A DNA stretch of 24,000 nucleotides from an archaeon (GTDB taxonomy: Archaea > Nanobdellota > Nanobdellia > SCGC-AAA011-G17 > GW2011-AR20). Positions 1 through 24,000 of this stretch are shown piece by piece. The position numbers were made by a program, and so were the translations under genes. The stretch covers positions 10,013-34,012 of the forward strand of contig NYZO01000106.1 in assembly GCA_002687185.1 (NCBI GenBank). The letters run 5' to 3'. Within the stretch, counting starts at the first letter, position 1, and the number at the start of each line of letters is the position of its first letter. The notes below the pieces were generated by a model. The model was not told the DNA's origin and searched no databases. It saw only the letters and a program-made list of their open reading frames with translations.

Positions 1-525
1 TCTTATTACATTAATGACTGCTTCTTGATGTTTTCTTGCGTTTGAAATGAACTCTTCTGTTGTTAATTTAATAGTGTGTAGCTGTTTTGGTAAAATCTTT
101 TGTTTTTCTTTTATGTTTTTGTCTAATGTAGGAGTCCTTTTGTTTGGCAAAATGAGCATGAGATCAATATCAGACGCTCTTTCGTAATTCTTTACAGCTG
201 ATCCAAAAAAAACAATTATTCTTCCATCTTTGAAAAACGATCTAAACTCCTCTCTCCAGCGTTTGAACTCATTTGCCTCATCGATTAATAAAAATGTGAG
301 AAGCGCTTGTGTGTATTCATCTTTTATGTTTATCTTGTAAATAATTGATCTGCCTATCTTTTTTGCTAATAGTAAATTTTCTTTTTCTAGGCGTTTACAA
401 AGTTTTTGAGCACCTGCATGGCTAATCTTTAGATGCTTGCTTAACTGATGAGCATTATAGTAATTTGTGAAGTCTTTTAATAGGGTAAGTATTGCTTCTA
501 TTTCCTTTTGAGTGAGAGTTGCCAT
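1..525 (-). CDS. wHTH + minimal nucleotidyltransferase (MNT-like) protein; C-terminus runs off the window
   Basis: Not in the ORF track because no stop lies in the window. ATG at 525-523, open frame to position 1. My translation is MATLTQKEIEAILTLLKDFTNYYNAHQLSKHLKISHAGAQKLCKRLEKENLLLAKKIGRSIIYKI..., a winged-helix-like N-terminus. It is followed by IIVFFGSAVKNYERASDIDLMLI, which matches the GS-x(9-10)-D-x-D motif of minimal nucleotidyltransferases. Confidence 0.6.
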   Translation of the reverse strand, partial: MATLTQKEIEAILTLLKDFTNYYNAHQLSKHLKISHAGAQKLCKRLEKENLLLAKKIGRSIIYKINIKDEYTQALLTFLLIDEANEFKRWREEFRSFFKDGRIIVFFGSAVKNYERASDIDLMLILPNKRTPTLDKNIKEKQKILPKQLHTIKLTTEEFISNARKHQEAVINVIR

Positions 526-528
526 AGT

Positions 529-570
529 TACTTGTAGTTACTATATAGATACTTGAAGTTACTATATAAA
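529..570. repeat. Tandem 21-bp direct repeat carrying TATA-like cores, directly upstream of the wHTH-NTase start
   Basis: tacttgtagttactatataga (529-549) and tacttgaagttactatataaa (550-570) match at 19/21. AGTTACT occurs three times (526, 536, 557). On the minus strand each unit reads TTTATATAG or TCTATATAG. Confidence 0.6.
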
Positions 571-689
571 TGCTTCTTTTCTTTGCTGAATCTTAGTATT
601 AATTGGTTGGAAAATAATGTGTATGATGGACCTTGACGATAAAAAAACAGGCCGAAACAGTTAAAAACGCACTCTCTATTTGAAATATA

Positions 690-1904
690 ATGACAAATGA
701 TCAATCACCAGGCATTAGCATAGGACTTGTTGGACACGTAGATACAGGAAAAACAACACTCTGTGAAGCACTGAGCGGGAAATGGACTGACACGCATTCT
801 GAAGAACTTAAACGAGGAATTACAATTAGGCTTGGATACGTGGACGTTGGAGTATATCAAGACAACAAAACAAAAAAATATACTACTAAAAAACCCAAAG
901 ACGAGAAAACTGTTACGTTTAAACGAAATATCTCATTCATTGACGCGCCTGGACACGAAACTTTGATGGCTACAATGCTTTCAGGTGCTGCTATAATGGA
1001 CGCTGCATTACTCTTAGTTGCTGCAAACGAAACTTGTCCGCAACCGCAAACCCGTGAACATTTAATGGCTCTTGAAATTATTGGTATCAAAAACATAATC
1101 ATCGTACAAAATAAAATCGATCTGGTGTCTGAAAAAGATGCTAAAAAAAACTATAAAGAAATACAAAAATTCGTAAAAGACACACTCGCTGAAAAAGCGC
1201 CAATTATTCCAATATCTGCACAACATAATGTAAACATAGACGCTTTGATTGAAGCTATTGAAACTACAGTAAAAACGCCCACTCGAGATACAAAAAGAAA
1301 CCCAAGTTTCTTAGTTGCTAGAAGCTTTGATGTGAATAAACCAGGAACTACTATTTCTAAACTACAAGGTGGCGTGTTAGGTGGAAGTCTTCGAGCAGGA
1401 ACGTTTAAAATAAATGATGAAATTGAGATCCGACCAGGTCTTAAAAAAGATGGGCCGAAACCAGTGTGGGAGCCTGTTATCACAAAAATTGTTGGACTCA
1501 AAGCTAGTAATAAAGAAGTTAAAGCAATCACGCCTGGAGGATCTTCTGCAATACTTACAGACCTTGATCCAGTGTTCGTTAAATCAGACACGCTCGTTGG
1601 TAACTTGGCAGGTCTCAAAGGAAAAGTGCCCGAAGTATACTATGAACTTGTTTTAAAGCCGACATTGCTTGAAAGAGTGGTCGGTGTCAAAGATGATCTA
1701 TTAGTTGAAAACATTAAAGAAAAAGAGATGCTTATGCTTAACGTGAACGCGGCAGCAACTGTTGGAAACGTTACCTCAACTAAAAAAGGATTAATAACAA
1801 TACAACTTAAATTACCAGTAGCAATGGACAAAGGTGAGCGAGTGACCATATCAAGACAAGTAGGTGCCAGGTGGCGACTCATAGGGTATGGAGTTATGGC
1901 TTAA
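690..1904 (+). CDS. eif2g: Translation initiation factor aIF2 gamma subunit
   Basis: GTPase motifs GHVDTGKT, DAPGHE, NKID and SAQ. Length (404 aa) and domain II/III layout fit aIF2-gamma. A TTAAAAA element lies ~25 nt upstream of the ATG. Confidence 0.93.
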   Translation: MTNDQSPGISIGLVGHVDTGKTTLCEALSGKWTDTHSEELKRGITIRLGYVDVGVYQDNKTKKYTTKKPKDEKTVTFKRNISFIDAPGHETLMATMLSGAAIMDAALLLVAANETCPQPQTREHLMALEIIGIKNIIIVQNKIDLVSEKDAKKNYKEIQKFVKDTLAEKAPIIPISAQHNVNIDALIEAIETTVKTPTRDTKRNPSFLVARSFDVNKPGTTISKLQGGVLGGSLRAGTFKINDEIEIRPGLKKDGPKPVWEPVITKIVGLKASNKEVKAITPGGSSAILTDLDPVFVKSDTLVGNLAGLKGKVPEVYYELVLKPTLLERVVGVKDDLLVENIKEKEMLMLNVNAAATVGNVTSTKKGLITIQLKLPVAMDKGERVTISRQVGARWRLIGYGVMA

Positions 1905-1974
1905 GTTTAGTAGCAGTGTCTCTTTGAAAATGTTTGAAAAAGGGTATTTGTTATAGTATGTGCATAGAAAAATA

Positions 1975-3036
1975 ATGATAGATATTCAAATTTTTAATAA
2001 GATCGATCAAGCGCTCATGGGTATAGGTAAAGGATTAAAACCCCTCTCTTATTCTGAACCGACTAATGAACCAGAACAAAAAAGAAAATTCTTAGATGGA
2101 ACTATTCGTAATCCTAGTTTTTTGTATAAAGAACTTGAATACGATCCACAAGATGTTAAGGAAAGACTAAATGCTATTGAGATTCCTGACGGAAAATTAG
2201 GTAAGGTTTACGAGAAAAAAAGAAGGAACGCATTGCTTGAGAATAAAATTATTATACATAGAGGAGATGAAGATATTGTTAGAGAGTCTACGATTTTAAT
2301 GCACGGCTCTCCAGACCGTGAACTCGTTGAATATGCGGATTCGTTATTATTAAAAATTGATCCTATAATAATTAAAACCCCTCTTACGTCTGACATTGCG
2401 AGGGATGCGCTACAACAAGCCTTATATGGAAATGGTTTGACTGATTGGACGACTGAACTTTCAAAAAAGAAATCGACAACTGTGTATACTGGTGAGAAAA
2501 AAATGACTGTGTGTGAGGACAGAAAATTTTCTGAAGGCGCTATTAAAAGATTAAAAGTGCATGACATTATACATGCTCTAAGAGGTGCAAACGGCTACGC
2601 GCAACCGCTTAGTATATTTGTCCTTGGATTTCCAGGATACATGTCAACTGAGGAAGGACTTACCACATACTTTGAACAAATAACAGGTAATTCTAATGAC
2701 CAAATGAAAAGAGAATATGCAGCAAGAGTTATAGCTGTTGATTCAGTTTGTCAAGGTTTAAACTTTAGACGGGCTTTTAACAGATTGAAAGATTATGGTT
2801 TAACTGATAATAAAGCATGGGACACTGCGGTTAGAACATATAGAGCTGGTGGATATGTGAAAGATCATGTGTATCTTCAAGGGAATAGACTGATTTACGA
2901 ATTCGTAGAAAATGGTGGAGATATTAAAGAGCTATTTGTAGGCAAAATTGGAATTGATGATCTTCCATTAGTTAGAAGGCTTAGAGAAAAAGGAATAGTC
3001 AAAGAGCCAGTATACCTTCCAAGTTTTTTAGAGTAA
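1975..3036 (+). CDS. DUF1704 / MATCAP-like (QEGLA-motif family) putative metallocarboxypeptidase
   Basis: The track ORF starts at GTG 1960; the first ATG is at 1975. VHDIIHALRGANGYAQP followed by STEEGLTTYFEQ resembles the HEIxxHxxRxxNGxxQP ... QEGLA signature recalled for this family. The first His is followed by Asp rather than Glu. Function assigned from memory of motifs only. Confidence 0.5.
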   Translation: MIDIQIFNKIDQALMGIGKGLKPLSYSEPTNEPEQKRKFLDGTIRNPSFLYKELEYDPQDVKERLNAIEIPDGKLGKVYEKKRRNALLENKIIIHRGDEDIVRESTILMHGSPDRELVEYADSLLLKIDPIIIKTPLTSDIARDALQQALYGNGLTDWTTELSKKKSTTVYTGEKKMTVCEDRKFSEGAIKRLKVHDIIHALRGANGYAQPLSIFVLGFPGYMSTEEGLTTYFEQITGNSNDQMKREYAARVIAVDSVCQGLNFRRAFNRLKDYGLTDNKAWDTAVRTYRAGGYVKDHVYLQGNRLIYEFVENGGDIKELFVGKIGIDDLPLVRRLREKGIVKEPVYLPSFLE

Positions 3037-3049
3037 AGTTCTTTCTTAC

Positions 3050-3289
3050 TTAGTAAAACTCTTCCTCGTCAGAACCTGAACTCTCTTCTACAATTTCTTT
3101 AGGCTTTTCAACAGAACTTTTTTCAACCAAAGGACGCTCTAAAACAACCGAATCTTTAGAATCGTTTTTATTAACTTGACCGCTCAAATCAGTCAAACGC
3201 TCGTCAATTTTTTCTAATTTCCATTTAATCTGGTCAAACTCCTCTTTCACCTTAGCAAACGCTTTTTTTAACCGCTCTTCATCAATCAT
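3050..3289 (-). CDS. Small coiled-coil protein with acidic C-terminal tail (...SSGSDEEEFY), coupled to gyrA
   Basis: The track ORF is 3050..3316. An internal ATG at 3289 gives an 8-nt overlap (ATGATTGA) with the gyrA stop, suggesting translational coupling. No recognisable domain. Confidence 0.5.
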   Translation of the reverse strand: MIDEERLKKAFAKVKEEFDQIKWKLEKIDERLTDLSGQVNKNDSKDSVVLERPLVEKSSVEKPKEIVEESSGSDEEEFY

Positions 3290-6152
3290 TTTTATTCTCC
3301 TTATTGTTTGCATCACTTGTATGATGTATTATACGCGCGATACATTTTACTTTGTCCTCTTTTCTAAGCTTCATAATACGCACACCTTGAGTGCTACGGC
3401 CCATAGTACGTACACTGGATGTTGCAATACGTATAACAATACCCTTAGCACTGGTTATTAATAGTTCATCGTGATCCATCACTGTCTTTATACCAACAAC
3501 AGAACCGTTTCTCTCACTCGTCTTAATATTAGTAACACCTTTCCCACCGCGTTTAATCAACCGATATTGGTCCATATTTGTACGTTTTCCAAAGCCGTTC
3601 TCAGTTATCGTAAACAGTGTAGCATCAGTTCTTGCAACTTCCAAACCAATAACAGCATCACCCTCCTTTAAACGAATACCGCGAACACCGCTTGCAGTAC
3701 GACCCATTTTCCTAACATCAGTACTTTTAAACTTAATAGCCATACCTTTTTGAGTACATAACATAAACTGTAATTGCTCTGTACTCAAACGAGTTGTAAC
3801 TAACTGATCATCGCCACGTAAATTAATAGCACGAATACCACGCTTCATTGGACGAGAAAAAGAGGTAAGAGGGGTTTGTTTTAATACACCGTTTTTGGTG
3901 GCCATCATAACAGATACACGCTCGTAAAACTTAGCCACTGGTAACATTGCCGTAACTTTCTCGTCAGGTTGCATATTAATCAAATTAACCAAAGCCTTAC
4001 CACGACTGTAACGAGAGCTTTCAGGGATCTTATAAGTCTTTAACCAATGTACTCTGCCTTGATTAGTAAACAATAATATATAATAATGGCTGCTTGAAGT
4101 GAAAATCTGCTCAACAACGTCTTCGTCTTTAGTTTTAGAACTCATAATACCGACGCCGCCTCTATTTTGTTGTTTATATTCCTCTAAAGATAAACGTTTC
4201 AAATAACCGTCTCTTGTACACATAACAACAACGTTTTCTTCTGCAATCAAATCCTCTACCTCAAAATCTTCTTCTGAATCAATAACTTCAGTCCTGCGCT
4301 CGTCACCGTACTTGTCTCTTAACTCGGTTAACTCAGTCTTAATAATACCGTAACGACGATCTTTTGAACCTAAAATATCTTTTAATTCTGTAACAAGTTT
4401 GACTAATTCAGTTTTCTCGTCAGCTAGTTTCTTAGTTTCTAAGTTAGTTAACCTCTGTAAGCGCATATCGAGAATTGCTAAGCTTTGTTTTTCTGACAAT
4501 TTAAACTGTTCAATCAACCCAGTCTTTGCAACAACTGCGTCAGCGCTTGCTCTAATAAGTTTTACAACAGCGTCAATGTTTTGCAAAGCAATAAGCAGTC
4601 CATCAACGATATGCATCCGGTCTTCAGCCTTTTCTAATTCGAACTTAGTACGCCTTGTAACAACACTAAAACGATGTTTAATAAATTCCTCTAGTAAGCC
4701 TTTCAAACCCATAATCTTAGGCGCATTGTCAACAATAGATAACATGTTAGCACCGAATGTTACTTGTAGTTGCGTGTTTTTAAACAGCTGATTGACAATG
4801 ATCTCTTGGTTTTCGTTCTTTTTTAATTCAATAACAACACGCATTCCTTTGCGATCACTTTCGTCGCGGATATCACGGATACCCTCAATGCGTTTTTCTT
4901 TAACTAAATTAGCAATAGATTCTATCAATGTGGTTTTATTTACCGCGTACGGTATCTCGTCAATTATAACACGGTTTGGCTCAAACGACGTTTTACCCCT
5001 AACTCTAATCTTACCACGGCCAGTTTGGTACGCTTGAATAAGACCGGATCTCCCACAAATGATGCCGCCAGTAGGAAAATCAGGGCCAATGATCGTTTTA
5101 ATCAATTCGTCAACGTTAATATCAGGATTGTCGATCAACTGAATTGTCGTGTCAACAACGTTGGTCAAATTATGAGGAGGGATATTAGTAGCCATGCCAA
5201 CAGCAATGCCAGAAGTGCCATTAAGCAATAAATTAGGAACTTTTGCTGGCAGCACAGACGGTTCTTTTAAACTCTCGTCAAAGTTAGGTACAAATTTAAC
5301 TGTTTTCTTATCAATATCTTGCAGCATCTCTTCGGCAATACGGGTCATCTTTGCTTCAGTATATCTCTGGTGTGCAGCTGTATCCCCGTCTACCGAATTG
5401 TGGACAAACACCCCTGACGCTAAGGCAAAGTTATGGGTTCCGTCGATTGTAAGATCATAGACGTCTTCTTTTTGATTAAGGTACTCAACTCTTATTACTT
5501 TGTGATTGTGAAGTTTGGCTTGTTTTATTTTTAAGGACATAAGCGAATCATCTTTTTTTAGATTCTGAGCTTCCTTGTAAGAACCATCTCGTAACATAAA
5601 TCTATGATCGGGTGTACATTTGATCTCTTCTTTGTTATTTAAAGTTACTTTTATTAAAGATGCTGATTTTTTCGTCAAACGTGGCTTTTTTATTTCACCA
5701 GTTTGAACGAGTCCCTGGCCAGTTACTGTATAAGTATAATTCTTCTTTCCTTGATTGAATTCCTTTACTAAGTCTTTGAAGGATAATTTTCTTCCATCTG
5801 TTAATTCAACTTTTGTGTCACCTGTGAAACAACCGAAATTTCCTTGTCCGTTTACTAAGGGATAACGAAGAGAAAAATCTTGAGCCATTCTTACTAAAGC
5901 GTCATATACCGCAAGATCTCCGTGTGGATGAAAACGACCCAAAGTATCTCCGACGATCCTAGCACACTTTTTAAACGACTTATTTGGTTGCAGACCAAGT
6001 TTCAACATGGTATATAGTATCCTGCGGTGTACAGGTTTCAATCCGTCACGAACATCGGGCAAGGCACGAGACATGATAACAGACATGGCATAATCAATAT
6101 ACGCTTCTTTCATTTCGTCTTCAATCGGTTTGATAATTAAGTTTTCTGCCAT
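3282..6152 (-). CDS. gyrA: DNA gyrase subunit A, intein-containing precursor (956 aa; 811 aa after splicing)
   Basis: Motifs [25 protein letters not shown]...[17 protein letters not shown], plus C-terminal beta-pinwheel repeats. The GNFG/S junction is interrupted by an intein. Confidence 0.96.
5397..5831 (-). mobile_element. Mini-intein (145 aa, no homing-endonuclease domain) in GyrA
   Basis: Begins CFTGDTKV (Cys1, codon 5831-5829). Block B is CTPDHRF (T-x-x-H), block F is [12 protein letters not shown]. It ends VFVHN (5399-5397) and is followed by Ser+1. Removing it restores the contiguous GQGNFG-SVDGD motif. Confidence 0.85.
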
Positions 6153-6153
6153 G

Positions 6154-8082
<1,929 letters not shown>

Positions 8083-8399
8083 TTACTAGCTGTATAGTGT
8101 TAACCAACAAATACATACTAGCTTTTCTAGGTAAAAATAATGGGCTTTTGTTTAAATAGTTTTCTGTGATAAACTGTACTCCTAAGGCGTGTAGAGGTGT
8201 TTTATAGAACTGTCGTATTACGTGGATGAGTCTTTATAAACAATATTGAAAATGGATACCTGTTAGTTCATAAAGAAAACAATATTGATAGCGTTAAAAG
8301 AAAAAGCACATCGGATTTTGGATACCCGGCCAGATCGGATAAAAAGCCCCTATTCTCATTCAGATTGCATCAACTAAATAAAGGATAAATTTGAAAAAA

Positions 8400-9149
8400 C
8401 TATCTCTTTTTTCGAGAATTCTTAAACAATTCTAACATCTCTTCTGGGAACGGGAACACGATCGTTGAGTTCTTTTCTGCTGCAATGTCTGCTAAAGTTT
8501 GATATAATCTTAATTTTAGTGCTGAAGGGGATGTGTCTATCATCTGTCCTGCTTCAACAAGCGCTTTTGAGGCTTGTTTTTCAGCTTGTGCTAAAATAAT
8601 ACGTGCTCGTCTTGTCCTCTCCGATTCGGCCTGGTTTGCCATAGCTCTTTTCATGTTATCTGGCAATTCAATATCTTTAATTTTCACGTCTGTAACTTTA
8701 ATGCCCCAAGGATCGGTTTCTTTATCAATAACTTCTTTGATTTTGAATCCGATTTCTTCACGCTTTGCTAATACTGTATCTAATTCCGCTTTACCGGCCA
8801 TGTCACGTAGCGCTGATTGTGCTAATTGTGATACTGCATACTGATACTGTTCAACTTCTAAAATTGCTTTTTCTGCGTTTAATACTTTAAAGAATACTAC
8901 TCCGTTTACTTTGATTGGTACATTATCTTGAGTCATAACTTCTTGTGACGGAATATCGGTTGTTATTACACGTACATCAACTTTTATTAATCGGTCAACT
9001 ATAGGAATGATCCATCTAAAACCTGGTTCTTTTATGCCTGTATATTTTCCAAGACGTAGTTTAACACCACGCTCGTACTGTTGTACTACACGAATACCAC
9101 TAAAGAAAAATAGAATGACTATACCTGCTAATGTGTATTCAAAGACCAT
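8400..9149 (-). CDS. SPFH/Band-7 (stomatin/prohibitin-like) membrane protein
   Basis: N-terminal TM segment, then a typical SPFH core (RVVQQYERGVKLRLGK...ITTDIPSQEVMTQDNVPIKVNGVVFFKV) and an Ala/Glu-rich coiled-coil tail. An oligo-T run follows the stop on the coding strand. Confidence 0.88.
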   Translation of the reverse strand: MVFEYTLAGIVILFFFSGIRVVQQYERGVKLRLGKYTGIKEPGFRWIIPIVDRLIKVDVRVITTDIPSQEVMTQDNVPIKVNGVVFFKVLNAEKAILEVEQYQYAVSQLAQSALRDMAGKAELDTVLAKREEIGFKIKEVIDKETDPWGIKVTDVKIKDIELPDNMKRAMANQAESERTRRARIILAQAEKQASKALVEAGQMIDTSPSALKLRLYQTLADIAAEKNSTIVFPFPEEMLELFKNSRKKR

Positions 9150-9325
9150 TATGTACTTATTGGTAAGATCTCCTTAAAAAGGTATTGAATTTCAGGACGG
9201 ATGTAGGTGAAAATTTTTTTTTGTATTCGGTAGCAATTGACTTTGCGTTGCGATACATCATAGTTATGGCCATACAGTCAAATAAACCTATGACTACGGC
9301 TCTTAGATAATCTTAATCAATAGAA

Positions 9326-9556
9326 TTACTTATTTTCTTTTGAAGCTTCTTTATTTGATTCTGAACTCTTCATTTCAACGTAATGGCACTTACCACAATA
9401 AGTTCTATCTTTGTGTTGTGCTAAGAAATAACCTGGACCGCAACGAGGGCACGTAGGTTTCCGATCAAGTTTACCGTCTGAAACCGAATATTTTTCCCAT
9501 AACTTACTTGGTACATGGTTCTTCAATTCTTTTTTTCCTTTTTCGTCTTTAGCCAT
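9326..9556 (-). CDS. rps27ae: Ribosomal protein S27ae (eS31)
   Basis: Zinc ribbon CPRCGPGYFLAQHKDRTYCGKC. It shares 1 nt (TAATG) with the S24e stop. Confidence 0.9.
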   Translation of the reverse strand: MAKDEKGKKELKNHVPSKLWEKYSVSDGKLDRKPTCPRCGPGYFLAQHKDRTYCGKCHYVEMKSSESNKEASKENK

Positions 9557-9924
9557 TATTGCGTCTTCTCCTCAGCCTTTTCTTCTTTAGGTGTTTCTTC
9601 TTTTGGCTTTGCTTCTGGTTTAGTTGCTTTTTCTTCTGCTGGTTTTGCATCAGCTTTTTCTTCTTTTTTCTTCTTTGGTGGTTCAACGCGCAAAAGCTCA
9701 TCTTTAGAACTATAAACAAAAGCATTAACCTCAACTTTGGACGCTCCGTACCGCTGATAAATTCCTTTGATACTAACAACCTCATCTTTTGCTTTACATT
9801 TTTTGGTAACTAAAGATAAAACTTCGTCTGTTTTCGGAGTCTTTTTCGTACCAGAGATTTCGAACGTATAATCAGTTCTTGACAATAACGGTTGTTTTTG
9901 TTGAGATCGAATTTTGATTTCCAT
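9556..9924 (-). CDS. rps24e: Ribosomal protein S24e (eS24) with Lys/Glu/Pro/Ala-rich C-terminal extension
   Basis: The N-terminal ~82 aa (MEIKIRSQQKQPLLSRTDYTFEISG...VNAFVYSSKDELLRVEP) is S24e-like. The conserved position between Spt4 and S27ae supports the call. Confidence 0.88.
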   Translation of the reverse strand: MEIKIRSQQKQPLLSRTDYTFEISGTKKTPKTDEVLSLVTKKCKAKDEVVSIKGIYQRYGASKVEVNAFVYSSKDELLRVEPPKKKKEEKADAKPAEEKATKPEAKPKEETPKEEKAEEKTQ

Positions 9925-9926
9925 TT

Positions 9927-10112
9927 TTATCTTGATTTGATTGCGTATTCACCGTCAGTAGTCATGTTCAATTGCTTTGCAATTTTTGATTTCTCTGCCT
10001 TCAAAACAAAAATACGACCTTTGAAACTATCACCAAACTGATGACCTTTACAAATAGGACAAGTGTCTTTGTCAACGAACAGTTTGCAGTTTTTACATAC
10101 TTTTCTAGCCAT
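9927..10112 (-). CDS. spt4: Transcription elongation factor Spt4 (RpoE'')
   Basis: Zinc ribbon CKNC...CPICK. I chose the start MARKVCKNC at 10112, which overlaps the rpoE' stop by 8 nt. The track's longer start at 10166 would lie inside rpoE'. Confidence 0.82.
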   Translation of the reverse strand: MARKVCKNCKLFVDKDTCPICKGHQFGDSFKGRIFVLKAEKSKIAKQLNMTTDGEYAIKSR

Positions 10113-10683
10113 TCTTTTTCTCCGGCGCTTTAGCCATCTTTTTAGCTTTCTTAATCTCATCTTCAATCCAAGAGAACGTGCCTAGTAACGGTTGTCTCAT
10201 GGTTAGACCTACTTTTGGATTGTTTAAATCTTTATATGATAATGCGATTATTCGAGCACGACATAAATCACCTACTTTCAATACTCGGTTTGATTCCTTG
10301 CCTGACAAAACATTACTTTTGCTAAAACTTACAAAATCATCCATTGCTTGAGATACATGAATCATCCCGTCAATTGGTCCTATATCAATGAACGCTCCAA
10401 AATCAGTAATATCTCGAATTTTGCCCCAAACTACTTCTTGTAATTCAGGTTTATATGTTAACACCTTAGCTTCAGTTTCATAATAACTTGCGCCGTCCCC
10501 TGGGATAACAATACCGTCGTTTACAGACACTACTTCAGTAACTGCAAAAATAATACCTATATCTTTAGATAATAAATTTTCAAAATTCTCGCTCAAACAC
10601 TCTGATACTGCGTCCTTTTTCTTCTTGTTTAAGAGTGCTGGCGGGACACGCACATGTGTTTTGATAGTGGTTTCGTAAAACAT
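10105..10683 (-). CDS. rpoE: DNA-directed RNA polymerase subunit E' (Rpo7), with S1 domain
   Basis: N-terminus MFYETTIKTHVRVPP plus a C-terminal S1 fold (GKIRDITDFGAFIDIGPIDGMIHVSQ). It sits in the conserved archaeal cluster. Confidence 0.9.
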   Translation of the reverse strand: MFYETTIKTHVRVPPALLNKKKKDAVSECLSENFENLLSKDIGIIFAVTEVVSVNDGIVIPGDGASYYETEAKVLTYKPELQEVVWGKIRDITDFGAFIDIGPIDGMIHVSQAMDDFVSFSKSNVLSGKESNRVLKVGDLCRARIIALSYKDLNNPKVGLTMRQPLLGTFSWIEDEIKKAKKMAKAPEKKNG

Positions 10684-10684
10684 T

Positions 10685-11044
10685 TTAGGTTATGATAAGG
10701 TACTTTTTTTGACGAATCGTCAGGCTTTTTAATTGTTTGCTTTTTAACGATTTTTTTAAAGTTTGGTCGTGTGTGGCTACAATGCTATTAATCGGTAATT
10801 TTAGGAAACACTCGTCAAGCGTTATATTGTCTTTTGGGGTATGTTTGATAATCACTTTTTTCTTAGTTAACCATATACGTGCTACTACCTCGTTAGGTTT
10901 ATTATTGAGCTCTTTTTGGATCAGGTCAAACGTTACTAATCTATACTTGAAATCACAAATTCTGTCTAGTTCTTCTTCCAATGGGAGCTTGAATTTTATA
11001 CAGTCTAACACAAAAGACGTATCCAAGTAAATATCTTGAGTCAT
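10685..11044 (-). CDS. PIN-domain protein (Fcf1/Utp24-like, COG1412-type)
   Basis: N-terminal acidic PIN signature (IYLDTSFVLD) and later VATHDQTLKK. It occupies the conserved position immediately upstream of rpoE', 1 nt from the rpoE' ATG. Confidence 0.72.
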   Translation of the reverse strand: MTQDIYLDTSFVLDCIKFKLPLEEELDRICDFKYRLVTFDLIQKELNNKPNEVVARIWLTKKKVIIKHTPKDNITLDECFLKLPINSIVATHDQTLKKSLKSKQLKSLTIRQKKYLIIT

Positions 11045-11081
11045 GTGGATAGTACGAGAAAAATGTTAATAAAACTTTGGA

Positions 11082-11435
11082 TTAGGCGGTATTTTGTTCT
11101 AAAAATTCATAGATTGGTGAAAAATTAAAACTATGTTTACTTCTTTTTAGGGAACATGTTTCCTTCCATGAACGAAACTCCTTCATTAATCCTTCTAATG
11201 ATTGTTGTACTTGGATTAAAGTATCGTTTGTATTGTAATAGCCTTCAAAATATAATGGCGCTCTTGGCAGGGAATTTTCGGAAAGAGAGAGAAAAGCGAT
11301 TGCTTTTAGTGATATAGCACCATTTTTAGTTTTTTGTCCTTTGTGGTAAAAAATAGCTATATGGTCATATCCTGATTCCATTCTCTCCTGTATATATCTT
11401 GGATCTAAGGCCTGGGCAGTTGTTAATTGTGTCAT
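11082..11435 (-). CDS. Hypothetical protein (117 aa)
   Basis: Intact ATG-initiated ORF with no competing ORF. No motif recognised. Confidence 0.45.
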   Translation of the reverse strand: MTQLTTAQALDPRYIQERMESGYDHIAIFYHKGQKTKNGAISLKAIAFLSLSENSLPRAPLYFEGYYNTNDTLIQVQQSLEGLMKEFRSWKETCSLKRSKHSFNFSPIYEFLEQNTA

Positions 11436-11541
11436 TTTTAATCCTAAAAATATATTTTTTTGATAATATTTTCTCTTAATTTATCCTTTTTAAACTTTTT
11501 TCTTTTAATATAGCGAACTGACTTTGTATGAATAAAACCGG

Positions 11542-11586
11542 GGAAGAATCACCGAAGTAACTCTTCCCAGGGAAAAAAGAGGTGAT
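11542..11586. other. Candidate structured RNA element (interleaved helices, H-type pseudoknot topology)
   Basis: GGGAAGA (11542-48) pairs with TCTTCCC (11562-68). ATCACC (11549-54) pairs with GGTGAT (11581-86). The arms are interleaved and separated by an A-rich linker. A TATATAAA/TTTATATA element sits at 11608-11615. On the minus strand the element is followed by CGGTTTTATT. Confidence 0.25.
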
Positions 11587-11692
11587 AAAATTCAGAAGCA
11601 TAGCTACTATATAAAGGTTACCGTCCTTGTCACTAGACAATAGTCATAAACTACGAGAAAGGCTTAAATAATAATACGTGCCACAAACAGTT

Positions 11693-12427
11693 ATGAAAAA
11701 GGCCCATGACCATGTATATGACCTCATAACAGATGATAATGAGATTACTTGGCAAACGATATTACTCGATTTAGTCAAAAGTGAGCAAATGGATCCGTGG
11801 GATGTTAATCTGACTCTTCTAGCTCAAAAGTATCTGCAACGTGTAAAAGCAATGGAGGAGCTTAATTTCTTTGTATCAGGAAAAGTTGTTTTAGCATCCG
11901 CTCTACTCCTGAAAATGAAGTCTAATAAACTTTTGTTAGAACAGTTTCCTGCGTTTGATCAATTATTCGCGCAAGATGAAGAGATGCCTGAACATGAAGA
12001 GTTAATTGATGATGTGCCATTGCCACAAGCGTACGCACAAAAAGACATGAGGCTAACGATTAAAACACCTCAGACAAGAAAAAGAAAAGTTTCTGTAAAT
12101 GATCTTGTAGAAGCACTAAAACAAGCACTAGAAGTTGAGCAAAGACGAACGAATAGACTGATCCAACAAAAATCAATACCTGATAATCTAGTTGTGCCTG
12201 TAAAGAAAATGGATATAAACCTTTTAATCAAAGATTTGTATGGAAGGCTTAGAAATTTTCTTGGGAGCCAAAAACAAGTTACATTTACTAATTTAGTTAA
12301 TAGTGAAAAAAAAGAAGATAAAATAACGACGTTTATCCCATTGTTACATTTATCTAATCAAGATAAAGTACATTTAGAGCAGCCTAAACATTTTGAAGAG
12401 ATTTATGTGCAACTCAAAAAACGTTAA
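11693..12427 (+). CDS. scpA: Segregation and condensation protein A (ScpA kleisin)
   Basis: N-terminal ScpA signature (ILLDLVKSEQMDPWDVNLTLLAQKYL...FFVSGKVVLASALLLKMKS) and a C-terminal winged-helix-like region. The track start is GTG 11678. I prefer ATG 11693, which has an A/T-rich element ~20 nt upstream. Confidence 0.8.
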   Translation: MKKAHDHVYDLITDDNEITWQTILLDLVKSEQMDPWDVNLTLLAQKYLQRVKAMEELNFFVSGKVVLASALLLKMKSNKLLLEQFPAFDQLFAQDEEMPEHEELIDDVPLPQAYAQKDMRLTIKTPQTRKRKVSVNDLVEALKQALEVEQRRTNRLIQQKSIPDNLVVPVKKMDINLLIKDLYGRLRNFLGSQKQVTFTNLVNSEKKEDKITTFIPLLHLSNQDKVHLEQPKHFEEIYVQLKKR

Positions 12428-13710
12428 GTCGTAAATTTCGTCGTCAACTGTTTTAGTGTGCAATGCTCTTGACGACCGGTTTCCATATTTCTTAAGGTGA
12501 ATTTTTTGGATGCTATCTCTTTTGGACCTATCATTAACGCAAACGGAATACCTTTACTGTTGACGTAATCTAAATTTTTACTCGGACCACGACTCAATAA
12601 ATCAATGTCAGTGTTAATGCCTTTGTCACGTAATTGTTTGGCTAGTTTGAACGCTTCTTGTTTGACTTCGCCTATCGGGATAATAAAAATTTTCGTGCTT
12701 GTTTGCTCGGCCGTATCCTTCATAGCGGTTGCAATCGTTTCGAGTCCAAAACTAATACCAACGGTTGGGTACGGAGTTTTTGAGTCTAGGAATTTACCTA
12801 TCATTTTATCATAACGGCCACCTGCGCAAACTGAGGAAGTCACTTTATTGTTCTTTAAAAACCATTCAAACATAGTTCCTGTATAATAACCTAAACCGCG
12901 AGCTAACGTTAAGTTAATTGATACGTACTTGTCTAAGTCAAGTGCGCTAAGTAGACTGATTAACTCGTCTAATTCTGACGCGCCACTACGACTATCATCA
13001 TCTTTTAGTGTTTCTAATAAGTAGCTCACTGTTTTTTTATTCGTTGACTGTTCTTGTATGTTTTTGAAAACTTTAGTGATGACTTGTTTGTCTAAGCCGA
13101 TTGATTCTAGTTCTTTTTTGACTTTTGCTTGGCCTTGTTTTTTTAGTTTGTCAATGGTTAGAATTGTTGGCAGCATATCTTTTTCAAGCACTCCAGCTTG
13201 GCTTAGCAGGCCGATTAATACTTTACGGTTATTGATTTCTATTCGCACTGGAAGTCCTAATTGATTGAATGCATCAATTGTTAGTGCTAAACATTCTGCT
13301 TCTGCTTGCATATTACTTACACCAACAATGTCTGCGTCACATTGTGAGAATTCTCGCACTCTACCTAGTTTGATTGGTCCGTCACGAAACACTTTTCCTA
13401 TCTCGTACCTTTTGTATGGGAACTTCATGTTCGGGTTCATACCGATAAAGCGACAGAACGGGACTGTTAGATCATACCTTAAAGCTAAGTCACGTTTGCC
13501 TTGATCTTTTAATCTGTACGTCTCTTTTAGGATTTCGCTTCCGCCCGCGTCTTTAGACGATAAAATATTATAGTACGCAAGAGTAGGTGTCTCAAGCGGT
13601 TCAAATCCGAACTTTTCAAACGTTTTTTTCAATACGGTTACAATCCGGTTTTTTGTGAGCATCTCACGACCAGAATAATCGTTTGTTCCTTTTAGGTTTT
13701 GAAGTTTCAT
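12424..13710 (-). CDS. hisS: Histidyl-tRNA synthetase (archaeal/eukaryal type)
   Basis: LRYDLTVPFCRF, motif 2 FRDGPIKLGRVREFSQCDADIVG, motif 3 AGGRYD, and a C-terminal anticodon-binding domain. The start overlaps the upstream gene's stop as ATGA. Confidence 0.92.
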   Translation of the reverse strand: MKLQNLKGTNDYSGREMLTKNRIVTVLKKTFEKFGFEPLETPTLAYYNILSSKDAGGSEILKETYRLKDQGKRDLALRYDLTVPFCRFIGMNPNMKFPYKRYEIGKVFRDGPIKLGRVREFSQCDADIVGVSNMQAEAECLALTIDAFNQLGLPVRIEINNRKVLIGLLSQAGVLEKDMLPTILTIDKLKKQGQAKVKKELESIGLDKQVITKVFKNIQEQSTNKKTVSYLLETLKDDDSRSGASELDELISLLSALDLDKYVSINLTLARGLGYYTGTMFEWFLKNNKVTSSVCAGGRYDKMIGKFLDSKTPYPTVGISFGLETIATAMKDTAEQTSTKIFIIPIGEVKQEAFKLAKQLRDKGINTDIDLLSRGPSKNLDYVNSKGIPFALMIGPKEIASKKFTLRNMETGRQEHCTLKQLTTKFTT

Positions 13711-14762
13711 TGTGTTATCACCCCCGTACTGTTCTTTGCTCTTAAGCTTTGTGTTTTTTGGTTGGAGACGTCACGAATAAGATCTCCCCATGCAATATTA
13801 CTGTTCACCATCATCATTTGCATGACCCAAATCACCTGCTGTGCTTCTTCTATTATGTTCGTTCTGTCATTATTGGTGTACGCCTGGATAAGCTCAGCGC
13901 CTTCCTCGCCAAACTTTTTGACTAAACTATTATTGTCTCCTAACAAATTTGACGTCAGGGAGTTATCTATCGGTTGCTTTTTTCTTTGAGCAATTTGGTT
14001 GTATTGCATCTCCAGTGGATCATCCGTCGGTTGTTTGTCACTGACATCGTCGTCTTTTTGCCATGATGTGATAATACTTATATCACTTTGTCTAATCTCA
14101 TTGAGCACTTCCAGTTGCGGATCTCTTGGAAACTTTCTTTGGGTGTCATCATATTTTAAGGTGTTCCCACTCACTACAATTTCAATCCCACAATCTGCTC
14201 GTTCAGGTATTTCGTTCTCTAGCTTGCCGTTTAGAACCCGGATCTTAGCATAAGATAATCCGTATGTTTCAGCTAGTACATCGAGAAAGTCTCTTGCAGT
14301 ATATTCATATTTAGCATTAACAACTACGGTCAATGGTTTTTGAGCTAGCGCATCGTAGTTGGTCCCTTTTGCAGCAATAAAGCAGAGCGTTGGTCGTGAG
14401 TAGGTTGACGATCTATCCTTTATGATCCAATCAATAGTATCGACTAGGCGTAGTTTAGTATTGGATGTTCGTATTCTATATTCATCGAATAAATCATCTC
14501 CAGTGATTCCAAAGACAGGAACGCCACGTTCAGTAAATTCGTCACATAGCCCAGGAATATCTTCACCACGATATTTCAAAACTTCTATGTTATTATTCGT
14601 GCATACGTATCGATCAGAATCTTTTTGTTCTACCCCAAGGATCGTTAAAGGGTTAGGGTTCATTTGTGTAAACCCACTATTTCCGGGGACGAGTAATTTT
14701 TCTATCGATTCCAAATCTGCTCTTTTGACTAGGCGATAAAGTTTTTGTTGTATTAATCTCAT
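13707..14762 (-). CDS. hisGE: Fusion of short-form ATP phosphoribosyltransferase (HisG, ~aa 1-233) and phosphoribosyl-ATP pyrophosphohydrolase (HisE, ~aa 249-335)
   Basis: HisG-like motifs: YRGEDIPGLCDEFTERGVPVFGITGDDLFDEY, VVNAKYEYTARDFL and LNGKLENEIPERADCGIEIVVSGNTL (PRPP loop). After an acidic linker, the HisE-like region is LEMQYNQIAQRKKQPIDNSLTSNLLGDNNSLVKKFGEEGAELIQAY...IIEEAQQVIWVMQMMMV. Confidence 0.72.
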   Translation of the reverse strand: MRLIQQKLYRLVKRADLESIEKLLVPGNSGFTQMNPNPLTILGVEQKDSDRYVCTNNNIEVLKYRGEDIPGLCDEFTERGVPVFGITGDDLFDEYRIRTSNTKLRLVDTIDWIIKDRSSTYSRPTLCFIAAKGTNYDALAQKPLTVVVNAKYEYTARDFLDVLAETYGLSYAKIRVLNGKLENEIPERADCGIEIVVSGNTLKYDDTQRKFPRDPQLEVLNEIRQSDISIITSWQKDDDVSDKQPTDDPLEMQYNQIAQRKKQPIDNSLTSNLLGDNNSLVKKFGEEGAELIQAYTNNDRTNIIEEAQQVIWVMQMMMVNSNIAWGDLIRDVSNQKTQSLRAKNSTGVITQ

Positions 14763-14810
14763 TTTTCTGACCGCCCTTTAACTATTGAAATCAAAGTTAA
14801 ATAGTAACTG

Positions 14811-14861
14811 TCAATGAATACGACCAGTGCTTTGCACCTTAGCCTCAAGTTTTTGTTTCAT
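14811..14861 (-). CDS. Candidate 16-aa mini-ORF MKQKLEAKVQSTGRIH between tRNA-His and hisGE
   Basis: GGAGG lies 8 nt upstream of the ATG (GTGGAGGAATAAAAAATG). A paralogous copy sits at 15036-15101. Below the ORF-track size cutoff. Confidence 0.3.
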   Translation of the reverse strand: MKQKLEAKVQSTGRIH

Positions 14862-14905
14862 TTTTTATTCCTCCACGTTTTAAGCCCGCATGGCTTTTTT
14901 AATAG

Positions 14906-14977
14906 GGCAGAAGCCGGGGATTGAACCCGGTCCGCAAGCTCCACAGGCTTGCATGCTACCATTACACCACAACTACC
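14906..14977 (-). tRNA. tRNA-His (anticodon GUG), copy 1, with encoded G-1
   Basis: Hand-folded cloverleaf: G-1 | GTAGTTG | TG | GTGT-AATGGTA-GCAT | G | CAAGC-CTGTGGA-GCTTG | CGGA | CCGGG-TTCAATC-CCCGG | CTTCTGC | C73. All arms pair except U5-U68 and U6-U67. No CCA is encoded. Confidence 0.78.
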
Positions 14978-15035
14978 ATAAAATAGAAAACTAACTATAG
15001 AATTAATTGAATTTTTAAGAATTAAAGAGCAATAA

Positions 15036-15101
15036 CTAGAACGAACAGTGAATACAACCAGCGCTCAATTGCGCCTTAGCCTTGTTAATTATGTATTGCA
15101 T
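15036..15101 (-). CDS. Candidate 21-aa mini-ORF MQYIINKAKAQLSAGCIHCSF (paralog of 14811-14861)
   Basis: Shares the core [E/K]AK[V/A]Q(L)S[T/A]G[R/C]IH with the other mini-ORF. No obvious SD sequence. It may instead be a non-coding repeat copy. Confidence 0.22.
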   Translation of the reverse strand: MQYIINKAKAQLSAGCIHCSF

Positions 15102-15165
15102 AAACTATAGATGAAATAATTAGTTTATAATAATTGCGGTGCCTATTTGAAAAATATATTTTGGC

Positions 15166-15795
15166 TTATTGACAAACCGTATTAAGGAAATCGTTTACTA
15201 AAGTTTCAATTGCAGCCAAATCTTTGTCTTGAGAGGATGCGGAATGTGTAATTTGATTCTCTCCAAATCCTTGCCAAACCGAGATCCCTTGAGTCTCATA
15301 AGACATATATTCAATATCTTTGATGGTTTTTACGTTGAAATCAATTCCACCTTCAGTCAATTGTTTTACAATATCTGCTTTACTTGCATCCACATCTTCC
15401 TGGCTTGTAAGTCGATAAAACAAAACACTTACCTCTCCGTCGTCATCACTGTAACCTACCCCATGACCATAGATGGGTACGACAGATTTTTCTGAGATAG
15501 AAACACTCGTAACTGGCACGTATGAGCTTTGCGATAGTGTCCCTAAATTTTTTGGAATTTGAGCTTCTGTTACAACATCAAAACAATTATCTTTTGTTAA
15601 AGTATCAAGTCTGTCTGTAGCAGTTTCACCATCTGATAAGTCGTCAACACCTTTATCTATTATATTATTGGCTTTATCAAATACTTCTTGAGCTTGTTCT
15701 TGTGTTGCTTCATTTTGTGCTGACTGTCCACATCCACCTAATACTAATAAGCTCACAACAAAAACTGATAATAATAAAATCTCTTTTCTTGCCAT
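15166..15795 (-). CDS. Putative secreted lipoprotein (209 aa), function unknown
   Basis: N-terminal signal peptide with a lipobox-like LVLGGC (MARKEILLLSVFVVSLLVLGGCGQ). The mature part is acidic. Confidence 0.65.
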   Translation of the reverse strand: MARKEILLLSVFVVSLLVLGGCGQSAQNEATQEQAQEVFDKANNIIDKGVDDLSDGETATDRLDTLTKDNCFDVVTEAQIPKNLGTLSQSSYVPVTSVSISEKSVVPIYGHGVGYSDDDGEVSVLFYRLTSQEDVDASKADIVKQLTEGGIDFNVKTIKDIEYMSYETQGISVWQGFGENQITHSASSQDKDLAAIETLVNDFLNTVCQ

Positions 15796-15860
15796 TAAAA
15801 TTTATCTTTTTAATTGTTATATATAAATGTTAGTAACTACAGGCTAAAAGTAAATCCACT

Positions 15861-16091
15861 TTAGTCTTCAACAACAATCACATTAACTGGACACACTTCT
15901 GCGGCTTCTTTATTTTCTTTTATTTCTTGTGGATCTGTTAATTCCAACTCGTCTTTGTCTGTTTGGTCATTGTGTTTACATCCAATTAGGTCCGCTTTTC
16001 CGTCAGGGTTCATCTTCCAATGCATCGGTGCTGCCGCAATACAAGTGCCTGCACCAATACAATTTTTCCGATCATAAATTACCTTGGCCAT
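15861..16091 (-). CDS. Small single-cluster ferredoxin (CxxAxxC...CP type)
   Basis: CIGAGTC near the N-terminus and EVCPVNVI near the C-terminus, the same layout as Pyrococcus-type monocluster ferredoxins. Confidence 0.75.
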   Translation of the reverse strand: MAKVIYDRKNCIGAGTCIAAAPMHWKMNPDGKADLIGCKHNDQTDKDELELTDPQEIKENKEAAEVCPVNVIVVED

Positions 16092-16093
16092 GA

Positions 16094-16801
16094 TTAATAG
16101 AAACGTTCTGTCTTTATATCTTCTTTGGCGACATCTAACTCTTCTAACATTCTTGTGAAACTATCCGTTAACTCTTTTCCGCCGCATAAATAAAAAACTT
16201 TGTTTGATACGTCACCTATGAATAACTCGATCTTTGGTATGTCTATTCTTCCCATCCCACCAGTCCAGTTGCCTTTTTCTTCTAGTCGTGTACAAGTAAT
16301 GTAAGGCCTAAAAATTGGGTTTGGTTCTAATTCGTTTATCTCTTTTGAAAAAATTATTTGGTCAGGAGTGCGGACGCTATACAGTAAATAAATATTGTTT
16401 GGTAAGTTTTTGTTTAGAATGTAACGCCACATTGAACGAAATGGAGTGATGCCACTACCGCCGCATAAAAAAACTACGTCACGCTTTTCTGAGTCATCGA
16501 ATACGAAATGGCCTAGTGGCCCTTTAATTGGGATGATTGCTCCTGGTTTTAGGTTACAGAGCAACGGTGACATCTTGCCGTTTGGGATTGCTTTAATAGT
16601 GAATGTTAAATCTTGATCAGTAGGAGAGGCAGACGTGGAATACGATCGATTATAAAATTGGCCATCACATTCCATTCTAAAAGAGAAAAATTGTCCTGGT
16701 TTAAACTCTAATTCTTTTGGTTTTTCAAAGATTAAGGTTTTCGTGTCTGAAGTTTCTGTTATTACTTCTTTTAACTTTAAGTTCATGTCGAGTAGAGTCA
16801 T
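16094..16801 (-). CDS. Ferredoxin-NAD(P)+ reductase-family flavoprotein (FAD/NAD(P)-binding)
   Basis: RSYS FAD-binding motif, GGSGITP NAD(P)-binding motif, and a terminal aromatic residue (..ERFY). A 2-nt gap separates it from the ferredoxin gene. Confidence 0.8.
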   Translation of the reverse strand: MTLLDMNLKLKEVITETSDTKTLIFEKPKELEFKPGQFFSFRMECDGQFYNRSYSTSASPTDQDLTFTIKAIPNGKMSPLLCNLKPGAIIPIKGPLGHFVFDDSEKRDVVFLCGGSGITPFRSMWRYILNKNLPNNIYLLYSVRTPDQIIFSKEINELEPNPIFRPYITCTRLEEKGNWTGGMGRIDIPKIELFIGDVSNKVFYLCGGKELTDSFTRMLEELDVAKEDIKTERFY

Positions 16802-16802
16802 T

Positions 16803-17054
16803 TTAATCTTTTATTTCGTATAGATAATGTTTAATCTTCTCGTGCTTGTTACCTTTGGAAATAATGACAGCTGTATAATCATCCCTTCTAAAATAAGCGG
16901 CTCCGTCTGAGTCGGAGTTATATACCTGACCTAAGCCGGCATCTTTGTATCCCATGTCGTATACAACTTGTACCATCTGGAGTAAATTCGCTTTAGGATC
17001 AGTAGACACTAAGTTCTCTTCTAATAACTGACTTTTACTAATAGCCATAATCAT
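16803..17054 (-). CDS. Hypothetical protein (83 aa), first gene of the FNR-like/ferredoxin operon
   Basis: Intact ORF with a 1-nt gap to the FNR-like gene. No motif recognised. Confidence 0.45.
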   Translation of the reverse strand: MIMAISKSQLLEENLVSTDPKANLLQMVQVVYDMGYKDAGLGQVYNSDSDGAAYFRRDDYTAVIISKGNKHEKIKHYLYEIKD

Positions 17055-17098
17055 AAAAGGCTCACTTTAGGATTTTAAAAAGATTTGGAGTTTCTATC

Positions 17099-17734
17099 CT
17101 AAATATTTGAGACCTTAAACGCACTCGGACAAACTTTATTTATGAAACAGTTCTCACAATCCGGTTTTCTTGCTGTACATGTAGCTCTACCATGAGCTAT
17201 TAATAAATTAGTGAACGTTGTCCAATCCCTTTTGGGTAGTTCTTTCATTAATTCACGCTCAATAATGATTGCGTTCTTTGATTTAACCCATTTGAACCGG
17301 TTTGTTAATCGTATACAGTGTGTGTCAATTGCAATACCTTCAGTTATTCCAAACCCATGACTAAGCACTATATTAGCGGTTTTTCTAGCAACGCCGGGTA
17401 ATGTTAATAATTCGTCCATTGTCCTTGGCACTTTACTATTAAAATCATTTTCAATCTTTTTTGCGGTTGCAATAATATTCTTTGCTTTGTTACGGTAAAA
17501 ACCAGTAGATTTAACCAATATCTCTAAACGTTCTTGGGATACGTTTCCCAAGTCTTTTGGTGTTTGTAACTCTTTAAATAATTCTTTCGTTACGATATTA
17601 ACACGTTTGTCTGTACATTGCGCTGAAAGTATTGTAGCTACTAATAATTGGAATGGTGTGTCGTATCGTAGCGCTGTTTTTGGGACGCCGTAGTGTTGTT
17701 TTAGTAAGGTGAGGATTTCTGTTAGATATTCCAT
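17099..17734 (-). CDS. nth: Endonuclease III (Nth), HhH-GPD glycosylase with 4Fe-4S cluster
   Basis: HhH motif LPGVARKTANIVL, a catalytic-region Asp, and a C-terminal Cx6Cx2Cx5C motif (CTARKPDCENCFINKVC). Confidence 0.92.
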   Translation of the reverse strand: MEYLTEILTLLKQHYGVPKTALRYDTPFQLLVATILSAQCTDKRVNIVTKELFKELQTPKDLGNVSQERLEILVKSTGFYRNKAKNIIATAKKIENDFNSKVPRTMDELLTLPGVARKTANIVLSHGFGITEGIAIDTHCIRLTNRFKWVKSKNAIIIERELMKELPKRDWTTFTNLLIAHGRATCTARKPDCENCFINKVCPSAFKVSNI

Positions 17735-17754
17735 CGTGTTATGAACTAATCCGT

Positions 17755-17805
17755 AATATATATGATTTCTGGAATCTGATAACAGATTAACGATGTCTTT
17801 TTAAA
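17755..17805. promoter_or_regulatory. Divergent promoter region (two TATA-like boxes)
   Basis: AATATATAT (17755-17763) lies ~21 nt upstream of the nth ATG on the minus strand. TTTTTAAA (17798-17805) lies ~25 nt upstream of the ATG at 17830. The spacing suggests leaderless or short-leader mRNAs. Confidence 0.35.
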
Positions 17806-17829
17806 CCAACAGAGGGAAGTTTTCTTTAT

Positions 17830-18135
17830 ATGGCTTATCTTAAGGTTGAGTGGGAACAGTGGAAAGCAGGTGTACTTTACACGAGCCGTTTTAATCCATG
17901 GGTACATGCTATTGATGAATCGTCTGATATGTCGGTTAATTTTGAAGACTGTTTGATCTTTATTATGAGTCAGTTTAAAGAAGGGACGAAGTTGATTCCG
18001 TCTATGGGATACATGGAATTGGAAGTTACAGGGGATTTACCTGAAAAAGAAAAACTAGTTTTGGAAGGAATTGTTGAATTGTATAACAACGCCCCAATTT
18101 TATATGATACGTTTCTAACCCCAACGCTTAAATAA
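17830..18135 (+). CDS. Hypothetical protein (101 aa), first gene of the MinD-like cluster
   Basis: Intact ORF, 21 nt upstream of the next gene. No motif recognised. Confidence 0.45.
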   Translation: MAYLKVEWEQWKAGVLYTSRFNPWVHAIDESSDMSVNFEDCLIFIMSQFKEGTKLIPSMGYMELEVTGDLPEKEKLVLEGIVELYNNAPILYDTFLTPTLK

Positions 18136-18156
18136 AACCATTATTATAACGAACCT

Positions 18157-18726
18157 ATGCACGCACTAGTAAAAAAAGATATCTTGTCAATTCTAACCTC
18201 TGCCTCAAAAGCACTGAAACAATCAAACATAACTACTCTAAGACAATTAAGCGACCAAACACTTCATAACGCAAACATCTACCAAGACCCAGAAGCAATA
18301 ACTATTGCGGTTACCATGTACGCATTATTTAAAATTTATAGTCGACCCAATTACGCCAAATTACCAACTTGGACTACGTTCGACACTAATGTTAAAAATA
18401 ATCTACTACACGCAAAACAACATTTAGAAAAAAACGATTATTCAGAGTTTAGTACTTCTTTAAAAAACATAACAAGTATAATCGACAAACTAGACAAAAA
18501 ACTTCGAAGCTACTTAAAAGATGTAATTTACAGAGCCCACATCAGCAAAGCAAGTAGATTTTATGAACACGGCGTCTCAATTGGCAGAACCGCAGAACTG
18601 TTGGGCGTCACAAGATGGGAGCTCATGGACTACGTAGGAAAAACCGGCATCCCGGACAAGAAGTATAACATCACAAAAACTCCAAAACAGCGACTAAAAG
18701 AGGCAAAAGCGTTCTTTAATCAGTAA
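18157..18726 (+). CDS. Helical protein with C-terminal UPF0175-like HTH domain
   Basis: The C-terminus ASRFYEHGVSIGRTAELLGVTRWELMDYVGKTGIP resembles the UPF0175/COG2886 HTH family (…GKISLGKAAELAGMSxWEFxxLLxxxGIP). The N-terminal ~130 aa is helical, with weak similarity to the next two ORFs (DPxxIxIA...YxAxK). Confidence 0.5.
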   Translation: MHALVKKDILSILTSASKALKQSNITTLRQLSDQTLHNANIYQDPEAITIAVTMYALFKIYSRPNYAKLPTWTTFDTNVKNNLLHAKQHLEKNDYSEFSTSLKNITSIIDKLDKKLRSYLKDVIYRAHISKASRFYEHGVSIGRTAELLGVTRWELMDYVGKTGIPDKKYNITKTPKQRLKEAKAFFNQ

Positions 18727-18768
18727 AGCAACATAATCTTTAAAAAAATCAATCCCTTCTAAGAACTT

Positions 18769-19236
18769 ATGCAACAGCTCAAAGAATTAATCACTACTGC
18801 TAACAAACATATCAGAACTGCAGACCATTTAGCGTATATGACGTATCCTTTAATAAAAGACCCAAAACTCATCATCAAAATAGCAGAACATGTATACCAC
18901 GCAATGAAAGTAGGCATTGAAGCAGTAGTATTTTACGAGCGACTCTACAAACGAATTAGCCAAGTAGGAGACGAGTTCACAGCAAAATACGACTTATTCA
19001 AAACTAAATGCGCTAAAAGATACGCAATTGACAGCACCCAAATACTTGCTTTTGAAGATCTTAACACAATACTTAAAGAACATAAAGATAGTCAAGTCAG
19101 TTTTATAAGGGAACAAAAACTAGTTATTTGTTCTGATCAGTTCCAAAATATCCGAACATTAACCATAGAGAGAGTGAAAACCTTTTTAAACTTGGCAAAA
19201 CAGTTTATTGTCAAAACTAATCAGATAGTACGATGA
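18769..19236 (+). CDS. Hypothetical helical protein (155 aa), paralog pair A member 1
   Basis: Intact ORF. Its stop overlaps the next start (ATGA at 19233-19236). Shares sequence patterns with 19233-19661. Confidence 0.5.
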   Translation: MQQLKELITTANKHIRTADHLAYMTYPLIKDPKLIIKIAEHVYHAMKVGIEAVVFYERLYKRISQVGDEFTAKYDLFKTKCAKRYAIDSTQILAFEDLNTILKEHKDSQVSFIREQKLVICSDQFQNIRTLTIERVKTFLNLAKQFIVKTNQIVR

Positions 19237-19661
19237 ATGATACGCTTGATCTTACACGGTCCATAGAAGAGTTAAAGCGAGTGGACCATCAATATTTTGT
19301 AACGCTTAAGTATACAAGAACAGCGGACGTTATTTTAAACACTATCAAACGTATGATTTCAGCTATAGAATTCGGCGCTGATGATGTGCTAGCATATAAA
19401 TTAGCCAAAAACAAAATTAAAGAAGTACCACCGACTAATAAAGAGCGAGTGGAAATGTTACAGAAATTTGGCTTATTAGTAAAAGATGTCGAATTTTATA
19501 ATTTTTTGAAAAAGCTTGAGAGGGCAGAGTATAAAGGGGAAAATGAGTATAGGAAAGGAGTTGCTATGGTAACGTCTTTTGCAGAGGTGGATATTTTGGT
19601 GCTGGGTGAATATTTCGAACATACCCAAGCACTTATCGAAAAACTAATGAAAATAAAATGA
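19233..19661 (+). CDS. Hypothetical helical protein (142 aa), paralog pair A member 2
   Basis: Intact ORF with ATGA overlaps at both ends (19233-36 and 19658-61), so it is translationally coupled to the ATPase gene. Confidence 0.5.
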   Translation: MNDTLDLTRSIEELKRVDHQYFVTLKYTRTADVILNTIKRMISAIEFGADDVLAYKLAKNKIKEVPPTNKERVEMLQKFGLLVKDVEFYNFLKKLERAEYKGENEYRKGVAMVTSFAEVDILVLGEYFEHTQALIEKLMKIK

Positions 19662-20425
19662 CTAGATTCATCGCTTGTGTATCAGCCAAAGGAGGCGTGG
19701 GCAAAACCACGACCGCTATTAATTTAGGCATCGCACTCAACCAGTTCAAACGTGATGTTATTATTGTTGATGCAAATACAACCACACCAAGCGTTGGTGT
19801 TAGTCTTGGCACACCGTTAGTTGAAACAGGGTTGTATGACGCACTAAAGAACGGTGCTGTTGAAGATATAATCCATTATCATGATTCAGGTACCAAAGTT
19901 ATACCCTCACAATTAGACTTGAAAACACGTGAAGCAGTTAGTTTCGCGCAACTTAAACGGTTATTTACCTCACTTAAAGGCATGACTGATATTGCTCTAT
20001 TTGATTGTAGTGCGGGCGTGAGCAAAGAAGTGTCGTTTATTATGAAGTTAGTTGACGAATTATTGATTGTTACAACGCCTGACCCGACCAGTGTTACAGC
20101 AGCACTTAAAACAGTGCGCATGGCTGAGGAGATGGGCAAAGATATTGTGGGCATTGTTGTTACACGCAAAAAAGGCAAGCTTGATTTGAGCAAGTCTGAG
20201 ATTGAAGAGACAATGGGCTACCCTGTTATAAGCAGCATCCCAGAAGACGATTTTATAAGGCGCGCGCAGCACAATCAAAACGCGATCATAAGTCTGTATC
20301 CACGAGCTCCTGCGTCAATTGCTTATCGTAATTTAGCAGCGGTTGTTGTTGAGGAGCCGTATCATGAGCGTGTACCCAAAGACGGTATGTTAAAACGTGT
20401 TGTTAAAGCTATTCAAAACCGTTAA
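19658..20425 (+). CDS. MinD/ParA-family P-loop ATPase (archaeal MinD-like)
   Basis: Deviant Walker A with signature lysine (SAKGGVGKTTTAINLG). Walker A' and B regions are present (ALFDCSAG, ELLIVTTPD). The 255-aa size fits. The C-terminus GMLKRVVKAIQNR could form an amphipathic helix. Confidence 0.87.
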   Translation: MTRFIACVSAKGGVGKTTTAINLGIALNQFKRDVIIVDANTTTPSVGVSLGTPLVETGLYDALKNGAVEDIIHYHDSGTKVIPSQLDLKTREAVSFAQLKRLFTSLKGMTDIALFDCSAGVSKEVSFIMKLVDELLIVTTPDPTSVTAALKTVRMAEEMGKDIVGIVVTRKKGKLDLSKSEIEETMGYPVISSIPEDDFIRRAQHNQNAIISLYPRAPASIAYRNLAAVVVEEPYHERVPKDGMLKRVVKAIQNR

Positions 20426-20448
20426 AAAAGGAGATTATTATTACAAAC

Positions 20449-20805
20449 ATGCATACACAGATTAATATAAATAATGTTTTACACAAATTTAGAGAAGAGG
20501 TTGCTAATCAGTATAGAAGAGAACTTCGAGTAAGTTCATATAACCGAATGGAACATGGTTTTACAGGGGAAACTTTTTATCAGTTATATGAACAACGGGG
20601 AAGAATAGCTACATTTTTCGGGCGATCTAAAAAATCTTTAGTTGAGATTACTATGAAACAAACACATTTTCTTGAATCTGATGATAGAGCTCAAGTGTCG
20701 TTTTCGGTGAAATTGCCAGATAAGAAAATCCGCTCAAAAGCGAGGGAGTATTTAGCTGCTTACGGCGAAGAGAACCGAATCGAATTTGTTTTATTGAAAT
20801 CATAA
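20449..20805 (+). CDS. Hypothetical protein (118 aa), paralog pair B member 1
   Basis: Intact ORF with GGAG 15 nt upstream of the ATG, 23 nt after the ATPase stop. Shares YxLYEQ ... A[RQ][EK]YL ... E[EQ]NxxEF with 20945-21334. Confidence 0.5.
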   Translation: MHTQININNVLHKFREEVANQYRRELRVSSYNRMEHGFTGETFYQLYEQRGRIATFFGRSKKSLVEITMKQTHFLESDDRAQVSFSVKLPDKKIRSKAREYLAAYGEENRIEFVLLKS

Positions 20806-20944
20806 TAAGGCGAATCAAAGATCAAATCTAATGACGTTTGATGTTAATTGATACTGATCCGTATCGCGAGCATGTACTAAAGATGTCCAAGGTGTAATTG
20901 AAACGATTCGAAATAGTTAAAAAGAGTGGTTTTATAGGTTTATT

Positions 20945-21334
20945 ATGGAATCTCAAGCACCTGCTATAGATGGTCTTACTACTTATCAAGTATTATCTCT
21001 TATAGGTCAAGAAGAACAACATAATTTTAAAAGGACACTTGAACCTGGTAGAATTACTTCTAAAATGTTGAATAAAGAGAACTTAAGTGATGAAAAGTAT
21101 TGTTTATACGAACAGCCCAAAAGAGTATTTTTAATGAAACAACCTCTGAGCAATGGGAAGGTAATATTAGACGTAACTTTCCATACCAAAGAAACTCAAG
21201 ACAGGGAATGTCCACAGACTTTTAATTTGACCGTATATCATCCCGATTTTATAGACACCGCCCAAAAATACTTAAGGTTGCATGCAGAACAAAATCACAT
21301 GGAGTTTCATTTTTGTTTTAAAAAGTACTTTTAA
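20945..21334 (+). CDS. Hypothetical protein (129 aa), paralog pair B member 2
   Basis: Intact ORF. Collinear motif matches to 20449-20805. Confidence 0.5.
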   Translation: MESQAPAIDGLTTYQVLSLIGQEEQHNFKRTLEPGRITSKMLNKENLSDEKYCLYEQPKRVFLMKQPLSNGKVILDVTFHTKETQDRECPQTFNLTVYHPDFIDTAQKYLRLHAEQNHMEFHFCFKKYF

Positions 21335-21383
21335 TTAGTCGGGTAGACAAACCCTTATCTTCAAACTTAATACGAACGAACAC

Positions 21384-21392
21384 TTTATAAAA
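21384..21392 (+). promoter_or_regulatory. TATA box for tRNA-His copy 2
   Basis: TTTATAAAA centred ~29 nt upstream of the tRNA 5' end at 21417. Confidence 0.5.
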
Positions 21393-21416
21393 TATTATAT
21401 TCTATTTTTCTATCAT

Positions 21417-21489
21417 GGCGGTTGTAGTATAGTGGTTAGTATACAAGACTGTGGCTCTTGGGACCCGGGTTCGATTCCCGGCTTCCGCC
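21417..21489 (+). tRNA. tRNA-His (anticodon GUG), copy 2, with encoded G-1
   Basis: Hand-folded cloverleaf: G-1 | GCGGTTG | TA | GTAT-AGTGGTTA-GTAT | A | CAAGA-CTGTGGC-TCTTG | GGAC | CCGGG-TTCGATT-CCCGG | CTTCCGC | C73. The same U5-U68 and U6-U67 mismatches occur as in copy 1. Confidence 0.82.
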
Positions 21490-21510
21490 CTAACTTTCCT
21501 CAATATTGGT

Positions 21511-21547
21511 CATTGGCGATGCAAACTATTGTGCATTGGTAATGCAA
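21511..21547. promoter_or_regulatory. Direct repeat CATTGG-NN-ATGCAA x2 just upstream of the ATPase TATA box (candidate operator)
   Basis: CATTGGCGATGCAA (21511-24) and CATTGGTAATGCAA (21534-47) match at 12/14 with 23-bp periodicity. An internal inverted repeat ATGCA/TGCAT is also present. Confidence 0.35.
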
Positions 21548-21549
21548 GC

Positions 21550-21557
21550 TTTTATAT
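21550..21557 (+). promoter_or_regulatory. TATA box for the AAA+ ATPase gene
   Basis: TTTATATA ends 23 nt before ATG 21580, consistent with a leaderless or near-leaderless transcript. Confidence 0.5.
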
Positions 21558-21579
21558 AGTAGTAGATCTTAGAATTACT

Positions 21580-22773
21580 ATGGTCTTAAAACAGGACATC
21601 AGAGAAACACTCAAAAAACAGATATCTGATCTAAATAAAAAGGAGAGTGGCATAAAGAGAGAAATATTAAAAAAAATTGACTTAGACGTCCCTCATGCGA
21701 TAATTGTCTCGGGCATTAGGAGATGTGGAAAAAGTACGTTATTGCATCAACTTATGAAAAAGAGCGTTTACTACTTTAATTTTGAAGATCCTAGAGTTTT
21801 AAGTTTTAAAGTGAGTGATTTTGAAAAATTAAAAGAAATATTCATTGAGGTATTCGGTGAAAAAAAGATTTATTTTTTAGATGAGATCCAAAATGTCCCT
21901 AATTGGGAAGTTTTTGTAAGATCTGAGATGGATAGCGGAAAAAAGTTTGTGATAACCGGGTCTAATGCAACACTTTTAAGTAAAGAACTTGGAACAAGAT
22001 TAACAGGAAGATATTTGAGGTATGAATTATATCCTTTTTCCTATAAAGAGTTTTTACAATTTACAAAAAAGAAAGCTTCAAAAGATTCCTTACGAAAGTA
22101 TATGGAAAAAGGAGGTTTTCCTGAATATCTAAAGTATGACAACAGTGATATCCTTCGTGATTTATTGGATAGTGTCATTACAAGAGACGTTTTGGTTAGA
22201 AATAATATTCGAGAAGCCGATCAAGTAAAAAAAATTTGTATCTATCTTTTGTCAAACATTGGAAAACAGTTTTCACTAAACAAGTTAACGAAACATTTTG
22301 GTATAGGTTCTGTTAACACCGTACGTTCTTATATTTCTTTTTTCGAGGATAGTTATTTGTTATTTACGGTCCCAAAATTTGATTATTCTTTTAAAAAACA
22401 GATCGTAAATCCTAAGAAGATTTATTCTATTGATGTAGGATTATCAACAGCAAATTCTATTTCATTCTCAAAAGATAAAGGCCGAATTTTAGAAAATCTC
22501 GTGTTTTTACATCTCAAACGAAAATATGACGAAATATTCTACTATAAAAATAAATCTGAATGTGATTTTGTTGTAAAAGATAAAGATAAGATTTTGTTCT
22601 GTGTACAGGTTTGTTTTATAGTAAATGAAGATAACAAAATGAGAGAATCAAATGGATTAAAAGAAGCTATGCAAGATTTAAATGTTAAAAAAGGTTTTAT
22701 AATTACCTTTGATCAAGAGGATATTATTGATGATATACCATTAATCCCTGCATGGCGTTGGTTCAGCACCTGA
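21580..22773 (+). CDS. AAA+ ATPase of the COG1373 / DUF4143 type (ATPase plus C-terminal nuclease-fold-like domain)
   Basis: Walker A GIRRCGKST and Walker B IYFLDEIQ. The C-terminal region with ...YYKNKSECDFVV... is typical of this family. The track ORF (GTG 21451) reads through the tRNA, so I used ATG 21580 downstream of the TATA box. Confidence 0.82.
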   Translation: MVLKQDIRETLKKQISDLNKKESGIKREILKKIDLDVPHAIIVSGIRRCGKSTLLHQLMKKSVYYFNFEDPRVLSFKVSDFEKLKEIFIEVFGEKKIYFLDEIQNVPNWEVFVRSEMDSGKKFVITGSNATLLSKELGTRLTGRYLRYELYPFSYKEFLQFTKKKASKDSLRKYMEKGGFPEYLKYDNSDILRDLLDSVITRDVLVRNNIREADQVKKICIYLLSNIGKQFSLNKLTKHFGIGSVNTVRSYISFFEDSYLLFTVPKFDYSFKKQIVNPKKIYSIDVGLSTANSISFSKDKGRILENLVFLHLKRKYDEIFYYKNKSECDFVVKDKDKILFCVQVCFIVNEDNKMRESNGLKEAMQDLNVKKGFIITFDQEDIIDDIPLIPAWRWFST

Positions 22774-22807
22774 CGTTTCAAGTAGAAATCATCAATATCC
22801 TTTTGTT

Positions 22808-22999
22808 TGGGAACTAGGCGAGGAGGTTAGGAATTTTCGCGGTTTCCCAACACGTGATTCAGGACCTATGAGCGGAAAAGAAGTCCCAGTTTATCCCGGT
22901 GCACGATACGAAGCGCACGTATCAATTCCGGACAAAAACATACATTATAAACTTGATTTTATGGTTCAATCATCTCTTGCGTTAAGAGTTAACGAGTAA
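22808..22999 (+). pseudogene. GC-rich island: start-less open frame (gene remnant?) or structured RNA
   Basis: An 85-codon stop-free frame (22745-22999) has no ATG, GTG or TTG before ATG 22868, which would leave 43 aa. Translation: ...WELGEEVRNFRGFPTRDSGPMSGKEVPVYPGARYEAHVSIPDKNIHYKLDFMVQSSLALRVNE. By my count, 60 of 120 nt are G+C in 22801-22920, against 15-16 of 60 in adjacent coding sequence. Confidence 0.3.
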
Positions 23000-24000
23000 T
23001 CGTAAAGCTTTGCACTTGTTCAAACAATTCTTTTGCTTTCTTATTCTTTTCAAAGTGGTCTCTTGTAGGTTTTAGAATTTTATCAATATTTAAAGAGACC
23101 ATGTTCTTCAAATCCATCGGATGTAGTTTTTTCTTTAAGTATACCTTTTCTAATTCACTATACTCTTTAAATGATACATCCCCTCCGAATTTCTTAGGTC
23201 GCTCAATCGTAATAGTTTTAAACTTTTCAAATATTAAGTATTTGCAGTATTCAAGTATAGGATTTTGTTCACTTATGCCTTCAGGGCAATAGGCTTTCTT
23301 TATCTTTTTGTCAATCATCTCTTTTGTATCTGTCATAAATATTGCTGTGTGCGGTCTTGATTTTGACATCTTTAATTCAAGTAGTCTATCTTCAACTTTT
23401 TTCGGCGGTTGTCCTAATCCCATTAACATATGATGATGTATTGCAACAGGCTTGTATCCGAACAATTTCTCGCCTAATTCACGTGCTAATACATTTACTT
23501 TTCGCTGATCCATGCCAAGTTGTGCGATATCTGCTTTTAATGTGAAAATATCTGCACATTGCATGCACGGGTACAAAATTTGTGAGGCTTGGAGTACTTC
23601 GCCGTCTTTTCTACCCATGATCTGGCCGCATCTAATAATTCGTCTTACGGTGCTGTGTCTTGATATCTGCATAACTTTCTTCCAGTACTCAGGGTCTTTG
23701 ACGAGTTCGCTAGCCCACACAAACTTAACATTATCTAGGTCCATGCCGGATGCCTTCCAGATTTCAATTAAATATTTACCACACGTCTGAATTTTGTCTA
23801 AATCGCCGCCATATTTATTGTTCGCCCAAGCGTGCCAGTCTGCAACGAACATTTTGAATGTAATCCCCATCTTAGCTAGTTTATTAATTGTTAATGCTCT
23901 GATAACTCCTTGTGCTATGTGTGGGTTACCGCTTGGTTCAAACCCGTCATAAGCTATTAGTTTCTTTTTAGTTTCGAATAGCGTCTTTAGTTCGTGTTCA
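22989..24000 (-). CDS. tyrS: Tyrosyl-tRNA synthetase (archaeal type); N-terminus runs off the window
   Basis: KMSKS loop (LKMSKSRP), YPCMQCADI, KKAYCPEGISEQNPILEY and RPKKFGGDVSF...LHPMDLKN closely parallel archaeal TyrRS. The frame stays open upstream of the track's Met (…LIAYDGFEPSGNPHIAQG, the HIGH-region equivalent) to the window edge. Confidence 0.9.
   Translation of the reverse strand, partial: EHELKTLFETKKKLIAYDGFEPSGNPHIAQGVIRALTINKLAKMGITFKMFVADWHAWANNKYGGDLDKIQTCGKYLIEIWKASGMDLDNVKFVWASELVKDPEYWKKVMQISRHSTVRRIIRCGQIMGRKDGEVLQASQILYPCMQCADIFTLKADIAQLGMDQRKVNVLARELGEKLFGYKPVAIHHHMLMGLGQPPKKVEDRLLELKMSKSRPHTAIFMTDTKEMIDKKIKKAYCPEGISEQNPILEYCKYLIFEKFKTITIERPKKFGGDVSFKEYSELEKVYLKKKLHPMDLKNMVSLNIDKILKPTRDHFEKNKKAKELFEQVQSFTITR

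What the first reader, a model, noticed from the sequence alone, without database searches (positions are those of the whole stretch)
12424..15101. Co-oriented histidine module: tRNA-His, SD-led mini-ORF, HisG(short)-HisE fusion, then HisRS with an ATGA overlap
On the minus strand the order is tRNA-His(GUG), a 16-codon ORF with a GGAGG ribosome-binding site, a 351-aa protein, then hisS. The 351-aa protein looks like short-form ATP-PRT (HisG) at its N-terminus and PR-ATP pyrophosphohydrolase (HisE) at its C-terminus. The hisS start overlaps the fusion's stop (ATGA at 13707-13710). Three things are unusual. First, I do not know of a described HisG-HisE fusion; the known his fusions are hisIE, hisNB and hisHF. 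Second, no other his biosynthesis gene is in the window, so the first two pathway steps appear orphaned next to the histidine-charging machinery. Third, short-form HisG normally needs HisZ, a HisRS paralog, as its regulatory partner, and here a seemingly bona fide HisRS (motifs 2 and 3 and the anticodon-binding domain intact) is translationally coupled to it. This suggests either a HisRS that doubles as a HisZ-like partner or a repurposed HisG/HisE module, for example nucleotide or alarmone-like chemistry or histidine sensing. The HisG N-terminus and the second acidic HisE motif (EEAQQ where I recall E-A-A-D) are divergent, which would fit neofunctionalisation.
Basis: partly seen in the sequence, partly recalled or inferred. 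Interest (0 to 1): 0.78.

Follow-up and report, generated by a model that had tools for sequence, protein, structure and literature searches.

The report
Archaeal histidine module with conserved leader
A tiny marine archaeon strings together a histidine tRNA, a fused enzyme for the first two steps of histidine synthesis and the histidine-charging enzyme, all behind a short histidine-codon "leader" that recurs upstream of histidine genes in many related archaea and looks like an undescribed archaeal regulatory switch.

Summary
On the minus strand lie tRNA-His(GUG), a GGAGG-led 16-codon ORF, a 351-aa HisG-core/HisE fusion, and hisS overlapping it by ATGA.

Profile, structure-prediction and fold searches confirm both halves of the fusion. 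It recurs in about 28 proteins from Woesearchaeota and several bacterial phyla, and I found no paper describing it. In relatives it sits beside hisI, hisA/F, hisB or hisD. It is therefore a histidine-pathway enzyme, not a repurposed orphan.

hisG(E)-hisS adjacency recurs in at least 10 loci, and an upstream tRNA-His in many.

The main new result concerns the mini-ORF. It belongs to a conserved leader, about 60-190 nt long, that follows a TATA box. Family leaders carry overlapping small ORFs, one usually ending in His codons (HHHC-stop). In 33 of 37 metagenomic loci the leader precedes his operons, hisS or tRNA-His, against 1 of 20 controls. It has no conserved RNA fold and no Rfam match.

The best reading is a histidine-regulon unit under a candidate ribosome-dependent, His-codon attenuator in DPANN archaea.

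A HisZ-like role for HisRS remains untested. HisRS lacks the motif-3 arginine, but so do 56% of lineage homologs. Whether this genome has the rest of the pathway is unresolved.

The parts
15124..15133 (-). TATA-like box (TTATTATAAA), 22 nt upstream of the unit-A ATG. Putative archaeal promoter of the module.
   Evidence: Read from the sequence. In 28 of 41 family leaders a TATA-like box ends 19-27 nt before the conserved ATG.
15036..15101 (-). Leader unit A: small ORF MQYIINKAKAQLSAGCIHCSF-stop. His codon CAC is at 15050..15048. The stop is the TAG of the conserved TTCTAGTT motif.
   Evidence: A sequence model built without window sequences matches 15065..15041 with E=0.019, the second-best hit in the window.
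14905..14977 (-). tRNA-His(GUG) with encoded G-1 and C73, and no encoded CCA. It sits between the two leader units.
   Evidence: ARAGORN, Rfam, fold. A tRNA-His follows the leader in 17 or more related loci.
14870..14874 (-). GGAGG Shine-Dalgarno sequence for the mini-ORF.
   Evidence: Read from the sequence.
14811..14861 (-). The His codon is the last sense codon.
   Evidence: It is paralogous to unit A. The leader-family model matches 14833..14778 with E=3.4e-6, the best hit in the window.
14759..14848 (-). ORF in the +1 frame (TTG...ALVVFIDSYYLTLISIVKGRSEK-stop). It keeps the family's N-terminal LVVFI motif. Its TGA overlaps the hisGE ATG (ATGA).
   Evidence: Read from the sequence. The +1 frame is the best-conserved coding frame of the family. 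In the window this frame holds no His codon.
14058..14762 (-). HisG catalytic core (aa 1-235) of the fusion. There is no HisG_C regulatory domain.
   Evidence: The PRPP-loop motif EIVVSGNTL is conserved in the family alignment.
13722..14018 (-). HisE (PR-ATP pyrophosphohydrolase) four-helix domain (aa 249-347) of the fusion.
   Evidence: The EExxE motif is kept. The second motif ExxD reads EEAQQ (D to Q), as in most members of the window's subclade.
12424..13710 (-). hisS, a HisRS of the archaeal/eukaryote-like type. Its ATG overlaps the hisGE stop (ATGA at 13707-13710). The motif-3 Arg is replaced by Thr325.

Best explanation
This is one histidine-regulon transcription unit of a DPANN (Woesearchaeota-like) archaeon.

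Order of parts: promoter, leader unit A, tRNA-His, leader unit B (the mini-ORF), hisGE, hisS.

HisGE is a bifunctional enzyme of histidine biosynthesis. Its short ATP-phosphoribosyltransferase core makes PR-ATP. The HisE domain, fused where long HisG carries its regulatory domain, hydrolyses PR-ATP at once. From what is known of HisG, this would pull an unfavourable, product-inhibited first step.

hisS encodes the lineage's ordinary HisRS. It is translationally coupled to hisGE through the ATGA overlap.

The unit is headed by a conserved, unstructured leader whose small ORFs place His codons just before their stop. An oligo-T tract often follows in relatives. I infer that the position of a ribosome on those His codons reports His-tRNA supply. 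That position would then set how much transcription or translation continues into tRNA-His, hisGE and hisS. This would be an archaeal counterpart of the bacterial hisL attenuator.

Shown: the parts, their homology, their recurrence, and the leader's exclusive association with his genes, hisS and tRNA-His.
Inferred: enzyme activity, co-transcription, and the regulatory mechanism and its direction.
For: Fusion:
- Both domains are confirmed by Pfam and NCBIfam, by a profile search against PDB, and by AF2 plus Foldseek.
- 28 family members were found, and 36 genome loci including complete bacterial chromosomes.
- The family sits in his-gene contexts in relatives.
- All family-invariant residues are kept in the window protein.

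Module:
- hisG(E)-hisS adjacency occurs in the window, L006, L033, L034, L040, L043, L057, L090, L092 and L108.
- A co-oriented tRNA-His lies upstream in L006 and L040 and after the leader in 17 or more loci.

Leader:
- A degenerate DNA pattern recovered 66 metagenome loci. In 42 of them the unconstrained codons spell M-K/T-R-V.
- 33 of 37 of those with enough downstream sequence are followed by his operons, hisG, hisI, hisS or tRNA-His, against 1 of 20 non-family matches.
- A TATA-like box lies at a fixed distance.
- The +1 frame has 0 stops over about 37 codons in 15 of 15 leaders, while the other frames have 2-7 each.
- 34 of 42 leaders have at least one His in the last five codons of that ORF, and 25 have two or three. 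Almost all His codons of the ORF lie there.
- A T5-7 run follows the stop in 19 of 26 leaders, against 30% of random windows.
- A model built without window sequences finds the window's two units as its top two hits, at E=3.4e-6 and E=0.019.
Against: - No other his gene lies in the 24-kb window. I could not establish that this MAG has the rest of the pathway: a HisA query found no Tara-derived hit, which is inconclusive.
- The window's leader units are divergent. Each has a single His codon, in the frame-0 ORF, and the family's main (+1) frame has none here. Unit A scores weakly (E=0.019).
- The +1 ORF of the family mostly starts at TTG, GTG or CTG, 10 nt from the presumed transcript start. 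Its initiation is therefore unexplained.
- No terminator/antiterminator structures were found, and no leader-peptide attenuation is known in archaea, so the mechanism is conjecture.
- Close relatives show decay: L008 has a split fusion and L006 a degenerate HisE half.
- HisE has a D-to-Q change in a metal-binding motif.
Confidence: 0.6

Rival explanations
1. HisRS doubles as a HisZ-like regulatory or activating partner of the short HisG core. The hisGE-hisS coupling would then exist to make a stoichiometric complex. This would be a living analogue of the ancestor of HisZ.
For: - The HisG core lacks HisG_C.
- No HisZ is encoded in any of the his operons seen with short HisG.
- hisG(E)-hisS adjacency recurs in at least 10 divergent loci, with an ATGA overlap here.
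- According to the literature, short HisG normally comes with HisZ (PMC8305728).
Against: - The protein passes the hisS model and fails the hisZ model (347 against a cut-off of 287; 177 against a cut-off of 272).
- It keeps the anticodon-binding domain.
- About two thirds of short or fused HisG genes are not next to hisS.
- A shared leader explains the adjacency without a complex.
- Loss of the motif-3 Arg is lineage-wide and unrelated to hisG adjacency.
- No interface test was possible.
Confidence: 0.12
2. The conserved 'leader' is not a ribosome-dependent attenuator. It could be the operator of a histidine-responsive DNA- or RNA-binding protein (repeated TTSATTGT / CATTG motifs near the transcription start). 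Or it could be a small-protein gene that is merely syntenic with tRNA-His.
For: - There is a tandem 9-nt direct repeat, TTGATTGTA|TTCATTGTG, and CATTG recurs four times.
- Conservation is at nucleotide level, including third codon positions.
- No RNA structure was found.
- The AT-rich T-run before the tRNA could be the tRNA's own promoter.
Against: - An open frame of about 37 codons is kept in every class-1 leader, with in-frame length changes.
- His codons are concentrated in the last five codons.
- Variable sites are synonymous or I/V changes in that frame.
- These are signatures of translation-dependent sensing, not of an operator.
Confidence: 0.2
3. HisGE here is an orphan with a new role, such as nucleotide or alarmone-like chemistry or histidine sensing, in a genome without histidine biosynthesis. 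Alternatively it is a decaying relic.
For: - No other his gene lies in the window.
- DPANN genomes usually lack amino-acid pathways (general knowledge).
- HisE has a D-to-Q change.
- Decay is seen in L008 and L006.
- L007 has the fusion alone.
- Bacterial homologs sit next to a His_Phos_1 phosphatase, not his genes.
Against: - All family-invariant residues are retained.
- The D-to-Q variant P0002 sits in a hisI-hisA-hisGE cluster.
- The gene keeps a His-regulon leader.
- In relatives, his genes are typically scattered over several leader-headed units, so their absence from 24 kb means little.
Confidence: 0.1

Closest known systems
Short-form ATP phosphoribosyltransferase HisG_S with HisZ (Lactococcus, Thermotoga, Psychrobacter, Acinetobacter)
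   Same: - A catalytic two-domain core without the HisG_C regulatory domain (Foldseek matches to 5m8h, 1usy and 8oy0).
- It is encoded next to a HisRS-family gene.
   Different: - The neighbour is a full HisRS with an anticodon-binding domain, not HisZ.
- Gene order is hisG then hisS.
- A HisE domain occupies the C-terminus.
- The sequence is very divergent: Pfam 26.6 bits, and TIGR00070 is below its cut-off.
HisIE and other his gene fusions (hisIE, hisNB, hisHF, HIS4; HisA/F-HisIE in DPANN, PMC11237513)
   Same: HisE is fused to the enzyme of an adjacent pathway step.
   Different: The partner is step 1 (HisG), not step 3 (HisI). This architecture is not listed in the fusion surveys I read.
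Bacterial his operon leader peptide attenuator (hisL, Rfam His_leader)
   Same: A short ORF with His codons clustered near its end lies upstream of his biosynthesis genes. It is followed by a T/U-rich tract.
   Different: - It has an archaeal TATA promoter and a leaderless AUG.
- It has two overlapping ORFs in different frames.
- It has 1-3 His codons rather than 7.
- No alternative hairpins were found.
- It also heads hisS and tRNA-His.
- It has no Rfam match.
T-box riboswitch (His-specific) of Firmicutes and Actinobacteria
   Same: The regulon logic is the same: one cis element heads both hisS and his biosynthesis genes and contains a His codon.
   Different: There is no conserved secondary structure, no T-box sequence and no Rfam hit. 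ORF signatures are present instead.
Leaderless Cys-rich short ORFs that attenuate operons in mycobacteria (bioRxiv 10.1101/834739, listed)
   Same: A leaderless short ORF at the 5' end of a polycistronic transcript, whose regulatory codons match the pathway it heads.
   Different: The system is bacterial and uses a different amino acid. It has no embedded tRNA gene.

Membership tests
ATP phosphoribosyltransferase HisG (short form) | Match to the HisG sequence models at the curated thresholds | tested here: inconclusive
   Pfam PF01634 scores 26.6 bits against a cut-off of 25.5, barely passing. NCBIfam TIGR00070 scores 31.7 against 75.75 and fails. A family profile against PDB HisG chains reaches E=1e-9.
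ATP phosphoribosyltransferase HisG (short form) | Two-domain periplasmic-binding-protein-like catalytic fold | tested here: met
   AF2 model with pLDDT 87. The top 50 Foldseek PDB hits are all HisG, with E down to 1e-12 and target TM of 0.65-0.72 for catalytic cores.
ATP phosphoribosyltransferase HisG (short form) | PRPP-binding loop (D/E-x-V-x-S/T-G-x-T) and no HisG_C domain | tested here: met
   EIVVSGNTL in the window; the family consensus is IEIVYSGxT. There is no PF08029 hit, and HisE follows instead.
ATP phosphoribosyltransferase HisG (short form) | Genomic association with other his genes | tested here: met
   Met for the family. Not met within this 24-kb window.
ATP phosphoribosyltransferase HisG (short form) | Catalysis of ATP + PRPP to PR-ATP, and dependence on HisZ | not testable with these tools
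   This needs an enzyme assay.
PR-ATP pyrophosphohydrolase HisE (PRA-PH / MazG-like) | Sequence models at the curated thresholds, and a four-helix bundle | tested here: met
   PF01503 scores 36.2 against 21.3. TIGR03188 scores 54.9 against 42.7. PDB 1yvw is matched at E=9e-16. Helices 249-347 appear in the model.
PR-ATP pyrophosphohydrolase HisE (PRA-PH / MazG-like) | Acidic metal-binding motifs EExxE and ExxD | tested here: inconclusive
   EEGAE is present. The second motif reads EEAQQ, with D replaced by Q309. Q occurs in 6 of the 9 closest relatives (P0001-P0009, window included), including P0002, whose gene lies in a his cluster.
Histidyl-tRNA synthetase (HisRS) | The hisS model, the anticodon-binding domain, and the motif 2, HisA and HisB residues | tested here: met
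   TIGR00442 scores 347 against 287. PF03129 is present. R109, R117, R119, R271, Y276 and GGR297-299 are invariant in 133 homologs. The best PDB matches are HisRS 6nhi and human HARS.
Histidyl-tRNA synthetase (HisRS) | Class-II motif-3 arginine | tested here: not met
   The residue is Thr325. At this position the 133 lineage homologs have R in 58, V in 37, P in 21 and T in 10. This is a lineage trait, so I still call the protein the housekeeping HisRS.
HisZ (ATP-PRT regulatory subunit) | The hisZ model at threshold, and loss of the anticodon-binding domain | tested here: not met
   TIGR00443 scores 176.7 against 271.65. The anticodon-binding domain is present.
Leader-peptide transcription attenuator (bacterial hisL type) | A short translated ORF with a cluster of His codons upstream of his genes | tested here: met
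   For the family, 25 of 42 leaders have 2-3 His in the last five codons of a conserved open frame. In the window there is only one His codon per unit, in the frame-0 ORFs.
Leader-peptide transcription attenuator (bacterial hisL type) | Mutually exclusive terminator and antiterminator hairpins | tested here: not met
   RNAalifold predicts no conserved pairs. A hand-drawn 7-bp helix has weak support: 82% paired, with 17 and 39 of 500 shuffles reaching the observed values. There is no Rfam hit.
Leader-peptide transcription attenuator (bacterial hisL type) | Expression responds to His-tRNA charging | not testable with these tools
   This needs reporter, Term-seq or ribosome-profiling experiments.
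T-box riboswitch | Stem I with specifier loop, T-box antiterminator, and an Rfam RF00230 match | tested here: not met
   No match appears even at E<=1 on six canonical leader loci. There is no conserved structure.

The most novel reading that the evidence does not exclude
DPANN archaea have a hairpin-less, ribosome-mediated histidine attenuator. It is a leaderless transcript with two overlapping small ORFs that end in His codons a fixed distance before an oligo-T tract. It controls tRNA-His, HisRS and histidine biosynthesis together. This would be the first leader-peptide attenuation system in Archaea and the first to include a tRNA gene in the regulated unit. A further possibility is that the coupled HisRS also serves the HisE-fused short HisG as a HisZ-like partner.
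Probability: 0.45. Interest if true: 0.88.

Novelty: new variant of a known kind. Interest (0 to 1): 0.78.

Why it matters
**Regulation.** Amino-acid-responsive cis-regulation by leader peptides, T-boxes or riboswitches is a textbook bacterial theme, and I know of no established archaeal counterpart. A conserved, easily recognised His-codon leader heads his operons, hisS and tRNA-His in uncultured archaea. That gives a concrete, testable candidate for ribosome-RNA polymerase coupling used as a regulatory device in Archaea, where termination depends on oligo-T rather than hairpins.

**Annotation.** The leader also marks the histidine regulon in DPANN genomes. It shows that some of these 'minimal' archaea keep, and regulate, histidine synthesis.

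**Enzymology.** The HisG-HisE fusion adds a new architecture to a pathway used as a model for gene-fusion evolution. It suggests a way to relieve PR-ATP product inhibition without HisZ or a regulatory domain.

Tried and rejected
1. **T-box or riboswitch reading of the leader.** Rfam at gathering threshold on the window, and at E<=1 on six canonical loci, gave only tRNAs. RNAalifold found no conserved pairs. A candidate helix, GAGTTGR/YCAACTC, has only weak covariation.

2. **Anticodon-loop mimicry or extended codon-anticodon pairing.** Rejected, because the relevant bases vary.

3. **The frame-0 micro-ORF (MKRVDCIHCx) as the only leader peptide.** Its variable sites give D/G and C/Y changes, and codon 10 is NNG. 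The +1 frame explains the variation better and is always open. Both frames may be used. A programmed +1 frameshift was considered and dropped, because codons 2-3 are not conserved.

4. **Motif-3 Arg loss as a sign that the HisRS is HisZ-like.** Rejected. 56% of 133 lineage HisRS lack it, whatever their context.

5. **Finding the rest of the pathway in the same MAG.** I searched with the HisA of relative L005. None of the best 120 hits came from Tara, which is inconclusive.

6. **The bacterial promoter/terminator scanner.** Not used, because the organism is archaeal.

Full report
**Context.** The window is archaeal. It encodes eIF2-gamma, ribosomal protein S24e, Rpb7/RpoE, ScpA, and gyrase with an intein in GyrA. 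GC content is about 36%. The fusion and the HisRS are NCBI proteins MAF37041.1 and MAF37040.1, from a Tara Oceans mesopelagic 0.1-0.22 µm sample. The closest HisRS homologs are named Woesearchaeota or Nanoarchaeota. The host is therefore a DPANN-type archaeon.

**Observation.**
- tRNA-His(GUG) at 14976..14905, with an encoded G-1.
- A GGAGG-led 16-codon ORF at 14861..14811.
- A 351-aa ORF at 14762..13707.
- hisS at 13710..12424, with an ATGA overlap.

**The fusion.**
- Single-sequence scores for the N-terminal half are marginal: Pfam HisG 26.6 against 25.5, and TIGR00070 below its cut-off.
- A profile of 19 family members hits solved HisG structures at 1e-9 and HisE at 9e-16.
- The AF2 model (pLDDT 87) has a two-domain alpha/beta core followed by a four-helix bundle.
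- Its best 50 Foldseek PDB matches are all HisG.
- The HisG motifs are conserved in the family: RGEDIP, TGDDLFDEY, NxKY, GxxE and the PRPP loop EIVxSGxT. So are the HisE motifs SYTSxLL and GEExAE.
- HisE stands where long HisG has its histidine-binding regulatory domain.
- The second acidic HisE motif is ExxQ in the window and in most of its subclade.

**Distribution and context of the fusion.**
- There are 28 relatives among 5.8 billion proteins.
- There are 36 loci in species-representative genomes. They come from Woesearchaeota and, unexpectedly, from complete chromosomes of Latescibacterota, Poribacteria, Gemmatimonadota, Chloroflexota and Opitutales.
- In archaeal relatives the gene sits in his clusters: LDcluster4 - HisA/F+HisI - HisGE - IGPD (L002, L036); HisGE - HisD (L003, L023); LDcluster4 - HisI - HisA - HisGE (L005); HisGE - IGPD - x - HisRS (L034).
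- The family is therefore a histidine-biosynthesis enzyme, not a repurposed module.
- I found no description of a HisG-HisE fusion in the his-fusion reviews or in a 2024 survey of archaeal fusions. That survey does list HisA/F-HisIE in DPANN.
- NCBI names the protein only 'phosphoribosyl-ATP diphosphatase'.

**Recurrence of the module.**
- hisG(E) immediately followed by hisS recurs in L006, L033, L040, L043, L057, L090, L092 and L108. In L034 the two are two genes apart.
- A co-oriented tRNA-His lies just upstream in L006 and L040.
- The adjacency is therefore conserved across proteins only about 30% identical.

**The mini-ORF belongs to a conserved leader.**
- A 40-nt stretch inside the mini-ORF is repeated upstream of the tRNA. 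The same core, GGTTGTNTTCAYTG, lies upstream of the his cluster in most archaeal relatives.
- A degenerate pattern, ATG-N9-GRTTRTNTTCAYTGT-N3-TAA, found 66 metagenome loci. In 42 of them the unconstrained codons 2-4 read K/T-R-V, marking a true family.
- Of the 37 family loci with at least 400 nt downstream, 33 are followed on the same strand by a his gene, hisS or tRNA-His. Among the 20 comparable non-family matches, which serve as an internal control, only one is, and that one looks like a divergent member.
- The downstream units are varied:
  - Full his operons: short HisG - HisC+HAD - HisB - HisH - HisA - HisF/I/E - HisD.
  - HisG or HisGE followed by HisRS.
  - HisRS alone.
  - HisI, sometimes with long HisG.
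  - Long HisG alone.
- A tRNA-His, in some loci containing an intron, lies 60-250 nt after the leader in at least 17 loci.

**Anatomy of the leader.**
- A TATA-like box ends 19-27 nt before a conserved ATG in 28 of 41 leaders. This implies a leaderless transcript.
- From that ATG runs a 10-codon ORF, M-K-R-V-D/G-C/Y-I/L/F-H-C-x-stop.
- The variable sites fit the +1 frame better. They are I/V exchanges or synonymous changes there, but D/G and C/Y changes in frame 0.
- The +1 frame starts at an invariant NTG: TTG in 34 leaders, CTG in 5 and GTG in 2.
- It is open for about 37 codons in 15 of 15 long leaders, while the other frames hold 2-7 stops each.
- It ends in HHHC, HHC, HHH, HNHC, FHG and similar tails. 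34 of 42 leaders have at least one His in the last five codons, and 25 have two or three. Almost no His codon lies elsewhere in the ORF.
- The end of the long ORF is a paralogous repeat of the end of the short one: CAT-TGY-(x)-stop, GTTCT, TTTA..TAGTTT.
- A T5-7 run follows the long ORF's stop in 19 of 26 leaders, usually 25-30 nt after it, against 30% of random windows.
- No conserved secondary structure is detectable.
- No Rfam family matches.

**The window's copies.** A sequence-only model built without window sequences ranks the two window copies first and second in the window. Unit B (14833..14778) scores E=3.4e-6 and unit A (15065..15041) scores E=0.019.
- Unit A follows a TATA-like box. 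Its ORF is MQYIINKAKAQLSAGCIHCSF, and its stop is the TAG of the conserved TTCTAGTT motif.
It has its own Shine-Dalgarno sequence and ends ...G-R-I-H-stop.
- In the window the +1 frame keeps the LVVF motif but has no His codon. In unit B this frame ends in a TGA that overlaps the hisGE ATG.
- The nearest leader relatives (L066, L075, L101) have leader - tRNA-His - hisS without hisGE. This suggests that hisGE and a duplicated leader unit were inserted between the tRNA and hisS. That step is inference.

**HisRS.**
- It is the lineage's ordinary enzyme. It passes the hisS model and fails the hisZ model, and it has the anticodon-binding domain.
- Its best solved relatives are HisRS 6nhi and human HARS.
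- Motif 2, HisA and HisB residues are invariant in 133 homologs.
- The motif-3 arginine is Thr here, and it is absent from 56% of those homologs (V, P, T or A). This holds whatever the gene's neighbours are. It is a curious lineage trait, not evidence for a HisZ role.

**Mechanism.**
- Shown: the parts and their recurrence.
- Inferred: this is a histidine-regulon unit. HisGE carries out steps 1 and 2. The fusion would remove PR-ATP, a product inhibitor of an unfavourable reaction; this rests on established HisG enzymology, not on a test here. hisS is translationally coupled to hisGE.
- Also inferred: the leader senses His-tRNA through ribosomes pausing at His codons placed just before a stop. 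An oligo-T tract, the archaeal type of termination signal, often follows at about the spacing of a ribosome touching RNA polymerase. I cannot tell the direction of control, nor how the +1 ORF is initiated.

**Rivals.**
- An operator or RNA-binding-protein site. The repeated TTSATTGT/CATTG motifs favour it, and the ORF signatures argue against it.
- HisRS as a HisZ-like partner. No HisZ is seen in any operon, but most short HisG genes are not next to hisS, and the shared leader is a sufficient explanation.
- An orphan or relic. Decay is seen in L008 and L006, but the window protein keeps every invariant residue.

**What remains open.**
- Whether the window's genome has the remaining his genes (one search was inconclusive).
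- Whether the parts are co-transcribed.
- Whether the fusion has the predicted enzyme activity.
- Whether the leader actually regulates anything.

Noticed in passing
window 21417-21490 (+): A second, clearly different tRNA-His(GUG), about 75% identical to the first (Rfam 57.9 bits). It has its own TATA-like box and no leader. Several relatives (L066, L075, L088, L094, L101) also carry two tRNA-His genes, one before and one after the leader.
   Followed up: partly
window 14905-14977 (-) and 21417-21490 (+): Both tRNA-His genes have tandem U-U mismatches at acceptor-stem positions 5:68 and 6:67. Both have an encoded G-1, C73 and no CCA. The leader-linked tRNA of L066 shares the pattern.
   Followed up: partly
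window 12424-13710 (-), residue 325; homologs P0029-P0148: The class-II motif-3 arginine of HisRS is missing in the window (Thr) and in 56% of 133 Woesearchaeota/Nanoarchaeota homologs (V 37, P 21, T 10, A 3). All other catalytic residues are invariant. How ATP is bound is unexplained.
   Followed up: partly
L002 8353-8925, L005 8141-8779, L036 6267-6869, L040 7333-8001, L043 2162-2680: A SLOG/LOG-like gene (Pfam LDcluster4) is the first gene of the his cluster in six relatives, directly before HisA/F-HisI, HisI or HisG. It may be a nucleotide-processing step tied to the pathway, for example disposal of AICAR. It has no counterpart in the window.
   Followed up: no
L009-L032, L042 (e.g. L030 7956-9429): Bacterial HisG-HisE fusions (309 aa, about 30% identical) occur on complete chromosomes of Latescibacterota, Poribacteria, Gemmatimonadota, Chloroflexota and Opitutales. 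In many of these loci, such as L030, L019 and L042, a histidine-phosphatase-superfamily gene (His_Phos_1) follows 8 nt later. No other his genes are nearby. This suggests horizontal transfer and possibly a different pathway context.
   Followed up: partly
L052, L064, L068, L084, L093, L104 (downstream of the leader): Compact archaeal his operons carry unusual fusions. One is HisC aminotransferase + HAD phosphatase (571 aa). Another is a triple His_biosynth + PRA-CH + PRA-PH protein (407 aa). They sit beside a very short HisG (193 aa), and no HisZ is present.
   Followed up: partly
L073 (232-aa ORF after the leader), L043 1332-2081: An Asp/Glu/hydantoin-racemase family gene sits inside leader-headed units, before LDcluster4-HisG-HisRS or before HisRS. 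It could be a histidine-related racemase.
   Followed up: no
L008 8007-8979; L006 10001-10978: In the closest species-representative genome (L008) the fusion is split into two ORFs, probably a pseudogene. In L006 the HisE half has lost its motifs while hisG-hisS adjacency and the leader persist.
   Followed up: partly
L084, L097, L099, L104, L107 (after the leader): The tRNA-His genes following the leader contain an intron right after the anticodon loop. ARAGORN missed them. Rfam found 96-109-nt tRNA matches in L099 and L107.
   Followed up: partly
window 3282-6152 (-): GyrA carries an intein (Intein_splicing, aa 117-252) in an archaeon that has bacterial-type gyrase.
   Followed up: no
window 1960-3036 (+): A 358-aa protein matches Pfam MATCAP (microtubule-associated tyrosine carboxypeptidase family) with E=6e-49. 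This is an unexpected family in a DPANN archaeon.
   Followed up: no
window 17830-22773 (+): A run of small ORFs without Pfam matches, plus ParA-like and AAA_14/DUF4143 ATPase genes, ends at the second tRNA-His. It may be an integrated element.
   Followed up: no
window 9937-9970 (+): The third-best match to the leader model (E=0.12), between the S24e and Rpb7 genes on the opposite strand. It is probably chance.
   Followed up: no

Follow-up and report, generated by a model that had tools for sequence, protein, structure and literature searches.

A tandem U·U mismatch carried by the acceptor stem in tRNA-His genes from DPANN archaea

Both tRNA-His genes in the stretch of archaeal DNA analysed here (the window, 24,000 nucleotides) carry the same tandem of U·U mismatches, U5·U68 and U6·U67, in the acceptor stem. 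The two loci are probably genuine, working tRNA-His genes. On the sequence evidence, we favour the reading that the tandem is a non-Watson-Crick element kept by selection, the local form of a tRNA-His signature of DPANN archaea. The mismatch is peculiar to tRNA-His and, within it, to positions 5:68 and 6:67; it is of the pyrimidine·pyrimidine type, is limited to certain DPANN lineages and lies beside pairs that covary.

The only tRNA genes that ARAGORN calls in the window are two for tRNA-His(GUG), which Rfam RF00005 matches as well. Copy A lies on the minus strand at 14977-14906, with G-1 at 14977 and C73 at 14906, and copy B on the plus strand at 21417-21489, with G-1 at 21417 and C73 at 21489. 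The acceptor strands are GUAGUUG/CUUCUGC in copy A (U5 = 14972, U6 = 14971, U67 = 14912, U68 = 14911) and GCGGUUG/CUUCCGC in copy B (U5 = 21422, U6 = 21423, U67 = 21483, U68 = 21484). The RF00005 match is full-length in both copies (model positions 1-71 of 71) and scores 48.8 bits for copy A and 57.9 bits for copy B, the gathering score being 29; a tRNA-His covariance model built here, R1, gives 79.9 and 87.4 bits, respectively. According to ARAGORN the anticodon is gtg in both copies, and it is carried in 7-nt loops, CUGUGGA and CUGUGGC. A G-1 opposite C73 is encoded in the genome in both genes, and CCA is encoded in neither.

Neither copy has the fully base-paired acceptor helix that is expected of a prokaryotic tRNA-His. 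In the Infernal alignment the non-standard pairs are exactly 5:68 and 6:67 in both copies, with the U·U at 6:67 closed by G7-C66 and a standard 4:69 pair. All the other stems pair in A and B, and the loss of constraint or of conserved loop nucleotides that marks a pseudogene is seen in neither. The copies are 79.5% identical overall; pair 2:71 is U·G in copy A and C-G in copy B, and pair 3:70 is A-U in copy A and G-C in copy B. An earlier note on this DNA had placed the two genes at these coordinates, with G-1:C73 and the tandem in both, with pairs 2:71 and 3:70 that differ between the copies yet stay paired, and with diverged D and anticodon stems, and ARAGORN, Rfam/Infernal and the sequence comparison agree with it in all of this. 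It had also allowed that a covariance model might move the acceptor boundaries so as to give full pairing; Infernal keeps the same boundaries, and no alternative register restores pairing.

The source genome is a metagenome-assembled genome (MAG) of 1.58 Mb in 119 contigs, 86.65% complete and with 4.95% contamination, and the window, with both tRNA-His genes, lies on a single one of these contigs (C106). The genomes of relatives measure 0.4-1.1 Mb, and related records are labelled Woesearchaeota or Nanoarchaeota. The window also encodes an archaeal eIF2-gamma, gyrase, HisRS and a class I synthetase of the Trp/Tyr family (Pfam tRNA-synt_1b). Its GyrA gene (3282-6152, minus strand) contains an intein (Pfam Intein_splicing, residues 117-252), and a 358-aa protein encoded at 1960-3036 on the plus strand matches the MATCAP family (PF08014, E = 6e-49), the microtubule-associated tyrosine carboxypeptidase, which is unexpected in a DPANN archaeon. 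Two other contigs, C25 and C62, carry clusters of CCA-encoding, bacterial-looking tRNA genes, so the bin is not pure; several isoacceptors are duplicated.

Among the 47 tRNAs that ARAGORN finds in this genome, non-standard acceptor pairs occur only in the two tRNA-His and in one doubtful tRNA-Met call, and none occur among 27 non-His tRNAs of related loci. With the rest of the genome's tRNAs clean, bar the doubtful tRNA-Met, chance is no explanation for the mismatches. Decay through genome reduction is likewise rejected, since the other tRNAs are unaffected both among the genome's 47, that one tRNA-Met apart, and in the related loci (0/27). A third tRNA-His was found neither by ARAGORN nor by model R1 in this 86.65% complete genome.

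Downstream of copy A, in the same orientation, come a 351-aa open reading frame (13707..14762, minus strand) with HisG-like and PRA-PH (HisE) domains (PF01634, 26.6 bits; PF01503, 36.2 bits) and then hisS (12424..13710, minus strand; PF13393, 145 bits, and HGTP_anticodon, 65 bits), the whole arrangement covering 12424-14977 of the window. Copy B does not adjoin hisS. In a tblastn search hisS is present in 60 tRNA-His loci (loci L006-L113), and its start lies no more than 400 nt downstream, on the same strand, in 38 of 87 tRNA-His genes, paired and mismatched alike. Upstream of copy B, a TATA-like box, TTTATAAA (21384..21391, plus strand), is found 33 to 26 nt before G-1. It is a putative archaeal promoter, from which transcription would start at or just before G-1. 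TATA-like hexamers in 85 tRNA-His loci concentrate at 30-36 nt before G-1, and in 81 of the 85 the G-1 is preceded by A-3 U-2, giving 'ATG' (14978-14979 and 21415-21416 in the window). This arrangement suggests that the 5' leaders of these tRNA-His are very short or absent. The same AT before position +1 is seen in many of the genome's other tRNAs (27 counted, with A at -2 in 18 and U at -1 in 13), so that G-1 takes the place of the first nucleotide. A translated mini-ORF starting from the ATG was considered and rejected as a general feature: an upstream GGAGG occurs in only 7 of the 85 loci, and the peptides mirror the tRNA sequence.

The distribution of the tandem was determined with a pattern scan of one genome per species, covering 185,579 species, in which the pattern consisted of U5 U6 G7 U8, G10, A14, the CUGUGG loop, the T-loop and C66 U67 U68. 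It returned 68 loci, namely 59 true tRNA-His with the tandem and 9 chance matches that are not tRNAs and whose flanks do not pair (in Leeuwenhoekiella, one Flavobacteriaceae MAG, Mesorhizobium and one Chloroflexota). In all 59, G-1 is present, pairs 1-4 and 7 are standard, and 5:68 and 6:67 form the tandem U·U. Their labels are Woesearchaeota (23), Pacearchaeota (17) and Nanoarchaeota (14), with one each for Micrarchaeota, Parvarchaeum, an uncultured archaeon, Saccharibacteria and Methanosarcinales, and the last two records look like DPANN contigs in foreign bins. The tandem is restricted to DPANN, with 59 of 59 loci in DPANN-labelled MAGs or in likely misbinned contigs. ARAGORN called a tRNA-His in only 33 of these 59 mismatched loci (L041-L108) and was therefore dropped as sole detector; regular expressions and Infernal were used instead. 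Automatic annotation may thus report DPANN genomes as being without tRNA-His, as ARAGORN misses about half.

These 59 loci, which were chosen by the motif itself, represent 58 different sequences. Beside the fixed U·U, pair 4:69 is G-C in 39, A-U in 18 and U-A in one of the 58; pair 2:71 is C-G in 52 and U-A in 6, and pair 3:70 is G-C in 55, A-U in two and C-G in one. Structural constraint was assessed on 65 matches (64 distinct sequences) aligned to the model, a motif-selected set; its large share of mismatches follows from that selection, which does not account for the covariation at the other pairs. Each of the remaining 19 pairs is formed in 98-100% of the sequences, with 99.6-100% per helix, the D, anticodon and T helices each having 99.6-99.7% of their cells paired, and changes on both sides are seen in 18 of 21 pairs among the 64 distinct tRNA-His. 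The covariation score is 0.54, compared with 0.19 for shuffled sequences and at most 0.13 with partners slid. By nearest-neighbour calculation the tandem costs about 4.6 kcal/mol relative to two U-A pairs, and the 8-bp helix should form nonetheless, with predicted energies of -6.4 and -9.9 kcal/mol.

A second pattern, in which the acceptor stem was left free, was applied to 401 genomes drawn evenly from the class and listed 149 tRNA-His, an undercount as are all pattern-based totals given here, since the CTGTGG pattern misses tRNA-His with U32 (TTGTGG). Non-standard pairs make up 39 of the 1,043 acceptor pairs in this sample; U·U at 5:68 or 6:67 accounts for 36 of these, and A·C elsewhere for the remaining three. 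In one family, f44, mismatches are present in 17 of 18 tRNA-His, versus 5 of 131 in all other families, the five being the window's two and those of genomes G187, G169 and G476. Family f44 is Pacearchaeota-labelled, and one of its genomes (G406) shares the sequence of a Pacearchaeota record (locus L093).

A deeper sample of f44, made up of 151 genomes at least 85% complete and five near-complete ones, yielded 43 tRNA-His, that is, those reachable by the patterns or via the five follow-up genomes. Pair 6:67 is U·U in 36 of them, C·C or C·U in two and standard in five. Pair 5:68 is more variable, with U·U in 23, A-U in 11, U-A in four, U·C in two, and A·C, G·U and C-G in one each. One or both of the two pairs are non-standard in 39 of 43 (91%). 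The five near-complete genomes (95-100%) that the CTGTGG pattern left unmatched have the loop UUGUGG and a single tRNA-His each, mismatched in all five (5/5), and because it is the only copy in near-complete genomes, the mismatched tRNA-His must serve translation in this family. Since 5:68 can be either U·U or A-U, the tandem represents one form of a wider signature: what is conserved is a pyrimidine·pyrimidine pair at 6:67, nearly always U·U, and the tandem is the commonest variant. This signature is the norm in f44, which is one part of DPANN.

Other departures from the usual acceptor end were noted in the same material. The discriminator is U73, giving a G-1·U73 wobble, in 21 of the 43 tRNA-His of f44 (also in L047, L049, L054 and others), and genes in this state group within particular HisRS clades. 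A G-1·U73 pair weakens histidine identity in E. coli (PMC9976931). In the tRNA-His of two genomes (G205 and G214) an A1·C72 mismatch lies directly below G-1:C73.

The genome of the window falls outside f44, in family f1 of another order. BLAST with the tRNA over 41 relatives gave 5 matches beyond its own genome and was too insensitive; it was replaced by model R1 and IUPAC patterns. Model R1 was run on 27 genomes of f1, the window's included. Among the best R1 matches, a single U6·U67 is present in G007 (GCGGAUG/CUUCCGC) and in G018 (GCGAAUG/CUUUCGC), G014 and G041 are fully paired (GCGGUUG/CAAUCGC), and the remaining recovered f1 genomes have various acceptor strands, all paired. In the order as a whole the tandem pattern occurs in 4 of 240 genomes (the window's, G045, G185 and G187). 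It is therefore sporadic in the window's own, Woesearchaeota-like order and not clade-wide there. The suggestion made in the earlier note that the mismatch is a lineage feature holds for the Pacearchaeota-labelled f44, where it is clade-wide (39/43), and does not hold for the order to which the window belongs (4/240).

The mismatched state seems to have arisen more than once. The body of copy A is closest (86%) to a mismatched tRNA-His that adjoins hisS in locus L050 (G185, same order), and the body of copy B is closest (88-89%) to the fully paired tRNA-His of G094 and G102, also of the same order; one of the latter genes has the same 5' strand as copy B, GCGGUUG, facing CAAUCGC. The window thus adds a genome outside f44 with two diverged tandem copies that have different nearest relatives. 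A tree of 53 HisRS proteins encoded beside tRNA-His contains three clades: in a Pace-type clade 31 of 35 rows have the tandem, in a Woese-type clade 12 of 15 rows are paired and three (the window, L042 and L050) have the tandem, and the third clade is small. The HisRS of the window is of the Woese type. At least four changes of tandem state are needed on this tree, the sample of which is biased to mismatched loci and informs on repeated origin, not on frequency.

Some relatives combine both states. G187 has two tRNA-His with identical bodies and acceptors that differ at four positions (GCAGUUG/CUUCUGU versus ACAGUAG/CUAUUGU), which suggests either that both forms are maintained or that gene conversion has acted on the body alone. 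The two genes correspond to 4456-4527 and 5142-5213 of L042 (minus strand), about 600 nt apart, and the paired form has A1-U72. In G185 as in G187, a further tRNA-His gene, which is fully paired, lies some 600 nt upstream of the mismatched copy. In three genomes of family f1 (L011, L013 and L024, from G019, G007 and G008) a Pace-type HisRS adjoins the tRNA-His, which may reflect transfer of a tRNA-His/hisS cassette between orders.

HisRS, RNase P and Thg1 were considered as candidate readers of the element. The proposal of the earlier note that Thg1 might play a part in some lineages seems unlikely to apply here: with Methanosarcina acetivorans as a positive control, no member of the Thg1 family (PF04446) was found in five mismatch-bearing genomes, that of the window (G000, 86.65% complete), G187, G371, G269 and G406. 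RNase P RNA is present in the last four of these at 84-128 bits and was not found in the 86.65% complete genome of the window, and an absence of RNase P as in Nanoarchaeum equitans is rejected, with the RNA in four of five mismatch-bearing genomes. In G187 the RNase P RNA gene (contig C2, 55856-56156) lies 2.6 kb from the two tRNA-His genes. RNase P chooses its site on pre-tRNA-His according to the N-1:N73 pair and to a measurement taken from the T arm (PMC3035440).

For HisRS, a low-power scan found no residue common to the mismatch-bearing Woese-type members and absent from the paired ones. Convergence of HisRS residues was also considered and rejected; the window's HisRS agrees with the Pace-type majority at seven conservative positions, none of which is shared by L042 or L050. 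In the window's order, the HisRS enzymes of close relatives work with tRNA-His that is fully paired, and an enzyme of this type therefore does not need the mismatch. In Thermus thermophilus, HisRS contacts only G-1 and G1 at the 5' end and C68-A76 on the 3' strand (PMC4357726), which would put U68 at the edge of the footprint, since the contacts run from C68.

Tandem U·U pairs with suitable closing pairs are stable and helical, with two hydrogen bonds each, and have a shorter C1'-C1' distance and two narrowed grooves; they can act as recognition sites (PMC11194097). The tandem of the window resembles such motifs of structured RNAs in being 5'-UU-3'/3'-UU-5' closed by G-C, and by analogy with them it is expected to form two-hydrogen-bond U·U pairs within a continuous helix with narrowed grooves. 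With G4-C69 and G7-C66 as closing pairs, the two stacked U·U probably leave the 8-bp acceptor helix (G-1:C73 and seven further pairs) continuous and at the same time make it narrower and softer at this point, four to five pairs below the identity pair G-1:C73. This local geometry would then probably be read by a partner that treats tRNA-His unlike all other tRNAs. The most likely partner would be HisRS, and the second candidate would be RNase P, which would have to cut one nucleotide early to keep G-1. The element is costly, position-specific and present in the only tRNA-His of many species, and because of this it is probably read by a factor that gives tRNA-His special treatment. HisRS and RNase P are both plausible readers, and selection itself is what we infer from the sequences.

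A more specific and more tentative proposal sees in U6·U67, alone or joined by U5·U68, a new lineage-specific determinant for the tRNA-His of Pace-/Woesearchaeota, either a HisRS identity element or a feature for RNase P cleavage at -1; this is possible, and we would not put it higher than that. In the identity version, the linked HisRS would read the 3' strand near position 68, and in the processing version the feature would make the protein-rich archaeal RNase P cut at -1, so that the encoded G-1 is retained. The second mismatch, at 5:68, switches freely between U·U and A-U and so may be neutral. If the proposal were true, this would be the first internal pyrimidine·pyrimidine identity or processing element described in an acceptor stem.

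The most serious rival, which we consider plausible but doubtful, is that the mismatch is a tolerated, near-neutral weak spot: the eighth pair, G-1:C73, would buffer U·U, the mildest of mismatches, nothing would read it, and AT-biased mutation combined with weak selection in small symbiont genomes would have fixed it. The switching of 5:68 within f44 between U·U (23), A-U (11) and U-A (4) fits such tolerance, as does the occurrence of fully paired tRNA-His in 4 of 43 cases in f44 and in most of the window's order, where pairing is evidently viable; HisRS co-variation was not found in the low-power scan, and with a predicted -6.4 and -9.9 kcal/mol the helix would still form. Against this, U6·U67 (36/43 in f44) is as conserved as the Watson-Crick pairs that surround it, and 4:69 and 2:71 show double substitutions. 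Tolerance should also have let in other kinds of mismatch, yet these are nearly absent, the mismatches being almost exclusively pyrimidine·pyrimidine at two positions (36/39). The mismatched state arose several times, as seen from the HisRS tree and from the nearest relatives of the two copies, and it carries a predicted cost of 4.6 kcal/mol. The view of the earlier note that the mismatch is kept by selection rather than left by decay is well supported by these comparative data, that is, by the species scan, by f44 and by the covariation.

The mismatched genes might also be non-decoding, as tRNA-like leaders of hisS operons or as pseudogenes, which is very unlikely. It would account for the position of tRNA-His upstream of hisS on the same strand in many loci and for the second, paired tRNA-His of G185 and G187 some 600 nt upstream of the mismatched one. 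However, near-complete f44 genomes have the mismatched gene only, and the genome of the window only its two; the full cloverleaf covaries, and the GUG anticodon loop, the T-loop and G-1 are conserved. Copy B stands apart from hisS, and paired tRNA-His are equally hisS-linked. It is scarcely credible, finally, that the mismatch exists in the DNA only, the mature tRNA having its pairing restored or substituted through RNA editing or a base modification at U5/U6 or U67/U68. Archaeal tRNAs are known to undergo C-to-U editing. A standard pair would need U-to-A here, and U-to-C still leaves no pair; we know of no editing system that converts U·U to a standard pair. Thg1-like 5' repair reaches only positions 1-3, and Thg1 was not found in the five genomes searched. 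Nothing direct speaks for editing; acceptor stems are known to be edited in organelles (PMC4284800).

A comparison of the element with known systems places it among several partial likenesses. The window's tRNA-His share with the canonical prokaryotic ones of E. coli and Thermus thermophilus the GUG anticodon, the encoded G-1:C73, the lack of Thg1 and normal D, anticodon and T arms, and differ from them in having two U·U among the eight acceptor pairs, and their relatives often have U73 (21/43 in f44). As with the G3·U70 of tRNA-Ala, a non-canonical acceptor pair occurs in one tRNA species and is flanked by covarying Watson-Crick pairs. In contrast to G3·U70, which is universal and experimentally proven, the element is of the pyrimidine·pyrimidine type, lies deeper (6:67 and 5:68) and is found in some DPANN only, and its function is putative. 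A lineage-specific rewrite of the acceptor end of tRNA-His is also known from the alphaproteobacterial Caulobacter clade, in which G-1 is missing, position 73 is A and the motif 2 loop of HisRS co-varies (PMC9976931, PMC3064791); unlike there, G-1 is kept here and HisRS co-variation was not detected. The DPANN archaeon Nanoarchaeum equitans has a leaderless tRNA-His with a 5'-triphosphate on G-1 and no RNase P (PMC10100707). It resembles the present case in its encoded G-1 and in a promoter-like box at a fixed distance, which here goes with A-3 U-2 before G-1, and differs in that RNase P RNA is present here in four of the five mismatch-bearing genomes checked; U·U pairs are not mentioned for N. 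equitans in its study (PMC10100707).

A review of tRNA identity lists G-1, C73 and the anticodon for histidine, together with the alphaproteobacterial exception, and an internal acceptor mismatch for tRNA-His is absent from it (PMC9976931). Neither in the literature on Pacearchaeota/DPANN tRNAs nor in that on tandem U·U in acceptor stems did we find a published description of the element. In textbooks, tRNA-His exemplifies an identity set at the extreme end of the acceptor helix, by G-1:C73. To this is now added a conserved mismatch deeper in the helix, in one tRNA species of a large group of uncultivated, host-dependent archaea, and with it a concrete hypothesis on how HisRS or RNase P may handle an unusual 8-bp helix, which is testable in vitro.

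What the first reader, a model, noticed from the sequence alone, without database searches (positions are those of the whole stretch)
17830..21334. Uncharacterised seven-gene cluster built around a MinD/ParA ATPase, with an HTH protein and two tandem paralog pairs
All genes are on the plus strand and tightly packed. The order is a 101-aa ORF, a 189-aa helical protein ending in a UPF0175-like HTH, two helical proteins (155 and 142 aa), a deviant-Walker-A ATPase, then two further small proteins (118 and 129 aa). The two helical proteins are joined to each other and to the ATPase by ATGA overlaps. None of the six partner proteins matches a family I recognise apart from the HTH. ParA/MinD ATPases work with small adaptor or DNA-binding partners, as in ParB, SegB and AspA in archaeal segregation systems and MinE-like or cargo adaptors elsewhere. 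The architecture therefore reads as a novel positioning or segregation-type module. The HTH protein could be the DNA or cargo adaptor and the duplicated small proteins could be regulators or cargo. Its chromosomal setting is between nth and a tRNA gene, with scpA and gyrase nearby.
Basis: partly seen in the sequence, partly recalled or inferred. Interest (0 to 1): 0.76.

Follow-up and report, generated by a model that had tools for sequence, protein, structure and literature searches.

The report
MinD ATPase with two helical partners
The seven genes are real, but only three belong together: an archaeal MinD positioning ATPase and two related, undescribed helical proteins, a trio kept in many tiny DPANN archaea that gives the first good candidates for an archaeal MinD partner.

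Summary
All seven plus-strand ORFs exist at the stated coordinates, with both ATGA overlaps. They are not one seven-gene system. Comparative genomics supports a three-gene core: a 155-aa protein ("A2"), a 142-aa protein ("A1") and MinD. A1 and A2 are remote paralogs (hhalign 95.9%). They belong to an unannotated family found in at least 574 species-level DPANN genomes. The A1 model is confident (pLDDT 88.7). Its best solved-structure matches are HEPN domains, but weakly (E 0.05-0.3), and the HEPN Rx4-6H motif is absent.

In 80 species loci, A2 sits directly upstream of A1 in 71 of 79. MinD sits directly downstream in 47 of 78, mostly overlapping. All 8 MinD relatives I looked up have an A1 gene directly upstream. 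NAC lies upstream in 71 of 80. The ATPase is archaeal-type MinD, with a deviant Walker A and a C-terminal amphipathic helix like the bacterial membrane anchor.

The HTH protein belongs to a separate DPANN family. Elsewhere it pairs with a DUF3368 (PIN-like) gene, not MinD. The 101-, 118- and 129-aa ORFs are orphans. The 129-aa gene arose by a ~495-bp tandem duplication that also copied the MinD 3' end. No centromere-like repeats were found.

Verdict: partly supported. This is a new variant of a MinD/partner module, of moderate interest.

The parts
18769..19236 (+). A2: 155-aa helical protein, the diverged paralog of A1. First gene of the conserved core operon.
   Evidence: ORF. Remote paralogy to the 142-aa protein: hhalign 95.9%, E 5e-9. 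Directly upstream of A1 in 71 of 79 species loci. Conserved ADH..T motif. Weak PADLOC hit to a CARF_HEPN_TM model, E 0.0025.
19233..19661 (+). A1: 142-aa helical-bundle protein with HEPN-like fold similarity, from an undescribed DPANN family. Proposed MinD partner.
   Evidence: ATGA overlaps at both ends. AF2 pLDDT 88.7. Foldseek top hits are HEPN domains: prob 0.9-1.0, TM 0.5-0.6, E 0.05-0.3. 469 clusters at 50% identity. At least 574 species genomes. Nearly invariant E13 R16 H19 K26 Y27 T28 R29 T30 D32 R40 E105 R107.
19658..20425 (+). Archaeal-type MinD ATPase (deviant Walker A) with a C-terminal amphipathic helix.
   Evidence: TIGR01969 at 180 bits; next best is bacterial MinD at 78 bits. 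PDB best hits 1HYQ, 1ION and 1G3Q, all archaeal MinD. SAKGGVGKTT motif, and tail GMLKRVVKAIQNR with hydrophobic moment 0.80. All 8 relatives looked up have an A1 gene directly upstream.
18739..18748 (+). TATA-like TTTAAAAAAA about 25 nt upstream of the A2 start codon. Possible separate promoter for the A2-A1-MinD operon (inference only).
   Evidence: Read directly from the sequence. No archaeal promoter tool was available.
18157..18726 (+). 189-aa protein: N-terminal helical domain plus a C-terminal UPF0175-like HTH. A conserved DPANN family, probably not part of the MinD unit.
   Evidence: PF03683 E 2e-4, below cutoff. 95 homologs at 37-58% identity. Followed by DUF3368 genes in L009, L010 and L095. 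Adjacent to A2 only in L001-L005. AF2 pLDDT 82.5, with no informative fold match.
17830..18135 (+). 101-aa orphan ORF.
   Evidence: No family hit. No homolog in 90 loci. Cluster of one member.
20449..20805 (+). 118-aa orphan ORF, paralog of the 129-aa ORF.
   Evidence: BLASTP E 2e-5 to the 129-aa ORF. Only the same organism was found in the metagenome scan. Nothing in the viral scan.
20850..20925 (+). Degraded copy of the MinD 3' end inside the 118/129 spacer. A scar of a ~495-bp tandem duplication.
   Evidence: Direct repeat 20394-20428 / 20889-20923, 74% identical. Spacer frames read ...DPYREHVLK... and ...VQGVIETIRNS*, against the MinD tail ...EPYHERVPKDGMLKRVVKAIQNR*. DNA alignment of the two units.
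20945..21334 (+). 129-aa orphan ORF, the duplicated copy of the 118-aa gene.

Best explanation
The locus is a mosaic. Its functional core is a three-gene operon, A2 (155 aa), A1 (142 aa) and MinD (255 aa), joined by overlapping stop and start codons.

Shown:
- A1 and A2 are ancient paralogs of an unannotated family. Every hit that carries a taxon label is DPANN.
- A1 is predicted with confidence as a helical bundle that most resembles HEPN domains, but it lacks their catalytic motif.
- The pair is almost always adjacent, and an archaeal-type MinD gene usually follows, often overlapping.
- The MinD has a deviant Walker A and a C-terminal amphipathic helix like the bacterial MinD membrane anchor.

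Inferred:
- A1 and A2 form a heterodimer. In lineages with a single copy, A1 would form a homodimer.
- This dimer is the cognate partner of MinD.
- ATP-bound MinD dimers attach to the membrane through the C-terminal helix.
- MinD recruits A1/A2, or is regulated by it, in the way MinE/MinC or ParB-type partners work with their ATPases. The result would be to position a cellular structure.

The cargo is unknown. Candidates are the FtsZ division apparatus, or something linked to protein biogenesis, because NAC and Sec61-beta are the conserved upstream neighbours.

The other four genes are passengers. The HTH gene belongs to a separate family that normally pairs with a DUF3368 (PIN-like) gene. The 101-, 118- and 129-aa ORFs are strain-specific orphans, and the last arose by a local tandem duplication.
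For: Core conservation, A1 side: in 80 species-representative genomes, A2 is directly upstream in 71 of 79. MinD is directly downstream in 47 of 78, and about 34 of those 47 overlap or lie within 3 nt.

Core conservation, MinD side: 8 of 8 MinD relatives at 40-65% identity have an A1-family gene directly upstream (HMM checks).

Paralogy: hhalign 95.9%.

Fold: pLDDT 88.7, with HEPN chains filling most of the top Foldseek ranks.

MinD identity.

Amphipathic tail: it is conserved across most orthologs (GFFSKLLKKFG-like; window GMLKRVVKAIQNR, hydrophobic moment 0.80).

ATGA overlaps.

Passenger status of the other genes. Duplication scar.
Against: No physical interaction was tested. A multimer prediction could not be run.

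MinD is absent from the 5-kb downstream flank in 25 of 78 A1 loci, so A1/A2 can be encoded without an adjacent MinD.

NAC is linked to A2/A1 at least as tightly as MinD is: 71 of 80 loci, median gap 34 nt. Some of this could be inherited synteny within one archaeal order.

The window's MinD scores 180 bits, below the TIGR01969 cutoff of 201.75.
Confidence: 0.5

Rival explanations
1. A2/A1 belong functionally with NAC and Sec61-beta, in ribosome-associated or protein-targeting functions. The MinD gene is a syntenic housekeeping neighbour with no mechanistic link.
For: NAC is upstream of A2/A1 in 71 of 80 loci, with a median gap of 34 nt and 10 overlaps. Sec61-beta is present in 56 of 80. MinD is missing downstream in 25 of 78. 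Some A1 members carry long Lys-rich tails typical of nucleic-acid or ribosome binders.
Against: In the window lineage, NAC and Sec61-beta are gone from the neighbourhood, yet A2-A1-MinD stays intact with ATGA overlaps. All 8 MinD relatives keep A1 directly upstream. About 34 of 47 A1-MinD junctions overlap or nearly touch.
Confidence: 0.25
2. One reading: a seven-gene ParA-type segregation or positioning module. The HTH protein would be the DNA or cargo adaptor, and the small duplicated proteins would be regulators or cargo.
For: All seven genes are co-oriented and tightly packed. HTH-A2-A1-MinD adjacency is kept in two related lineages at about 57% HTH identity.
Against: The HTH family pairs with DUF3368 genes, with no MinD nearby, in 3 of 3 distant relatives. 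It is absent from all 80 A1 loci. The 101-, 118- and 129-aa ORFs are unique to this organism. No repeat arrays were found in or around the cluster. The MinD has a membrane-anchor-like tail rather than ParA-like features.
Confidence: 0.05
3. A1/A2 is a HEPN-type RNase toxin-antitoxin or defence pair that happens to sit next to MinD.
For: The Foldseek top hits are HepT-type HEPN toxins. There is a weak PADLOC CARF_HEPN_TM hit for A2. A PDC-S01-like ATPase lies 250 bp downstream of the cluster.
Against: There is no Rx4-6H motif. There is no MNT partner. The pair sits in the same place, among housekeeping genes, in at least 574 species, which is unlike mobile TA or defence genes. No HEPN, PADLOC or PHROG model matches at a significant level.
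Confidence: 0.07

Closest known systems
Archaeal MinD (TIGR01969; Haloferax volcanii MinD2/MinD4; structures 1HYQ, 1ION, 1G3Q)
   Same: It has a deviant Walker A ATPase of the same length and domain layout. TIGR01969 is its best family by more than 100 bits. Its closest solved structures are archaeal MinDs. As with H. volcanii MinD2 and HVO_0596, a small protein of unknown function shares the operon (PMC11588486).
   Different: The host is a DPANN archaeon, whereas that paper states that only Euryarchaeota encode MinD. The partners lie upstream and are a paralogous helical pair. I did not compare them with HVO_0596. The window protein scores just below the curated cutoff.
Bacterial MinCDE system
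   Same: Both have a MinD-type ATPase with a C-terminal amphipathic helix resembling the membrane-targeting sequence (the E. coli comparison rests on my own knowledge). Both encode small partner proteins in the same operon.
   Different: There is no MinC or MinE homolog. The partners have a different fold, a HEPN-like bundle. No oscillation or link to FtsZ has been shown.
HEPN domain proteins (HepT/MntA-HepT, TT1696, ST0689, sacsin HEPN)
   Same: The A1 model's best solved-structure matches are these chains: prob 0.9-1.0, TM 0.5-0.6. Like HEPN proteins, A1/A2 is a small helical unit that probably dimerises.
   Different: The Rx4-6H motif is absent. The conserved residues lie instead in helix 1, the helix 1-2 loop and a beta hairpin that HEPN domains lack. 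No sequence model matches. There is no MNT partner. The genes sit in a fixed housekeeping context.
UPF0175/DUF3368 (VapBC-like) gene pairs
   Same: The 189-aa protein ends in a UPF0175-like HTH. Its relatives are followed by an overlapping DUF3368 gene.
   Different: It has an extra 125-residue N-terminal helical domain with no fold match. It is conserved at 37-58% identity across DPANN, like a housekeeping gene. No DUF3368 gene is present in the window.
Archaeal ParA-type segregation systems (SegAB, AspA-ParB-ParA)
   Same: Both combine a Walker-type ATPase with small adjacent proteins, one of which carries an HTH.
   Different: The ATPase here is MinD-type. The link to the HTH gene is not conserved. 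No centromere-like repeats were found.

Membership tests
Archaeal MinD (TIGR01969 minD_arch) | Score at or above the curated family cutoff | tested here: inconclusive
   180.4 bits against a cutoff of 201.75. It is still the best family by more than 100 bits. Many 40-48% identical relatives are named 'cell division ATPase MinD' by NCBI.
Archaeal MinD (TIGR01969 minD_arch) | Deviant Walker A KGGxGK[ST] with the signature lysine | tested here: met
   SAKGGVGKTT at residues 8-17.
Archaeal MinD (TIGR01969 minD_arch) | Closest solved structures are archaeal MinDs, not Mrp/NBP35, CooC or NifH | tested here: met
   1HYQ E 3e-33, 1ION and 1G3Q come first, then FleN/FlhG and bacterial MinD. Mrp reaches only 49 bits.
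Bacterial-type Min system (MinCDE) | C-terminal amphipathic membrane-targeting helix on MinD | tested here: met
   GMLKRVVKAIQNR has a hydrophobic moment of 0.80. Similar tails occur in most orthologs. Membrane binding itself was not tested.
Bacterial-type Min system (MinCDE) | MinC and/or MinE encoded with MinD | tested here: not met
   No MinC or MinE family hit for any neighbour.
ParABS / SegAB-type segregation module | Centromere-like repeat array next to the operon | tested here: not met
   Only scattered two-copy, chance-level repeats in 17000-21600.
ParABS / SegAB-type segregation module | DNA-binding adaptor gene conserved next to the ATPase | tested here: not met
   The HTH gene is adjacent only in L001-L005. 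It is absent from 80 A1 loci and elsewhere pairs with DUF3368.
HEPN superfamily | Helical-bundle HEPN fold | tested here: inconclusive
HEPN superfamily | Rx4-6H catalytic motif at the start of the last core helix | tested here: not met
   The conserved residues are E13, R16, H19, K26-T30, D32, R40, E105 and R107. None form an R-x(4-6)-H.
HEPN superfamily | Match to HEPN sequence models | tested here: not met
   No Pfam HEPN or DUF86 hit for any of the 18 members scanned. The only hint is a weak PADLOC CARF_HEPN_TM hit for A2, E 0.0025.
UPF0175 (PF03683) antitoxin-like HTH | Pfam gathering score | tested here: not met
   21.4 bits against a cutoff of 27.9. Six homologs carry a precomputed PF03683 hit.
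UPF0175 (PF03683) antitoxin-like HTH | Adjacent DUF3368 (PIN-like) partner gene | tested here: not met
   Present in relatives L009, L010 and L095. Not present in the window.

The most novel reading that the evidence does not exclude
A1/A2 are the missing cognate partners of archaeal MinD, the functional counterpart of MinE/MinC or ParB built on a HEPN-like scaffold. With the membrane-anchored MinD, and with the conserved NAC and Sec61-beta neighbours, they would form a DPANN-specific system. That system would position the division machinery or the protein-export machinery at the membrane.
Probability: 0.2. Interest if true: 0.75.

Novelty: new variant of a known kind. Interest (0 to 1): 0.55.

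Why it matters
The partners and cargo of archaeal MinD proteins are largely unknown. In the only organism studied, Haloferax volcanii, MinDs do not place FtsZ, and the one operon partner tested had no phenotype (PMC11588486, PMC7613921). The same source states that MinD is confined to Euryarchaeota.

This work shows an archaeal-type MinD with a bacterial-like membrane anchor that is widespread in DPANN archaea. It is encoded directly after one or two members of an unannotated protein family found in at least 574 species. That gives concrete candidates for binding and ATPase assays.

This avoids effort on four passenger genes.

Tried and rejected
- Centromere-like repeats: none in 17000-21600.
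- ncRNA in the 139-nt spacer: no Rfam hit, and the fold z-score is 0.27.
- MinD fusions (Rosetta stone): the long A1 homologs (P0241, P0248, P0256, P0268) have no Pfam domain. Their extra length is low-complexity, Lys-rich sequence.
- Basic tails replacing MinD: the two do not correlate (Fisher p 0.44).
- An alternative conserved downstream partner where MinD is absent: the genes there are mixed (VKOR, SufB, HisRS).
- Bromodomain lead: the 120-sequence A1 profile weakly hits TAF1 and other bromodomains (E 0.017-0.1). No bromodomain appears in the fold search, and the matched segment is predicted as a beta hairpin. I treated it as spurious.
- Defence or phage origin: nothing significant in PADLOC or PHROGs for the six partners. 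The viral fold search and viral contig scan were empty.
- Two tRNA-His genes as integration scars: they are different genes, with 81% column identity in an alignment that included about 20 nt of flank on each side.
- HTH N-terminal domain: no relation to A1 or A2 and no solved-structure match.
Full report
**Observation**

An independent gene call on the public contig gives the same seven genes. That contig is ENA ERZ11848503 NODE_2257. The proteins are also deposited as NCBI MAF37047-MAF37053, from an 'archaeon' Tara Oceans MAG. The host is an archaeon: RpoE/Rpb7, eIF2-gamma and S24e are present. The closest relatives of every gene come from Nanoarchaeota, Woesearchaeota or Pacearchaeota. Both ATGA overlaps are real. 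The flanks are as described: nth, tRNA-His, scpA and gyrA/gyrB.

**The ATPase**

- The 255-aa protein matches archaeal MinD (TIGR01969) at 180 bits. This is below the curated cutoff of 201.75. It is far above bacterial MinD (78 bits), ParA (57 bits) and Mrp (49 bits).
- Its nearest solved structures are the archaeal MinDs 1HYQ, 1ION and 1G3Q.
- It carries the deviant Walker A SAKGGVGKTT.
- Its last residues, GMLKRVVKAIQNR, form an amphipathic segment with a hydrophobic moment of 0.80.
- Most orthologs end in similar GFFSKLLKKFG-like tails. From my own knowledge, these resemble the bacterial MinD membrane-targeting helix.

**The two helical proteins**

- BLASTP sees no similarity between the 155-aa (A2) and 142-aa (A1) proteins.
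- Profile-profile comparison aligns them end to end: 95.9% probability, E 5e-9, 149 columns.
- They share an 'aDH..y.T' motif on helix 1.
- Neither matches any Pfam, NCBIfam, PADLOC or PHROG family at a significant level.
- An AlphaFold2 model of A1, built on 18 homologs, is confident: pLDDT 88.7, pTM 0.85. It has four helices, a beta hairpin and a C-terminal helix.
- Against the PDB, HEPN chains fill most of the top ranks: HepT toxins, TT1696, ST0689 and sacsin HEPN. Probabilities are 0.9-1.0 and TM-scores 0.5-0.6, but E-values are only 0.05-0.3.
- The HEPN Rx4-6H motif is absent.
- The nearly invariant residues are E13, R16, H19, K26-Y-T-R-T30, D32, R40, E105 and R107.
- I therefore describe the fold as HEPN-like and do not file the family as HEPN.
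- A weak sequence resemblance to bromodomains (E 0.017) is not backed by the fold search and is probably spurious.

**Distribution and neighbourhood**

An exhaustive HMMER search finds 469 clusters at 50% identity for the A1 profile. A scan of species-representative genomes finds at least 574 genomes that encode it. Nearly all of the best 80 are labelled Woesearchaeota, Nanoarchaeota or Nanoarchaeia. A few MAGs carry other labels, such as 'uncultured Methanosarcinales' or plain 'archaeon'.

In the best 80 loci:

| Feature | Count |
|---|---|
| A2 directly upstream of A1 | 71 of 79 |
| MinD directly downstream of A1 | 47 of 78 |
| Of those, overlapping or within 3 nt | about 34 |
| MinD elsewhere within 5 kb | 6 |
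| MinD absent from the flank | 25 |
| NAC upstream (median gap 34 nt) | 71 of 80 |
| Sec61-beta upstream | 56 of 80 |
| Full string Sec61-beta, NAC, A2, A1, MinD | 31 of 80 |

From the MinD side, all eight relatives I looked up (40-65% identity) have an A1-family gene directly upstream. Four Pacearchaeota-like loci have A1 only, with no A2. Where MinD is missing, the downstream genes are mixed. Some A1 members carry long Lys-rich tails. These tails do not correlate with loss of MinD.

**The other four genes**

- The 189-aa protein belongs to a well-conserved DPANN family: 95 homologs at 37-58% identity. It has a UPF0175-like C-terminal HTH that scores below threshold.
- Its N-terminal helical domain is modelled with confidence (pLDDT 82.5) but has no informative fold match.
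- It is adjacent to A2-A1-MinD only in the window and its two closest relatives.
- In three more distant relatives, an overlapping DUF3368 (PIN-like) gene follows it, and no MinD is nearby.
- It is absent from all 80 A1 loci.
- The 101-, 118- and 129-aa ORFs have no relatives in 90 loci, one metagenome scan or one viral scan (the two scans used only the 118/129 pair as query). Their 90% clusters hold one or two sequences.
- The 118/129 pair are true paralogs.
- The 139-nt spacer between them contains a decayed copy of the MinD 3' end. The 129-aa gene therefore arose by a ~495-bp tandem duplication of the MinD tail plus the 118-aa gene.
- No centromere-like repeats and no ncRNA were found.

**Interpretation**

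The conserved unit is A2-A1-MinD, not seven genes. I consider the following most likely, with confidence about 0.5. A1/A2 forms a dimer that is the cognate partner of a membrane-binding MinD. It would act as an adaptor, a cargo or an ATPase regulator. The shown steps are conservation, translational coupling, paralogy, the fold prediction and the MinD motifs. The interaction, the membrane binding and the cargo are all inferred.

The main rival, at about 0.25, is that A1/A2 work with NAC and Sec61-beta, and that MinD is only a syntenic neighbour.

**Context in the literature**

Archaeal MinD function has been studied only in Haloferax volcanii. There MinDs do not position FtsZ, and the operon partner of MinD2 showed no phenotype. 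MinD is said to be restricted to Euryarchaeota (PMC11588486; PMC7613921). In four literature searches I found no description of the A1/A2 family or of its link to MinD.

**Verdict**

This is a new variant of a known kind: a MinD ATPase with a new partner family. Interest is 0.55.

Noticed in passing
window 20806-20944 (with 20394-20428): The spacer between the 118- and 129-aa ORFs holds a decayed, frameshifted copy of the last ~25 codons of MinD. This shows a ~495-bp tandem duplication that created the 129-aa gene.
   Followed up: yes
window 21580-22773 (+): A 397-aa AAA_14/DUF4143 ATPase lies just after tRNA-His. It matches the PADLOC candidate defence family PDC-S01 at E 4e-114. The ORF list extends it to a GTG at 21451 that overlaps the tRNA, which is probably a false start.
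   Followed up: partly
window 14905-14976 (-) and 21418-21490 (+): There are two tRNA-His(GTG) genes within 6.5 kb in a small DPANN genome. They are distinct genes (81% column identity in an alignment that included about 20 nt of flank on each side), not an integration duplicate. One lies next to hisS and a HisG/PRA-PH gene.
   Followed up: partly
window 3282-6152 (-): GyrA carries an intein: Intein_splicing domain at residues 117-252, E 1e-17.
   Followed up: no
window 1960-3036 (+): A 358-aa protein matches the MATCAP (microtubule-associated tyrosine carboxypeptidase, PF08014) family at E 6e-49. This is unexpected in a DPANN archaeon.
   Followed up: no
L009 5001-6250, L010 5001-6284, L095 5001-6238: A conserved DPANN gene pair. 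A 188-aa protein (helical domain plus UPF0175-like HTH) overlaps a ~225-aa DUF3368 (PIN-like) protein. The pair is conserved like a housekeeping gene rather than a mobile toxin-antitoxin.
   Followed up: partly
L037, L040, L058, L066 (A1 genes of 209 aa); P0241, P0248, P0256, P0268: Some A1-family members carry 60-250-residue Lys-rich, histone-H1-like C-terminal tails. This suggests binding to nucleic acid or acidic membrane.
   Followed up: partly
L006-L008, L011-L094 (loci around A1/MinD): Archaeal-type MinD with a bacterial-like amphipathic C-terminus is widespread in DPANN. A 2024 paper states that only Euryarchaeota encode MinD (PMC11588486). The string Sec61-beta, NAC, A2, A1, MinD recurs in 31 of 80 species, and nth was also seen just upstream in two of the relatives looked up (L006, L093).
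   Followed up: partly
window 18123-18154 and 20417-20448: A similar 32-nt sequence (ATTATTATWAC-AAC just before the ATG) precedes both the HTH gene and the 118-aa gene. It may be a shared promoter or leader element.
   Followed up: no
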